DNA of 64,000 nucleotides from an uncultured virus (IMG/VR IMGVR_UViG_3300009152_000029) (Duplodnaviria; Heunggongvirae; Uroviricota; Caudoviricetes): IMG/VR virus record IMGVR_UViG_3300009152_000029; one strand, 5' to 3'. The position numbers and the translations under genes are program-made. The notes below the pieces were generated by a model. That model saw only the letters and a list, made by a program, of their open reading frames with translations, searched no databases and was not told the DNA's origin. Shown one piece after another: positions 1 through 64,000 of this stretch (position 1 is its first letter; each line of letters starts with the position of its first letter).

Positions 1-3000
1 AGTTTTTGGAATAACTGTGTTACCAGTTGAAACTAAATAAACGTCAGATAAAGAAACTGGATAATTTGAATTAGTCCAAGTGAACACTGTCGTAGAAGTT
101 TCTGGACGTGCAAGATAAAAAATTGTTCCACCAATTGAAGATTGAGCAACTAATCTTTTTGAATAATCAAGATGCCCATTTACTGAATTATTTTTGACTT
201 TTCTTAAGTAGTAATTAAAATTAGTGTCAATATAAATTATTTGATAAATGCCGCTAGTCGATTTTCTAATGCTTGAATTATAAATATCCTCATCAGTAGC
301 GTAATAGAACACTCTATCATTTATTTGGAAGTAAAATAGTGACGGATCTCCACTTACTAAGCTATATAATTGATTGCCATTTCTTTTGACTATCAAGATG
401 TCATTAGATACAGTGTCTAGAGCTAAGTCTGCTAAAAGAGTATGTTGAATTGGAGCTAATCTTGGAAATTTATCTAAATCTTGTGTATTTGTATTTAATC
501 TTATTTCAGAACCAATCTTAAAAGTTTCAGTTCCTGTGTGTAAATATTTTTCAAGGTCCTCTGTAGAGTAATCAGAGCTAAATGTATTAGCTCGAATTGC
601 TACTTCACCTTGCATATAGACATATTTGCTCTGGAATGTTGTACCAACGCCCATATAACCTTGCTCTACTGATACGACTGATGGCCTTTCATAAGGTGAA
701 GCAAGAGATTTTTTGTCGGTTGTTGATTCAAATTTAGTATCAAAATAAAAATCTTCGTGTTGGGTAAAATAGACACTACCTATGCCTGTAAATGAAGGTC
801 TGTAGATACCATTTAAGGCTGATGACGAACTTGAGCCTGAGCCTACAAAAATCAGAACACTATCATTTGATTGTAAGATAGTATTGCCTAATCCAGAATG
901 AGAGCGTACCAAACTCGATATAGCTGTGCCTGATGTAGTAGGTATTAATGATACATCAGCAACATTTAAAACTGCTTTGACAGAGTATTTTTGAAAATCT
1001 TGTTTATACCAATCAATATCTAGATCTTGTAATAAAGAACTGCCTTTACCCTCTGACCCAAAGAAATTTTCATAATTTTGAAAAGATGGGAATGAAATTT
1101 CAGGTACAAATATTTGACCAGTTTCAGTTGATGCAATTGATGCTATTTGATAGATACCTTTGATTTGTTTCTTAAAGTTTGGTGATACATTGTGACTTCC
1201 CGCAGGTCCTTCAGAAAGAACAGATTCAAAGATATCAAATGTCCAGCTAGACAAAGCATTTTCGTAATTAAAAATTTGTTTTTGAGAATTTCCTATTGCA
1301 GAAACAGTATAGATACCATTTCTAGTTTCATCGTCAATTCTTACTAAAACAGTGGTACCTACTGCAACTGCTACATCAAAATCATTAGGAGTGATGTATT
1401 GTGAAGAAAACTTGTTTACAGTTGTTTCTGCATTACATCTGATGTTTGTAATATTAGTTATATCAACCCAAGTTACACCAATTGCTCCTGGAGAAGTGTT
1501 TGTTCCTGGCGCATAAAGCATATATGTAGTGCCAGCTCCAGTATTACCATTTACAATTCTTGCAACAGATCCACGTAACACAGAGTAATTATCATTGAGC
1601 TTAAGTCCATAAACTACATCACAAATAGAACTTACACTGTATATACCGTTTTGTGCTGGAAAAGAAGTTTGGCCAGAAACCAAAACTCTTTGTGAAATTG
1701 CAATACCTGAATTAGAAAAATAAACTTCATTAACTGTAGTCAAGTCTGTTTGGTTTGCATTAACTAAATTGTTTACTGGCTCGTATGTGTAAGGATAATA
1801 TCTTTCTTGAATTGTTATAGGGTCAATATTGAGCAAGAATAAAGAATTATATGTTTCTGTTTTGCCCAAGTACCAAATATTTCCACCAAGGCTGTTTGTG
1901 TTATTAGCAACACTTACTACTGTTTGTGTAATTTCACTCGAACTGTCAAACGCAGTGTTTCTCACCCACAATCCAGTAGAACCTGATCCCACATTACTGA
2001 CAGTGTAAATACCACTAAAACTAGGTAAATAATGCTTTACCAGCACACGCTCATTTGTGGCAAGGGTTGTAGCTATGCCTGAAGAATTTACAATTTGCCG
2101 AGGTGTGCTAGTCAATGTTCCAGAGTTGGAACTTAAATCAAAACTAAAACCAATTGCACTTCCTGATGAGATTTCATAGTACCAATTAACGCCAAAATGC
2201 TTGTAGTTGTATGCAGCGTTTGCCCATTTTAAATCAGAAGTAGAGGCAGTGCCTCCGGTTAATCCAGATCCAGAATAATATCTAAAATATCCTCCGCTAT
2301 TGCCTACAGCACTGTTGACAAATTGAACACTTAGGGAGTTATTTGAACGGATAAAATCAAGCGCCGAATCCCAAAAATCATCAGCCGCTAACGAACTATT
2401 GTATGGATTATAGTAAGTATTAGCGTTTGGTTGATATAAGCTTGATACGAAATAAATACCATTTTCAGATTTTGCAGATTGGTCCTTTACTAGCACTCTG
2501 TCGTTTGTGCTCAAGGTATGATTGTCTAAAACTAAAGATGGCGTAGAAAGACCTACTGCTGACTGCTGCAAATTGTTTTCAGTAGCACAGTCAACGTTTG
2601 CAAGTTGATATAGTGTAGATCTATTTACCCATTTAAAACTTGTTGATCCAGCAGCTGCACTTTGAAATGGTGATAGTCCCACACTATATAAAAAATAACT
2701 TGCATTATTCAGGGTAACTATTTTTGCTGCAGTCAAAATATCTTCTGCAACTATACCACCATATGTTCCTTGACCTGAAGTAGACGAAACTTTATACAAT
2801 CCGTTAGTTTTTGCATCAGATTGAGACTTGACAAGAATTTTTTTATTTGTGTCAAGTGCTATTCCATCAATGTAGCTAGGAGCAATTAAAAAATTACTAC
2901 TAACAATTGTCGTCGATCCAAGATTAGAAGATGTGGCAAGGTCAGCATTTGTTTGGTTTACGATGAATGTATCAAAAACAGTAAACTTAAATTCAAAACC

Positions 3001-3252
3001 CAAGTCCTCTATAATTTTGAGGTTTGATGTATTCTTGATTGTTGGATAATGAGATGTATTATATATATTAGCATATTCGTTATCAATCCATAGTCTAATA
3101 TTTTCAACATCTGAGTTTATCCACTTAAGTTTAAAAAGTTTTTTTGTCCAAGTGGTTGACGTGTTAGTGCCAAAACCTGCACTAGAAATTTCTCTTGAAA
3201 CTTCCGTGTTGTTGGATGAGTTTAATTCAGTCCATAAAAATGCGTGAGCCAT
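1..3252 (-). CDS. Large virion structural/fibre-type protein (>1084 aa, 3' end beyond window edge)
   Basis: Not in the ORF track. ATG at 3252 (MAHAFLWTELNSSNN...); the stretches I translated at both ends are open and in the same frame. Repeated ILVKSQSDAKTNGLY / RVLVKDQSAKSENGIY-type modules seen in phage tail-associated proteins. Confidence 0.75.
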   Translation of the reverse strand, partial: MAHAFLWTELNSSNNTEVSREISSAGFGTNTSTTWTKKLFKLKWINSDVENIRLWIDNEYANIYNTSHYPTIKNTSNLKIIEDLGFEFKFTVFDTFIVNQTNADLATSSNLGSTTIVSSNFLIAPSYIDGIALDTNKKILVKSQSDAKTNGLYKVSSTSGQGTYGGIVAEDILTAAKIVTLNNASYFLYSVGLSPFQSAAAGSTSFKWVNRSTLYQLANVDCATENNLQQSAVGLSTPSLVLDNHTLSTNDRVLVKDQSAKSENGIYFVSSLYQPNANTYYNPYNSSLAADDFWDSALDFIRSNNSLSVQFVNSAVGNSGGYFRYYSGSGLTGGTASTSDLKWANAAYNYKHFGVNWYYEISSGSAIGFSFDLSSNSGTLTSTPRQIVNSSGIATTLATNERVLVKHYLPSFSGIYTVSNVGSGSTGLWVRNTAFDSSSEITQTVVSVANNTNSLGGNIWYLGKTETYNSLFLLNIDPITIQERYYPYTYEPVNNLVNANQTDLTTVNEVYFSNSGIAISQRVLVSGQTSFPAQNGIYSVSSICDVVYGLKLNDNYSVLRGSVARIVNGNTGAGTTYMLYAPGTNTSPGAIGVTWVDITNITNIRCNAETTVNKFSSQYITPNDFDVAVAVGTTVLVRIDDETRNGIYTVSAIGNSQKQIFNYENALSSWTFDIFESVLSEGPAGSHNVSPNFKKQIKGIYQIASIASTETGQIFVPEISFPSFQNYENFFGSEGKGSSLLQDLDIDWYKQDFQKYSVKAVLNVADVSLIPTTSGTAISSLVRSHSGLGNTILQSNDSVLIFVGSGSSSSSALNGIYRPSFTGIGSVYFTQHEDFYFDTKFESTTDKKSLASPYERPSVVSVEQGYMGVGTTFQSKYVYMQGEVAIRANTFSSDYSTEDLEKYLHTGTETFKIGSEIRLNTNTQDLDKFPRLAPIQHTLLADLALDTVSNDILIVKRNGNQLYSLVSGDPSLFYFQINDRVFYYATDEDIYNSSIRKSTSGIYQIIYIDTNFNYYLRKVKNNSVNGHLDYSKRLVAQSSIGGTIFYLARPETSTTVFTWTNSNYPVSLSDVYLVSTGNTVIPKT

Positions 3253-3265
3253 TAGTTATCCGTTT

Positions 3266-4633
3266 TTAATTTCTTCTAGCTTCAGGTCTATTGAAAATCT
3301 CACTAGCAACAGCAGCTAATTCAGATCTTTCAACTTTACTTAGGGTAACAGAAGCTACTAGTTCACTTTTCTTTCCACCTGATATAGCGTGAGAAAGGCC
3401 GTTTGATCTAGCATCAAGATAAGGATTTTCGACTTGTGACAGATCGCCAAGAAGGATTACTTTACTGTCTTTTCCGCATCTTTCTACTACCATCCTTGCT
3501 TCTCTAGGGCTAATGTTCTCAGCTTCATCAAGAATAATGATAGATCTTGGAATAGAACGACCTTGAATAAAAGCCATAGCTTCTACTTCAATAATTCCAT
3601 CTCGACACATTTCTTCAAACATATTATTAGCAGAAAGAGATTTAGAGCCCAAGATTTGGTCAATGTTGTCTTTGATAGGTCCTAGCCAAGCAGAAATCTT
3701 GTCAAACTTATCACCAGGAAGAGCACCAATGTCTTTTCCGCCAACCGCAATCAGTGGCTTCATTACAACAATCTTGTCGTAGATACCTTCGTTAATCATT
3801 TGCAAAGCAGCTGCAAGAGCTAAGAAAGATTTACCTGTACCAGCTGGTCCAGATAGAGTTACTAAAGCTACAGTCAAATCAGATAAAATTTCTAAAGCAC
3901 ACTTTTGCTCTAAGTTTTTACCTTGAATTCCAGAGAATCCCTTTGATTCTTTAGCATTGGATTTTTCTTTGAGAATTCTAAAAATGCCTCTCTTATATAG
4001 TGTAGGGCAAATTTTATCTCCGTAGTGAAATAAAATAAATTCGTTTGGAAATATGTCGCCAAGCTGAGTAATTGTTTCTTCAGAGAGTTTTTTAGCTTCA
4101 ATTTCATAATCTGACCAAAGTAACGCCCAATCTGTTTCATTAGTAAGTTCAAATTTTCTGATACCTGTGTAAATTTCATCAGAAAGTTGATCTGCTCTGT
4201 AATTTTCAGCTGCACAACCCCAAGTGATAGCACGAATTCTTAATCCAGTATCTTTTGTGATAATCGCTACTTTCTTTCTAGGATTTGCTGATTTTAGGGC
4301 TAAGCAGCATTCTATAATTGCGTTATCAGAATGAACTTTAACGATATTTGGTCTTTCATTTTTTTGTAAAGGAGACTCAGTGTTGTAAACAAACAATCTT
4401 CCTCCCAACTCATTGATTTTAACGCCCTTGAGAAGATCTTGAAGTGAGTAATGTTCTAAGTTTCTAAATACTTGTCTAGCTGACCAACCAACATTTTCTT
4501 TTCTTGTCTTGATATCATCCAAATCATCGATGACTGCTAATGGTATGTAAATATCATTATCACCGAATTTATAGAGAGCAAGGGGATCGTGGAGTAGGAC
4601 ACAAGTGTCGATGATGTATATATGCTTTGCCAA
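3266..4633 (-). CDS. phoH: PIN-PhoH protein (PhoH2/YlaK type: PIN domain + PhoH ATPase)
   Basis: PIN motifs IIDTCVLLHDP, HSDNAI, TKDTGLRIRA; Walker A GPAGTGKS; QGRSI, IILDEAEN, GDLSQ, ERSELA. TTG start with GAGGAG RBS. Confidence 0.93.
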   Translation of the reverse strand: MAKHIYIIDTCVLLHDPLALYKFGDNDIYIPLAVIDDLDDIKTRKENVGWSARQVFRNLEHYSLQDLLKGVKINELGGRLFVYNTESPLQKNERPNIVKVHSDNAIIECCLALKSANPRKKVAIITKDTGLRIRAITWGCAAENYRADQLSDEIYTGIRKFELTNETDWALLWSDYEIEAKKLSEETITQLGDIFPNEFILFHYGDKICPTLYKRGIFRILKEKSNAKESKGFSGIQGKNLEQKCALEILSDLTVALVTLSGPAGTGKSFLALAAALQMINEGIYDKIVVMKPLIAVGGKDIGALPGDKFDKISAWLGPIKDNIDQILGSKSLSANNMFEEMCRDGIIEVEAMAFIQGRSIPRSIIILDEAENISPREARMVVERCGKDSKVILLGDLSQVENPYLDARSNGLSHAISGGKKSELVASVTLSKVERSELAAVASEIFNRPEARRN

Positions 4634-4707
4634 ATTATTGGTCTCCTCGCATTAGTGCTAAAATATAACCACTCTTATTTTTTCCAATTTTTGATAATAG
4701 AGCCCTG

Positions 4708-5700
4708 TTATAAAGGCAAATCAGGTTTGCTTTCAAACAATCTTTTAATAGGTTTTTTGTCAATTGAATCTAACCAAGTGTCTGCATTTTCTAAATTGGC
4801 AACCTCAAAACTTCTGAAGTTTACAATTTCTTGTAATTTTTCTTTATCAATTTTTTTTAGTTCTTCACTAGAAATCCATTTTTTCTGGTTTTTATATGAT
4901 TTTGACTTGAGTTCTCCATTTTTAAAAGCAATTAAATCTTGAGCTAAAGCTTTTTCTATATAATTATTTGTAGAGTTTATGTTTGTAGACTCCAACAAAT
5001 CTAAATCATTGTAGTTTGCGTTTAAGATTGTTCCATTTATAAGGGTTTTGCCATAAGGGTCAATAGTTAAGTTATTGTCTCGTGAAAATACCAGCGAACT
5101 TTCTGGAACACAAATATAAATCTTAAATGGTAAAGAATCTTGTATTTTGTCAGAAGTTGTAAGTCTTAACACTTCATTTTCGTCATTGACAATAGAAATA
5201 ACTAATTTATTTTTATTGGAATCTTTAATTACAAAATCCCATTGATAATTGTGTTCATTAGTTGTTGGAAAAAATGCAGGCACAAGTCCAAGCTCTTCTT
5301 TTTTCTCGCATAATCTTAAGAATAAGCTAAATCCTACTGTGTCTTCAGGAGTGCCTTTTCTATAATTGCCAACTTTTGTCCAATCAACTTTGAAGCTAGT
5401 GTCTTCAGAAATGTTAATATCAAAATCCAAAAACTCTCCATTATCATATATCTTACGCAAAATAGAGTCTTCAAGTATTCTTCTGGCTCTCACCAAGTCT
5501 AAGAATTGTTCATCAGATCCGCCAAAATCAGGATGAGCTTTTCTTGCTCCTTTTCTGAAAGCAGATTCTAGTATTTTTGTTCTTGCAATAACATCATTTC
5601 TGGTATTACCTTTTGGAAAAGATTCTTTATCTATGGATAATATATTATAATAATCCTTTTCAAAATCAATAATTTTTTTGGGATCAAACTCATTTGACAT
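4708..5700 (-). CDS. J-domain (DnaJ-like) protein with unknown C-terminal region
   Basis: DYYNILSI...AFRKGARKAHPDFGGS...RRILED: HPD-containing J-domain. Confidence 0.8.
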   Translation of the reverse strand: MSNEFDPKKIIDFEKDYYNILSIDKESFPKGNTRNDVIARTKILESAFRKGARKAHPDFGGSDEQFLDLVRARRILEDSILRKIYDNGEFLDFDINISEDTSFKVDWTKVGNYRKGTPEDTVGFSLFLRLCEKKEELGLVPAFFPTTNEHNYQWDFVIKDSNKNKLVISIVNDENEVLRLTTSDKIQDSLPFKIYICVPESSLVFSRDNNLTIDPYGKTLINGTILNANYNDLDLLESTNINSTNNYIEKALAQDLIAFKNGELKSKSYKNQKKWISSEELKKIDKEKLQEIVNFRSFEVANLENADTWLDSIDKKPIKRLFESKPDLPL

Positions 5701-5729
5701 AAGGCTTTTATAAAGTAAAAAGAGAATAA
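5701..5729 (+). promoter_or_regulatory. Candidate phage promoter motif AAGG-N19-GAATA
   Basis: Same spacing recurs upstream of several genes. Confidence 0.5.
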
Positions 5730-5735
5730 AAACCT

Positions 5736-6218
5736 ATGTGGTATCGACAAGCTAAGAAATACAATATATTTGGATTGCCAATCTCTGGAGATAAAAAGTT
5801 TAAATTTTTTGCAGAAGAAGATTCGGAAGATACAGATATTCAAGAAACTCCATTAGAGCAAGAAGAAGTTACTGAAGAACCTGAATCTGTTGATGAAATT
5901 ATCAATCCAATTGACGTTGATGTAGAAGACGAAACTCCTACAGATGAGTTTACACCAGAAGATTTAGAAAAGAATGTTCAAAAAATTGAGAATGATCCCA
6001 CAGTAATGATGCAACTTCCTCCGTTGCATGATAATTGCCATTGTGAAGTCATTACACTTCCTGTGCTTTCTGCCCCTGGTGTTAGAGATGGAAGAAGAGT
6101 TTGGAAAAGGTCTGAAAATTGCTGTGAAAAATGTGAAGCAAGTGCAATTGAGTTCAACAGAGCAGAATTACAAAGATTGACCAATAAAGGCATTGATATA
6201 AATGCCATACCCAGTTAA
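5736..6218 (+). CDS. Acidic protein with MuF/gp7-like Cys-His motif
   Basis: PPLHDNCHC resembles the PPxHPNCRC motif of Mu gpF/SPP1 gp7; followed by W...CCEKC; N-terminus MWYRQAK. Confidence 0.55.
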   Translation: MWYRQAKKYNIFGLPISGDKKFKFFAEEDSEDTDIQETPLEQEEVTEEPESVDEIINPIDVDVEDETPTDEFTPEDLEKNVQKIENDPTVMMQLPPLHDNCHCEVITLPVLSAPGVRDGRRVWKRSENCCEKCEASAIEFNRAELQRLTNKGIDINAIPS

Positions 6219-6755
6219 ATCAACATCAATTTTCTTTTTCAAAAAACGATCTGGCATTGGCTTTACATTTTTAATTTTATCTAATAATCTAGCCTTAAGT
6301 TTTGCGTCCAGTTCTATCTTCATTAGTTCTTTGATTGCAAAATTTTTTATTCCCAAAAATTCTAATTCTGTATGCAAAGTATTGTAATAAATTTTTTCTT
6401 CAAAACTTTCAAAAATATTTTTATAAATTTTTGATTCTTGAATTGTAAGCTCGTCAAAAGCGTCTAGTAAAATGAATTTAATTAGATTGTATTTTTGGAT
6501 ATTTATCAAGGATATGTCATTTATTTTTTTCATAAAAAAAAGACTATCATTGTCACCAAAAACTTGAAACAACACTCCATCTGTGCCAATTATGTAAAGA
6601 GCTTCTAAGATTTCATCAGATATTACAACAATTACGGGTAAGCCAGATCTTAGTTCATTATAGTTTATGTCGTTAATGTTAGTAGGATTTTTAACTGCCA
6701 GAAATTTTATATCATTTTCCTTTTTTCTGATAAAAGTTAAAAAAGCTTGTTTCAT
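6168..6755 (-). CDS. Hypothetical protein
   Basis: ORF; probable start MKQAF at 6755, overlapping the upstream stop (ATGA). Confidence 0.6.
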   Translation of the reverse strand: MKQAFLTFIRKKENDIKFLAVKNPTNINDINYNELRSGLPVIVVISDEILEALYIIGTDGVLFQVFGDNDSLFFMKKINDISLINIQKYNLIKFILLDAFDELTIQESKIYKNIFESFEEKIYYNTLHTELEFLGIKNFAIKELMKIELDAKLKARLLDKIKNVKPMPDRFLKKKIDVDLTGYGIYINAFIGQSL

Positions 6756-7348
6756 AATATTAAATTTTCTATAATTCCAGAATCTAAATATGTTTCTGAT
6801 AGTCCCCAAGTATTAATCCAATAATTTATAATTTTGTTTTTTCTTGAAATGGTAAAACAAGTTTCATTAATTTGATTTTCAATTTTAGCATAATCAATAA
6901 TTTTATATAACTCACTAGATCTTTTTGCAAGTATATTTATGTAGTTTTTAGAAAAACTATTTTTGTTATCTTTTATGAAATCAAATAATTCATCTTTAGC
7001 AAATGGATCTGCTCTTACTTGATCAAATACAACAACAGCATCAAATTCTTGAATTAGGCTGTCAACTAAATTTATCAGAACAAGTTTTTTATTTTTGGGG
7101 AGAAGAAATAATTCTTGAGATTTTATGTGAAGTTTCTTAAGATTTTTTTCATTTAGTAATCTTATCGACTTGTTAGACTTAGATACAAATGTCCCAATTA
7201 CCTGATTATAATCTGAATAAGGCGAAAAAATTAGTCCACCAATTTCAGGATTGTCAAATAAAAATGCTCTCACACTCATAAGTATTTCCAACTTATCATT
7301 GTGAGAGCATTTGATGAGTTTATTGGAAATTTCTTGAAGACTTTCCAA
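6752..7348 (-). CDS. Hypothetical protein
   Basis: 198 aa ORF in a tightly packed minus-strand run. Confidence 0.6.
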   Translation of the reverse strand: MESLQEISNKLIKCSHNDKLEILMSVRAFLFDNPEIGGLIFSPYSDYNQVIGTFVSKSNKSIRLLNEKNLKKLHIKSQELFLLPKNKKLVLINLVDSLIQEFDAVVVFDQVRADPFAKDELFDFIKDNKNSFSKNYINILAKRSSELYKIIDYAKIENQINETCFTISRKNKIINYWINTWGLSETYLDSGIIENLIL

Positions 7349-7354
7349 TTTTCA

Positions 7355-7639
7355 CTATTTTTTTCCGAACAAGTGTTGCACAGCTTCAGTAACAATTGGT
7401 TGTAAAGACATTCCTTTACTGAACAATCTTACATTAGCAATTGAACCATAACTTTCTTCTAAATAATTAACAAGTCTTTTTAACATTCTATCGACTAAAA
7501 CAGTTTCAGGATTATAGTTTTTTTGAAGTCTAAGCAAATTTCTAATTGCATTTTCTCCATCTAAAATTATAATCTTCATTTCATAAGTTGGTCTTTGCTT
7601 GTCCACCTTATCTTCTTGTTTTAGTTCTTTGCTGTTCAT
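7355..7639 (-). CDS. Hypothetical protein
   Basis: 94 aa ORF coupled to the upstream gene (ATGA). Confidence 0.6.
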   Translation of the reverse strand: MNSKELKQEDKVDKQRPTYEMKIIILDGENAIRNLLRLQKNYNPETVLVDRMLKRLVNYLEESYGSIANVRLFSKGMSLQPIVTEAVQHLFGKK

Positions 7640-7869
7640 TTTTGAATCATTAAATCTTGTACGTGAATTTCGTTATATGCAAAAGCAACATTTTGACTTG
7701 GTACATTGAAAAGACAATTGATCAACTTCTCATCTTTGAAAATTGTGTAAAAATCTTTGCTTACAATCAATACACCGTCAATAGGTCCAATAAGAGCTGT
7801 TGGATTGTAAGTTTGAACTTTCCATTTCCCAAAGCCTCTATTCTGTGAATTATTGTCAACTACTGCCAT
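7636..7869 (-). CDS. Hypothetical protein
   Basis: 77 aa ORF with GGAGGG RBS. Confidence 0.65.
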   Translation of the reverse strand: MAVVDNNSQNRGFGKWKVQTYNPTALIGPIDGVLIVSKDFYTIFKDEKLINCLFNVPSQNVAFAYNEIHVQDLMIQK

Positions 7870-7952
7870 ATGTTTCCCTCCATTACATTAAATATTTATT
7901 ATAAATCTAAAACAAATCCTGCCTATAATGTATAATATTAGGAGGAGAACAT

Positions 7953-9308
7953 ATGTTGAAACAACTTAAAGGAATTGAATGTAACTTTTGTAGTAGGCCT
8001 GCAACTAAAGACGTTCTTGGAGAAATTGAAATTTTCGCAAACAGGTTAGTAAAAATGCATTTGTGTGATGCTTGTTACAAATCGTATTTGACAGGAAATA
8101 AATTTGGACAACTTCAAGTTCATCAAAATGTTATTTCTCTTATTTCAAGTTGTGACAATGAGAGTCCAGTACTTGATCTGAAAATGAAGCTTGCAGAAAT
8201 AGCACCATTATCAAAAAAGTTTTTATTCACGAGTGACATTAAGAAATTCAAATATGTCAATCCTAAAGATTTATATGAAAACCTCAACAAAAAAGTCGTT
8301 GGTCAAGATATAGCAAAAAAAAGAATTAGTTTAGCTGTTTTTGAACATATGCGAAACATCCATAATTCAGTCAGTAATGATAAGCAAAATATCTTGTTTT
8401 TAGGCCCTTCAGGCTCTGGTAAAACATTGATCGTAAATACAATTTCAAAGTATTTAGACGTTCCTTTCGTTTCGGGCGATGCTACATCATTTTCACCCAC
8501 AGGATTTCAAGGATCTGATGCTGATTCTGTCATAACTGATTTATTATTAAAAGCAAATGGTGAACCTGGATTAGCTGAAAAAGGTGTTGTATTTATTGAT
8601 GAGATTGACAAATTAGCATCAAATATGAGTGCTGCAACAAGACTTGAGAGTTTTCACTATTCAACTCAAAGTACATTACTCAAACTTATTGAAGGGAAAA
8701 AAGTTAAAGTTAGCTCTGCTGCCTTAGGAGAGCAAGGTACGCCACCTGTAGTAGTGGATACTTCTAATATTTTATTTTGTTTTGGCGGAGCATTTAATGG
8801 TTTGGAAAAAATCGTTGCTAAAAAACTAGGTCTTACTGAAGGAACAATAGGCTTCAGAAATACAAAAACCAATGAGTACGATGCTCAAGTTAAAAATTAT
8901 GAAATCTACAATAAGGCATCTCACGAGGTTTTGGCCGAAAGTTTAATTGAATTTGGTATGTCAACTGAATTTGTAGGCAGAATTCAATCAATTGTTCCTT
9001 TGATTCCATTAGACAGAGAACAAATGCTTTATTGTCTTACGCAATTAGAAGATAGCCCTGTGAAGAAGCATCAATTATTATTTGCTGAATCTAATGTTAT
9101 CTTAGATTTTGAAGAAGATTTTTTAGAAGAAGTAATTAATAAAGCTATCAAAGCAGGTACTGGAACAAGAGCACTTAATTCTATTGTGAAGATGTCTTTA
9201 TCTTCAGCAGCATTCGAATATTTGGGCGTAAATAATCAAGAAAAAATAAAAATCAAAGTAACTAAAGAAACAGTCCTTGAACCCAGCAAATATATTTTAG
9301 AAGGATGA
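7953..9308 (+). CDS. clpX: ClpX-like AAA+ unfoldase
   Basis: N-terminal CNFC...CDAC Zn motif; VVGQDIAK; Walker A GPSGSGKT; Walker B VFIDEIDK; IGF loop (TIGFR); GTGTRAL. TATAAT and AGGAGG upstream. Confidence 0.92.
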   Translation: MLKQLKGIECNFCSRPATKDVLGEIEIFANRLVKMHLCDACYKSYLTGNKFGQLQVHQNVISLISSCDNESPVLDLKMKLAEIAPLSKKFLFTSDIKKFKYVNPKDLYENLNKKVVGQDIAKKRISLAVFEHMRNIHNSVSNDKQNILFLGPSGSGKTLIVNTISKYLDVPFVSGDATSFSPTGFQGSDADSVITDLLLKANGEPGLAEKGVVFIDEIDKLASNMSAATRLESFHYSTQSTLLKLIEGKKVKVSSAALGEQGTPPVVVDTSNILFCFGGAFNGLEKIVAKKLGLTEGTIGFRNTKTNEYDAQVKNYEIYNKASHEVLAESLIEFGMSTEFVGRIQSIVPLIPLDREQMLYCLTQLEDSPVKKHQLLFAESNVILDFEEDFLEEVINKAIKAGTGTRALNSIVKMSLSSAAFEYLGVNNQEKIKIKVTKETVLEPSKYILEG

Positions 9309-9329
9309 AAGACCTAGATTTCTGAAATA
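9301..9329 (+). promoter_or_regulatory. Candidate phage promoter motif AAGG-N19-GAAATA
   Basis: Immediately upstream of 9337. Confidence 0.5.
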
Positions 9330-9336
9330 TATTTTT

Positions 9337-10287
9337 ATGGACCAAGAAAAAATAATTAAGTTAGCTCAATCATATTTAGAAGAGCATAATAAAAATGCTA
9401 AATATGTCTATGCAGCTAGAAAAACTTACTTTTTTACTGTCAATTGGAATGCGCCGGGTGCATCTGTAGCAAAGGTCAAACAAGAAGATGTACCTGAAGC
9501 TGAAAAATATAATGTTGATGATGTAAAGCGTATATTCAGCTTGAAAAATTATCCTGAGCCAATCATTGTATCTGAAGAAACACCAAGAATAGAAGATGAG
9601 CCAAAGTATACTGACATTGGCGATGTATCTATGTATTCGGAAAAAACTGAAACATCTACACCTGTAACTACTCTGACAACCACAACTACTAGTCCCGTTG
9701 ATGAATTGCCAGATGAAAGTTTTGATATTCCTGTGCAAGAAGATGAAGATAGTTATAATTGTTACACTAGTGAAATAAATAAAAAAGCCTCTTTAGATGA
9801 GATATTAGAACCGTCACAATTAAGGAAGAGTATTGACTCATTGCCTTCTAATTGCTCAGAAAAAGAGAAAGAAAAAATCTATCAACACAGAAAAAATTAC
9901 AATGATGCTCAAAATAAACTTTTATATTATTTAAAAATTGAGAAAAAAAGTTTAGATAGAACAGAGGATATGAAAAGCCAAAGAGACGAATTTCAAAATA
10001 ATCTAGCAGGCTTAGAAAAAGAACTTCTTACAAATAATTTATCACAAAGAAAATTTATCAAAGCTCTCGAAGGATTAGAGGGCTTGTATTTGAATAGAAT
10101 AAAAAGCAGATTACGTGGCCTAGGAAACATCGGACTAAACGCATTGAAAGGTTTATCATTAGCTCAACCTGTTTTGCCTTTGAAGTCAGATGAAATGAAA
10201 AATGCTATTGATCATATAAAATATAGGGGCTTGCTAGATTACTGGCTTAGAGATGATAGAGAATTGTCTCCGAAGAAGAAGTTTTAA
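9337..10287 (+). CDS. Hypothetical protein (possible virion-internal protein)
   Basis: 316 aa ORF; N-terminal IIKLAQ; preceded by the recurring AAGG-N19-GAA motif. Confidence 0.6.
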   Translation: MDQEKIIKLAQSYLEEHNKNAKYVYAARKTYFFTVNWNAPGASVAKVKQEDVPEAEKYNVDDVKRIFSLKNYPEPIIVSEETPRIEDEPKYTDIGDVSMYSEKTETSTPVTTLTTTTTSPVDELPDESFDIPVQEDEDSYNCYTSEINKKASLDEILEPSQLRKSIDSLPSNCSEKEKEKIYQHRKNYNDAQNKLLYYLKIEKKSLDRTEDMKSQRDEFQNNLAGLEKELLTNNLSQRKFIKALEGLEGLYLNRIKSRLRGLGNIGLNALKGLSLAQPVLPLKSDEMKNAIDHIKYRGLLDYWLRDDRELSPKKKF

Positions 10288-10296
10288 GGAATATAA

Positions 10297-11451
10297 ATGG
10301 CGCAAGTTACATTAAATAATTCAAATAAAGATTATTTTAAGTCAAAGTTATCAGAATTGTTGATTGATTTTGTTGAAAATGAAACGGTCACAAGCCCTTT
10401 TGTTAATGAACAATCTTTTTTAGATATTATCACTCAAGGGCTCGAAGAAATTGATTCTTTAGCTCAGTCCGAAAGTACAACTTTTGATTTGGATGAACTT
10501 GTGCAAGCAGGTTTTTCTCGCAGTGAATTGTTAGCTGGTAGTGAGCCAAATTCTGACAAAGAAGTTTTAGCTGCGCCTAGAATAAGACCTATTAGAGTGA
10601 GACCTCGAAGAACACCAGGTTTAGGCCCCACAGTTCCTGCAAGACGTCCTGGGACACCTGCTGCGCCAAGTGGAACATCACCTGTAACTCCCTCTCCTGG
10701 TGCATCAGCAAGAGCTAAGAAAAATATTTTTAATTCTATCAGTCAATCATCGAAAAAGTTTTTCAGTAGGCACGGCTGGATGGCTATGACTTTGTGGCCA
10801 GTTATTAAGGGGATTTTTGATTCTATTGTTGGTTGGTTTAAAAATAACTGGAACGAAATTGTCGATCAAGTAACAGAACCATCCTTTTTGCGTGAAGTTA
10901 TTTTAGATTATAATGCTTACAGAAGAATTCAGGATTCTATGGAGTCTGAAATGTACGCACCAAGCGCTTATGAACATATATTAGAAACAAAAGGCGCTAG
11001 AGGTTATGGAGGACAACAAGCTTCTCAAGGCGCTTACGATATGCCTTCTGCAGAACTTAAGTCAGATTTTAAAAAATTCATTCCAGATTCAGTTGGAACA
11101 TCAAGATATAAAGATCCAGATATCCAAAATGCCTTAAGACAAAATACTTCTTCAAAAAATAAAAATACCAAATTTGTCAAAATTTCTCAAGCAACTAGCG
11201 AACCAGTTTCAGCAGCTAAGCCGGAGCCTACTGAAGAAAGCAAAAAATCTATAGAACAGTTGCAAAACTTGATGCCTAAGTGGTCAGTAACAGACATATT
11301 AAATCAAATCAAGCCAATTGCTGACGATCCAAAAATGTCTGTTGCAGAGAAGCAAAGAGCAGTTGTTACAATTGTCAATAAGTATTCAAGTTCTGCAACA
11401 GCTCTATACAATTTCTTAAAACAAAATTACAATCTCCCTGATGTGGCATAG
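10297..11451 (+). CDS. Hypothetical protein with Pro/Arg-rich linker
   Basis: 384 aa ORF; contains KFVKISQ and an amphipathic segment WMAMTLWPVIKGIF. Confidence 0.65.
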   Translation: MAQVTLNNSNKDYFKSKLSELLIDFVENETVTSPFVNEQSFLDIITQGLEEIDSLAQSESTTFDLDELVQAGFSRSELLAGSEPNSDKEVLAAPRIRPIRVRPRRTPGLGPTVPARRPGTPAAPSGTSPVTPSPGASARAKKNIFNSISQSSKKFFSRHGWMAMTLWPVIKGIFDSIVGWFKNNWNEIVDQVTEPSFLREVILDYNAYRRIQDSMESEMYAPSAYEHILETKGARGYGGQQASQGAYDMPSAELKSDFKKFIPDSVGTSRYKDPDIQNALRQNTSSKNKNTKFVKISQATSEPVSAAKPEPTEESKKSIEQLQNLMPKWSVTDILNQIKPIADDPKMSVAEKQRAVVTIVNKYSSSATALYNFLKQNYNLPDVA

Positions 11452-11453
11452 AA

Positions 11454-12206
11454 ATGAAAAATTATTTATTTGAAATATTAGAAAGTTTAGATAATTCTAA
11501 ATTATATAAAACTGCAGATAAACTTGAAAAATTCATCAAAGTTTCTCAGTTGATGGACAGCCCTTTTTCATTTTTTCAAGAAGACAAAGATGCACCTCAA
11601 GGCGTAGGTTATCAAACTAATAAATATGTAGGTAATATGTTTGATACCCGTGGTACTGCTATGGGAGAGTATTTTGGAGAAGGTATGATGGGACCTGATT
11701 CAGCCTACAAAGAAGATAGGCCTGGTGGCAATGAAGGTCCGTTAATCTTAGATACTCCTTCTCCTGAACAAGAAGCTAGGATGACTCCTCAACAATTGTA
11801 CGATTTGAAAATAAGGAATCTTGAAAAAGCTCAACAATTTATGGCAAGTACTGGCGAACCATTTAAAGCAATTGAATTCTATATGTCAAACCTTGCAAAA
11901 TCTGGTGGAAATGAAGCTGCAAAACAACAAATATTGCAAGCATCAATACCTACATTAACAAAATTATATTCAGACCAATTGAGAGCTCAGCCTAGTTCCC
12001 AATGGCGTAGAATTATTAATGATTTTACACAGAAGGCATCTAAATATCCTGGATTGGGACAATATGTGCCAAATATATTGCAAAATATATTCAAAGATAT
12101 TTCAAGAGAAGCACGAAGTACAAATAACCCAAAATTACGTGATGATTTTATGAAAGGCGAAGGTAATTCTATCTTCCAGCAATATGGAGTTCAGCCTTTA
12201 AAATAG
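11454..12206 (+). CDS. Hypothetical protein
   Basis: 250 aa ORF; leader LDNSKLYKTADKLEKFIKVSQ. Confidence 0.65.
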   Translation: MKNYLFEILESLDNSKLYKTADKLEKFIKVSQLMDSPFSFFQEDKDAPQGVGYQTNKYVGNMFDTRGTAMGEYFGEGMMGPDSAYKEDRPGGNEGPLILDTPSPEQEARMTPQQLYDLKIRNLEKAQQFMASTGEPFKAIEFYMSNLAKSGGNEAAKQQILQASIPTLTKLYSDQLRAQPSSQWRRIINDFTQKASKYPGLGQYVPNILQNIFKDISREARSTNNPKLRDDFMKGEGNSIFQQYGVQPLK

Positions 12207-12224
12207 CATCTGTATAACTAAAGT

Positions 12225-12983
12225 ATGGATCAAATTTGCCCACTTTACACTCAAACATCAGAATGTGCTCTCAAGTTAATTTCAAACCCAAGATTAGTAG
12301 CTTTTTTATTGAAAAAAGAATTTTCAGTAATTCAAGAAAAATGGATTTCTGATTGCGAAGGTTCTATTCTTAAGTGTTCGTACAAAGAAGAAACAAAAGA
12401 ATCTAAATCTCAAGAAGTTATTGACGAACCAGCTGTAAAACAAATCACTGAAGAATTTGTCGAAAGTACTAAAGTAAGTATCCACAAAGTTGAAAACCCT
12501 TATCTTGTCAAGTCAGATGTTTTGGTTTACCCAACGAATATTGGCCTTACTATAGACGATCCTCTGCTCAATCGTATGTCAAGAGGCAGAATTCAATTTG
12601 AATGTGATAAATTCTCAAAACCAATCAAAATGGGCACCGTATATATTACTTCAAATGGTTTTGGTGATTCTAAAGTTAAACCTCAGAAAGTTTATCATGC
12701 AGTAGTAGCAGGAGAGAGCAGGCTTGTAAATGAAGCTGATACAAAGTCAGCAATCAAAAAAGCTCTTATTTTAGCAAACCAAGAAGAAGCTAGAAATATT
12801 GTAATGTTGCCTAGTGATTGTGGAACTTTAGATATCAATGATTCTGCCCGAGTTCAATTATCAGCTATAAAAACATTCTTGAACTCAGAGAAAAATTGCA
12901 AAATTAAAAATATTTTTGTAGTTATGGAAGACGAGGACAGTTACAATACATACGAGGAATATTACAATAGAATATTTACTTGA
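12225..12983 (+). CDS. Divergent macrodomain (ADP-ribose-binding fold) protein
   Basis: KSDVLVYPTN, GTVYITSNG, VYHAVV, AIKKALILA...NIVMLP, IKNIFVV follow the macrodomain strand/helix order. Confidence 0.7.
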   Translation: MDQICPLYTQTSECALKLISNPRLVAFLLKKEFSVIQEKWISDCEGSILKCSYKEETKESKSQEVIDEPAVKQITEEFVESTKVSIHKVENPYLVKSDVLVYPTNIGLTIDDPLLNRMSRGRIQFECDKFSKPIKMGTVYITSNGFGDSKVKPQKVYHAVVAGESRLVNEADTKSAIKKALILANQEEARNIVMLPSDCGTLDINDSARVQLSAIKTFLNSEKNCKIKNIFVVMEDEDSYNTYEEYYNRIFT

Positions 12984-12994
12984 GGTAGTGTTGA

Positions 12995-13315
12995 ATGGAA
13001 GTAACTTGTGAGAACCCGTCTAATCTACTATGTGGCTTATTAAATACATTTGAATTTCCAGCTTGTATTGTTGATGAAAATAAAAACATCATAATGAATA
13101 TACACGCTAGAGAATTATTTGAAAATGGATTGGATGTAAAGAAGTATGTCAATGCTTCCATCCTTTCGTATCAAGGCCTGAAATATCAAATTAAAAAACA
13201 AGATCTCAATAGCGGAACCAAAAGTAAATTAATCATTTTTGAAGTAGTTGATGAAACAATTACTAAACTCACAGAATCTTCCAAAAAATTACGACAAGTT
13301 CTCTCTGCCTTATAA
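12995..13315 (+). CDS. Small PAS-like protein
   Basis: LNTFEFPACIVDENKNIIMNIHARELF resembles a PAS N-terminal motif; GAGGT RBS. Confidence 0.45.
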   Translation: MEVTCENPSNLLCGLLNTFEFPACIVDENKNIIMNIHARELFENGLDVKKYVNASILSYQGLKYQIKKQDLNSGTKSKLIIFEVVDETITKLTESSKKLRQVLSAL

Positions 13316-13326
13316 TCGGAGGAGAA

Positions 13327-13782
13327 ATGCAAGAAAACGAAGTCGGTTTAGAACAGCTTAAGAACGTCTACAAAGCACAGACAGAGGCATATTTAGATTT
13401 TAATATGGCTCTTATTAATATTTTAACTAATCAAAAAGAATTGCTAGGAAAGGTTGAATCATTAAAAATACTTTCAGATGATGAGTTTAAAAAACTTTCT
13501 AAAGACTACGCAATTCTTGAAAAGTTGTTTGAGAATTTTCAAAGCGCTCAAATTAGGAGAGATGCTGAGTTAGAAGAAGCAACATTAGAATATACAGCAC
13601 AAATTTCTGATTTTGGCGGAACTGTTGAAGAAATGAAAGAAGACGTAAAGTTTATCAAAAAAATGTACTGGGATGTCAAAAATACATTGAATAAAGTTGC
13701 GTGGACTATTGGTGGAATTATAGCCTTTTTAACTATCTTGCAATTAGTTACAGGCAAAGGATTAGTGGACTTCGTAAAATAA
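13327..13782 (+). CDS. Coiled-coil protein with C-terminal transmembrane helix (possibly holin-like)
   Basis: Heptad-rich body followed by VAWTIGGIIAFLTILQLV; GGAGGAG RBS. Confidence 0.5.
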   Translation: MQENEVGLEQLKNVYKAQTEAYLDFNMALINILTNQKELLGKVESLKILSDDEFKKLSKDYAILEKLFENFQSAQIRRDAELEEATLEYTAQISDFGGTVEEMKEDVKFIKKMYWDVKNTLNKVAWTIGGIIAFLTILQLVTGKGLVDFVK

Positions 13783-14009
13783 TGCCTACAATTACTTGCT
13801 ATTGTCAAAATTGCGGAAAAAATTTTTATTCTAAAGAAGAATTATATCTTCCAGGTCTTAAATATCGTACAGTTTTTGCGATGAATAGAAAACAACTTAA
13901 GACTTGGGATGATTGGGTGGCTCATATGTCTACTCACTGCGAAGAATGCAGAGAAAAAGAAATTCCAGAAAGCTGTATGGAAGATTATAAAAAACTAAAA
14001 TATAGCTAA
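13782..14009 (+). CDS. Small Zn-finger protein
   Basis: Probable start MPTITCYCQNC at 13782 (TAATG coupling); CQNC...HCEEC. Confidence 0.6.
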   Translation: MPTITCYCQNCGKNFYSKEELYLPGLKYRTVFAMNRKQLKTWDDWVAHMSTHCEECREKEIPESCMEDYKKLKYS

Positions 14010-14281
14010 GAAGTTTTAATAATTTGATCTAAGCTGTTTCTAATGTCCAATAAAGTTTGATCTGAAACTTTATTTCCTTCAAAAGAAATGTTATTATCAA
14101 GCTTTAAGTGATATAAAACACCTCCAGCAATACTATCTATCAAATTATTGATATCAGCTCTGTTTAAGATTTGATTTGGGTCTGTTTCTTCAGTAATAGC
14201 ATCAGCCAATTCTGTCGCTTCATTCTCTAAGCCAGACTCTTCCAAATCTTTTATCAATTGAGCTAATTTGGAAATATTCAT
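14006..14281 (-). CDS. Hypothetical protein
   Basis: 91 aa; leader SKLAQLIKDLEESGLENEATEL resembles that of 11454. Confidence 0.6.
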   Translation of the reverse strand: MNISKLAQLIKDLEESGLENEATELADAITEETDPNQILNRADINNLIDSIAGGVLYHLKLDNNISFEGNKVSDQTLLDIRNSLDQIIKTS

Positions 14282-14587
14282 TTATTTACTCTTAAAAATT
14301 TCTACGAACAAATCATCAACATAAGATTTTTTAGATGCAGTTGTGATATTGTTCGATAACTGATTTTGAACTTCAGGAGGCAAACAAGAAAAACATACAT
14401 TTTTACCAATACGATCTTTATACCAAGGCGCAGTTTCAGCATATACTGGCAAGAATCTAAATAAGCCAGTATTTAATGGTAAAACGTTTCCACAAGATTC
14501 GCAAGACCTTGATAAATTTATTTTACCTTTAGGTTTTGCATTTTCGGGATTCTTGTGGTATTTATTAAGATTGTCTAGTAAACTCAT
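14282..14587 (-). CDS. Small Zn-finger protein
   Basis: CESC...CFSC. Confidence 0.6.
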   Translation of the reverse strand: MSLLDNLNKYHKNPENAKPKGKINLSRSCESCGNVLPLNTGLFRFLPVYAETAPWYKDRIGKNVCFSCLPPEVQNQLSNNITTASKKSYVDDLFVEIFKSK

Positions 14588-14667
14588 ATGATTTTTCTCA
14601 GATTAAAACACTTACATTTTATAATATAAAAGATTTCAAGTGATTTCCTGCTTGAAATGAAAAGGAG

Positions 14668-15288
14668 ATGACAATGATTGAGGTAATCAGTCAGGTAGTA
14701 ATCTCTATTATTCTTTTACTCACAAGTATGAGAGTAGTAAAATTACCACCGAAACCATACCATCAAGATGCGAAAGTTTCCGTATCAACATCAAAGGATA
14801 AACTTGATAAAAAAGAAAAAATTTCTAAATTTATCAAACTTGTTCAACCGAGATATTCGCAATCATACATAAAGAAAATTACAGCTGCTATAATAAAGTA
14901 TGCTGCAGTTTTCAAAGTAGACCCATATGTGATAGCTTCTACCGCATATGTTGAAAGTGAATTCAAGATGACTAGTAGACCCTGTATTGGTATGATGCAG
15001 CTAGTCAGACCATCAATTAGGTATTACGACCCTAAAAGAGTCTATAATCCACGCACAATTGAGGGGAATATAGCAATTGGGACTAAAGAGTTATCTGTTC
15101 ATTTGCGAAAACACTCCAGAAAAGGATTGCCTAGCAGAACAGCTTATAGAAATATGTACAGATCTTACAATGGATCTTATATGAAAAATAGGTACTCTGT
15201 AAAAACAATGCTAGTTCAAACGAGATTGGAACATCTTTCAATAGATGCATTAAAATCTAAACTTGGGAAAGGGCCAATTTGGAAATAA
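14668..15288 (+). CDS. Lytic transglycosylase (SLT domain) with N-terminal membrane anchor
   Basis: VDPYVIASTAYVESEF (catalytic ES), IGMMQL, NIAIG, SYNG; hydrophobic N-terminal segment. Confidence 0.85.
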   Translation: MTMIEVISQVVISIILLLTSMRVVKLPPKPYHQDAKVSVSTSKDKLDKKEKISKFIKLVQPRYSQSYIKKITAAIIKYAAVFKVDPYVIASTAYVESEFKMTSRPCIGMMQLVRPSIRYYDPKRVYNPRTIEGNIAIGTKELSVHLRKHSRKGLPSRTAYRNMYRSYNGSYMKNRYSVKTMLVQTRLEHLSIDALKSKLGKGPIWK

Positions 15289-15321
15289 AAAAAGAGGGGA
15301 GATTTCTCTCCCCTCTTTTTT
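15287..15321. terminator. Bidirectional rho-independent terminator
   Basis: A-tract, GAGGGGAGA-TTTC-TCTCCCCTC, T-tract between convergent genes. Confidence 0.9.
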
Positions 15322-15339
15322 AGTAGGTGATAAAAAAGA

Positions 15340-15849
15340 TTAGATACCGCCAGAAGTGTTGGTAAATCTATTCCATCCAGATGGATATCTACCTAATGCA
15401 GTTGTTACTGCAGTACCAGCATTAACTAATGTAATATCAGCAATTAATCTGTTGAGTTCAAAAGCAATCTTCTCCATTTTTGATTGAAGATTGTTGTAAG
15501 AAATTCCAGAGAAGTTTGCAGCAATCTCTTTTTCAGTTGCTGTAATACCTGAAACCGCAGTACCATAATTTGTAATCAAAGTAGATAAAGTAGATTGAAT
15601 TAAATCAAAATCTTCATATGTTGATGAACCAATTGCAGTGCCACCAAATGTCACGTCAGTTGGGTATTTTGCTGCAGAATTAAAAGTTACAGTTGTTGTG
15701 TCGTTAGGGCCAGAGCCATTACCAATTGTAGTATCTTTTAACTCTTGATAGGTGGTTAAGTTGTTCCAAAGGTATGAGCCTGGATCGTTAGTAGTACCGT
15801 TGGCTGATCTTGCTGTACCTTTGTATAAACTTGATGGATATGTTGGCAT
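15340..15849 (-). CDS. Putative structural protein, paralogue of 15954..16826
   Basis: Shares MPTYPSSL, SAAKYPTDV and YPSG.NR.TN..GG with the neighbour; AAGGAG RBS. Confidence 0.7.
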   Translation of the reverse strand: MPTYPSSLYKGTARSANGTTNDPGSYLWNNLTTYQELKDTTIGNGSGPNDTTTVTFNSAAKYPTDVTFGGTAIGSSTYEDFDLIQSTLSTLITNYGTAVSGITATEKEIAANFSGISYNNLQSKMEKIAFELNRLIADITLVNAGTAVTTALGRYPSGWNRFTNTSGGI

Positions 15850-15953
15850 ATTAGTACTCCTTATACCGTATCATTTTCTTCGAAGAAACAAAACTAATAA
15901 ACATATTTTTTGTTTTCAATAGATTAATTTTGTTTCTCCGACGCTTATTCCTT

Positions 15954-16826
15954 CTAATATCCACCAGCAATATTAGTTAATCTATTTTTGCCAGATGGAT
16001 ATGTAGAAGTAAGACCAATTCCAGGGAATGAAGCAGCAAATCCAACAGTGTTCATTCTGTCGATATCGCCTCTTAATTTTGTAATTTCATAGCTTATTTT
16101 TCTGAATTTTCTATAAAGGTTTTGGATTGTGTTGATGTTTGAAGAAGCCATCCACTTTAAACCTTCAGTTGAAACGCTTGAAAAAGAAGTTTCCAAAGCT
16201 GTCAAGTCATATTGAATTGTATTAAGCATAGACCTAAAGTCTTCAATAAACATTGTTGCGCTTGTTCTTTCTGCTGTACCTACATTTACGTCAGTAGGAT
16301 ATTTTGCAGCACTTGGATAAACAACAGTAGTGCCAAGAGCGCCGAATGTTATGCTACTAGTACCTGGAATAATAGGCTCGTCAGAAGATAAGAAGAACTT
16401 CTGGGATGCGTTTACAGTTCCGTTTGTGACAGAGAAAATTGTATTTCTCTTAAGCTCAGCATCTTCATCAAATCTGGTGTCTCTTGTTAATTGCCAGTAT
16501 GTAGATGCAGAACCAGCTTTAGAAAGAGTATAGACACCATTCTGAATTGCATTAGATTGGTCTTTTACTAAAACTGTTGTTGCAGTATCAGTATATAAAA
16601 CACCATCTATAAATAAAGTTGTTGAACCAGAACCTGTTAGAACATTACCTGAATATGTAGGTGAACTTTGTAATGTTGCGCCTGTACCTGCTGAAATTGC
16701 AAAACCAGCGAGTGACATTGCAGTTGGCTCATTGTCAAATCTAAATTCAAATCTGTTATTATAATTGTTAACAGATCTTATTCCTGGTGCAACTCCCAAT
16801 AAAAGCGAAGATGGATAAGTTGGCAT
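15954..16826 (-). CDS. Putative structural protein with inserted VLVKDQ...NGVY module
   Basis: Paralogue of 15340 plus TVLVKDQSNAIQNGVY...LTRD module; AAGGAG RBS. Confidence 0.7.
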   Translation of the reverse strand: MPTYPSSLLLGVAPGIRSVNNYNNRFEFRFDNEPTAMSLAGFAISAGTGATLQSSPTYSGNVLTGSGSTTLFIDGVLYTDTATTVLVKDQSNAIQNGVYTLSKAGSASTYWQLTRDTRFDEDAELKRNTIFSVTNGTVNASQKFFLSSDEPIIPGTSSITFGALGTTVVYPSAAKYPTDVNVGTAERTSATMFIEDFRSMLNTIQYDLTALETSFSSVSTEGLKWMASSNINTIQNLYRKFRKISYEITKLRGDIDRMNTVGFAASFPGIGLTSTYPSGKNRLTNIAGGY

Positions 16827-16884
16827 TATTCAAACTCCTTAAATGATTTCATCATCTTAGAAACCAAACCGATTTATAGATTTT

Positions 16885-16957
16885 TCTTTCAATATAATCC
16901 AGATCACTACCTTTATCGATTATTCATAAAAGTTTATACTCTATCTGCAATGAATAT
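16885..16957. promoter_or_regulatory. Divergent pair of candidate phage promoter motifs
   Basis: Minus strand AAGG-N19-GAAAG (16913 to 16885) and plus strand AAGT-N18-GAATA (16930-16957) between divergent structural-type genes. Confidence 0.45.
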
Positions 16958-17027
16958 AATTTATATCAATCAATAACTGTAAAAAATGTCTATGGCCTTA
17001 TTTCGTTTGATTTGTCAAAAATAACAA

Positions 17028-20021
17028 ATGTCTGATTTTTATATAGTACCCCCTAGACTAATTGTTGGTTCTCTGCAAAGATCCAACGTAGTAACATCTC
17101 TCAATACTTTACGTGGAGATTTGTCATTTAAGGTCAACCCAGATAGCGGTTTAACCTTAAACATAAATAGTGGGGTTTTTACTTTTTCGATAGCACCTGA
17201 TTTTTATATCAAAAAATCAGGAGACATTGTTCCGTCTAATATTATATTTCAGCCAGACCCAGGAAAATATGGTCTTGCTGTAGGTTCTGGTCCAAGCGAT
17301 CCTGGCACTGGTGTAAGTGGAGCTTTATATTTTAATACAACTTACAGTGTTCTTAAGGTTTACGACGGGTCTACTTGGAATGAAATTGCTTCGACTGGTA
17401 CTTCTGGAATTACTCAGTCTTTTGCAGACAATAGATATTTAAGACTAGATGGTGGCAATACTCCTACTGGCGCTATCTCAATGGGAAGCCAGTTCCTAAG
17501 ATTTGCCAACTTAACTACTAGAGTTGCTTCTGGAACTGCTGGACAAGTTTATTACAACACAGATACTAACAAGTTAGACCTATACAATGGAAGTTCTTGG
17601 GTTGCTGTAGGTTCTGGGATTACAAGTATTACTGCTGGAAGCGGTATATCGTTATCCTCAAATCCAATTACATCATATGGTAGTGTTTCAATCAATGAAG
17701 CTTATAATTTCAATTGGACTGGAACTCAAACTTACTCCCAGCCAATTACTTTTTCAACAAGCCAAACATTTGATGCCAGCAAGCTAACAATACCATACGA
17801 AGTTCAAGGTGACATATTACATTTTGATGGTGCAAGCTGGGCAAGATTACCATTAGGAACACCCAATCAAGTCCTTTCTGTATCTAATTGCGGAGCAGAT
17901 GTTGAATGGCACAGCTTGGTTGCTGGTCCTGGAATTGCAATCACCTATGACGCTGGAAGTTTAGTATTTTCCAGTTTAAGCGCTACTGGAATTAGCGGTA
18001 TTGCTTATTTAAATAATTTAACAAGTGCAACTCAATATTTTGCAACTGGTACAAGTGGGTCTGGTTTCAATATTGTCTCTTCAGGCTCAACACACACATT
18101 CAACATACCTATAGCTGGAATTGCTGCCACTGGTCTTATTTCAACATTGGATCAATCATTTGCTGGAAATAAAACTTTCACAAATAACTTAATTGTTTCA
18201 AGTTCAGTAGCATCGACAACTACTTCTACTGGATCTTTAACCGTCACAGGTGGCGTTGGTGTAGGACAAACAATAAATTTAGATGGAAGTCTGAATTTCT
18301 GGAATGGTAGTTACTACACTGGATTTAAATCAAGTTCTACAGCCTCTACAACATATATTTTGCCACAAAGTAGTCCAGCAACTGGCACTTCAGTATTAAG
18401 TTCAGACACTGTTGGAAATCTATCTTGGGTTCCAATGACTGCTACTAGCGGAGGATCTGGAACAACTACTATTGGTACTCCAACTGATGGAGTTTATACT
18501 GATGGTTTCTTTTCAACTTGGACTAACAATACTACAATTTCCAACGCTTTTGATGATGTGAATGAATTACTGGCCCTTTTAGCTCCTGCCAGACCTAGCT
18601 ACTTAACTGGAACATCATTAGTCGCAAGCAGTGTTCCTACTTACTATACAGTTAGGATATCAGCTGGCTTAGGTACAGAATGGTATCAAGCTGGCTATGG
18701 TACTGGCAGCCTGATAACTAGTAAATATTACTTATCTGGGGCTCATACATTAAATACAGCAAACACTAGCACTACATTCTCTGCTGGTAGTTTGACAACA
18801 TCCACTTATGGAACAATATTCTTTAAGAGATATAATTTCTTAACTTCAACAGGTGGTGGTGTTGGTACTATCGATCTGACAACAAACTACACTGTTGGAT
18901 TTACAAATAATAATTTAAGGCTTTCTGCATTAGGGACATATAACAGCATATGGACTAAAGCAAATGCTCAAATTTCAGCGTACACACAGCCCAATCCTGG
19001 ATACGAGGGAGTATTTATTTCTCACACTGAAAACAGTCAATTGACAAATACATATGAAATGTGGAAAGACCCTTGGTCAGCGTCTAATGGCAGTCCAGTT
19101 TTTTCACAGGCGGCCACTGCATCAACATATAGTCAGTCTGACAAATGGCTTTCTGGAATTTCATATTACGCTTCAGGCACAGGTTTTAGTGTTTATTTCA
19201 AAGGTGCAGCTGGTATTTACAGTTGTGCTTATAATGTTACGCAAGTTTATGCAATTTCAGCTACTGGTTTAAATACTGCAACAGGCTTGCCAGCAAGTCC
19301 TCCTTTATATACTGACGAATTAGATAAATCAGGCTCTAATCACGTCAGAGTCTCTTTATCTGTTGCAAGTCAGTCTTCATTCAATAAGTATTTGACTGTA
19401 ACAATTTACAAAGCCCACGGAACAACTGCAGCTTCCAATGCAACTATAACTAAAGCAATTAATACTTATGGAACAATTTCTACAGACACATTTGATGGTT
19501 TTCAAGATGAGGCAAGAAGATTGGTTATAGGTTCAGGTATAGCTTTTACTTCTACTATTGATATGGCTAATGGTAATGCTCAAGTTAGATCTGGCACATT
19601 GCAATACCCATTAGCATCTGATTATGATACTCAATGGGGCGGTACGCACACTTTCTCTGGTGATCAAGAATATCAAAGATATTTCTACAAAACATCAGCA
19701 AGTACTGGAACTTTGACATTCGGAGGTTTTACAGCTTCAAATATAGCACCTTATGGGACAGGAAACATAAATGTTTTACTTTATTTAGATGGAGACGCTT
19801 TGTGGTTTGATTTAGGAGTATTACAAGGCTCAAATTCTAACAATGGATCTACTAGATCTGCTGCAATTTCAGCAAAAACATCTGCTTCAGGCGGCGCATT
19901 AGGTTGGTCAATAGGAGTTAAGACTACAGGTGTAGCAGGCGCTGGTAATTCCGCTAGATATAGAGCTGTAGTTATTTTTAGAAACAATACTTACAGTATG
20001 ACAAGTATAACGAGTTCATAA
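17028..20021 (+). CDS. Virion fibre/structural protein (997 aa)
   Basis: G/S/T-rich; GALYFNTT...YDGSTW repeats; shared modules STHTFNIPIAG and GSLTVTGGVGVG. Confidence 0.7.
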   Translation: MSDFYIVPPRLIVGSLQRSNVVTSLNTLRGDLSFKVNPDSGLTLNINSGVFTFSIAPDFYIKKSGDIVPSNIIFQPDPGKYGLAVGSGPSDPGTGVSGALYFNTTYSVLKVYDGSTWNEIASTGTSGITQSFADNRYLRLDGGNTPTGAISMGSQFLRFANLTTRVASGTAGQVYYNTDTNKLDLYNGSSWVAVGSGITSITAGSGISLSSNPITSYGSVSINEAYNFNWTGTQTYSQPITFSTSQTFDASKLTIPYEVQGDILHFDGASWARLPLGTPNQVLSVSNCGADVEWHSLVAGPGIAITYDAGSLVFSSLSATGISGIAYLNNLTSATQYFATGTSGSGFNIVSSGSTHTFNIPIAGIAATGLISTLDQSFAGNKTFTNNLIVSSSVASTTTSTGSLTVTGGVGVGQTINLDGSLNFWNGSYYTGFKSSSTASTTYILPQSSPATGTSVLSSDTVGNLSWVPMTATSGGSGTTTIGTPTDGVYTDGFFSTWTNNTTISNAFDDVNELLALLAPARPSYLTGTSLVASSVPTYYTVRISAGLGTEWYQAGYGTGSLITSKYYLSGAHTLNTANTSTTFSAGSLTTSTYGTIFFKRYNFLTSTGGGVGTIDLTTNYTVGFTNNNLRLSALGTYNSIWTKANAQISAYTQPNPGYEGVFISHTENSQLTNTYEMWKDPWSASNGSPVFSQAATASTYSQSDKWLSGISYYASGTGFSVYFKGAAGIYSCAYNVTQVYAISATGLNTATGLPASPPLYTDELDKSGSNHVRVSLSVASQSSFNKYLTVTIYKAHGTTAASNATITKAINTYGTISTDTFDGFQDEARRLVIGSGIAFTSTIDMANGNAQVRSGTLQYPLASDYDTQWGGTHTFSGDQEYQRYFYKTSASTGTLTFGGFTASNIAPYGTGNINVLLYLDGDALWFDLGVLQGSNSNNGSTRSAAISAKTSASGGALGWSIGVKTTGVAGAGNSARYRAVVIFRNNTYSMTSITSS

Positions 20022-20022
20022 T

Positions 20023-22422
20023 ATGCCCTGGACACAAACAGATACAAGTTTTAAGAAGCTAAGTAATAAAAGAGTTACCACTAGCGTTGGTAAAGGCCTG
20101 CCAGAAGAAAAAGGCGCATCAACACTTGAGCTTTATTTACCAGACATCAAAACGGGACTAATACCCGGCACTGGATATGCTGGTTATGGAGTTTCTGAAA
20201 ATTTATTTTATTACGGACCTACAGCGGCATTTGGGCAAACTCTTGCTGTTGATACATCTGTTCCTGGAAATCTAACTTGGTTTGCGACATCAGGGTGGGC
20301 AAATACAACTGCAGCTAATGATGGGACACAAGCTTCAGAAGCTCAAAGATTAGGCGATTGGGTTTCTGATAAGTATGATGCTTTTGGTACAGTTCCTGGC
20401 GCTGGTTATGAAATCAAAGTTTTTGACAGAAATAATAATCTAATTACAAAATCTGATAACTCAAACTGGCTTTTTGATTATCAAACTGGAATTTTAGTTT
20501 TCAATAATGATACTACAAGTATCAGCACACTAATTTCAACAAGCGGCCCATTCAAGATTGTCGGATGGAGATATATTGGTCCAAAAGGCATTATTCCAGC
20601 ATCAAGTGGTGGTTTAGGCTTTACTTCTTATAATTTAGGAGACTTAATTGTTGGTGCTGGTTCCACAATTATTCCATTTCCTGTAGGCACCAATAGTTAT
20701 ATTCTTTCTGTTGATTCATCCACTTCTTCTGGATTGAGTTGGATCCCTAATACAGGCGGTGGCGGTTCGGGAATTTCTTCGCTCAATAACTTAACTTCCA
20801 GTCAGCAATATTTTGCAACAGGAATTTCTGGCGTTGGATTTAACATATCTTCTTCTGGCTCAACTCATACATTTAATATACCTATTGCTGGTATTGGCAT
20901 TACTGGTTTAATTACCGGAATAGCACAAACTATTGATGGTTCAAAAACTTTTACTAGCGATACCATATTTTCCTCAAGCACAGTTTCCACTTCAACCTCT
21001 ACTGGCGCTTTAGTTGTTTTAGGTGGAGTAGGCATAGGTGGAAGTTTATTTGTTACCAGCTCACTTCCATCTAGTATTTCTGGTATCGTTGCAAATAACG
21101 GAGTAATAACATCTGGATCCTGGGCTGGTAGTTTAATTACAGGTTTTTATGGTGGTACAGGATACAATTCATATACTAAAGGTGATATTTTAGTTGGTTC
21201 TGGCAACACATTTGTAAAGCTTTCAGTTGGGTCAGACAACTTTATACTAGCTGCAGATAATAGTACTCCTTCTGGTTTAAGATGGATAGCTAACTCTGGC
21301 GGTGGTGGCACTGGTGTTGGTACCTCGGTTTATATAAGTGAGTATCCGCCCCCATATTCTTCAAGTGCTGGAGACCTTTGGTACAATTCTGAAAACGGCG
21401 CATTAAATATTTATTATGTTGATGTAGATACCTCACAATGGGTTGAAATCAACAGTGCATTTGGTGGCGTGGATCCTCCCAACAATATTGGAATTGGAAT
21501 CACTCAAATAAATGGTCTTGGCGCTTCTTCTCAATTTTTGTATGCTGGATTTAATGGAAATACATTCAATATCTCTTCAGCTGGTAATGGACATACATTC
21601 AATATTCCAGTTGCTGGAGTTGGAATTACAGGTCTAGTTTCAGGATTTGCTCAAACCTTTGGTGGTGTAAAAACATTTCAAAATGGTTTAATTTCAGGAA
21701 ATGGCGTTACAATTTATGGAAGCCTTTCTTTACCAAATGAACCATTACTAAGTATTTATGGTGGTACTGGAAAAACTTCTTATAGCCTTGGTGATTTGCT
21801 AGTAGGTGCTGGAACATCAATAATTAATTTGCCATCAGGATCAAATGGCTATATTTTGCAAGCCAATTCTGCTTTTGCAAGTGGATTGGGCTGGACTTAT
21901 GTTTCTAATGTCAATGTTTCTGAAACTGCTCCATTACCTGCTATAACTGGTGACCTTTGGTGGAACTCTATAGATGGTTCTTTAAGTGTTTATTTTGTAG
22001 ATGTTGACAGTACTTCACAATGGGTTGAAATTGGCAATGGACCTTCACAGGGGTCTGCTGGTTCAACTACAGTAATATCAGCTTCTTACTTTTTAGCAAG
22101 TTATGGATATCTAGAAACTGTATATGATTATGGTACATCTTCTGGTTCTATTACACCTAATTGGAATGATGGAAGTATACAAAAAATAATTTTAAATGGT
22201 GGGCTTTCTTTGAATGTACCAATAAATATGCAATCTGGCTCTTCCCTAAAATTAATTGTTAGACAAAATGCTTCCGGAAATCACACTTTAACACCAAATG
22301 CATCTCTAAAATTCAAAGGTGGTAATAAAACTTTATCTACATCTTCAAATGCCATAGATATGATAAAAATTTATTATGATGGAACAAATTACCTTTGCGA
22401 TTTAGATTTAGCTTACTCTTGA
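20023..22422 (+). CDS. Virion fibre/structural protein (799 aa)
   Basis: WLFDYQTGIL domain, two GDLW.NS..G.L..Y..D...QWVEI modules, C-terminal TLST...AIDMI..YYDG domain. Confidence 0.7.
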   Translation: MPWTQTDTSFKKLSNKRVTTSVGKGLPEEKGASTLELYLPDIKTGLIPGTGYAGYGVSENLFYYGPTAAFGQTLAVDTSVPGNLTWFATSGWANTTAANDGTQASEAQRLGDWVSDKYDAFGTVPGAGYEIKVFDRNNNLITKSDNSNWLFDYQTGILVFNNDTTSISTLISTSGPFKIVGWRYIGPKGIIPASSGGLGFTSYNLGDLIVGAGSTIIPFPVGTNSYILSVDSSTSSGLSWIPNTGGGGSGISSLNNLTSSQQYFATGISGVGFNISSSGSTHTFNIPIAGIGITGLITGIAQTIDGSKTFTSDTIFSSSTVSTSTSTGALVVLGGVGIGGSLFVTSSLPSSISGIVANNGVITSGSWAGSLITGFYGGTGYNSYTKGDILVGSGNTFVKLSVGSDNFILAADNSTPSGLRWIANSGGGGTGVGTSVYISEYPPPYSSSAGDLWYNSENGALNIYYVDVDTSQWVEINSAFGGVDPPNNIGIGITQINGLGASSQFLYAGFNGNTFNISSAGNGHTFNIPVAGVGITGLVSGFAQTFGGVKTFQNGLISGNGVTIYGSLSLPNEPLLSIYGGTGKTSYSLGDLLVGAGTSIINLPSGSNGYILQANSAFASGLGWTYVSNVNVSETAPLPAITGDLWWNSIDGSLSVYFVDVDSTSQWVEIGNGPSQGSAGSTTVISASYFLASYGYLETVYDYGTSSGSITPNWNDGSIQKIILNGGLSLNVPINMQSGSSLKLIVRQNASGNHTLTPNASLKFKGGNKTLSTSSNAIDMIKIYYDGTNYLCDLDLAYS

Positions 22423-22485
22423 AGAAATAAAATATATGAACTACGCAGAATATTTAATAAGCACCTCCAAAAATTCGGATAACTA

Positions 22486-25400
22486 ATGGCAGCACTTAAT
22501 TTCCCCCCATCACCATCAACAAATCAGATTTATTCAGCAAATGGAAAATCTTGGAGATTTGACGGCACTAGCTGGAAAACATTTTATATCTTAAATGTTC
22601 AAGGTGGAGGAACTGGTAATACTTCTTATAATCTTGGTGATATTTTAGTTGGTGCTGGAACTTCATTATATCCCCTTCCTGTTGGCTCTAATAGTTTAGT
22701 TCTTACAGCTGATAGTACAGCAGCTTTTGGAATAACCTGGAGATCAACTGCAGCAACTGGAATAACGACTCTTAATTCATTAACTGCTACAAGCCAATAT
22801 TTTTCATTTGGTTACTCTGGCGATTTTCCAAATATTTCTTCTTTTGGTGAAACACATACATTCAATATTCCAATTGCAGGAGCTGGAGCAACTGGTTTAG
22901 TTTCTACATCAAACCAAACATTTGCTGGACAAAAAACCTTTACATCTGCAATAATTGGAGATCTTACAGGGACGGCAACAACCGCTGGATTTGCTTTAAC
23001 AGCTTCATATGCCCATCAGTCTGGGTATGCAATCACTTCTGGATTCGCAACAACTGCTTCTTATGCTCATCAGTCCGGTTATGGTATCACAGCTGGATTT
23101 GCTACTACAGCAGCATATTCTCATCAAGCAGGATATGCAATTACTTCAGGAAGTTCCAACACTTCAGGATTTGCTACTACTGCTGGTTATGCTTATCAAG
23201 CAGGGTATGCAATTACTTCAGGATTTGCAACCACAGCTAATTATGCATATCAATCTGGCTACGGAATAACATCAGGATTTGCAACAACAGCTTCATATTC
23301 TTATGAATCAGGATATGGAATAACTTCAGGATTTGCTAATACTGCTAATTATGCTTATCAATCTGGTTATGGGATTACCTCAGGTTTTGCAACTACATCA
23401 GGTTATTCACATCAAGCAGGATATGCAATTACTTCTGGAAGTTCTAATACTTCAGGTTTTGCAACTACTGCTTCTTATGCTCATCAGTCTGGTTATGGTA
23501 TTACAGCTGGATTTGCAACAACAGCTTCATATTCTTATGAATCAGGATACGGAATAACTTCAGGATTTGCAACTACTGCCGGTTATGCCCATCAATCAGG
23601 TTATGGGATTACTGCAGGTTTTGCAACTACCGCTTCCTATTCTCATCAATCTGGGTATGGACTTACAGCTGGATTTGCTACCACATCAGCTAATATAAAT
23701 GTTGTAAATGCTACTAGTAATTTAGCTCATCCATTAATATTCGGATCAACGGCTAGTGGCTCTGGAGTAGCTGTATCTTCCAATACAACTATTTCTTTTA
23801 ATCCCTCTACATTCATTTTATCTACATCTGGATTAGCAATAACAGCCGCTACAGATTCAACATCTTCTTCTACAGGTGCGTTGATAGTCTCTGGTGGTGT
23901 TGGAATTGGTGGAAGTTTATTCTTATCCTCTTCACTTCCGTCAAGTCTGTCTGGTGTTGTAGTTAATAATGGTGTAATAACTAGTGCATCTTGGTCAGGC
24001 AGCACTATCACAGCTTTTTACGGTGGCACTGGATACAATACATACACTAAAGGCGATATTTTAGTCGGAGCTGGCAATACATTTATCAAGTTAAATGTCG
24101 GTACTGACAATTACGTCTTAACAGCATCATCAGTATCATCTACAGGAATAACTTGGTCACCCACTGCTGCAACTGGATTAACTACGCTTAACGGTTTAAA
24201 TACAGGAATCCAATATTTAGCATTTGGATATACCGGAACTGTACCAGCCTTTTCATCTTCTGGGTCCACTCACACATTAAACATACCAATAGCAGGGACA
24301 GGATCTACTGGTTTAGTTTCAACTCAAGCACAATCTTTTGCTGGAATAAAAACTTTCACAAATGCTGTTTCAATAACAGATAGTACTGGTTCTGGGTCAT
24401 ATACCTCTGGAGCCTTAACTGTAACTGGTGGAGTTGGTATTGGAGGAACACTTAACGTCCAAGGCGACCTTAATATCCAAGGTACATTCACTACTATAAA
24501 TTCTACAACTATCACTGTTGCAGATAAAAATATTGAGTTAGGCGTTGTAGCAACTCCGACAGATTTAACTGCCGAAGGTGGCGGAATAACTTTACGTGGA
24601 GCTACTAACAAATCCATAAACTGGTACTCGGGCGTAGGTTGGTCATCCTCTGAATCTTTGAATTTAGCATCTGGCAATACTTTTAAGATAAATGGAACTA
24701 ATGTTCTTTCAAGCAACGCATTAGGAACTGGAGTAATATTTTCTTCAATACAAACTGCTGGAATTATTACTTCAGGAACTTGGTCAGCTACTGCCATTAC
24801 TGCGTTATATGGCGGAACTGGTTTAGTACCTGCATTTACTGTTGGTGATATTCTTTATGCTAATACCTCAACAACTTGGGGAAGATTAGCTGCAAGTTCA
24901 AACTCAGGATTTGTACTAGTCTCTGCTGGTTCAGGGGCAACTCCAACTTATGTAAATCCTAATACTTTATCAGTTGGATTTGCTTCAACTGCCACATATG
25001 CGTATCAGTCAGGATACGCCATCACTTCAGGGCTTGCGACAACTTCTGCTTATTCTCATCAATCTGGATACGCAATTACCTCTGGTTCTGCTGCATTAGC
25101 TACAACTGCTACATATTCTCATCAATCTGGATATGCTATTACATCTGGTTTTGCATCTACAGCAACATATTCATACCAATCTGGATATGGGTTAACTTCT
25201 GGATTAGCAACAACAGCAAACTATTCGCATCAGTCCGGATATGCAATTACTTCTGGAAGTTCTAACACCTCAGCATTTGCAACAACTGCAGCAAACTTTA
25301 ACATTTCAAGTGCTGTTTCTGGACTATTCTATCCAGTACTTTCCAATACTGCGTCTTCAGCTTCAGGTATTGGCGCATCTGTAAACAACTTCTTTACTTT

Positions 25401-28400
25401 CAATGCTACTTCAGGAGCTTTTGGTGCAACATCCGTCAATATACTGTCAGGTCAAGCATACAGCATTGGTGGAAACAGTGTATTATCAGCAACATCCTTA
25501 GGCACAGGGGTTACTAACTCTTCATTAACAGCAGTAGGAACAATAAGTACTGGTGTTTGGGCTGGTACATTAATAACCGGATTATATGGTGGTACTGGTT
25601 ATAATTCTTACACTAAGGGTGATATTTTAGTTGGAGCTGGATCTACATTCATTAAGGTAAATGTAGGTGCAGATAATTTTGTACTAGTCGCTGATGCTAC
25701 AACAGCAAGTGGAGTTAAGTGGAATAATATCGCAGGCCTTTCAATTACTTCGGTAAATGGCCTTACTGCTTCTGCTCAATTCTTCTCAACTGGAACTTCT
25801 GGAACTGGATTCAATATTGCTTCTTCTGGAAGTACACATACTTTTAATATTCCGATTGCTGGCACTGGAGCCACTGGTTTAGTATCAACTTTAGCTCAAT
25901 CATTTGCTGGCGTTAAGACTTTCACTAATGATGTAATTATTTCATCAACGACTGGGTCAACTGCATTCAATACTGGGGCTTTGACAGTTTATGGCGGTTT
26001 AGGTGTATCTGGACAACTTTCATTCAATCAGGCTGCCCTAGGATATACTGGCGCTACAAATCCATCTATGGCGTTTATTGGTAGCACTACTGCTGCTCCA
26101 ATTACACTTACCGTTCTCTCAGATAATTCATTACTTTGGGAAGGCACATCTGGAAAACTATTTGGGATTAACAACAATCTTTCATCAGGTTGGATTTTCA
26201 ATGTTGGAGATATATCTGGTCTTCCAATAATCCGTGCAAACGCTGATGGAACGATAGCGATGGCAGAATTTGCTGCTAATGTTGGTATTGGTCTTTCAAA
26301 TCCATCTTACAAGTTGCACGTTGTAGGTGATACTAATTTATCATCTTCTTATGTTTATAGAATAAACGGGACTTCAGTTCTTTCAGCTACTTCTTTGGGT
26401 ACTGGAGTTACGAATTCTTCATTAACAGCAGTGGAAACAATTACTACTGGTGTTTGGGCTGCTACAGCAATAACAGCTTTCTACGGTGGTACTGGATATA
26501 ATTCATATACTAAAGGTGACATTTTAGTTGGTGCCGGTAATACATTTATTAAATTAGGTGTAGGTGCTGATAGTTATGTTTTAACTGTAAATTCTTTATC
26601 TTCAACAGGTTTGACTTGGTCTCCAACTGCTGCAACTGGATTAACAACCTTAAATGGCTTAAATGTAGGATTACAATATTTTGCCACAGGAACTTCTGGA
26701 ACTGGATTTAATATATCTTCTTCTGGATCTACACATACATTCAATATACCAATAGCAGGCTCTGGTGCAACTGGTCTTATATCAACACTTGCTCAAACAA
26801 TTGCAGGTCAGAAAACATTTACAAGCGCTATCATCGGTGACCTTACAGGTACTGCTACAACTGCTAGTTTTGCGTCTACAGCAAATTATGCACATCAATC
26901 AGGATATGCAATAACTTCCGGATTTGCTACAACCGCTAATTATTCATATCAATCTGGTTATGGAATAACCTCAGGATTTGCTACAACAGCTAGCTATGCA
27001 TATCAATCTGGATATGCAATAACGTCAGGTTCATCTGCATTCGCTACTACTGCAACATATTCACATCAAGCTGGATATGCGATTACTTCAGGATTTGCAA
27101 CAACAGCTGGTTATGCATATCAATCTGGATATGGAATAACGTCTGGTTTTGCCACAACTGCAAATTATGCTTATCAATCCGGGTATGCAATTACCTCAGG
27201 ATTTGCTGCTACATCAAGTTACTCCTATCAATCAGGGTATGCTATAACTTCTGGTTTAGCTAGTACTGCAACATTAGCACTTACAGTTTCTTCTAACAAT
27301 ACAATTGTAAATGCTGATTACAACATCCCATTCTTTAGTGGAACAGCTTTATCAACTAATAACAGTTTATATTACAACCCATCCACAGGTAGATTTAACG
27401 CACCTATTCACACTGGTTCTTGGGCTGGAAACACCATCACTTCATTCTACGGTGGCACTGGTTTCCAAACTTACAGTACTGGTGATTTACTAGTTGGTGC
27501 TGGTGCAACATTATCTAAACTATCTGTTGGTACTAATAATTTTATTTTAGTTGCAGATAGTGCTGTTCCAGGTGGTATCAAGTGGGCTAATGTATCTGGT
27601 TTTGCAATTACCAACATAAACGGTTTAACTGCATCTAAACAAGACCTAGCGTTTGGTTATTCTGGAACTGTCCCTGCCTTTTCATCTTCTGGCTCAACAC
27701 ATACACTAAATATTCCAATTGCTGGTACAGGTGCTACAGGCTTAGTGTCTACACAAGCACAAAGTTTTGCCGGAATCAAAACTTTCACAAATGCTGTTTC
27801 AATAACAGATAGCACAGGTTCAGGTTCTTATACTACTGGCGCTTTAGTTGTTACTGGTGGAGTAGGAGTAGGCGGAACACTTAATGTCCAAGGCGACCTT
27901 AATGTTCAAGGTACATTTACTACAATCAATTCGACAACAATAACAGTTGCTGATAAAAATATTGAACTTGGTGTTGTTGCAAGCCCATCTGATTTGACTG
28001 CTCAAGGTGGAGGTATCACTTTACGTGGTGCTACTGATAAATCTATAAACTGGTATTCTGGGGTGGGTTGGTCATCTTCAGAAAGTTTTAATTTAGCATC
28101 AGGCAACACTTTCAAAATAAATGGCACCAATGTTATTTCAAGTTCTTCTCTTGGAACAGGTGTAACAAATTCTTCACTTACTGCTGTAGGAACAATTACC
28201 ACTGGAGTTTGGTCTGCAACTGCAGTTACAGCATTGTATGGTGGAACTGGATTAGTTCCTTCATTTACTGTTGGAGATATTCTTTACGCTAACACTACAA
28301 GCACTTGGGGAAGACTAACTGCAGATTCAAATTCTGGATATGTATTAGTTTCTGCAGGTTCTGGTGCTACTCCAACATATGTAGCACCATCTACTTTGTC

Positions 28401-30654
28401 TGTAGGATTTGCTTCCACTTCAAGTTATTCTTATCAATCTGGTTATGCAATAACAGCAGGTTTAGCTACAACTGCTGCGTACTCACATCAAGCAGGGTAC
28501 GCTATTACTTCAGGGTTAGCCACAACAGCCACTTACGCTCATCAGTCTGGTTATGGTATAACTGCTGGTTTAGCCACTACTGCAACATACGCCCATCAAT
28601 CTGGATATGCAATAACTTCTGGATTTGCAACTACTGCTACAAATATAAATGTTGTTTCAGCTACCACAAATACTAACCATCGAGTATTGTTTACTCCAGC
28701 ATCAGGAACTGCTTCTGGAGCAGCTGTTTCAACAGAAAATACTTTTGTATACAATCCATTCACAGATATTCTTTCTGTATCTGGATTGGCAGTCACAGGT
28801 TCAACTGTATCTACAAGCTCAACTACTGGAGCTTTAGTTGTAACAGGCGGTGTAGGTATCGGCGGAACAGTATATACAGCCACTGACTTAAATGTTGGAA
28901 ATTCCGCAATTGGAAGACTTTATTTCAGCCAAGCAACATTGGGCTCGGCTGGCACTACTGTCATTCCTTCTATGGCATTTATTGGAACAACAAACTCTCC
29001 AATAACATTGTCTGTACTTGCTGACAATTCACTTTCTTTTGATGGTAGTTCTGGGCAATTATTCTCAATAAACAACAATCTATCTTCTGGTTGGATATTT
29101 GCCGTAAATGATATATCTGGCCTACCCTTATTACGTGCTAATGCTGATGGCACTGTTGCAATGGGTGAGTTTGCTGGAAATGTTGGCATAGGACTTTCTA
29201 ATCCATCTTACAAACTTCACGTAGCTGGAGATACTAATCTTTCATCCGGCTATGTTTATAGAATTAATGGTACTCAAGTTCTTTCCTCAACATCTTTAGG
29301 AACTGGAGTTACAAATTCTTCCCTAACAGCAGTAGGAACAATTACAACTGGCACTTGGTCAGCAACTGCAATAACTGCATTCTATGGTGGAACAGGATAC
29401 AATTTATACACAGTTGGGGATTTACTAGTTGGTGCTGGATCAACTTTATATAAATTGCCAATAGGAACAAATAATTTTGTTCTTACAGCAGACAATACTG
29501 CTCCTGGTGGTGTAAAGTGGTCCGTTGCTGCATCTACTGGTGTAACAACAATAAATGCTCTCACATCATCAATTCAATATTTTGCTACTGGAACATCTGG
29601 ATCAGGATTCAATATATCCTCATCTGGTTCAACACATACTTTCAATGTTCCGATTGCTGGAACTGGTGCTACTGGTCTTGTTTCAACATTAGCACAATCT
29701 TTTGCTGGTGTCAAAACTTTTACGAACGACACTGTAATTTCTTCAAATACAGTTTCCACTTCGACATCTACCGGAGCATTTACTGTTACTGGTGGAGTTG
29801 GAATTGGTGGAAGTTTATTTACTGGAACATCAACTGCAGATAGTATTTCTGGTGTAGTTTTAAATAATGGTGTAATTACTTCTGGTAGTTGGGCTGGAAC
29901 ATTAATAACTTCTCTTTATGGTGGAACGGGATATAACTCTTACACAAAGGGTGATTTATTAGTTGGTTCAGGAAGTACATTCATAAAACTTCCAGTGGGC
30001 ATTAATAGTTATGTACTTGGCGCAGATTCTTCGAAGCCTTCAGGAGTTGGCTGGACTACAGTTACTCCATTAACTGTTTCTGATACACCTCCAGCCAGTC
30101 CAAAAAATGCTGATCTTTGGTTCAATTCTTTAGATGGTGGTTTGCTTGTTTATTACAATGATGTCGATACGGCTCAATGGGTTGAAATTGCTCTTGGTAG
30201 TGGAATTGATTTATCACAACCAATTCATATAACCAACACTACACCTTCTACATCAACTTCTACGGGCGCTTTAATTGTTGATGGGGGAGTAGGTGTTGCA
30301 GGAACAGTTTATGCATCATCTTTTAGTATCAATGGAGTTTATGACCAAATTTCATCTACGTTAGTTACATCTGCCACCACTGCAAATCAAGTTGCATTGT
30401 CAATAGACGCATCATCATTTAGAACAGCAAAAATGGTTGTGCAAGTAACATCTGGCTCAAATTATCATTCACAAGAAATTTTGATGGTGCACGATGATAG
30501 CCAAGTATTTATGACTGAATATGCGATGGTCAATACTGGTGCAATTGGATCAACATTTGATGGAGATATTTCTGGTGGCAATATGAGATTTTTAGTAACA
30601 CCAACAAATGCAGTAACAACTTATAAAATTGCTTGTTCTGTTATGAGGATTTAG
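22486..30654 (+). CDS. Giant repetitive tail fibre-like protein (2722 aa)
   Basis: N-terminus LNFP.SP..NQ.Y...GKSW.FDG..W; blocks of SGYAIT/SGFATT/ASYAHQ hexapeptides; duplicated DKNIELG modules; C-terminal FRTAKMVVQV...EILMVHD...TEY domain like T4-type phage structural proteins. Confidence 0.8.
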   Translation: MAALNFPPSPSTNQIYSANGKSWRFDGTSWKTFYILNVQGGGTGNTSYNLGDILVGAGTSLYPLPVGSNSLVLTADSTAAFGITWRSTAATGITTLNSLTATSQYFSFGYSGDFPNISSFGETHTFNIPIAGAGATGLVSTSNQTFAGQKTFTSAIIGDLTGTATTAGFALTASYAHQSGYAITSGFATTASYAHQSGYGITAGFATTAAYSHQAGYAITSGSSNTSGFATTAGYAYQAGYAITSGFATTANYAYQSGYGITSGFATTASYSYESGYGITSGFANTANYAYQSGYGITSGFATTSGYSHQAGYAITSGSSNTSGFATTASYAHQSGYGITAGFATTASYSYESGYGITSGFATTAGYAHQSGYGITAGFATTASYSHQSGYGLTAGFATTSANINVVNATSNLAHPLIFGSTASGSGVAVSSNTTISFNPSTFILSTSGLAITAATDSTSSSTGALIVSGGVGIGGSLFLSSSLPSSLSGVVVNNGVITSASWSGSTITAFYGGTGYNTYTKGDILVGAGNTFIKLNVGTDNYVLTASSVSSTGITWSPTAATGLTTLNGLNTGIQYLAFGYTGTVPAFSSSGSTHTLNIPIAGTGSTGLVSTQAQSFAGIKTFTNAVSITDSTGSGSYTSGALTVTGGVGIGGTLNVQGDLNIQGTFTTINSTTITVADKNIELGVVATPTDLTAEGGGITLRGATNKSINWYSGVGWSSSESLNLASGNTFKINGTNVLSSNALGTGVIFSSIQTAGIITSGTWSATAITALYGGTGLVPAFTVGDILYANTSTTWGRLAASSNSGFVLVSAGSGATPTYVNPNTLSVGFASTATYAYQSGYAITSGLATTSAYSHQSGYAITSGSAALATTATYSHQSGYAITSGFASTATYSYQSGYGLTSGLATTANYSHQSGYAITSGSSNTSAFATTAANFNISSAVSGLFYPVLSNTASSASGIGASVNNFFTFNATSGAFGATSVNILSGQAYSIGGNSVLSATSLGTGVTNSSLTAVGTISTGVWAGTLITGLYGGTGYNSYTKGDILVGAGSTFIKVNVGADNFVLVADATTASGVKWNNIAGLSITSVNGLTASAQFFSTGTSGTGFNIASSGSTHTFNIPIAGTGATGLVSTLAQSFAGVKTFTNDVIISSTTGSTAFNTGALTVYGGLGVSGQLSFNQAALGYTGATNPSMAFIGSTTAAPITLTVLSDNSLLWEGTSGKLFGINNNLSSGWIFNVGDISGLPIIRANADGTIAMAEFAANVGIGLSNPSYKLHVVGDTNLSSSYVYRINGTSVLSATSLGTGVTNSSLTAVETITTGVWAATAITAFYGGTGYNSYTKGDILVGAGNTFIKLGVGADSYVLTVNSLSSTGLTWSPTAATGLTTLNGLNVGLQYFATGTSGTGFNISSSGSTHTFNIPIAGSGATGLISTLAQTIAGQKTFTSAIIGDLTGTATTASFASTANYAHQSGYAITSGFATTANYSYQSGYGITSGFATTASYAYQSGYAITSGSSAFATTATYSHQAGYAITSGFATTAGYAYQSGYGITSGFATTANYAYQSGYAITSGFAATSSYSYQSGYAITSGLASTATLALTVSSNNTIVNADYNIPFFSGTALSTNNSLYYNPSTGRFNAPIHTGSWAGNTITSFYGGTGFQTYSTGDLLVGAGATLSKLSVGTNNFILVADSAVPGGIKWANVSGFAITNINGLTASKQDLAFGYSGTVPAFSSSGSTHTLNIPIAGTGATGLVSTQAQSFAGIKTFTNAVSITDSTGSGSYTTGALVVTGGVGVGGTLNVQGDLNVQGTFTTINSTTITVADKNIELGVVASPSDLTAQGGGITLRGATDKSINWYSGVGWSSSESFNLASGNTFKINGTNVISSSSLGTGVTNSSLTAVGTITTGVWSATAVTALYGGTGLVPSFTVGDILYANTTSTWGRLTADSNSGYVLVSAGSGATPTYVAPSTLSVGFASTSSYSYQSGYAITAGLATTAAYSHQAGYAITSGLATTATYAHQSGYGITAGLATTATYAHQSGYAITSGFATTATNINVVSATTNTNHRVLFTPASGTASGAAVSTENTFVYNPFTDILSVSGLAVTGSTVSTSSTTGALVVTGGVGIGGTVYTATDLNVGNSAIGRLYFSQATLGSAGTTVIPSMAFIGTTNSPITLSVLADNSLSFDGSSGQLFSINNNLSSGWIFAVNDISGLPLLRANADGTVAMGEFAGNVGIGLSNPSYKLHVAGDTNLSSGYVYRINGTQVLSSTSLGTGVTNSSLTAVGTITTGTWSATAITAFYGGTGYNLYTVGDLLVGAGSTLYKLPIGTNNFVLTADNTAPGGVKWSVAASTGVTTINALTSSIQYFATGTSGSGFNISSSGSTHTFNVPIAGTGATGLVSTLAQSFAGVKTFTNDTVISSNTVSTSTSTGAFTVTGGVGIGGSLFTGTSTADSISGVVLNNGVITSGSWAGTLITSLYGGTGYNSYTKGDLLVGSGSTFIKLPVGINSYVLGADSSKPSGVGWTTVTPLTVSDTPPASPKNADLWFNSLDGGLLVYYNDVDTAQWVEIALGSGIDLSQPIHITNTTPSTSTSTGALIVDGGVGVAGTVYASSFSINGVYDQISSTLVTSATTANQVALSIDASSFRTAKMVVQVTSGSNYHSQEILMVHDDSQVFMTEYAMVNTGAIGSTFDGDISGGNMRFLVTPTNAVTTYKIACSVMRI
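22981..23690 (+). repeat. Coding tandem repeat, 18/54 bp period (SGYAITSGFATTASYAHQ)
   Basis: About 13 degenerate 18-aa units; further blocks at ~24970-25290, ~26850-27270 and ~28400-28640. Confidence 0.9.
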
Positions 30655-30656
30655 TA

Positions 30657-33600
30657 ATGGCAATAAAGCGAAGTTTTATATTATCAAGCGGAATTGGAGT
30701 AAGTGCTGATAATCTTTTTGTTGTCAATAATACAAATTCAGTTTCATCTACCACTGGTTCTATTGTATTAAGTGGAGGAATTGGTATTGGTCAGTCTGCA
30801 TCTATAAGTGGTAGGTTGCAGATGTTCAATGGAGCAAATTACACTGCTTTTGTTTCTTCTGCTTCTGGCAATACAGTCTATACTTTACCAGCAACTAGTC
30901 CAGCTACAGGAAGTTCAGTATTACAATCCACTTCTGCTGGTGTATTGAGTTGGGTGCCTATGACTGTTACTGGGGGAAGTGCAGGCGGAGCTGGAACTGT
31001 CTACGATGGTTCACTCAATTCAATTCCATACTATCCTACTGCTGGAACTGCAATAACTGGTTCTTTAAGTTTTACAAATACTGGGACATCTATAAATATA
31101 GGCTACACAACTGCAGCCACAAATTCATCTTCAGGCGCTCTTACAATTGTTGGTGGAGTGGGAATTGGCGGTAGTTTATATGTTGCTGGTGATTTGACAA
31201 TAAATGGCACAACAACTACAATAAATTCAGTAACCTTGACCGTTGATGATAAAAATATTGAATTAGGTTCTGTTGTAACTCCATCCGACGTTACTGCTGA
31301 AGGTGGCGGTATAACTCTTCGTGGTGCTACTGATAAATCTATAAATTGGTATACAGGTACAGGTTGGTCATCTTCTGAATCTCTCAATTTAGCATCAGGT
31401 AATACATATAAAATAAATAATACCACTATTCTTTCTAGTTCATCTTTAGGAACAGGAGTAACAAATTCTAGTCTCACAGCTTTAGGCACAATTACTACTG
31501 GTGTTTGGTCTGGAACTTCAATTACAGCCTTTTATGGTGGCACTGGTCTCCAAACTACATTTACAGTAGGCGATATACTTTACGCAAATACTTCTTCTAC
31601 TTGGGCAAGATTAACTGCAAATTCAAATTCAGGTTATGTTTTAACTTCAGCTGGATCTGGTGCCACTCCAACATATGTAGCTCAATCAACATTATTTGTA
31701 GGAAATGCAACTTCTTCAGGAATTGCCACTACTGCTACAAATATAAATGTAATTTCAGCATCTACAAATGCAAATCACCCATTATTATTCACACCATCTT
31801 TTGGCTCGGCTTCTGGCTTAGCGGTATCTTCTAACACCACATTAGTATATAATCCATCTTCAGATATACTGAGCGTTTCTGGTGCTGCAATAACCTCAAC
31901 TACGGCATCAAATACAGCTTCAACAGGCTCTTTAGTTGTAACAGGCGGAGTTGGTATTGGTCAATCTGTAAGTGTTGGTGGAAGGATACAATTATTCAAT
32001 AGCTCAAACTACACTGCATTTGTTTCTTCTGCAACTGGCAACACAGTCTATACATTGCCAGCCACAAGTCCAGCAACAGGATCTTCAGTATTACAGTCTA
32101 CCGCTGCTGGTGTAATGAGCTGGGTGCCTATGACAGCTTCTGGAAATACAGCGCAAAATATTGTAGTAAACACAGCTGGAAACGCAAATGTTTTCCATCC
32201 AATTTTATTTACACCATCATCGTTATCTGCTGGCTCTGCTGTTTCAAGTGATTCAACAATATCATTTAATCCATCTACTGAAATATTACATGTTTCTGGA
32301 TTAGCAGTAACATCTACGACATCTTCAACATCATCTTCTACAGGCGCATTAGTCGTAAGCGGAGGAGTGGGAGTTCAAGGCGATTTATTTGTTGCTGCAA
32401 ATGCAAATACCAAATTAAGCATTATGCAGAGTTTTGGTGATGAAGGCGGAGAGATTTTCCTTAACAAGCCAGCTACCAACTCCACAATTACTAACGGTGT
32501 AACAATTGATATCTTCCAAAATAGACTTAGATTCTTTGAGCAAGGTGGTTCTGCAAGAGGTTTCTTTTTAGATATCACTACTGGTGGCAATGGCGTTGCA
32601 ACCAATATTATGGGGGGATCCAGTTCAGGCACAGTAAATAGTGGAACTGCGACCTATGCTGCTTTTTATCCAGCCTCATCTAATGCCGTTAGCGAAAATG
32701 CTAATTTACAGTTTACCGGCACTGGAATATCTATTGGTGGAAATATTGCCTCTACGTCTACTACATCAGGCTCTTTATGGGTATATGGTGGAGTAGGAAT
32801 TGGTCAGTCAGTTTCTGTTGGTGGAAGACTTCAATTATTTAATGGAGCAAATTACACAGCTTTTGTTTCATCTGCTACAGGTAATACAGTATATACATTA
32901 CCAGCAACATCTCCGGCTACTGGTTCATCAGTATTGCAATCCACTTCTGCTGGTGTAATGAGTTGGGTGCCGATGATTACTTCTGGAGGTTCTTCAGGTG
33001 GCGCTTTAGACGGAAGTGTTCAATATAAATCTGGTAGTGGGTTTGGTGGAACAAGAAGTTTATTCTTCAATACTACAACTAATGGCTTAAGATTAGGTAA
33101 TTTTCCAGGTGAAGAACTACCTACTTCTACTTCTGCTGCATTATTGATTGAACAAACAATTGGTTCTTTTAACGGAAGTGTTGATGGAACACTTATTGCT
33201 GCAAATGCAATATCAGCTTTTAATGGCGACTTAATAAATTTACAAAAAAATGCTGTTACTAGATTTAGAGTAGGCGCTGATGGAGGTATGGGAGTATCTA
33301 GCTTGAGTTCAAGTGGTAATGTTGTTATCACTTCAACTACAAACTCTTCATCTACAACTACTGGAGCATTAGTAGTAACAGGTGGAGTTGGTATTGGTGG
33401 AACTTTAAATATTGGATCAGATTTAAGTATCTCTGGCTTAACAACTCTTACATATACATCAGAAAAATTAACTACAAAAACATCTGCTACAGGAACAGTT
33501 ACACACGATTTGTCAACAGGTTCAATTTTTTATCACAGCTCTATTTCCAATAACTTTACAGCAAATATAACAAATGTTCCAACTACAAATGATAGAGCCA

Positions 33601-33803
33601 TTGGTGTGACTTTAGTATTAGCACAAGGTGTCACTCCTTATATGTCAACAGCACTTCAAATAGATGGTAGTGCGCAAACAATAAAATGGGTAAATAATAT
33701 TACCCCAACTGGAACGGCAAGTAAGGTTGATATAGTCGGTTTCAGTTTAATTAGAACTGGATCTGCTTGGACAGTTTTAGGTCAATATTCCACTTACGGA
33801 TAA
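30657..33803 (+). CDS. Tail fibre-like protein (~1048 aa)
   Basis: Probable start MAIKRSF at 30657; three NYTAFVSSA.GNTVYTLPATSPATGSSVLQST modules; DKNIELG module. Confidence 0.75.
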   Translation: MAIKRSFILSSGIGVSADNLFVVNNTNSVSSTTGSIVLSGGIGIGQSASISGRLQMFNGANYTAFVSSASGNTVYTLPATSPATGSSVLQSTSAGVLSWVPMTVTGGSAGGAGTVYDGSLNSIPYYPTAGTAITGSLSFTNTGTSINIGYTTAATNSSSGALTIVGGVGIGGSLYVAGDLTINGTTTTINSVTLTVDDKNIELGSVVTPSDVTAEGGGITLRGATDKSINWYTGTGWSSSESLNLASGNTYKINNTTILSSSSLGTGVTNSSLTALGTITTGVWSGTSITAFYGGTGLQTTFTVGDILYANTSSTWARLTANSNSGYVLTSAGSGATPTYVAQSTLFVGNATSSGIATTATNINVISASTNANHPLLFTPSFGSASGLAVSSNTTLVYNPSSDILSVSGAAITSTTASNTASTGSLVVTGGVGIGQSVSVGGRIQLFNSSNYTAFVSSATGNTVYTLPATSPATGSSVLQSTAAGVMSWVPMTASGNTAQNIVVNTAGNANVFHPILFTPSSLSAGSAVSSDSTISFNPSTEILHVSGLAVTSTTSSTSSSTGALVVSGGVGVQGDLFVAANANTKLSIMQSFGDEGGEIFLNKPATNSTITNGVTIDIFQNRLRFFEQGGSARGFFLDITTGGNGVATNIMGGSSSGTVNSGTATYAAFYPASSNAVSENANLQFTGTGISIGGNIASTSTTSGSLWVYGGVGIGQSVSVGGRLQLFNGANYTAFVSSATGNTVYTLPATSPATGSSVLQSTSAGVMSWVPMITSGGSSGGALDGSVQYKSGSGFGGTRSLFFNTTTNGLRLGNFPGEELPTSTSAALLIEQTIGSFNGSVDGTLIAANAISAFNGDLINLQKNAVTRFRVGADGGMGVSSLSSSGNVVITSTTNSSSTTTGALVVTGGVGIGGTLNIGSDLSISGLTTLTYTSEKLTTKTSATGTVTHDLSTGSIFYHSSISNNFTANITNVPTTNDRAIGVTLVLAQGVTPYMSTALQIDGSAQTIKWVNNITPTGTASKVDIVGFSLIRTGSAWTVLGQYSTYG

Positions 33804-33809
33804 AATATA

Positions 33810-34556
33810 ATGCCATTAAACACATTTTCCAGTCAACATAAACCTTTAAGTAGAATCTTTTCAACTCGTGTAGCAGTTGTTGGTTCTGGGTTAATTTGTC
33901 ACTTGAAAACAGCACCTCCTTCTGGCTCAACATGGACTGATGATGTAGGTAATAGTAATGCGACTTTAGCTAATAGTCCAACTTATTCCAGCAGTGACGG
34001 TGGATATATATCCTTAAATGGTTCTAATCAATACGTTATGACTTCAACATCCTTAAATGCGCAGATAAGTGGAACATCTCCTAATAAATCTACAGCCCAA
34101 TCAATTTTTATTTGGTGTTATCCTACTGAGCAAGGGGTTATTGTTTCTGAAATAGGCCAAGCTGTTGTAAACTCAGCTTGGCACGATTCAAACATTGAAA
34201 TATCAAGTGGTGGTCTAATATCTTTTAGTGTTTGGCATGGTAATTTAGTTAATAGAGTGACAAGTTCATCAAAATCTTTCAATACTTGGTATAACCTTGG
34301 CTGGACTTACTCTGGAACTACCCTTACTGCATATATTAATGGGGCATCAATCGGCACTGCAACTTTAACAAGACAAGCTCCTTTTAACAATGGCTTTAAT
34401 TTACATTATGCTTTAGGTGCTGAAGACGGTACAAATATGGGTGAGGGAAGTTATTGTGCTATGAGAGTAGGTAGTTTTCAAGTATACAACAGAGGATTGA
34501 CAGCTGACGAAGTAGCAACTAACTACAACACTTATAAAGCTATCTATGGGTTATAA
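33810..34556 (+). CDS. LamG/ConA-like lectin-fold protein 1
   Basis: LNGSNQY, WYNLGWTY...YING, QVYNRGLTADEV. Confidence 0.8.
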   Translation: MPLNTFSSQHKPLSRIFSTRVAVVGSGLICHLKTAPPSGSTWTDDVGNSNATLANSPTYSSSDGGYISLNGSNQYVMTSTSLNAQISGTSPNKSTAQSIFIWCYPTEQGVIVSEIGQAVVNSAWHDSNIEISSGGLISFSVWHGNLVNRVTSSSKSFNTWYNLGWTYSGTTLTAYINGASIGTATLTRQAPFNNGFNLHYALGAEDGTNMGEGSYCAMRVGSFQVYNRGLTADEVATNYNTYKAIYGL

Positions 34557-34559
34557 ATA

Positions 34560-35216
34560 ATGGGCATTGATATTGGACCTATCGAAGTTACTGATGGATT
34601 AATTGTTCAATTAGATGCTGGAAATACAAGAAGTTATTCAGGAGCTGGTTTTACTGCAAATGGATTAGTAGGTGGTATTGTTGGGACTCTTGTAAATGGA
34701 GTTGGATTTACCTCTTCTAATAATGGAAGTTTTATTTCTGATGGAACTAATGACTATATAAATTTTGGTAATAGTTCTACATTGCAACAATCTTCAGGCA
34801 CATTATCAGCTTGGACAAAAACAAGCGCACCAGGTGGAGGCTTTAGAGGCATTATTGCAAGACAAGGTGCTTATGGTTTTTTTTATAATGATAGTGTGTT
34901 AGTTGCCTATGATTGGGGTGGAAATCAAACAAGATCTACTGGTATTAATATTGCAGACAACACTTGGAAAAATGTAGTTATGACATATCAATCAGGAGTA
35001 AATGACGGAACAATTATTTACTTGAATGGAGTTTCAGTTTTAACTACTACTATAACTATTTCCAATTTTCCAACTGATTATTTGTTTGGTGGTGCAGAAG
35101 CTAATGCATCTCAATATGCTGCTTGTCAAATTTCTTCATTCAATATGTACAACCGAGCATTAACAGCCCAAGAAGTGTTACAAAACTACCACGCCACAAA
35201 AGGGAGATATAGATAA
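34560..35216 (+). CDS. LamG/ConA-like protein 2
   Basis: DGLIVQLDAGNTRSYSG...DGTNDY...YNRALTAQEV. Confidence 0.85.
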   Translation: MGIDIGPIEVTDGLIVQLDAGNTRSYSGAGFTANGLVGGIVGTLVNGVGFTSSNNGSFISDGTNDYINFGNSSTLQQSSGTLSAWTKTSAPGGGFRGIIARQGAYGFFYNDSVLVAYDWGGNQTRSTGINIADNTWKNVVMTYQSGVNDGTIIYLNGVSVLTTTITISNFPTDYLFGGAEANASQYAACQISSFNMYNRALTAQEVLQNYHATKGRYR

Positions 35217-35890
35217 TGGGGCTTGATCATTCTCCTATAATTGTCACTGATGGATTAGTGGGATATTGGGATGCAGCAAATCCAAGAAGTTATTCAGGAT
35301 CAGGCAATACTTGGTACGATTTGTCAAGAAACGCAAATAACTTAACTTTAACAAATTCCCCATCTTTTAATTCTTCTGGATATTTTTCAACAGGCGCAAC
35401 AGGTTATTTTACTGGAGCTGGAACTTCTTCTATTCCTGTAGCAAATGATAATTACTCTATGTTCTTATTTGCAAGACTTTCTTCTTGGGCAGATGGAAGA
35501 GGCTTGATTTCTATTGGTGGTTTTACTGTTTCCAATCAAAGCAATGCATTTAGAACATATACGGCTACTCTAGGAAATTTGACTCATTATTGGTGGGCTA
35601 ACGATTTAATATCATCTAACAATAATGGAAATATTCAAAATAATCAATGGTTTTACGCTGGAGTTACTTTTGATGGCACTACAAGAAAAATATATGCTAA
35701 TAATGTTCTTGTTGCTTCTGACACTCCAACAAGCCATAACGTAACTTCAACTACAATTCAACTAGCAAAAACTTATGCCACAGAATATCTACAAGGTGAT
35801 ATAAGTATTGCTAAAATTTACAATCGTGCTTTAACTGCATCAGAAATAGTACAAAATTATAATGCTACAAAAAGGAGATATGGACTTTAA
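35216..35890 (+). CDS. LamG/ConA-like protein 3
   Basis: DGLVGYWDAANPRSYSG...IYNRALTASEI. Confidence 0.85.
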   Translation: MGLDHSPIIVTDGLVGYWDAANPRSYSGSGNTWYDLSRNANNLTLTNSPSFNSSGYFSTGATGYFTGAGTSSIPVANDNYSMFLFARLSSWADGRGLISIGGFTVSNQSNAFRTYTATLGNLTHYWWANDLISSNNNGNIQNNQWFYAGVTFDGTTRKIYANNVLVASDTPTSHNVTSTTIQLAKTYATEYLQGDISIAKIYNRALTASEIVQNYNATKRRYGL

Positions 35891-36585
35891 TGGGCATTGA
35901 TTATAATAATATAATTGTTTCTGATGGATTAGTATTGTATCTTGATGCAGCTAATCCAAGATGCTATTCAGGAACAGGTCTAACAGCTAATGGACTTGTT
36001 GGCGGAATAGGTGGAACTCTTGTAAATGGTGTTGGATTTACTTCATCAAATAATGGAAGTTTTATTTTCGATGGGACAAATGATTATGTAGATTGTGGAA
36101 ATTTTCTTGATAATCCCACAAATTTTACAGTAGTAGCTTGGCAAAAAACATCTGCAATCACTAATGTACAAATGATAGTTGCAAAATTGGTAAACTATGG
36201 TAGTGGAGCTGGTTGGGCAATGTTTGTTCGAGGAGATATTCCTACACAAGGATTAAGTATTTTATTACAAACTGATGGAAGTAGATGGATTATATATTAT
36301 TGTAGTAAATTAATTAATGATAATGTCTGGCATCACGTTGCTGTAGTAATTACAAATAAAGTTGCGACAGATTTATTTGTTGATGGAATTTCTTATTCAA
36401 TTTCGAATGGCGGAGGATCTCCTATCACAACCATAAGTAATTCTATTAATGTTCGAATTGCCAGAGATGAAGCTAATGAATTTATTTTTAATGGAAATAT
36501 ATCACAAGTTCAGCTATTTGATAGAGCTTTATCTGCCCAAGAAATAAAGCAAAATTATAATGCCACAAAAGGAAGATACAGATAA
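35890..36585 (+). CDS. LamG/ConA-like protein 4
   Basis: DGLVLYLDAAN...WHHVAVV...FDRALSAQEI. Confidence 0.85.
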   Translation: MGIDYNNIIVSDGLVLYLDAANPRCYSGTGLTANGLVGGIGGTLVNGVGFTSSNNGSFIFDGTNDYVDCGNFLDNPTNFTVVAWQKTSAITNVQMIVAKLVNYGSGAGWAMFVRGDIPTQGLSILLQTDGSRWIIYYCSKLINDNVWHHVAVVITNKVATDLFVDGISYSISNGGGSPITTISNSINVRIARDEANEFIFNGNISQVQLFDRALSAQEIKQNYNATKGRYR

Positions 36586-37247
36586 TGGGAATTTCTGCTG
36601 GACCAAACTCTATATCTGATGGATTAGTTTTTCAATTAGACGCTTCTAACTTAAGAAGTTACTCTGGATCTGGCTTAACTTCTAATGGTTTAGTGGGTGG
36701 AATTGGTGGAACTCTCGTAAATGGTGTTGGATTTAGTAGTGCAAATAATGGGAGTTTTATCTTTGATGGTACTAATGATTATATCAATGTACCTTCACTA
36801 ACATCAATATCAGGAGATTTTACAGTCACTTTATGGTTTAAGCCTTCATCTTCAAATGGTATTGTTGCAAGACTTATAGAATTTGATTATATCAATGGGT
36901 TTTGGTTAGGAAGAAGCATTACAACTCCTTCTTATTGGGGTGGAGGTATAAGAGAAACAAGTGGTGACTATGGAATTTTTTTACCATTTGCAGATAATGA
37001 ATGGCATTATTTAGTTTCGGTAAGAAGCAGTACAACACATTATATTTACAGAGATGGAATTGCAAATTTTACTTTAAATACAGTTTCTAGTAATGTATTA
37101 ACTAGTAATGGTCTTTTAATTGGATTTTCTGGTGGCGGTTTTTATTTTAACGGAAATATATCTCAAGTTCAAATTTTTAACAGAGCATTATCAGCCACAG
37201 AAATTCAACAAAACTTTAATGCTATGCGTGAACGGTATAACATTTGA
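36585..37247 (+). CDS. LamG/ConA-like protein 5
   Basis: DGLVFQLDASN...WHYLVSV...FNRALSATEI. Confidence 0.85.
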   Translation: MGISAGPNSISDGLVFQLDASNLRSYSGSGLTSNGLVGGIGGTLVNGVGFSSANNGSFIFDGTNDYINVPSLTSISGDFTVTLWFKPSSSNGIVARLIEFDYINGFWLGRSITTPSYWGGGIRETSGDYGIFLPFADNEWHYLVSVRSSTTHYIYRDGIANFTLNTVSSNVLTSNGLLIGFSGGGFYFNGNISQVQIFNRALSATEIQQNFNAMRERYNI

Positions 37248-37248
37248 T

Positions 37249-37905
37249 ATGGGACTTGCACATTCTCCAAGCATTATATCTGATGGATTAATATTTTATC
37301 TTGATGCTGCTAATAGAAGAAGCTATTCTGGTAGTGGTTTAACATTCTATGATTTATATGCTGGAACAGGTGCAACACTCATTAATGGTGTTGGTTTTAC
37401 AAGTTCTAATAATGGCAGTTTTATATTTGATGGGACTAATGACCACATAGCATTAGGTAGAAGAAATGATATTCAAGGTACAAATATAACTTTATCTGTA
37501 TGGGCTAAATTTGCAAGTTTGACTTCAGGGGATGTTGCAGTCTGTTTTGGTTGGACTGATGGAGTGAATTGGAGACAAGGAAATTATATTGGAACAATTG
37601 GCGGAGTAATTCGCTCTTATCCTACCGCTATGGCATATACAGCAAATACCAATCAATGGTATCACGTTACAATTACTTCAATATCAAATGCAAATAATCT
37701 TTATATAAATGGAATTGGTGTTTCATCAGTCAATACACCTATAGTTTATGAAACTACTAATATGCTTTCTTTAGGTTGGGGAGGCACAGGATATGGTTCG
37801 TATTCAAATAGCACTGTTGCATTGGCTCAAATCTACAACCGAGCTTTAACAGAACAAGAAATTCTCCAAAATTATAACGCTACAAGAAAGAGATTTGGAT
37901 TGTAA
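37249..37905 (+). CDS. LamG/ConA-like protein 6
   Basis: Probable start MGLAHSP at 37249; WYHVTIT...YNRALTEQEI. Confidence 0.85.
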   Translation: MGLAHSPSIISDGLIFYLDAANRRSYSGSGLTFYDLYAGTGATLINGVGFTSSNNGSFIFDGTNDHIALGRRNDIQGTNITLSVWAKFASLTSGDVAVCFGWTDGVNWRQGNYIGTIGGVIRSYPTAMAYTANTNQWYHVTITSISNANNLYINGIGVSSVNTPIVYETTNMLSLGWGGTGYGSYSNSTVALAQIYNRALTEQEILQNYNATRKRFGL

Positions 37906-38570
37906 TGGCAGTAGGATATAACCCAAGCATTGTATCAGATGGATTAGTGCTATATCTTGATGCAGTAAATCTAAGAAGTTATTCTGGATCAGGAAATACT
38001 TGGTATGACTTAAGTAGAAGTTCAAACACTAGTACCCTAACAAATGGAGCTTCATATGTTGGTTCTGGTAGCTCATCATATATTTCCTTTGATGGCTCAA
38101 ATGATTATGTCATTGTAAATTCTAGTGCTAACACTCTTTCAAAAACAGAATACACAAAGATAGCATATATTTATGTAACAAATTTTTCAACTTCAAACAA
38201 TATTATAAGTGGTGGAAATACTGCACAACACGCATTTTGGCTTTTTGCATCTAATAAATTAAATGCTGGGCATAATAATGTTTGGAATACAGTAGTTGGT
38301 TCAACAACACTATCACTGAATAGATGGTATTTTTGCGCAGTTACATACAGCAGCACATCAGGCTGGAAACTATATCTAAATGGTACTCAAGATGGAACAA
38401 GTGCTAATACCACAGCTTTTACCGGAAGCCAAGACATAAATATTGGTTCATATGACAATGGTAATAATTTTACAGGAAGAATTGCTGGGGCTCTTATTTA
38501 CAACAGAGCCCTCACACAACAAGAAATATTGCAAAATTTCAATGCTACAAGATTTAGATATGGAATATAA
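37905..38570 (+). CDS. LamG/ConA-like protein 7
   Basis: DGLVLYLDAVN...WYFCAVTY...YNRALTQQEI. Confidence 0.85.
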   Translation: MAVGYNPSIVSDGLVLYLDAVNLRSYSGSGNTWYDLSRSSNTSTLTNGASYVGSGSSSYISFDGSNDYVIVNSSANTLSKTEYTKIAYIYVTNFSTSNNIISGGNTAQHAFWLFASNKLNAGHNNVWNTVVGSTTLSLNRWYFCAVTYSSTSGWKLYLNGTQDGTSANTTAFTGSQDINIGSYDNGNNFTGRIAGALIYNRALTQQEILQNFNATRFRYGI

Positions 38571-38633
38571 GAAATATTTTATAACAAAGATGCAGAATAA
38601 AATAAAAAGCATTCTCCTTTCAAAAATAATTAA

Positions 38634-39377
38634 ATGGCGATAAATTTCCCCTCAGGTCCAAGCACTAATCAGGTTTACACAGAAAGCGGTAAAACCTGGC
38701 GCTATGATGGCACTGCTTGGCGTACACAAAATGTTACAGCAATTACAGCAGGCGGTACAGGCCTAACAAGTATATCTGCTGGAAACGCTTTATTAAGTTC
38801 AAATAGTGGCGCTTCAGGTTTAGTATATAGAACACTCATTGCTGGCTCAGGAATTTCATTTTCCTTTGGCGCCAACGATATTACTCTTACATCTACACCT
38901 GCAGGATCAATTACAGGCTCGGGCACATCAGCATATATTCCATTATTTGATGCCGGGGGAACACAACTCACAGATTCAGTAATGCAGCAGTTTGGAACTA
39001 CTATTATTGTTGGCGGAAGTATAAAGGCTCAAACAAAAAGCTTTAAAATCCAACATCCCTTAGACCCAAATAAGTATCTGGAACACGGATCTTTAGAGGG
39101 ACCAGAACACGGAATATATCAAAGAGGAAGAGCATCAGGATATGAGAGTGTTTCTGTTGCATTACCTAACTATTTTAAAGCATTATCTGAAAATGAAATC
39201 ACTGTTCATATAACTTCCCGAGTAAATGATTCTTTATTTGTTTCTAAAAGTGACAATTCTGAATTCAAAGTTCAAAGGGTAAGAAGGAACCTATTACGTA
39301 AACAATATATTGAATTCGATTATTTTGTAGTCGGAGAGAGAACGGATATCAAATTAATTGTAGAGCAACCTAAATAA
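38634..39377 (+). CDS. Short fibre-like protein with C-terminal KSF.I.HP/LEGPE domain
   Basis: N-terminus homologous to 22486; C-terminus TKSFKIQHP...HGSLEGPEHGIYQRG. Confidence 0.7.
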   Translation: MAINFPSGPSTNQVYTESGKTWRYDGTAWRTQNVTAITAGGTGLTSISAGNALLSSNSGASGLVYRTLIAGSGISFSFGANDITLTSTPAGSITGSGTSAYIPLFDAGGTQLTDSVMQQFGTTIIVGGSIKAQTKSFKIQHPLDPNKYLEHGSLEGPEHGIYQRGRASGYESVSVALPNYFKALSENEITVHITSRVNDSLFVSKSDNSEFKVQRVRRNLLRKQYIEFDYFVVGERTDIKLIVEQPK

Positions 39378-39392
39378 TATGGAGTAGAAAAC

Positions 39393-42300
39393 ATGGGAGA
39401 TCAAAATCCTCAAGACTTTGCAGAAAAAGTCTTACAATCCTTAAAAAAATCTAATAGAGCAGTTGACATATCAGAACAACCTGAAGTTGTTAAAGTTCAA
39501 GAACCTGAAGTTGTAAAAGTTCAAGAACCTGAAGTTGTAAAAGTTCAATCTGCAGATTTTAGAGCCTTAGGTCAACCATCTGGGTCAGGAGGTGGTCCTG
39601 GCGCTGGTGGTAATAAAGACATTGTAATCATTCCAGGTTACGGTGGCGCTGCAGCTACTTCTGTCTCTCAAATAAACTTTTATTGGAATGCTCCAACTAC
39701 ACCAGACTCCACAGGTGTAGATACTAATGTAAGATCCACCATCTACAATTATGCAACAACAGGTACTCAGCCAGTTTTAGCATTTGGTGGATACGATGGA
39801 GCAACTTTATACAAACCTTTCCCTAATTATGGCGGTGGTACTGGTGTAACTGCAAAAATTTGGATTTATCCTACTCTTGGTAGAATGGATACAGATTATA
39901 TGTATTTCAACGTTGGTACTGGTGCTACCAATGATAATGGTGCGTTGTACTATGATTCTACAGGATTAAGATTAAGATTTGGCCTTGGTAGTGGAACAGC
40001 AAAAACAATTGCTTATACGGATGACATTCCAACAATTGCTGCCATCGCAACAACTGCTGCAAGTATTTTTGTATCAGTTACTGATGCTAATGCTACTCAT
40101 TACCCATTGTTCGCAAATGCTACTAATGGATCAGGTTTAGGTGCATCAACAGACTCAAACCTTACTTACAATCCTTCGACAAATACCTTAACAGTAGGTG
40201 CTGTTTCTTCTGCATTTACAGGAAACTTGACAGGTTTTGCAACAACTGCTACAAGTACAAGTGTAACAACAACTAATGCTGACAACCCTCATTATATTAT
40301 TTTTGTAAATGCAGTTTCTGGCGCAGGTCTTGGGCAATCAACAGACTCAAACTTAACATATAATCCCAACTCAAATGCCTTAACTGCTGGCTCATTCTCT
40401 GGTTCGCTGGTAGGTAACGTAACAGGAAATGTCACTGGTTTTGCTACAACTGCTACTAGTGTAAATGTTGCAGCGGGTGCTGCAAATGCTTCACATTTTG
40501 TAACATTCACAACAGGTACTTCAGGCTCTGGATTAGCAGTATCTGCTGATACTCAGTTGACTTACAACCCATCGACAGATACATTAAGCTCAACAAATAT
40601 CTCAGCAACAACAGTTACAGCATCATTGTCTGGCAACGTAACAGGTAATGTAACTGGTTTTGCTACAACTGCTGCCAGTACAAACGTTGCTTTAGGTGCT
40701 TTGAATGCTTCACATTTCATTACCTTTGTAACAGCTTCTTCTGGTGCTGGTTTAGCAGTATCAGCTGACACTCAATTGACTTATAATCCTTCAACAGATA
40801 CTTTAAGTTCAACAAACATTTCAGCAACAACTGTAACAGCTTCATTAAGTGGCAATGTAACAGGCAATGTAACAGGAAATGTCACAGGTTTTGCTACAAC
40901 TGCTACTAGTACAAGCGTTTCAGCTACAAATGCTAACCAAACTCACTTTATTACATTTGTAAATGCTTCTGCAGCATCAGGATTAGGACAATCTACTGAC
41001 ACAGATTTTACCTATAATCCATCAACAAATGTATTGACAGCTGGTTCTTTCTCTGGCCCTCTTACAGGAAATGTAACAGGAAATGTAACAGGTTTTGCTA
41101 CAACTGCTACTAGCATCAATGTAGCAGCTGGAGCAGCTGCCGCAAGTCATTTTGTTTTATTCTCACCAACACAAACTGGCTCTGGTGTTGCAGTATCTAC
41201 AGACTCAACTCTGTTCTACAATCCAAACACAGACACACTTTCCGCTACAAACTTCAGCGGTGCATTTAGTGGTACTATTAGTGGCGTTGCTTCAACTGCA
41301 AACAATGTAGGATTGCAGTCAGCTGCAGAAAATTCAACACATTATCTTGTGTTTTCTGCTTTGCAAAGTTCGACTGCAGGTGCTGGCGCTGCGTTATCAA
41401 CTGATGTCTCAATTACACTAAACCCATCAACTAATGCAATGTCTATAGGCACTGGACAATTAACTGCAAATGGTGTAATTGTCGGTAGTTCTTCAAATAC
41501 AATCAACACAACGTCAGGAAACTTAACTCTGGACTCTGTAGGTGGCCAAACAAATGTAAATGACAACTTAGTTATTACAGGTAACTTAACAGTTCAAGGT
41601 ACGACAGTTACAGTTGACTCAACAGTTTCAACAATAGTAGACCCTGTTATTGTTATTGGTTCTGGAGTTGGTGGAACTCACTCAACTTTAGACAATAACC
41701 AAGATAGAGGTATTGAGTTTAGATGGTCTAATGCTGGTACAGCTACTACTGGTTTCTTTGGATTCAATGACACTGATGGTAAGTTCAGATTCATTCCAAA
41801 CGCAACAACAACTGCTGGTTCAAATATATATTCAGGCACTGCAGGAACCGCAGTATTCTTTGCTATTGAGGCGACATTAGCTGGTAACGCTGCAGGAACC
41901 GCTGCAACCTATACCAATTTCTTTGGTACTCTTGTTGGAAATGTAACTGGTAATGTTACAGGATTTGCTCAAACTGCTAATAGTACGAACGTAACAGTAA
42001 CTGATGCTAACCAAACTCACTTTGTCACATTTGTAAATGCTTCATCCGGTTCAGGGTTAGGTCAATCTGCTGATACCAGCTTAACATATAACCCATCATC
42101 CAATACTTTGACAGCAGGTCTCTTTTCAGGCCCACTAACTGGCAATGTAACAGGCAATGTAACTGGTTTTGCTACAACTGCTACTAGTGTGAATATAGCT
42201 CTTGGTGCAGCTAATGCTACACATTTTGTAACATTCAGCACAGGTTCAAGTGGTGCAGGTTTAGCAGTATCTGCTGATACTCAATTGACTTACAATCCAT

Positions 42301-43934
42301 CAACAGATACCTTGAGTTCAACAAATATTTCTGCTACTACAGTTACAGCATCGTTATCTGGTAATGTAACTGGTAACGTAACAGGAAATGTTACAGGATT
42401 TGCTACAACTTCGACAAGCACAAATGTTGCTTTAGGTGCTTTGAATGCCACACACTTCATTACCTTTGTAACAGCTTCTTCTGGCGCTGGTTTAGCAGTA
42501 TCTGCTGATACTCAATTGACTTACAATCCATCAACAGATACTTTAAGTTCAACAAACATTTCAGCAACTACAGTTACTGCCTCTTTATCTGGAAACGTAA
42601 CTGGAAACGTGACTGGAAACGTGACAGGATTTGCTACAACTGCGACAAGTACAAATGTAACAGTAACTGATGCTAACCAAACTCACTTTATCACATTTGT
42701 AAATGCTTCTTCAGGTGCTGGTTTAGGTCAATCTGCTGATACAAACCTGACATATAATCCTTCAACAAATGTGTTGACTGCTGGAACATTCTCTGGAGCA
42801 ATTAGTGGTACTGTAACTGGTTTTGCATCTACTGCTCTGAGCGTAAATGTCAATGCTGCGGGAACTAATGCTGCACACTTTGTTACATTTACTACTGGTA
42901 CCAGCGGAGCAGGTTTAGCAGTATCAGCTGACACTCAATTGACTTACAACCCGTCAACAGATACATTAAGCTCAACTAACATATCAGCAACAACCGTAAC
43001 AGCATCATTGTCTGGTAATGTAACTGGTAATGTAACTGGAAATGTAACTGGATTTGCTACAACTGCTACAAGTACAAATGTAACAGTTACTGATGCTAAC
43101 CAAACTCACTTTCTCACATTTGTAAACGCATCATCAGGTTCGGGATTGGGTCATTCTACTGATACTAGTTTGACATATAATCCTTCTACTAATGTATTAA
43201 CTGCAGGTTCATTCTCTGGAGCAATTAGTGGTAATCTAACAGGATTTGCAACTACTTCAACAAGTGTTAATGTCAATGCTGCAGCAGCTTCTGGTGCTCA
43301 TTTCTTGTTGATGACAACAGGTACATCTGGTGCAGGATTAGCAGTATCTACTGATGCTGCTCTTTCATACGTACCATCTACAGACGTACTTACAGTAAGT
43401 AGCATATTTGGAAGCGGAGCTGGTCTTACGATTTCTGCTTCAGCTGCTTTGACAAATAATTCATACCTTACATTGCAAACAGTCTCTGGAGATGATTCTT
43501 CTACAAGTGACTTCTTTATTAGAGGTATTACTTCTACTGCAACATCAAAATTCTCTGTTGATGCAAATGGTAACCTTAGAGCAACAACTAAAAGCTTTGA
43601 CATTGAACACCCAACCAAGGAAGGTTACAGACTTGTATACGGTGTTCTTGAAGGCCCAGAACACGGAGTTTATCATAGAGGAACCGTTGAGGGTAGAGGC
43701 AATCTTGTTATAGAATTACCTGAATATTGGTCTGAATTAGTACACGATGACTTTACAATCAGTTTGACACCATACGGAAACTATGGAGTACATATTGTAG
43801 AGAAATCAAAGAATTCCTTTATAATAGCTGCAAATACTAATTTCTTGAATAGAAAACTTAAGCATATCAAAGTTGACTTTACTGTAATAGGTTCAAGAAA
43901 AGACGCTCCGCTTGAAATTGAGCAAAAGATATAA
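39393..43934 (+). CDS. Long repetitive fibre-like protein (1513 aa)
   Basis: 14 repeats of the type ..THF.TF...GAGL..S.DT.LTYNPST..L...GNVTG; central DRGIEFRW domain; C-terminal TKSFDIEHP...LEGPE domain; GGAG RBS. Confidence 0.8.
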   Translation: MGDQNPQDFAEKVLQSLKKSNRAVDISEQPEVVKVQEPEVVKVQEPEVVKVQSADFRALGQPSGSGGGPGAGGNKDIVIIPGYGGAAATSVSQINFYWNAPTTPDSTGVDTNVRSTIYNYATTGTQPVLAFGGYDGATLYKPFPNYGGGTGVTAKIWIYPTLGRMDTDYMYFNVGTGATNDNGALYYDSTGLRLRFGLGSGTAKTIAYTDDIPTIAAIATTAASIFVSVTDANATHYPLFANATNGSGLGASTDSNLTYNPSTNTLTVGAVSSAFTGNLTGFATTATSTSVTTTNADNPHYIIFVNAVSGAGLGQSTDSNLTYNPNSNALTAGSFSGSLVGNVTGNVTGFATTATSVNVAAGAANASHFVTFTTGTSGSGLAVSADTQLTYNPSTDTLSSTNISATTVTASLSGNVTGNVTGFATTAASTNVALGALNASHFITFVTASSGAGLAVSADTQLTYNPSTDTLSSTNISATTVTASLSGNVTGNVTGNVTGFATTATSTSVSATNANQTHFITFVNASAASGLGQSTDTDFTYNPSTNVLTAGSFSGPLTGNVTGNVTGFATTATSINVAAGAAAASHFVLFSPTQTGSGVAVSTDSTLFYNPNTDTLSATNFSGAFSGTISGVASTANNVGLQSAAENSTHYLVFSALQSSTAGAGAALSTDVSITLNPSTNAMSIGTGQLTANGVIVGSSSNTINTTSGNLTLDSVGGQTNVNDNLVITGNLTVQGTTVTVDSTVSTIVDPVIVIGSGVGGTHSTLDNNQDRGIEFRWSNAGTATTGFFGFNDTDGKFRFIPNATTTAGSNIYSGTAGTAVFFAIEATLAGNAAGTAATYTNFFGTLVGNVTGNVTGFAQTANSTNVTVTDANQTHFVTFVNASSGSGLGQSADTSLTYNPSSNTLTAGLFSGPLTGNVTGNVTGFATTATSVNIALGAANATHFVTFSTGSSGAGLAVSADTQLTYNPSTDTLSSTNISATTVTASLSGNVTGNVTGNVTGFATTSTSTNVALGALNATHFITFVTASSGAGLAVSADTQLTYNPSTDTLSSTNISATTVTASLSGNVTGNVTGNVTGFATTATSTNVTVTDANQTHFITFVNASSGAGLGQSADTNLTYNPSTNVLTAGTFSGAISGTVTGFASTALSVNVNAAGTNAAHFVTFTTGTSGAGLAVSADTQLTYNPSTDTLSSTNISATTVTASLSGNVTGNVTGNVTGFATTATSTNVTVTDANQTHFLTFVNASSGSGLGHSTDTSLTYNPSTNVLTAGSFSGAISGNLTGFATTSTSVNVNAAAASGAHFLLMTTGTSGAGLAVSTDAALSYVPSTDVLTVSSIFGSGAGLTISASAALTNNSYLTLQTVSGDDSSTSDFFIRGITSTATSKFSVDANGNLRATTKSFDIEHPTKEGYRLVYGVLEGPEHGVYHRGTVEGRGNLVIELPEYWSELVHDDFTISLTPYGNYGVHIVEKSKNSFIIAANTNFLNRKLKHIKVDFTVIGSRKDAPLEIEQKI
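39480..39548 (+). repeat. 24-bp tandem repeat, ~2.9 copies (PEVVKVQE)
   Basis: CCTGAAGTTGT(T/A)AAAGTTCAAGAA repeated nearly perfectly. Confidence 0.95.
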
Positions 43935-43940
43935 ACTAAA

Positions 43941-43974
43941 TTTCAGAAGGCAGAGTAAAATCTGCCTTCTGAAA
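43941..43974 (+). terminator. Perfect 14-bp stem-loop after the 1513-aa gene (terminator or mRNA stabiliser)
   Basis: TTTCAGAAGGCAGA-GTAAAA-TCTGCCTTCTGAAA; no U-tract on the + strand. Confidence 0.6.
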
Positions 43975-43985
43975 CAGGATAATCA

Positions 43986-44240
43986 ATGAAATTCAGGATT
44001 CTCCAAGCAGGAAACTTAAATGTTGCTTGGCTTACAATCGAAGAAGGGAATATTAATATAGAGACAGGCATAAGATTTATGTACTGTCTTTATGATTATG
44101 ATATGCAGCCTCTTGAAAGAAAAAATTATCAAATCAATGGTGATGATTTTGCAAATATAGGTAACAGTGGAAAAGATACAAGAATTGCAATTTTAGAGTT
44201 ATTATTAGTTTCACTCAATGCTGTTATTGTAAAGGAATAG
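43986..44240 (+). CDS. Small hypothetical protein (possible fibre assembly factor)
   Basis: 84 aa ORF between fibre genes with AGGA RBS. Confidence 0.55.
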   Translation: MKFRILQAGNLNVAWLTIEEGNINIETGIRFMYCLYDYDMQPLERKNYQINGDDFANIGNSGKDTRIAILELLLVSLNAVIVKE

Positions 44241-44248
44241 CATAAAAA

Positions 44249-45373
44249 ATGCCTGCTGATGTCATTATTAATCCAACCAGTGGAGAGATTTATTGGAATG
44301 ACAGCGCTGGATCTCCTCAATCAATTTCTATACGTGGTGATTCTCAAAATAAAATTGATATCATAGGATATTCTTCGGGTTTTTCTCCTGCTTCGAGTGG
44401 TATTGGCACATTTGTTATTGCCACTTTCAATGATAACTCTGGAACATCTGCTTTCACCCCTGGAACCTCTGGCTATGACTTAGGTTCAGCGGTATTAAGA
44501 TGGAATACATTTGCTACAAATGCAAACCTTTCTGGCGTATTACTTGTTGGAGATTCTACAAACACAACTTCACTTATTACTGGTGCTGCTAGACTAAATG
44601 GTGGCATAGCAATATCTTCAAATGCATCAATTGGGCAAACTCTTTTACTATTCAACGGTGCAAACTTTAGTGGATTAAGAAGTTCAGCGACAGGAAATAC
44701 TGTCTACGTATTACCTGCTACATCTCCAGCAATTGGATCATCAGTTTTATCTTCTACTGCAGCAGGTGTGATGAGTTGGGTGCCTCTTGCAGCATCCGGT
44801 GGTGGTGTTGCTACTGGTGTTGCTAATAGGATGGCTTATTACGCAACTGCAGGAAGTGCCGTCACAGATTCTTATGGATTTGAGTACACTTCTGCTGGAC
44901 AAGGTCAAACTATTTCAGTATTTGGCGGAGCAGCGATTGGAAACACAATTTTTGTTATTTCTGCTCCTACCACCACAACAGTCAGAGTTGGAATAGGAGT
45001 ATCAAATCCCCAATTTCAGCTTGAAGTTAATGGTGAAATTTCTGCAACAAATAAATCTTTTGTAATTAATCACCCAACAAAGCCTGGTATGAAACTTCGA
45101 TATGGATCTTTAGAAGGTCCTGAAAATGGAGTTTATATCAGAGGCATATCTACTTCTAATATTATTTATTTACCAGATTATTGGCTGGGATTAGTTGATT
45201 ACAATACAATAACTGTTCACTTAACACCTATTGGAAAAAATAATTCACATTATTTCTTAAAATGTGAAGATAACAAAGTATACATAGGAACATCTTTATT
45301 TAAAAAAATAAATTGTTTTTATTCTATATGGGCTGAAAGAAAAGATATACCTAAACTAACTGTGGAGTACTAG
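44249..45373 (+). CDS. Fibre-like protein with C-terminal KSF.I.HP/LEGPE domain
   Basis: NKSFVINHP...YGSLEGPENGVYIRG...LPDYW; shares the GNTVYVLPATSP module. Confidence 0.75.
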   Translation: MPADVIINPTSGEIYWNDSAGSPQSISIRGDSQNKIDIIGYSSGFSPASSGIGTFVIATFNDNSGTSAFTPGTSGYDLGSAVLRWNTFATNANLSGVLLVGDSTNTTSLITGAARLNGGIAISSNASIGQTLLLFNGANFSGLRSSATGNTVYVLPATSPAIGSSVLSSTAAGVMSWVPLAASGGGVATGVANRMAYYATAGSAVTDSYGFEYTSAGQGQTISVFGGAAIGNTIFVISAPTTTTVRVGIGVSNPQFQLEVNGEISATNKSFVINHPTKPGMKLRYGSLEGPENGVYIRGISTSNIIYLPDYWLGLVDYNTITVHLTPIGKNNSHYFLKCEDNKVYIGTSLFKKINCFYSIWAERKDIPKLTVEY

Positions 45374-45374
45374 T

Positions 45375-46064
45375 ATGGGACATTATCATAATCCGCAAGT
45401 TGTCACCAATGGATTAATAATGGCTATTGATGCTTCTAATCCGAGATCTTATCCTGGTTCTGGCACAGCAATATTTGATCTCACTGACAAAGGAGCAAAT
45501 GGAACAATTAATGGCACAGTCCCTTTTGTTGGCGCTGGTTCTTCTAGTTATTGGAATTTTGCCACAGCTGCATCAACAAAGTTTATTTCATCAACTTTGT
45601 CTCAACAATATTTAGATTGTACTATTGTATTTTACCCTGATTTTGCACTGAACAGTAATGCAGCATTGGTAGGTCTGATAGCAGCTTCAAATGACACTAC
45701 AAATACAGATAAAAGTATGAGATTTAATAATGCAAATGGCACTGGTCCTTGGACTGTTAGAGCGTCAGCAGGTCTTAATGGTGATGACTGGGGAAATCCT
45801 GGTACTACTTATTATGTTAATGGTTCAGCAGTAGCTGATGGTGCATCTTTAGTAAATGGGTGGAATATATTAGGTGCTTATAGAACTAATCAAACAACAT
45901 TTCCGGCATCATTTACATATTTTTTAGGGACAGAAGGGTATAGTGGGGCAGTAAGAGATTTTCAAGGGAGAATTGCTATGTGCCTCTTATACAATAGACA
46001 ACTTTCTGCTGCTGAACACGCTAAAAATTATAATGCCTTAAAAAGTAGGTTTGGGCTAACATAA
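45375..46064 (+). CDS. LamG/ConA-like protein 8
   Basis: NGLIMAIDASNPRSYPGSG...LYNRQLSAAE...RFGL. Confidence 0.75.
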   Translation: MGHYHNPQVVTNGLIMAIDASNPRSYPGSGTAIFDLTDKGANGTINGTVPFVGAGSSSYWNFATAASTKFISSTLSQQYLDCTIVFYPDFALNSNAALVGLIAASNDTTNTDKSMRFNNANGTGPWTVRASAGLNGDDWGNPGTTYYVNGSAVADGASLVNGWNILGAYRTNQTTFPASFTYFLGTEGYSGAVRDFQGRIAMCLLYNRQLSAAEHAKNYNALKSRFGLT

Positions 46065-47329
46065 TGGGAAGTAAAGTTGGACAAAGAAAATTAAGTGAAA
46101 ATAGAGGGCAAGACTTTTCTAGTAACTTGACCTTTGAATTTGATGCAAGTTCTCAAAGAATTTTTCAATACGTTGATTTAGGAAGTGGATTAGGTGTTAG
46201 TATGCAAAAATATTCATCCACTATAAATCCCAATCAATTAATGCAGTCATTTCATTTGTCTGGTGCAACTGATGCTTGGACTGCTCCTTTGATTAGAAAC
46301 CCTCCAAAATCATTTATTTCTGGAGCATATACACAACAAACAACAGAAAGAGAAATTAAAGATTCTACATTTGAATTGAATAATAGCACTCCGTTTACAG
46401 TAATTTGTGTCTTGCAATGGGCGAATAATTCTAATGAATATAGATCTGGATTTATGGTCAATGGATTTGTCAATAATAAAGGATGGGCTTTATATCCTGA
46501 ATCTTCAACTAAATTAACTTTTGTTCTTGCTAATGATTTATTTTTTGGTGGCAGAAGGGTCTATGCTGGAACTGCTATATCTTGGGGAGACTATGGACAA
46601 ACATATTTTAGTGGACAAGCTGGACCTTTTGTTTCTACAAGTGCTACATCAAGTTTTGGGCAAACATATATATTAACTTGGCAAAATAGTAATATTTTTG
46701 AATTCACATCATCAGCTACAATTTTCCCTCTTCAAAAATCTACTACTTATAGATTCGTTCCTTATATATCGCAGTTAAAAGCAGATTTACAAACTTCTAC
46801 AGGCAGTACAGTTTTGACAGGCCCAATTATAATTGGAAATAATGGTTGGAGAAATAACCTATACAATTTTAGCGCTTCTTGGTTTCCAGCAACAGGATCA
46901 AGCATCACTCATTGGAATGCTGGTAAGGGTAATCTGTCTGACAATCTTGATTTTGGATATTCACAAGGAACAAATCCCGGTGGTGTTACAAGATATTCTC
47001 TTTATCATAGACGTTGGCTTCATTACGCTATAACTTATACTGGCACACCTCCAACAACAATTGCAGGAGTAGAAAGCGCATTTAAGATTTATTTTAATGG
47101 TGCTGCTGTTGGAACATCTGCTGAAAATAGTGCTAATTTAACAGACACATCGGATATGACTTATGATTCTACTTCCAGATTCAGATTTTTTATGGAAAAG
47201 TCAGATTCCGGCTCCAATGCTGGAATTACTGCCAATATTGGTTTTTGTCAAATATATAACAGAGCGCTTACGGCAACAGAAATATCTACACAATATAATT
47301 CTATTAAAAATAGATTTGGATTACCATAA
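46064..47329 (+). CDS. LamG/ConA-like protein 9 (with large insertion)
   Basis: WLHYAITY...IYFNG...IYNRALTATEI...RFGLP; 421 aa. Confidence 0.7.
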   Translation: MGSKVGQRKLSENRGQDFSSNLTFEFDASSQRIFQYVDLGSGLGVSMQKYSSTINPNQLMQSFHLSGATDAWTAPLIRNPPKSFISGAYTQQTTEREIKDSTFELNNSTPFTVICVLQWANNSNEYRSGFMVNGFVNNKGWALYPESSTKLTFVLANDLFFGGRRVYAGTAISWGDYGQTYFSGQAGPFVSTSATSSFGQTYILTWQNSNIFEFTSSATIFPLQKSTTYRFVPYISQLKADLQTSTGSTVLTGPIIIGNNGWRNNLYNFSASWFPATGSSITHWNAGKGNLSDNLDFGYSQGTNPGGVTRYSLYHRRWLHYAITYTGTPPTTIAGVESAFKIYFNGAAVGTSAENSANLTDTSDMTYDSTSRFRFFMEKSDSGSNAGITANIGFCQIYNRALTATEISTQYNSIKNRFGLP

Positions 47330-47997
47330 TGGGAGTAAAAGGCGGCCCCAATGTTCCATATTGGGAAACATTTGATAATATTTTAGACCCATCTAGTAAT
47401 GTTTTGTACCCTGGAACTGGATTTACATTTAATAATCCTTTTAGATTCAGAGGATATACAGATTGGACTATGACAAACACCACGAATTTAATTGCTGGCT
47501 CGGGAGTTTCAAAATATGTCAAGCAAACAAGCAAGCAACAATTCTCGCAAAGAATAGAACAAGTTGGAAACGAGACTAGTGATAAGTATACTTTATTTTT
47601 TTCTTATAAAGTAGCACAGACAGGGACTGATTCTACAATTATGCAGATTCAATCCAATGTTTTGACATTTAGCCATAATGCTGCTGGCCAGGTAACTATG
47701 AGACATCATAATGTTGATTTTACTACCTCTGGACTTGGTATGACAGATGATGTTTGGCGACACTATGCATATACACGTTCTGGTACCGCTGCTACTATGT
47801 ATGTAAATGGTTCTGTTTTTACTACATTCACTGGATTAAGCGCTAATGGTACAGGTTCTGGAGACTCTAAAGTGTTTGACTATATTGGCTGTGATGGTGC
47901 TATTGGTTTTATTTGGTTGAATATAGGTGATGCATTATCCGATTTACAAGTTAAACAACATTACGATGCAATGAAAGGTAGATTCAGATTACCATAA
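47329..47997 (+). CDS. LamG/ConA-like protein 10 (divergent)
   Basis: WRHYAYTRSG...MYVNG...ALSDLQVKQHY...RFRLP. Confidence 0.7.
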   Translation: MGVKGGPNVPYWETFDNILDPSSNVLYPGTGFTFNNPFRFRGYTDWTMTNTTNLIAGSGVSKYVKQTSKQQFSQRIEQVGNETSDKYTLFFSYKVAQTGTDSTIMQIQSNVLTFSHNAAGQVTMRHHNVDFTTSGLGMTDDVWRHYAYTRSGTAATMYVNGSVFTTFTGLSANGTGSGDSKVFDYIGCDGAIGFIWLNIGDALSDLQVKQHYDAMKGRFRLP

Positions 47998-48040
47998 AAG
48001 ATTAAGGCTCATTTTTTTATAATAATATATAGATACTCCT

Positions 48041-51000
48041 ATGGCAAACTCCGATAAAAATATAAGAATCACAACTAGTAAAAATAAGACAACTTATCCT
48101 AATATTGTCTTTACTGGTTCTGCTGCTGGCTCATCAGTTATTACTCTTGAAGTTTTAGATGATAATACACTTTCTTTCACAAGTAATGAAGGACAAGTTT
48201 TTTCTATTGACTCTAACTTATCTTCAGGAACAATCTGGGCTGTGTCAGATATTTCTGGTGTTCCATTATTGTCTTCAAGTGCTGGTGGAACTGTTGGCCT
48301 TGCAGTTTATGGCGGTATTGTAGGAATTGGACAAACAAATCCTATATATAAATTAGATCTTAAGGGAAGTTTTGGTTTAGCTTCTTCCAATGATGGTTTA
48401 TATAATTTTATTTTTAGTAATTCAGCAGTATCAGGAAGTAATAGTTTATCAATACGGTCAGCAAATTCTTTACTACTTTATAATTCTGGAAATACTTTTT
48501 ACACAGGCTTTAAATCTAACGCTGCGACAAACATAACATATACGCTTCCAACAACAGATGGTTCATCAGGTCAATTTTTACAAACAAACGGTTCAGCTAC
48601 ACTTACTTGGGCAACTGCTACTGGGTCTGGAGGCACAGGAAGCACTGCTGGAGTAGGACAAGGTGGCCAATATGAAATGGCCTATTATCCTGGCACTGGA
48701 CTTTCTGTTATAGGATCTAATACCTTTACTAATAACACTGTTACAGGTGTAGTAAGTATTACACATGCTACAGTTGCAACAGATTCTAGTACCGGAGCCT
48801 TCAAAGTCACGGGTGGTGTCGGTATTGGCGGAAGTTTGTATGTTGGAGGTATTGGCGCAAGTATAACTGGCGTCACTTTTTCAAATTCAACAATAACTAG
48901 AGGGACTTGGAACGGTACTGCTATATCTACTACTTATGGCGGAACTGGGCAAAACTTAGGTTCTTCCTCTGGTGTATTGACCATATCTTCTGGTACTGTT
49001 TCTGCCTCAACCACCTCGTCAGCAATACTTAGTGCAATAACTGATGAAACAGGTTCAGGCGTTTTAGTCTTCAATACTCAACCTTCATTTGGTACAGGAG
49101 TCACTACAGGTGACGCAACTTTTGCTGTTTTTAATACAAATGCAACAACCATAAATGCATTTGGTGCCGCTACTGCAATGAATATTGGTGCAGCAACAGG
49201 AAAAGCTACGTTCAATTCAACTGACAATTCTATATCATCTACGACAGGTGGCTTAGTAGTTTCAGGCGGAGCTGGATTTGCAAAATCAATTAGTGTGGCA
49301 GGCAGATTACAATTACTTAATGGAGCAAATGTAACAGCATTTGTAAGTTCAGGAACAGGAAATACAGTTTATACGCTTCCTGCAACAACTCCCGCTACAG
49401 GATCATCAGTTTTACAATCAACAGCGGAAGGTGTAATGTCTTGGGTTCCTATGGTGGCATCTTCATCTTCTGGAGCTGGTTCGGGTACAGTAGCAATTCC
49501 AAATGCTCAACACTCAGTAGCTTATTATGCTGGAACTGGCGCCTCTGTTTCAGGTTCTGCTACGTTTACAAACAACACTTCAACTGGTGTAGTAAATATA
49601 TCTCACGCTACAGTATCAACAACTTCTGCTACAGGAGCACTTACAGTGTCTGGCGGTGTGGGTATTGGTGGAAGCTTGTATGTTGGTGGAATTGGTGCAA
49701 GTATTTCGGGATTGTCTGTAATACAGGGTGTGGTGAATCAAGGGACTTGGGCAGGTTCAACTATAACGGCCTTTTACGGTGGTACCGGATTTAACACATA
49801 CACAAAAGGCGATATTTTAGTAGGTTTTGGTAATACATTTATAAGACAGGGAGTTGGCTCAGATAATTTTGTCCTAACAGCCAGCGCTACATCGCCTTCT
49901 GGTGTAACTTGGGTAGCAGTGCCAGCATCTGCAGCATCATCGGTAGCAGTCATCAGTACCGTATTAGATCAAGTTTTTTATCCAACCGTAGTGTCCGCTG
50001 TATCAGGCGCTGGATTAGGTTTATCTACAGTTCCTTTTATTCAGATTAACCCTGCTAGAGGAACTTTTGCAGCAGTTGGTATATCTGCTGGAACTGCCAT
50101 AACTGTAGTAGGCAATGCAGTAGCATCAAGCACAACTACTGGGGCGCTACAAGTAATAGGAGGAGTTGGTATTGGTGGCTCATTATTTGTAGGAAGTGCT
50201 TCGAGATTCTCTGCCACTAATGTTGCATCATCTTCTGGAACTGGAGCACTTACAGTGTCTGGTGGTGTGGGTATCGGTGGAAGCTTGTATGTAGCATCTG
50301 CTTCACAGTTTGAATCATCGGTAGCTTCAATAAATGTTGGATCTGGCGCATTGGTGGTAACTGGTGGAGTAGGAATTGGGGGAAGCATAAATGCAGGAGG
50401 AGCATCCAGGTTCTCCTCAACTGCCACAGCAATTTCTATTGGAACTGGGGCATTGACCGTGACAGGTGGAGCTGGAATTGCTGGTTCATTATATGTAGGC
50501 GAAGCCTCTAGATTTACTTCTAGTATTGCATCTTTAAATTCAGGCACCGGGGCACTAACAGTCACTGGTGGCGTTGGAATCGGCGGAAGTTTAAATGTAG
50601 CATTACCATCCGAGTTTGAAGCCACTACAGCTGCCATAGATGTGGGCAGTGGAGCTCTAGTTGTAACTGGGGGAGTAGGCATTGGTGGGTCCGTATTTGC
50701 TGGAGGAGCTTCAAGATTTACCTCTAGCGCTTCATCCATAAGTTCAGGAACTGGAGCATTGACAGTAACTGGTGGTGTTGGTATTGGTGGTTCAGTATTT
50801 ACTAGCACATCAGTTCCATCAAGCATTTCAGGTGTAGTTCTAAATAATGGATTAGTAACTGTAGGAACTTGGTCTGGTTCCACTATCACATCATTCTACG
50901 GTGGTACTGGATTTAATACATATGCAGTTGGGGATATATTATATGCTGCAACTGCGACATCATTAGGTAAACTTCCCTCTGGTTCAACAAATCAAGTTCT

Positions 51001-53452
51001 GACTGCCCAAGGTCCGGGTACAGCACCTATATGGGCTGCAGTCCCTCCTTCAGCAGCATCCTCAGTAGCAGTTAGCAGTACCGTTGTTGATGCAGTCTTT
51101 TATCCAACAGTAATATCTGCAGCATCAGGTACAGGCTTAGGATTATCAACTGTAAATACCATCCAAATAAATCCAGCAAGAGGAACATTTGCTGCAGTAG
51201 GAATTTCTGCAGGGACAGCAATAACAGTAGTTGGAACGGCAGCAGCAATTAATACTACTACTGGAGCTCTGCAAGCAATTGGTGGAGTTGGCATAGGTGG
51301 GAGTTTGTATGTTGCGGGTGCTTCAAGATTTTCTTCTTCAATTGCAGCAATATCAAATGGAACTGGGGCTTTAACTGTCACAGGAGGAGCTGGGATTGGT
51401 GGAAGTCTTTACGTTGGTGATGCTTCTCGCTTTGAGTCAAATATCAATTCCACAACTCCTGGAGTAGGTGGTTTAATAGCGACAGGTGGAGTTGGAATTG
51501 GATTGTCTGTCAGCATTGGTGGCAGATTACAAATGTTCAACGGTAGTTTATATACTGCATTTGCAAGCGCTCAGTCTGGAGTTAACACTACATATATACT
51601 TCCACCAACATCCCCTTCTAGTGCTGGAGCTTCATTCTTGACATCTACACAAGCTGGTGTTATGGCTTGGGTGGCTGCTCCTGCTGGTGGTGGTGGTGGA
51701 TCCCCTTCAGGGTCTGTTGGCGATGTTCAATATAATTCTGGCACTGGAAATTTTGCTGCGTCATCGACTTTCAATTATGCAAACGCTACTGGAATGTTGA
51801 AAACCATAAATTATAACACTGGCAGTTCAACAAATTTTGCATTATTGATAGGAGAAAATAACTCTGTAAACTTTACAGGTTCTGCAACTGGAACACTTTT
51901 AGCCCTGAGTAATACATCATTGAATGGAGCTCAATATAACTTTATTGATGCAAAATTTGATAATGGTTCACCTCCATCTAATCTTTCAGTTTTCAAAGTG
52001 GATTATGTTGGCAAAACCACAGTTGCAGACCTTACCATTACTAGCTCTTCATATGCAACACGAACAAATAACAACACACTGACAACAAGCGCTTCACAAG
52101 CAGCCAATTTGACGTATACTCTTCCGCTTGCTTACCCTTCTGGAACTGGAACATCCTTTTTGTCTGCAAGTACCACTGGAGTTATGGCTTGGGTGGCTGC
52201 ACCATCAGGTGGCTCTTCTGGAGCAGGTTCAGGAACAGTAGCAATTCCTAATGCTCAATATTCAGTAGCATATTATGCAGGAACTGGTGCTTCAGTTTCT
52301 GGTTCTAATACATTTACAAACAATACTTCAACTGGAGTAGTAGAAATTACTCATACTACAGAGTCTACATCTACAACAACAGGCGCATTTCAAGTTGACG
52401 GTGGGGCTGGAATTGCAAAGAGTTTATTTGTTGGTACTACTTTATCTGTAGGAACAACCCCAAGCTATAACATTCCTAATAATCTAGCTTCATTTGTTTC
52501 TACTGTCAACTCATATAATCAACTTGTCATTCAAAATAAATCTAATGGTACTAGTGCATCAGCCAATTTAGTTGTCAATAATGATATAAGCACAGACGCT
52601 GCAAATTATGGTGAAATTGGTATGAACTCTAGTACCTTTACTGGTTCAGGAGCCTTATTTGCGCCAAATGCAACTTATTTGGCTGCTACAAGTGGGCCAT
52701 TAGTTTTGGGTACTACAACATCTCACCCAATAAGATTTGCCGTCAATAATGGTGCTACAGACACTATATACATTCACGAAGCTGGCACTGCAATTTCTGT
52801 ATTTACAAACTTTGATTTGAGAGCGCAGAATGATGTAAGATTTTTTAATGCTGACAACTCACGATACGCTGCTATTCAAGCTTCGAATGTTGCTACAAAC
52901 TATACATTATCTTTACCTACAGCTCCTGTCGGTAATGGATATTCAACAATATTAGTTGATACATCTGGAAATATGTTCTTTGCCCCTCTGGAGGGTGGAT
53001 TAGCAACTACATCTGTTACAGGCAATCGTGTTGTTCTAAGAAATAAAATGGAGCACCATGTTTGGATGGCAGCAGGATATACACCTTTGGCAGCCGGTCC
53101 AGATAACATAATTTACCTAATACCTGACTCTTCTGAAGATGGTGCTACGAAGCAAACTTTCATACTTACTGAATTTAATGTAAGGGTAGAAACACCATCT
53201 GCTGGCTCTTCAAGAATTCAACTTGAAAGATCTTCGACCGACACTGGAGCATTTACTCTTGCTGCTACAGGGTCAAGTTTAATTGGAGGTTCAGGTTTGA
53301 CCCTTTCTGGTGCAGGCATTTATGTGACTACAACTAACACATTTGTAGCAGGCACTTTTGTAACTTCAGGAAATCTTTTGAGATTGAACTTTAATTTATT
53401 GAATGCTACTCACGCCAACTTCTCAGTGTCATTTACATTAAACGAAGTTTAA
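48041..53452 (+). CDS. Large fibre-like protein (1803 aa)
   Basis: Many TGAL.V.GG.GIGGSL repeats; N-terminal module shared with internal repeats of the 2722-aa protein. Confidence 0.8.
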   Translation: MANSDKNIRITTSKNKTTYPNIVFTGSAAGSSVITLEVLDDNTLSFTSNEGQVFSIDSNLSSGTIWAVSDISGVPLLSSSAGGTVGLAVYGGIVGIGQTNPIYKLDLKGSFGLASSNDGLYNFIFSNSAVSGSNSLSIRSANSLLLYNSGNTFYTGFKSNAATNITYTLPTTDGSSGQFLQTNGSATLTWATATGSGGTGSTAGVGQGGQYEMAYYPGTGLSVIGSNTFTNNTVTGVVSITHATVATDSSTGAFKVTGGVGIGGSLYVGGIGASITGVTFSNSTITRGTWNGTAISTTYGGTGQNLGSSSGVLTISSGTVSASTTSSAILSAITDETGSGVLVFNTQPSFGTGVTTGDATFAVFNTNATTINAFGAATAMNIGAATGKATFNSTDNSISSTTGGLVVSGGAGFAKSISVAGRLQLLNGANVTAFVSSGTGNTVYTLPATTPATGSSVLQSTAEGVMSWVPMVASSSSGAGSGTVAIPNAQHSVAYYAGTGASVSGSATFTNNTSTGVVNISHATVSTTSATGALTVSGGVGIGGSLYVGGIGASISGLSVIQGVVNQGTWAGSTITAFYGGTGFNTYTKGDILVGFGNTFIRQGVGSDNFVLTASATSPSGVTWVAVPASAASSVAVISTVLDQVFYPTVVSAVSGAGLGLSTVPFIQINPARGTFAAVGISAGTAITVVGNAVASSTTTGALQVIGGVGIGGSLFVGSASRFSATNVASSSGTGALTVSGGVGIGGSLYVASASQFESSVASINVGSGALVVTGGVGIGGSINAGGASRFSSTATAISIGTGALTVTGGAGIAGSLYVGEASRFTSSIASLNSGTGALTVTGGVGIGGSLNVALPSEFEATTAAIDVGSGALVVTGGVGIGGSVFAGGASRFTSSASSISSGTGALTVTGGVGIGGSVFTSTSVPSSISGVVLNNGLVTVGTWSGSTITSFYGGTGFNTYAVGDILYAATATSLGKLPSGSTNQVLTAQGPGTAPIWAAVPPSAASSVAVSSTVVDAVFYPTVISAASGTGLGLSTVNTIQINPARGTFAAVGISAGTAITVVGTAAAINTTTGALQAIGGVGIGGSLYVAGASRFSSSIAAISNGTGALTVTGGAGIGGSLYVGDASRFESNINSTTPGVGGLIATGGVGIGLSVSIGGRLQMFNGSLYTAFASAQSGVNTTYILPPTSPSSAGASFLTSTQAGVMAWVAAPAGGGGGSPSGSVGDVQYNSGTGNFAASSTFNYANATGMLKTINYNTGSSTNFALLIGENNSVNFTGSATGTLLALSNTSLNGAQYNFIDAKFDNGSPPSNLSVFKVDYVGKTTVADLTITSSSYATRTNNNTLTTSASQAANLTYTLPLAYPSGTGTSFLSASTTGVMAWVAAPSGGSSGAGSGTVAIPNAQYSVAYYAGTGASVSGSNTFTNNTSTGVVEITHTTESTSTTTGAFQVDGGAGIAKSLFVGTTLSVGTTPSYNIPNNLASFVSTVNSYNQLVIQNKSNGTSASANLVVNNDISTDAANYGEIGMNSSTFTGSGALFAPNATYLAATSGPLVLGTTTSHPIRFAVNNGATDTIYIHEAGTAISVFTNFDLRAQNDVRFFNADNSRYAAIQASNVATNYTLSLPTAPVGNGYSTILVDTSGNMFFAPLEGGLATTSVTGNRVVLRNKMEHHVWMAAGYTPLAAGPDNIIYLIPDSSEDGATKQTFILTEFNVRVETPSAGSSRIQLERSSTDTGAFTLAATGSSLIGGSGLTLSGAGIYVTTTNTFVAGTFVTSGNLLRLNFNLLNATHANFSVSFTLNEV

Positions 53453-53469
53453 TTTTTTATAATAATATT

Positions 53470-54993
53470 ATGAAAACTCGAATTGTATCTGTCAGAATAC
53501 CTGCAGCTCAAGCAAGTGGTACATTTAACATTAGTTTGCCAACAGGATTTGGAGTTCCTAAAGGTTACTTAGTTTACGCTCAAGATAATTTTGTACAACC
53601 TGATAACTTTGATTCTACTACTGACTTTCCTTGTTTTTCAGTTGGTTTTGGTGGTAGTAATATAGCAGGTACAGGTCTTACAAATGCTTGCGTTTGGACA
53701 AGCAATGAGGAAGCTGCAGACCCTGTAGTAAGTAGAGCAAGTTTCGGTAATACAGTTTCAATATTTACAACAAATACTGCACAGACTATCAGAAGACAGT
53801 GGCAGCTAACAGGATTTGCTCAAGATACTATTTTAGGCACATATCAAGGTGTTGGCACTCAGCAAACACCATTAGATGCAGTATTTACAGTTTTTGCAGG
53901 AGATGACTTCACTTGTGCAGTTGGACAAACCGTAGTTCCACCTCCAGCAAATACAAGAACGGTCGTGGGAACAACATTTCAGCCAGATGCTATTTTATAT
54001 TCTCATATACGTCCTGCTCAAACAACAGATGGGCAATTACATTTTGGAGCAGCTGTAAGAATAGCTTCTACGGGCGGTTCTTTTGTTACATCTCAAGTAG
54101 GTGCTATCTGGAGGAATGTAGACGATGGTGGTGGTAATAGCGCAGTAACAACAAGAATCTCTGACGATGGCAGCTTGACTTTAGCTTCAACATCAAGTGT
54201 TAAATTTCAAACAATGTTTGATACTGGTTTTGCAGTGACACAAAGTTCAGCGAATACTGGACACTCAATAATTTTTTTAGCTATGACTGCTGGTTTTGGT
54301 CGTACTTTGGATCCATCTTTTGCAGCTGGAACATTCCAATCTCCAACGGGCACTGCTACAACATCAAGCTCTTATGGTGTTGGATTCAAGCCCTGTCATG
54401 TATTGGGTTGTTTTTCTCACTCCAATACTCTCAACACTACAAACACAGCAGCTAATAATGGTTGTGAAGTGATGTCATTTTTTACAGCAAATGGTTTGGG
54501 TGGAAAAAACATTACAGGAACAGGTACTATTACATCTAACACGGCTAATACTTCTGTAAGTGGTACAGGCACATCTTTTCTTTCAGAGTTAGGTGCCACA
54601 GACACTTTGTATGATAGCAATTTTCGTCTTGTTGGAGTTGTTAGTTCAATTACTTCTAATACAGCACTTCTTTTACAATCTAATGCTACTACGACTGTAA
54701 CAAGTGCAACGTATGAATTTCAAAAATCGCAACAATTTTCTTTATCTTATGGAAACGTTGACAACAACACTAACGGAAATGATGCAATGAGAGGAAGAGT
54801 TTCTACTAATGGTATTGTGAGTTTTACTGCTACAACTCCAACGCTTCAAGCAGTAGGTGATATACAAAACTTTACTGGAGAAAATGGTTTTACAGTAACC
54901 TATACAACTCTTGCTAATGGCGCTAGATACGGTTGGTTTTTAGCCATAAGAGACGAAGACTTTTACTTTAGACGAAGAGTTATAAACACCTAA
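53470..54993 (+). CDS. Putative virion structural/tip protein (507 aa)
   Basis: Beta-rich; repeated FQPDAI / GVGFKPCHV motifs; VSGTGTSFLSEL module. Confidence 0.6.
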   Translation: MKTRIVSVRIPAAQASGTFNISLPTGFGVPKGYLVYAQDNFVQPDNFDSTTDFPCFSVGFGGSNIAGTGLTNACVWTSNEEAADPVVSRASFGNTVSIFTTNTAQTIRRQWQLTGFAQDTILGTYQGVGTQQTPLDAVFTVFAGDDFTCAVGQTVVPPPANTRTVVGTTFQPDAILYSHIRPAQTTDGQLHFGAAVRIASTGGSFVTSQVGAIWRNVDDGGGNSAVTTRISDDGSLTLASTSSVKFQTMFDTGFAVTQSSANTGHSIIFLAMTAGFGRTLDPSFAAGTFQSPTGTATTSSSYGVGFKPCHVLGCFSHSNTLNTTNTAANNGCEVMSFFTANGLGGKNITGTGTITSNTANTSVSGTGTSFLSELGATDTLYDSNFRLVGVVSSITSNTALLLQSNATTTVTSATYEFQKSQQFSLSYGNVDNNTNGNDAMRGRVSTNGIVSFTATTPTLQAVGDIQNFTGENGFTVTYTTLANGARYGWFLAIRDEDFYFRRRVINT

Positions 54994-55817
54994 TGAAAGT
55001 TGCTTCTGTTCAACTTAATCTTAAATATTGTTTTTCTCAAAAATCTTTTCAATATTACATAGAAAAACAAGTTTTTGAAAATTTGCTTATAAAACCTGAT
55101 ATTATATGCTTCCCAGAAAATATAAATTATTGTTTATTGTTTGCAAAGCAAGAAAAAATATCATCACTAAACATCAAAAATAATTTTGAATCTTTATTTG
55201 ATAAAGTTATTTCAAAGTTAGATTTATCTTTTATTTTAAGATTGTTTAATATCAAAAATCAAGAAAAAATTATTTTGCAAACTATGTCAAATCTTGCAAA
55301 AAAATATAATGTTCATATAGTTTCAGGAACATATTATGAAAAAAGATATGATGGTATTTATAACTCTCAGACACTAATAGATTCTAATGGAGATGTTGTA
55401 GGCAAAGCTTCAAAAAAATATCTTGTTGGATTTGAAAAAGCTCTTAGATTACAAACACAATACGAGCCTATTGTTTTAGAGACAAGATTTGGTGAAGTAG
55501 GGCTATGTGTTTGTTACGACTTAAATGATGCTTATTATATTAGTAAATTTAAAAAAGAAGGAGCAGTAATTTTATTTGCTCCTTCTAATGGATGGCGCCC
55601 TTTCCCAGGATATCCTTTTGATTACAATAAAGAAACTCCTCAGATACAAAGGGCTAAAGAAAATGGTTTTACAATAGTCAGGCCATATTGTGCTGGATGG
55701 ATGTTTCCCCTATATTTTCAAGGACATTCTCAAATTGTTGATGCTACAGGAAGAGTTATTGCTGCTTCGTTGACTAAGAATAAAACAGAAGTATTGATTG
55801 CAGAGTTAGTAAGGTAA
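54993..55817 (+). CDS. Carbon-nitrogen hydrolase (nitrilase superfamily)
   Basis: KVASVQ, DIICFPE (Glu), SKKYL (Lys), GLCVCYDL (Cys), GHSQIVD. Confidence 0.85.
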   Translation: MKVASVQLNLKYCFSQKSFQYYIEKQVFENLLIKPDIICFPENINYCLLFAKQEKISSLNIKNNFESLFDKVISKLDLSFILRLFNIKNQEKIILQTMSNLAKKYNVHIVSGTYYEKRYDGIYNSQTLIDSNGDVVGKASKKYLVGFEKALRLQTQYEPIVLETRFGEVGLCVCYDLNDAYYISKFKKEGAVILFAPSNGWRPFPGYPFDYNKETPQIQRAKENGFTIVRPYCAGWMFPLYFQGHSQIVDATGRVIAASLTKNKTEVLIAELVR

Positions 55818-56417
55818 TCTCACTACACCACCAAATAAACCAAGAGATGAGATGCTTCTTTGTTTCATATAAACACCTTGCCCATCTCTATCAACAACAT
55901 CTCTCAAACCAGAAGATGTATTACCTTCAACAGTTTTAAAATCATTATTAGAAGTAGCATCAACAACAATTCCAGTGTGAGCAATTCTTCCTTTTGCAGC
56001 GAAGAAATAAAATACAATATCGCCTTCTTGAATTCTTGCTCTACCTAACTCAAGATCAGCTCTTTTAATCCACAAACTTTTCTTCTTACCAAAATTAGAA
56101 AAAACTACTGTGCTTCCTGTTCTTGGCATTTCATTTGGAATTGTAAGTGCTAATGAATGAGCAGCTTTAATTAATCTTAAAACTACAAAAGCCATACACC
56201 AAGGATTGCCAGCCCCAAGACCAACAGCAGAAAGATATCGTTCTACAAAAGTTCCTGAATTAGCACCATCTTCTCTTACACTTAATACTTCTTTCGCACA
56301 AGCATCAACAGCAGCTTTCTTGCTAATAGGGCCTGGTGTCTTTACTGCTAAGCTTGAAAAATCATTAAATTTGTCTGTTGATAATAACTTCCAAAAAAAT
56401 TGTTTAACTTGATTCAT
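55806..56417 (-). CDS. CHAP-domain cell-wall amidase/peptidase (candidate endolysin)
   Basis: NPWCMAFV, GDIVFY, HTGIV, TVEGNTS. Confidence 0.85.
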   Translation of the reverse strand: MNQVKQFFWKLLSTDKFNDFSSLAVKTPGPISKKAAVDACAKEVLSVREDGANSGTFVERYLSAVGLGAGNPWCMAFVVLRLIKAAHSLALTIPNEMPRTGSTVVFSNFGKKKSLWIKRADLELGRARIQEGDIVFYFFAAKGRIAHTGIVVDATSNNDFKTVEGNTSSGLRDVVDRDGQGVYMKQRSISSLGLFGGVVRLPY

Positions 56418-56620
56418 TTTGTTTTATTCTCCTGATTAACAATTTCTTTATAATCGTCCTGCATATCTTTGTTTGGGGTTGTTTCTTTCACAACAAATCC
56501 AGGAATTTTGTCAAGAAATTTCATAAGTTCTAAACATTCTTTTCCAGATGTACCTTTAGGCTCAACTTCAACTTTTCCATCTTTACCAATCTTGATATTA
56601 AGTTCTACTTCTTTTGCCAT
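56414..56620 (-). CDS. DUF2997-like protein
   Basis: IKIGKDGKVEVEPKGTSGKECLEL pattern; adjacent to a DUF1257-like gene. Confidence 0.75.
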   Translation of the reverse strand: MAKEVELNIKIGKDGKVEVEPKGTSGKECLELMKFLDKIPGFVVKETTPNKDMQDDYKEIVNQENKTK

Positions 56621-57045
56621 TAGATTATTTTTCTTGCAACTATTTCCATTTCAGACATAGTTCGTTTCAAGAATTCCTCATCATTTATATTTACTTTAAT
56701 CTTGAATCCATTTTTGGCTAATGCTTTTTCCAGAGCAACTTTTACATATGCTTGAATAATTCTTTGATCCATAATTTTTGCTTTATCATAATCTGAAAGA
56801 ATAAAGTCATATTTCTGCTCTTTTTCATTCCAGAAAAATCCAATGTCGTTAGATGCACCAGTGAACTTATTGACTTGGTCTCTTGGGATAATAATATGGG
56901 CAACTTCTTTCCGATCATCACCCCTATAACCTTTTAAGTTTTTTGGCTCATTCAAAACATCAGGATAAAAACCAAGAAGACTTAATGCTTCTAATAAACA
57001 TTCTTTATCAACAATTTCACATTCAATCTTCTTATATGCAGACAT
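56620..57045 (-). CDS. DUF1257 (Ycf35-like) protein
   Basis: MSAY..I...I.D...L..AL..LGF, L.GYRGD, NDIGF.W....YD...D, QAY...A..K.GF. Confidence 0.75.
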   Translation of the reverse strand: MSAYKKIECEIVDKECLLEALSLLGFYPDVLNEPKNLKGYRGDDRKEVAHIIIPRDQVNKFTGASNDIGFFWNEKEQKYDFILSDYDKAKIMDQRIIQAYVKVALEKALAKNGFKIKVNINDEEFLKRTMSEMEIVARKII

Positions 57046-57347
57046 TATAGTTCTTCTTCTTCATCACCAGCAATTAGATTTGTAGTAATCCACTCAATGC
57101 TATCCATAAGTGCATTTCTCAATCTAATTAATCCGGCTACTGCAATTCCGTGTCCTTCATTAATGTTAGTCACTAAATCATAGCCTTCTAAAATAACATC
57201 AGTAGAATCGTGCATCTTTACCAATCTCTCCAAAAATGTTTCTGGATCCATAGCAAGAATAATTTTTCTATTTTCTTCAAATTGTTTTTGAAGTTCTAAT
57301 TGCTGTTCTTCGTCTAAATCTTCGTAGTTCATATTAGGATTGTACAA
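57045..57347 (-). CDS. Hypothetical acidic protein
   Basis: ~95-100 aa ORF coupled to the DUF1257-like gene; start may be ATG at 57332. Confidence 0.55.
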   Translation of the reverse strand: MYNPNMNYEDLDEEQQLELQKQFEENRKIILAMDPETFLERLVKMHDSTDVILEGYDLVTNINEGHGIAVAGLIRLRNALMDSIEWITTNLIAGDEEEEL

Positions 57348-57370
57348 TTTATGATATAGAGGATAATAGA

Positions 57371-57736
57371 ATGAATAATGTTTTTGCTATCTTAGGCTGT
57401 TTGTGTATTGTTTTATCGCCAGTAGAATCTTTTTCTCGGCCTGCTCAGCCAATCTTTCAAGTTGACGAAAAACCAAAAAAAGAAATTTTGATTAGTTTAA
57501 ATTCAACATATTACAGAAATGCCAAGGAAGTTATTGAAGGTTTTTTCAAGCAAGCTAATATAAGAAATAAATATATTGACAGTTCATTGGATAAGCTAGA
57601 TAAGAAGAATTTCAGTTTTGTTGATTTTACTCTTGACGAAGCAATAGGGTACTTATCATCAAAATACAATGTAACATTTACTGTCGAAACAATTGGCAAG
57701 AAAAAAATATATAACGTGGAGCCTAAGAAAAAATGA
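57371..57736 (+). CDS. Exported protein, STN/secretin N0-like
   Basis: Signal peptide; EVIEGFFKQANI...FSFVDFTLDEAIGYL resembles the neighbouring STN-like domain. Confidence 0.5.
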   Translation: MNNVFAILGCLCIVLSPVESFSRPAQPIFQVDEKPKKEILISLNSTYYRNAKEVIEGFFKQANIRNKYIDSSLDKLDKKNFSFVDFTLDEAIGYLSSKYNVTFTVETIGKKKIYNVEPKKK

Positions 57737-58389
57737 AAAAGTTATTTGCTCTCTTAGTCCTTTTAGTGATTTGTTCAGTCTCTTTTGCGCAATCTAATAT
57801 AACAATGGAGTTAAAAGATGCGCCAGTAAGAACAAGCTTGGAAATGATTTTTAAACAAGCTGGAATCAAAAGTTATGTCATTGAAAACTCTGTGTCTGGT
57901 GTAATTTCAATGAATCTTTCAGAACAACCATTTGAAAATGCTCTCAAATTAGTTATGAGAGCAAATACAATTCCCCTTACATATACTAAAGAAAATGATG
58001 TTTATATTGTAAAGAGTAGAAAAATAGTAATAGGACCAAACCCAGAGCCTACTAATTATTCTGACTTAATTATAGAAACAAAAACTTCTAGAGCTTGGGA
58101 AAAAATTCATTTAAATTATATAGATCCATTTGATTTACAAGCAGTTTTGGGTAATATATTATTTATTAATCAATTTAGTAGATATACAGGTGGAATGAAT
58201 GGAATGGGCACAGGTGGCTTTGGTGGGGCTGGCGGTTTTGGGAACGGCGCTATGGGAGGCAATGGAGGCTTTGGAATGGGCGCTGGTAACGGAATGGGCG
58301 GAGGAGCAATGGGGGGCTTTGGCGGTATGATGGGAAGTCAAGGTGGATTCTCTGGTAATGGTGGATTTGGCGGAGGAAGAAATTTCTAA
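57733..58389 (+). CDS. Exported secretin-N-domain-like protein with Gly-rich tail (no secretin barrel)
   Basis: Signal peptide (SFA/Q); ITMELKDAPVRTSLEMIF...VSGVISMNLSEQPFENALKLV...YTKENDVYIV (PilQ/GspD N0-like); KIHLNYIDP; GGFG/GGMG tail. Confidence 0.7.
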   Translation: MKKLFALLVLLVICSVSFAQSNITMELKDAPVRTSLEMIFKQAGIKSYVIENSVSGVISMNLSEQPFENALKLVMRANTIPLTYTKENDVYIVKSRKIVIGPNPEPTNYSDLIIETKTSRAWEKIHLNYIDPFDLQAVLGNILFINQFSRYTGGMNGMGTGGFGGAGGFGNGAMGGNGGFGMGAGNGMGGGAMGGFGGMMGSQGGFSGNGGFGGGRNF

Positions 58390-58667
58390 TGTCTCATTTT
58401 TATAGGCAAAAAAGTTATTCTTTTCTTGAAACTGATGAAATGATAACACAAATCAAAAAAGAAATGTCAAATTATCTCACTAAAGAAGAAGCTGAACTCA
58501 TTATAAATAGAAGAAATGCAATAGTTGATCCAGCACCCTATAGAATGAATGAAGAAGTAGGAGCTTTACATAGAGAGTTAGCTGATTTAAGAAAAGAAAT
58601 CTATTTCTTGAGAACTTATGTAAACGAACATATCAAAAAAACTGAAGTTGAAGAACCTACAATATAA
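58389..58667 (+). CDS. Hypothetical coiled-coil protein
   Basis: 92 aa, TAATG-coupled. Confidence 0.6.
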   Translation: MSHFYRQKSYSFLETDEMITQIKKEMSNYLTKEEAELIINRRNAIVDPAPYRMNEEVGALHRELADLRKEIYFLRTYVNEHIKKTEVEEPTI

Positions 58668-59206
58668 TGTCAAAACACGTAGTTTTTCAGCCTGTGGATT
58701 TAGGAGATGACGAGGTAAAAGATACTGTCCTTTGGTCTGCTACTTTTCATATTCATCCAGATATTGAGCCAACACTTCCAGAAGAAATGTTGGCTCTTGT
58801 CAAAAATAAAAACTCTATAAATTATCCTTTGGCATATTGGCAAAAAGAGTTCACTAATCTTGGGTTTGTTCTGGATATGGATTTTCCTTTTTGTAAAGAA
58901 TATGCTTGGGATTTTATATTGCCTGATGCAGTAAGGATCACAATCCAAGCAAAAGATCTCAATACAAATTTTAATCAAATTATAATTCCAAAAAATATTG
59001 CTAGAGATATTTTAAACGAAATGAAACTCCCAATGTTTGGAAAAATGCATCCAGAAAAGTTTCATAAAAAGTTAGTGCAGTTTATAGATTTGTCACAAAA
59101 TGATACAGCTCTTGTTGAAAATATATTTGAAGCATTAACTGAATTAGAGGATCTTTGTACTGAATGTATCTCTTATGAAAGTTTTATTGAATGGAAGGTT
59201 AGTTAG
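58667..59206 (+). CDS. Hypothetical protein
   Basis: 179 aa, TAATG-coupled. Confidence 0.6.
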   Translation: MSKHVVFQPVDLGDDEVKDTVLWSATFHIHPDIEPTLPEEMLALVKNKNSINYPLAYWQKEFTNLGFVLDMDFPFCKEYAWDFILPDAVRITIQAKDLNTNFNQIIIPKNIARDILNEMKLPMFGKMHPEKFHKKLVQFIDLSQNDTALVENIFEALTELEDLCTECISYESFIEWKVS

Positions 59207-59222
59207 TCTTTTCATAGAATAA
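59195..59222 (+). promoter_or_regulatory. Candidate phage promoter motif AAGG-N18-GAATA
   Basis: Upstream of the 59230-SOD-ferritin-like operon. Confidence 0.5.
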
Positions 59223-59229
59223 AAATATT

Positions 59230-59676
59230 ATGTGGTACAGATATTCTCAAGCTCAGCCTTTACAAAATTTGACAACTACTTCTAATCCATCAACCATTTC
59301 AGGTGGTGGACAGGGTATAGAAATTTCTCAAGCAGATTTACCAAAGCTTCAGCAGTTCAAAACAACTGGTGCGCCTGTAACTGTTCGTGATGTTACTACT
59401 GGGAAAATGGTCAGTATAGTTCACGGAAATGTTGACCAAAATGGAAAGTTTTTTCTAAGTGGGCAGAATAATGATATGGGCACAGAAGAAAACTTTAATG
59501 AGTGGGCTGCTAGAAATGGTGTAAATCCGGGCAACTTTATTCTATCGTGCAAACAAGGCGCAGCAAATACAAGCGCATTTAATAACTTAACTTCTTATCA
59601 GGGTGTTTTACAATTACAATGGAGTAATCAACCAAATGAAAGAGGTAATTACAATGTGTTTGTCCAGGGTGGATAA
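59230..59676 (+). CDS. Hypothetical protein with MWYRYSQ leader
   Basis: 148 aa; contains VHG and LSC motifs; preceded by AAGG-N18-GAA. Confidence 0.6.
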   Translation: MWYRYSQAQPLQNLTTTSNPSTISGGGQGIEISQADLPKLQQFKTTGAPVTVRDVTTGKMVSIVHGNVDQNGKFFLSGQNNDMGTEENFNEWAARNGVNPGNFILSCKQGAANTSAFNNLTSYQGVLQLQWSNQPNERGNYNVFVQGG

Positions 59677-60341
59677 TGTTTATAACTAATACTGTAATAC
59701 TTTCATCAAAAAAAGAAAAAGTAGAATCAAACGGTTTTGAATTCCAAAAATTACCATACGAATATTCTTTTCTAGAACCTGTAATTGACGCAGAAACAAT
59801 GAAAATTCATCACACAAAGCATCAGAAAAAATATTTTGATAATATGATGAGCATTGTTGATGAAAACTCAAAATTACAAAAGAATTCATTAGTCGAATTA
59901 ATGTCAGATTTAAATAAGATTCCAGCAAAAGATAGAGAAAAGTTTAAGAATAATGCTGGTGGATATTTCAATCATTCTTTCTTCTGGAATGTAATGACTA
60001 CTGAAAAGCCTGTCTACTCTGGCGCTATAAAAAATCTTATTGACAAGAAGTTTGGGTCACTTGATAAGTTTAAAATAGAATTTATCAAAACAGGAATGGA
60101 TCATTTTGGTTCTGGTTGGGTTTGGTTATGCACTGAAGATGGTAGAAATCTAAAACTGTCTTCAATGGCAAATCAAAACAATCCATATATAGAAGAATGC
60201 GGCAAACCATTAATCGGATGTGATTTATGGGAACACGCTTACTATTTAAAATATCAAAATGATAGAGAAAAATATTTAAAAAAATGGGTTAACTTAATTA
60301 ATTGGGATTTTGTCAATGAAACCTTGGAGAGTTACAAATGA
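59676..60341 (+). CDS. sodA: Fe/Mn superoxide dismutase (Mn-type signature)
   Basis: LPY...LEP.ID.ETM.IHHTKH, NNAGGYFNHSFFW, FGSGWVWL, NQ, DLWEHAYY. Confidence 0.92.
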   Translation: MFITNTVILSSKKEKVESNGFEFQKLPYEYSFLEPVIDAETMKIHHTKHQKKYFDNMMSIVDENSKLQKNSLVELMSDLNKIPAKDREKFKNNAGGYFNHSFFWNVMTTEKPVYSGAIKNLIDKKFGSLDKFKIEFIKTGMDHFGSGWVWLCTEDGRNLKLSSMANQNNPYIEECGKPLIGCDLWEHAYYLKYQNDREKYLKKWVNLINWDFVNETLESYK

Positions 60342-60712
60342 ATATAATTACAAATCTTTTAACAATACAGAATCAGTTTAGAGTTTATCATTGGCAAACA
60401 CAAAAGAAGCCAGGTTCTTTTGCTCAACACGAGGCATTCGGAAAAGCTTATGAAGCACTTGACCCACTTATTGATGATTTCATAGAAGTTTTTCAAGGTA
60501 AGAATGGCGCTTTGATGGGCAAGAATGGTTTTGTTGTAAATCTTGAAAATTTATCTGATGATTACAATGTATTTATCGATGAAGCAGTTGAATATTTTAT
60601 AAATTATCTTCCTCAATCATTAGACTCAAATTCTGATACTGATTTATTAAATATCAAAGATGAAATGCTTGCTATCTTAAATCAGACAAAATATCGTTTG
60701 AAAATGATGTAA
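60338..60712 (+). CDS. Ferritin/Dps-like four-helix protein (DUF5856 type)
   Basis: HWQT...SFAQHEAFGKAYE.L..LID.FIE..QGK...DLLNIKDEML..LNQTKY.L. Confidence 0.75.
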   Translation: MNIITNLLTIQNQFRVYHWQTQKKPGSFAQHEAFGKAYEALDPLIDDFIEVFQGKNGALMGKNGFVVNLENLSDDYNVFIDEAVEYFINYLPQSLDSNSDTDLLNIKDEMLAILNQTKYRLKMM

Positions 60713-60957
60713 TGGATTATTCAGACTCAGACGGCTACAAAGCAATGGTGGCTAGAAAACTCACTGAATTAGAATTATCTAGAAAAGATATGGTGAAGAG
60801 TTTAGATATCTGTTTGTTGATGAGCGTTGAACAGCTTGAAAAAATAGAAGAAAACCTTTCCAAAAAACAGCGTAAAACTAAATTTGGAAAGGCTATCAAT
60901 ATGATTATTGGGATAAAGAAAGATTACTTATATCCACAGCCACCACAAGAGTCATAA
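60712..60957 (+). CDS. Hypothetical protein
   Basis: 81 aa, TAATG-coupled. Confidence 0.5.
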   Translation: MDYSDSDGYKAMVARKLTELELSRKDMVKSLDICLLMSVEQLEKIEENLSKKQRKTKFGKAINMIIGIKKDYLYPQPPQES

Positions 60958-61295
60958 GTTTCTCCGTCAACTGAAAAAGAACTGCCACAACCACAACTCT
61001 TTTCAGCATTAGGATTTTCAATCTTGAATCCTGACATCAATCCATCTTCTTTGTAGCATATAATTGCACCATCAAGATATTTTGCTGATTTTGCATCAAC
61101 TACAATTTTGATATCATTGTCATAAACAATAATGTCGTCAATTTCCGGCTCACCTTCAGAGACAGCCAATCCGTATTGAAGCCCAGAGCAACCTCCTCCA
61201 GCTACATAAAAGTAGAGATGTGGATCATCTGTTTCAATTTGAGATATAGAATCTTTCACTAATTCGGCTGCTTTGTCTGTAATTTTAATATTCAT
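60924..61295 (-). CDS. A-type Fe-S carrier (IscA/ErpA/HesB family)
   Basis: ITDKAA, GGGCSGLQY, NPNAEKSCGCGSSF. Confidence 0.92.
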   Translation of the reverse strand: MNIKITDKAAELVKDSISQIETDDPHLYFYVAGGGCSGLQYGLAVSEGEPEIDDIIVYDNDIKIVVDAKSAKYLDGAIICYKEDGLMSGFKIENPNAEKSCGCGSSFSVDGETYDSCGGCGYK

Positions 61296-61992
61296 ATGTT
61301 AAGTTTCCATCATTCTTAGTGTATGTCTTATATTTTTCTAATCTTGTAAATTTACCTGTGTCAGAATTAAATGTAATTCTTTCAATATACTTCAATGGAA
61401 CTTTGGATTTGAGTTCCTTAAATTTATTTCCATCAGCATCAGATGAAATTTCTTCTTTATATTGAAGTCCGTAAATTTCAGGATTCAACTTCCAATAAAT
61501 AAACCTTGAGGGAAAAGTTTTATTATTCATACATTCCATTGCTTCTTCTAAAGGAAAGAGGAAATGATAAAATTCAAATATATCTTCTGGTTTTGAAAGT
61601 CTATGTCCAGTGTATATTGAAGTTTGAGTTATTTTTGAATAATCTAAAACTTCCACACTTCCTGTAACATCAGTCTTAAAAATAGAGCTAAATTGTTCTA
61701 AGCCTTTCTTTTTCAATAGGTTTGGCTCCCATTTGAGATTCCAAACCATATCAAACAACTTAGTACCCTTGCATTCACTCTCACTTGCTCGGACAAACTT
61801 ATCATTTGTACGAGTTATAATGTCACCAAAAATATATTTTTCAGTCAAGTCAAGTGTGTATTCAGGCGCAATTTCTTTAAATAAATACAGGCAAATAATT
61901 TTTGTGCAATATTTACCTGCTACATCAAGTTGAGCCTGAGAGTATTTGTTGCTGGTTTTTCTGGCATAATCTTTACGAACATAAGAATTCAT
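61285..61992 (-). CDS. Hypothetical protein, possible PD-(D/E)xK nuclease fold
   Basis: GDII...ESECKG spacing; weak. Confidence 0.4.
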   Translation of the reverse strand: MNSYVRKDYARKTSNKYSQAQLDVAGKYCTKIICLYLFKEIAPEYTLDLTEKYIFGDIITRTNDKFVRASESECKGTKLFDMVWNLKWEPNLLKKKGLEQFSSIFKTDVTGSVEVLDYSKITQTSIYTGHRLSKPEDIFEFYHFLFPLEEAMECMNNKTFPSRFIYWKLNPEIYGLQYKEEISSDADGNKFKELKSKVPLKYIERITFNSDTGKFTRLEKYKTYTKNDGNLTYEY

Positions 61993-62866
61993 AATCTATT
62001 CTCATTCCAATACAGTGAATTACAGGTCGAACAAGAGCAAGTCCCAATCCTTTATCATACAAGACTTCACCGCTAGTATCAGGCTCAGGAACTTCACTAT
62101 CTGTCAAAACAGTCAACCTACGCTTAGATTCTAACACAATTTTCTGTGCTAGATATAACCTACAAGCATAATGATTTTCAAGCTTCTGAAATTCTGAAAG
62201 TCTCTTACGAAATTCCTTATCTTCTTGCTCTGTAGTACCGATGCCATCAAAGAACTCGATATGCCAGTTTTCAGGGTGTTGTAAGGCTAAATCATAACGA
62301 TTAGGAATATCATCAATATATTGCTTGTCATCACTATTTGTGCTTTGAATATACATCTTGCCTGGAAAACTAGAAATATATTCTTTGATTGAAATAAGTT
62401 CGTGCTTTACTGCTTCGTGATATCCAATAAGCATATTTTCAAGTAATTTTTCAGCATCACGAATTTCTTCTTTTTCAAGGAATGACTCAAGCAGATATAA
62501 ATCATCAAGAGACGTAGCAAGATCTTTAATGAAATCTAAAGCTTCTTGTTGTGAAAGCAAGATTTGATTCTTGAAAGTAGTAAGTCTTGGAGCAATTACT
62601 TCAAAATGAGAAATTGACTTGATGATAATCTTAAAATATCCCCAAGCCATATGATTGATGTTTAAAAAACATTCGTGAATCAAATTGCCATCTGGACCAA
62701 AAACTTCAGTAGGAACAATTCCCATAAAAGAGTTTTGATTTGTATCAACTAATCCTAAGTTAGTTGATACTGTAGCTAATTCAAGAGCGCACTTGACAAT
62801 ATCTTGATTATCAGCAGTCCAAACAGCAATTCCAGCTTCTAATGCGTATTCTGGTGTTTTTTCCAT
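61973..62866 (-). CDS. Hypothetical acidic protein
   Basis: 297 aa ORF. Confidence 0.65.
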   Translation of the reverse strand: MEKTPEYALEAGIAVWTADNQDIVKCALELATVSTNLGLVDTNQNSFMGIVPTEVFGPDGNLIHECFLNINHMAWGYFKIIIKSISHFEVIAPRLTTFKNQILLSQQEALDFIKDLATSLDDLYLLESFLEKEEIRDAEKLLENMLIGYHEAVKHELISIKEYISSFPGKMYIQSTNSDDKQYIDDIPNRYDLALQHPENWHIEFFDGIGTTEQEDKEFRKRLSEFQKLENHYACRLYLAQKIVLESKRRLTVLTDSEVPEPDTSGEVLYDKGLGLALVRPVIHCIGMRIDYEFLCS

Positions 62867-62883
62867 AATACGTTCATTGTACC

Positions 62884-63351
62884 TTATAAAATGAAAGAAC
62901 CGGAAACAACTAATCTAGGGTCACTGAATTTATTAGAGTTTGGTAATAAATTATTATTATTTTCATAAGAAAATTTAAAATCACTCCATTTATTTTTGAG
63001 TACATAAGATGCAGAAAGTGATTTCTTATCTTCAACAAATCCTGGCATTTTTGTGTTCCCGGCAGAAAAATTGAACGTACCTATAGGTGACTTATAATTG
63101 TAACCCATCAGCAATTTGTGTTTTTCTGATGCAGATAAATCTGTGCCTTTATGCAAGCTATCAATGTTTACTTCAAAACCTGGAAGTTTTTTAAGTTTTA
63201 CATTTGCATTTAATAAAGTTTGATTAGGCTTTACAAAATATGATTCTGAATATGGATTTTGTGAAAAATTATTTCCAAATTGTTGGCCAAAACACAAAGA
63301 AGATAAAGATAATGTTAATAATAAAAATTGTGTTTTCATAATATTCCTCAA
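62884..63351 (-). CDS. Exported protein, possibly a small outer-membrane beta protein
   Basis: Signal peptide (probable start MKTQF after GAGGA); alternating aromatic strands MGYNY, LSASY, FKFSY, VSGSF. Confidence 0.5.
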   Translation of the reverse strand: MRNIMKTQFLLLTLSLSSLCFGQQFGNNFSQNPYSESYFVKPNQTLLNANVKLKKLPGFEVNIDSLHKGTDLSASEKHKLLMGYNYKSPIGTFNFSAGNTKMPGFVEDKKSLSASYVLKNKWSDFKFSYENNNNLLPNSNKFSDPRLVVSGSFIL

Positions 63352-63383
63352 ATTAATATTCTATGTTTTTATCATAGACACTT

Positions 63384-63421
63384 AAAAAAGTAAAGGGCTA
63401 GAATGAGATTATTTCTAGCCC
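63384..63421 (-). terminator. Terminator-like hairpin ending the candidate ncRNA
   Basis: Minus strand: GGGCTAGAA-ATAATCTCA-TTCTAGCCC-TTTACTTTTTT. Confidence 0.75.
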
Positions 63422-64000
63422 TGTAGTTTCGTTTGCAAGATTACTCTACTCGCAACTTATAGATTGCTTGCTTATCCACTTTACAGTCAAACTACACAAT
63501 CGCCTTTTTAAACTAGTGGCATTTCTAGTCTAATGTTAGTCTTTTAAACATAAGTGAAATTTTAGATGTTTAAGCATCTGCACTATGTTTTAAGTGTTTG
63601 TTGCATTACACTTTTTATTTTTTGATTGTTTACAACTAACACGAGATACGTCTATTTCTTGAGTGAATTATTGTTATCTTATCAACGGATTGCGATCTCT
63701 TTAATAATTCTATACCCGCTCTCTACAGAAGTGTGCGTATCTTGTTGCTCCTGGATAAGGAATACAACTCACTTCAATGCCTAATACTCCACAAAGTATT
63801 TAGACCTGATTTTGAGACTATAACGGAAGGAATTAAATTGTATCTTCCGCAAAACCTCTCATCATACTATAAAGCTCTTAATCGTGACTTCTCGAACCTT
63901 ATAATTACTCTTCATCTTTTAGGCTTCGATGATGCTGTGCTTGGCTTATATTCAGCGTATATAAGTCCGCTTTCATCTTATTCCATATTTCCAAGTTCTG
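63384..64000 (-). ncRNA. Candidate large structured ncRNA (GOLLD/ROOL class), probably 5'-truncated by the window
   Basis: ~620 nt with no ORF in the track, in an otherwise dense genome; at least nine consecutive helices; ends in a 9-bp hairpin plus U-tract on the minus strand. Confidence 0.6.

Follow-up and report, generated by a model that had tools for sequence, protein, structure and literature searches.

The longest intergenic stretch of a 64,000-nt window of phage DNA (the whole stretch that was analysed) very probably carries a stand-alone gene whose product, a highly structured, large non-coding RNA of ~755 nt, occurs in a clade of uncultivated freshwater giant phages and matches no described family. 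The conserved unit is non-coding, and its ~30 helices and two pseudoknots are kept by compensatory changes. The initial annotation of the window had proposed that its end contains the 3′ part of a large structured RNA, and this proposal holds: the RNA runs on the minus strand from ~64140, beyond the window end, down to 63386, so that the window contains its 3′ 615 nt (63386..64000, ~81% of ~755 nt), and the unit shows strong covariation, no conserved ORF, a promoter-like site and a terminator. These data support a new RNA class within a known, loosely defined kind, the giant ornate phage RNAs, among which GOLLD and ROOL are comparable in size and complexity.

Locus and relatives of the RNA

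The window corresponds to positions 231,585-295,584, read on the minus strand, of a 358,269-bp virus record (G000:C1:231585-295584; CheckV completeness 89; 33.7% G+C). A 3.7-kb locus, L001, comprises positions 230,085-233,785 of the contig, and a window coordinate equals 65501 minus the L001 position. When the sequence was read beyond the window, the ORF-free gap was found to extend from window position 63340 to ~64162, that is, past the window end. A crude ORF cover confirmed the earlier observation that this is the longest intergenic stretch of the window. The gap is flanked on its low side by the start of a minus-strand gene encoding a 151-aa protein with a signal peptide, and on its high side by the stop codon (64160-64162) of a minus-strand 138-aa gene.

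Relatives were sought in several collections. A sequencing-run index returned 14 freshwater or lake metagenome DNA runs that hold 82-100% of the locus words, together with six RNA runs that hold 9-14%. Comparison of three RNA runs and one DNA run with the locus revealed many diverged variants, and these were the source of conserved motifs. Scanning metagenome contigs with a 20-nt motif, a 20-mer common to the focal and B types, gave 49 homologous loci; a motif scan of viral contigs returned four that carry a syntenic relative, the “B” type, and a 315,852-bp viral record yielded a further type with another motif. Eleven loci returned by a first DNA pattern were discarded as chance matches, having in common only a 20-mer that lies inside an unrelated coding gene, and four of the eight loci from a second motif scan of viral contigs were chance matches as well. 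At 97% identity, the 51 sequences fall into 29 clusters. Twenty-three full-length representatives, 742-799 nt long and with pairwise identities of 55-96% (mean 74%), were aligned with MAFFT (alignment A2) and are referred to below as the 23 types.

The sole match among 185,579 species genomes was a 5.8-kb contig in a metagenome-assembled genome labelled Rickettsiaceae, which is probably a mis-binned phage fragment. A blastn search of the stretch against 50,697 GenBank phage records returned no match, and searches of viral contigs with the 138-, 151-, 297- and 507-aa proteins gave either no relatives or one irrelevant 31% match.

Base pairing and domain architecture

The RNAalifold consensus on alignment A2 comprises 139 pairs in 27 helices. 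Across the alignment 97.9% of 3183 cells pair, compared with 36.0-43.2% when the 3′ partners were slid by 1-3 columns, although the counts were made on the very MAFFT alignment from which the structure came, which by itself tends to favour the structure over slid controls. The initial annotation had named covariation among homologues as one of the checks, and compensatory substitutions were found well beyond the controls: 74 of the 139 pairs are changed on both sides and still pair in the 23 types, against 5-17 in the slid alignments and 36.3±3.9 in 500 column shuffles, of which none reached 74, with the reservation that many double changes stem from a single lineage of three B-clade sequences, i.e. 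one event, and that variable regions are poorly aligned. Likewise, 259 cells carry double changes versus 12-38 after sliding, and the covariation score is 0.323 versus 0.051-0.078. An all-column-pair scan, re-alignment of subregions and a second count added hairpins and two crossing helices to the consensus. Helix 17 of the RNAalifold consensus (columns 368-375 with 391-396) and helix 12 were set aside, since better alternatives exist, and a pairing of columns 399-405 with 713-719 was dropped because it clashes with two well-supported helices.

Nine helices had been read from the single sequence in the initial annotation, and all of them are present, each mapping onto a consensus helix: 63395-63421; 63423-29/63489-95; 63512-29; 63546-52/63584-90 with its inner stem; 63665-72/63703-10; 63728-33/63770-75; the hairpin 63781-63803; 63823-29/63844-50; and 63943-68. 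Folding of the 811-nt region was better than that of dinucleotide shuffles on both strands, with z scores of -4.4 (20 shuffles) and -3.2 (60 shuffles) on the minus strand and of -2.5, then -3.1 in a repeat run, on the plus strand. Single-sequence folding is thus suggestive only and does not decide the strand, and the decisive support is comparative. At four pairs of the alignment (108/123, 135/257, 153/169 and 309/348), every one of the 23 types has G·U or U·G. Since such pairs become A·C on the opposite strand, they place the RNA on the minus strand of the window, as do the promoter-like site and the U-run described below.

It is of practically negligible probability that the stretch is a decayed or unrecognised coding gene, for which the best candidate is a plus-strand frame from 63667 to 64023 that is free of stop codons for 118 codons in the focal phage. 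This frame is absent from L060, a relative 96% identical to the focal sequence, where no frame stays open for more than 61 codons. Nor do the 23 types conserve any reading frame: the longest open stretch shifts in strand, frame and place, ATG-initiated ORFs on the sense strand do not exceed 36 codons, and column variability by codon phase (0.142/0.156/0.149) reveals no 3-nt periodicity. Moreover, coding constraint would not be expected to produce the compensatory changes in 74 base pairs. A minus-strand frame that is open from 64000 to ~63905 had earlier been regarded as a possible gene end that would shorten the RNA; it is not one, as the stop codon of the upstream gene lies at 64160-64162 and the homologues conserve no frame.

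From the window end towards the 3′ end of the RNA, the minus strand first enters a multi-branch domain, whose closing helices (63907-10 with 64022-25 and 63914-19 with 64015-20) extend past the window end, and which contains GAUGA/UCAUC (63973-77 with 63928-32) and a hairpin at 63943-63968 (helix 2 of the second count) with seven of its nine pairs double-changed. It is followed by a hairpin UAAGGUUC/GAGCUUUA (63894-901 with 63870-77) that has a conserved 16-nt loop. The elements between 63870 and 64000 rest on consensus helices 7, 8, 11 and 13 together with the hairpin of the second count. Next comes a three-tier arm, consisting of a base GU.UGAU/AUCA.GU (63861-67 with 63804-10), a middle tier GAGGU/RUCUC (63854-58 with 63814-18) and a top GCGGAAG/CUUCCGU (63844-50 with 63823-29). 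Helices 14-16, which lie in this region, are 100%, 100% and 97% paired, and helix 16 is double-changed in seven of seven pairs. A hairpin with the conserved loop UYGUGRA occupies 63781-63803 (helix 4 of the second count; 80% paired in the unrefined alignment).

Two pseudoknots were recognised. In one (63728..63775), the helix GAAGUG/CACUUC (63770-75 with 63728-33) encloses a hairpin GUUGU..UCCU/AGGA..GCAAC (63744-63768) and crosses the long arm. This crossing helix (helix 5 of the second count) is 100% paired, and its two double-changed pairs occur in the B clade only; helix 18, in the same region, is 99% paired with six pairs double-changed. The invariant GUAGAGA is found at 63720-63726. The long arm itself (63644..63742) is closed by AGAUACGC/G.CGUAUCU (63735-42 with 63644-52), which corresponds to helix 19 and is 100% paired with four double-changed pairs. 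It contains the conserved CGCAA (63690-63694), and its apical part, here GAAUUAUU/AAUAAUUC (63703-10 with 63665-72), varies between lineages, with short, long and B-clade forms in subregion r3.

The other pseudoknot belongs to the domain at 63496..63642, in which ACAAUC/GAUUGU (63624-29 with 63496-501) crosses GUGUUAG/CUAACAU (63636-42 with 63533-39). The latter (helix 7 of the second count) is 100% paired and has two double-changed pairs, which arose in two different lineages. Inside this domain, for which the consensus has helices 20-22, lie a hairpin GUGU/ACAC (63608-11 with 63594-97) with the loop AUGCAACAA, a lineage-variable hairpin at 63546-63590 (re-aligned as subregion r4) and a hairpin ACUAG/CUAGU at 63512-63529. 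The 3′ domain (63423..63495) is enclosed by an outer helix GUAGUUU/AAACUAC (63489-95 with 63423-29), inside which follow ACU/AGU, GCAAG/CUUGC (63467-71 with 63435-39) and UCUAU/GUAGA (63459-63 with 63445-49), the last with an invariant UUGCGA in its loop. Its four helices, 23-26, are 100%, 94%, 100% and 99% paired, with 5, 0, 5 and 4 double-changed pairs.

Distant parts of the RNA also share three nearly invariant complementarities: UCUCUAC (64060-66, beyond the window) with GUAGAGA (63720-26), CGCAA (63690-94) with UUGCG (63451-55), and UCUCA of the terminator loop (63404-08) with UGAGA (63857-61). Only one pair among the three loop-loop pairings covaries: the terminator-loop pairing is 99% paired with one double change from G-C to U-A, and it overlaps nucleotides of two nested helices. 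Apart from a weak 2-bp pairing of the ends, the alignment contains no covarying helix that joins the 5′ and 3′ ends.

This arrangement bears on the possibility that a single transcription unit is cut into several smaller functional RNAs, an operon of domains. Most covarying helices are local and fall into about ten consecutive domains, distant domains are linked only by the invariant, non-covarying complementarities, and the contigs from RNA libraries are fragmentary, the longest being 441 nt. Against such cutting, the two pseudoknots and the arm 63735-42/63644-52 tie neighbouring domains together, domain order and total length (742-799 nt) are constant in 23 of 23 types, and fragmentation of contigs is expected where many strain variants mix. 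We therefore consider an operon of domains decidedly improbable and treat the ~755-nt unit as one RNA.

Promoter-like site, terminator and genomic slot

On the 5′ side, a promoter-like site of the sigma-70 type lies on the minus strand just beyond the window. When the window numbering is continued past 64000, its TATAAT occupies 64147-64152 and its TGGAAA 64169-64174; this TGGAAA-16-TATAAT arrangement of the focal phage amounts to 10 of 12 matches. Among the 23 types, an exact TATAAT stands 34-49 nt 5′ of the invariant block CGGUGGCUUGAC in 19 and a version with one mismatch in the remaining four, and it is located within the end of the upstream gene or just past it. Four of the types have a perfect TTGACA with a 16-nt spacer.

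On the 3′ side, the minus strand carries an intrinsic terminator (63385..63421) composed of a 9-bp stem GGGCUAGAA/UUCUAGCCC (63413-63421 and 63395-63403), a conserved loop AUAAUCUCA (63404-63412) and a U-run UUUACUUUUUU. The G+C-rich stem-loop with a U-run directly after it was read by eye from the sequence; an automated terminator scan missed the hairpin because its 9-nt loop exceeds the scanned range of 3-8. The stem (helix 27) is present in all 23 types, with 96% of cells paired and eight of nine pairs changed on both sides, and the loop, WUAAUCUCA, stays nearly constant across the family while the stem covaries. A T-rich run follows the stem in 21 of the 23 types; the aligned rows of L022 and L057 stop seven bases past the stem. 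The ends of the transcript are accordingly putative ones, placed from the promoter-like site and the terminator.

Contigs from all three lake RNA runs examined, which belong to three studies, cover the stretch, at L001 positions 1376-1901, 1419-1986 and, in pieces, over 1547-2073. Together they span L001 1376-2073, i.e. window 64125-63428, and they show neither the ends, the strand nor the level of the transcript. They have no common stopping place, which gives no hint of where the transcript ends. No contig covers the flanking genes in runs X16 and X18, a kind of measure that cannot rank genes, and in run X15 the contig word depth is 310-481 on the RNA against at most 35 on the flanks, which likewise cannot rank expression. 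Run X15 also contains three “joints”, with skips of 76, 88 and 266 nt at 85% likeness, of which two have sides of only ~30 nt. They were rejected as RNA processing and are read as diverged relatives.

The genomic slot was compared over 24 loci. Of these, 19 have a homologue of the 138-aa gene upstream and 22 have a homologue of a 297-aa gene downstream (the two without it are short loci), and the gene directly downstream is common to only five. In two loci the upstream gene is displaced by ~0.7 kb and the RNA is retained. The RNA is better conserved than either neighbouring protein: in the B clade the 138-aa and 297-aa proteins are 23-25% and 42% identical to the focal ones, versus 57-59% nucleotide identity plus long invariant blocks in the RNA.

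These observations were weighed against a long untranslated region acting in cis, which could be the 3′ UTR of the 138-aa gene or a leader or attenuator for the genes past the terminator. One RNA-library contig, record 10 of run X15 (L001 964-1496), reaches from the upstream gene across the initial 130 nt of the stretch, and the terminator stands only ~45 nt before the next start codon, as such a region would have it. A UTR is nevertheless very improbable, as a TATAAT-like site precedes the 5′ block at a near-constant distance in 23 of 23 types, the directly downstream gene is shared by only 5 of 24 loci, the RNA persists where the upstream gene is displaced by ~0.7 kb, and it is conserved better than either neighbour. 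The leaders known to us are also far smaller and have far fewer covarying helices than the focal RNA. A stand-alone gene remains the preferred reading.

Relation to known RNAs and possible roles

To our knowledge, only a handful of RNAs from bacteria or phages combine a length above 500 nt with an ornate conserved fold, nearly all of them without a resolved function. None of the 4,227 Rfam families is detectably related to the focal RNA. Rfam 15 at gathering thresholds gave no match in the window, and at E<=10 on the whole 3.7-kb locus it gave noise only, with no GOLLD, ROOL or OLE. Three weak matches within the stretch all fall on the terminal hairpin, namely VrrA (22.8 bits, against 50), mir-458 and IMES-1 (16.9, against 81). 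In eight homologous loci spanning the diversity of the family, four weak matches at E<=5 were obtained, none of them inside the RNA. The covariance models of OLE, RNase P, tmRNA, group I and II introns, 6S and SRP matched neither the window, the locus nor the eight homologues. The scan proposed earlier, including sequence beyond 64000, thus places no family on the locus or its eight homologues, and of the two options offered in the initial annotation, a divergent GOLLD-like member or a new class, it is the latter that agrees with the data.

The GOLLD-like option had been raised from a remembered 3′ end, and there are real likenesses. According to the available part of PMC12286853, GOLLD RNAs are phage-encoded, come from lake and aquatic metagenomes, measure ~750-800 nt, have many helices and pseudoknots and contain an internal region that varies between homologues, and neither GOLLD nor the focal RNA has been assigned a function. 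A member of GOLLD (or of ROOL or OLE) that has diverged too much from the Rfam seed sequences to be scored would accordingly share with the focal RNA its ~755 nt, phage origin, lake habitat and ornate multi-domain pseudoknotted fold (PMC12286853, in the part available). The difference lies in the covariance models, which give no match at E<=10 on the locus or at E<=5 on the eight homologous loci, and in the surroundings of the gene. GOLLD and ROOL are often near tRNA islands, as stated in the accessible portion of that paper (PMC12286853). Neighbouring tRNAs, which had been suggested as a further check, are not seen here: ARAGORN detects no tRNA or tmRNA in the 64-kb window and no tmRNA in the whole genome, and its nine tRNA genes at 133-137 kb and 172-176 kb, to which Rfam adds a tenth, all lie >55 kb from the RNA at contig 231.4-232.2 kb. 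Membership of GOLLD, ROOL or OLE is thus scarcely likely.

ROOL, the rumen-originating, ornate, large RNA, resembles the focal RNA in being a phage or prophage RNA with kissing-loop-type complementarities and apparently no protein partner, as far as the available text of PMC12286853 describes it. The focal RNA differs from ROOL in being longer, in its habitat, in its distance from tRNA islands and in giving no covariance-model match.

IMES-1 to IMES-4 are environmental RNAs known mainly from marine metatranscriptomes. Like them, the focal RNA is known only from environmental sequence and occurs in environmental RNA libraries; it differs in being several times larger and in having a known carrier, a giant phage, and the IMES-1 signal is limited to the terminator hairpin. 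A structured-RNA survey of IMG/VR (Fremin et al. 2023, PMC10690425) used covariation to mine viral contigs of the same kind and reported 8,495 candidates averaging 67 nt; the part of that article available describes no 750-nt unit, and a fragment of the focal RNA could be among its candidates. A full-text literature search returned no description of the focal RNA, and phages are absent from the main text, as far as available, of a 2026 preprint on non-coding sequence space.

For the course of events in the infected cell we propose that host RNA polymerase would transcribe the RNA from the consensus-like promoter and stop at the hairpin. The transcript would then fold into a chain of about ten domains, which may be tied together by the pseudoknots and by the invariant loop pairs UCUCUAC/GUAGAGA, CGCAA/UUGCG and, at the terminator, UCUCA/UGAGA, and it would act in trans, as RNA. 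That the RNA is more conserved than the adjacent proteins argues for a central role in infection.

As a tentative reading, for which we would claim somewhat less than an even chance, the RNA may be abundant and architectural, of the same type as GOLLD and ROOL, with loop-loop contacts that would build a compact particle or a homo-multimer. We propose an architectural, self-assembling RNA because the high share of invariant nucleotides in its loops and junctions, its freely varying hairpin and its complementary invariant loops recall GOLLD and ROOL. In those families several “tertiary” pairings proved to be bridges between subunits, by covariation and cryo-EM (PMC12286853, in the portion available). 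A homo-oligomeric, RNA-only nanocage is a trait of GOLLD and ROOL; the one feature of the focal RNA that bears on it is its set of invariant complementary loop pairs. The bolder form of the proposal, that the family represents a third independent lineage of giant phage RNAs which would assemble without protein into a symmetric multimer or cage, with the loop pairs as inter-molecular bridges, seems to us rather unlikely. A role in binding a host or phage protein, as its decoy or scaffold, is conceivable but unlikely, and a ribozyme appears improbable. A CsrB-like sponge was rejected by eye, the ~8 GGA triplets being about what base composition leads one to expect in a rough estimate.

The 23 full-length types at 55-96% identity are sufficient for a covariation-grade secondary structure, including the two pseudoknots, and for the choice of cryo-EM constructs. 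Should the RNA multimerise like GOLLD and ROOL, RNA-only assemblies would be a general strategy of large phages, and should a third cage lineage prove true, RNA-only compartments would have been invented repeatedly by large phages rather than being peculiar to two families. If it does not multimerise, it would be a new fold with a new job. Either reading is directly testable in vitro without a host.

The RNA occupies a fixed genomic slot in its clade of giant lake phages, on contigs of up to 358 kb. A link of these phages to the freshwater giant phages with bS21 (PMC9723584) fails, as the record contains no S21 gene, and a search for the T4-type capsid protein Gp23 gave no match, its control being silent everywhere too. 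The proteins encoded next to the RNA have no family in Pfam or PHROG, and the Atlas gave no useful lead. The 297-aa protein has no sequence match in the PDB, and the AlphaFold models of both neighbours (pLDDT 84.2 each) gave no Foldseek match at E<=0.001. With VIA-align, residues 1-120 of the 297-aa protein reached best Z scores of 7.0-7.4, which lie within the background, against Mediator subunits and the C-terminal domain of T4 MotA, the likeness of this N-terminal domain to the MotA domain being at background level (Z 7.0-7.1). Two JGI records label homologues of the 297-aa protein as “predicted nucleic acid-binding protein”.

Sequence and genes flanking the RNA

Immediately 3' of the terminator of the RNA, a conserved block consisting of TTTTAAGGAACTTT, about 15 nt and TAGTATA is present in many relatives (alignment columns ~890-940), occupying window 63340-63384 and the homologous positions in these relatives, and it may serve as the promoter of the variable downstream gene encoding a secreted protein. 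The gene encoding the 297-aa protein (window 61976-62866, minus strand) is always located after the RNA. We found 144 environmental homologues of this protein, two of which carry the JGI name "predicted nucleic acid-binding protein". The AlphaFold model of the 297-aa protein has a pLDDT of 84.2, and when its N-terminal alpha/beta domain was aligned as a model with the C-terminal DNA-binding domain of T4 MotA, the resulting Z of 7.0-7.1 was within background.

Within a few kb of the RNA, three auxiliary-type genes are present (window 59676-61295), encoding a Fe/Mn superoxide dismutase with Sod_Fe_N and Sod_Fe_C (window 59676-60341, plus strand), a HesB/IscA-type protein (PF01521) for the biosynthesis of Fe-S clusters (window 60924-61295, minus strand) and a DUF5856 protein (window 60338-60712, plus strand). 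In addition, the gene at window 57733-58389 (plus strand) encodes a protein that looks secreted and has a long tail rich in glycine (GGFGGAGGFGNGAMGGNGGFG...); no Pfam family was found for this protein.

A copy of the RNA in a metagenome-assembled genome

The RNA of this phage is also carried by the 5.8-kb contig JAIOYD010000108.1 (locus L071), which comes from a MAG labelled Rickettsiaceae, and this copy shows 80% identity over 752 nt. The contig is probably a low-G+C phage fragment that was binned by composition, rather than evidence for host identity.

Other regions of the phage record

Two ORF-free gaps in the whole phage record (contig coordinates G000:C1) are longer than that of the RNA, namely G000:C1:590-2028 (1,439 nt) and G000:C1:191560-192767 (1,208 nt), and these may contain additional non-coding elements or an origin. 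An Rfam scan (E<=0.1) gave no match in these two gaps or in three other gaps; the only matches, all to tRNA, were in the two tRNA regions included in the scan. The window and the genome sequence are identical except for a single base at window 34737.

Past the window end, five out of five consecutive plus-strand genes at G000:C1:225735-229228 (extended window ~66357-69850) encode proteins starting with MWYR or MWYK (MWYRTAIDL, MWYRKAIDT, MWYRESGK, MWYREAVT and MWYKFAAY), which look like a tandem paralogous family sharing a conserved N-terminal tag.
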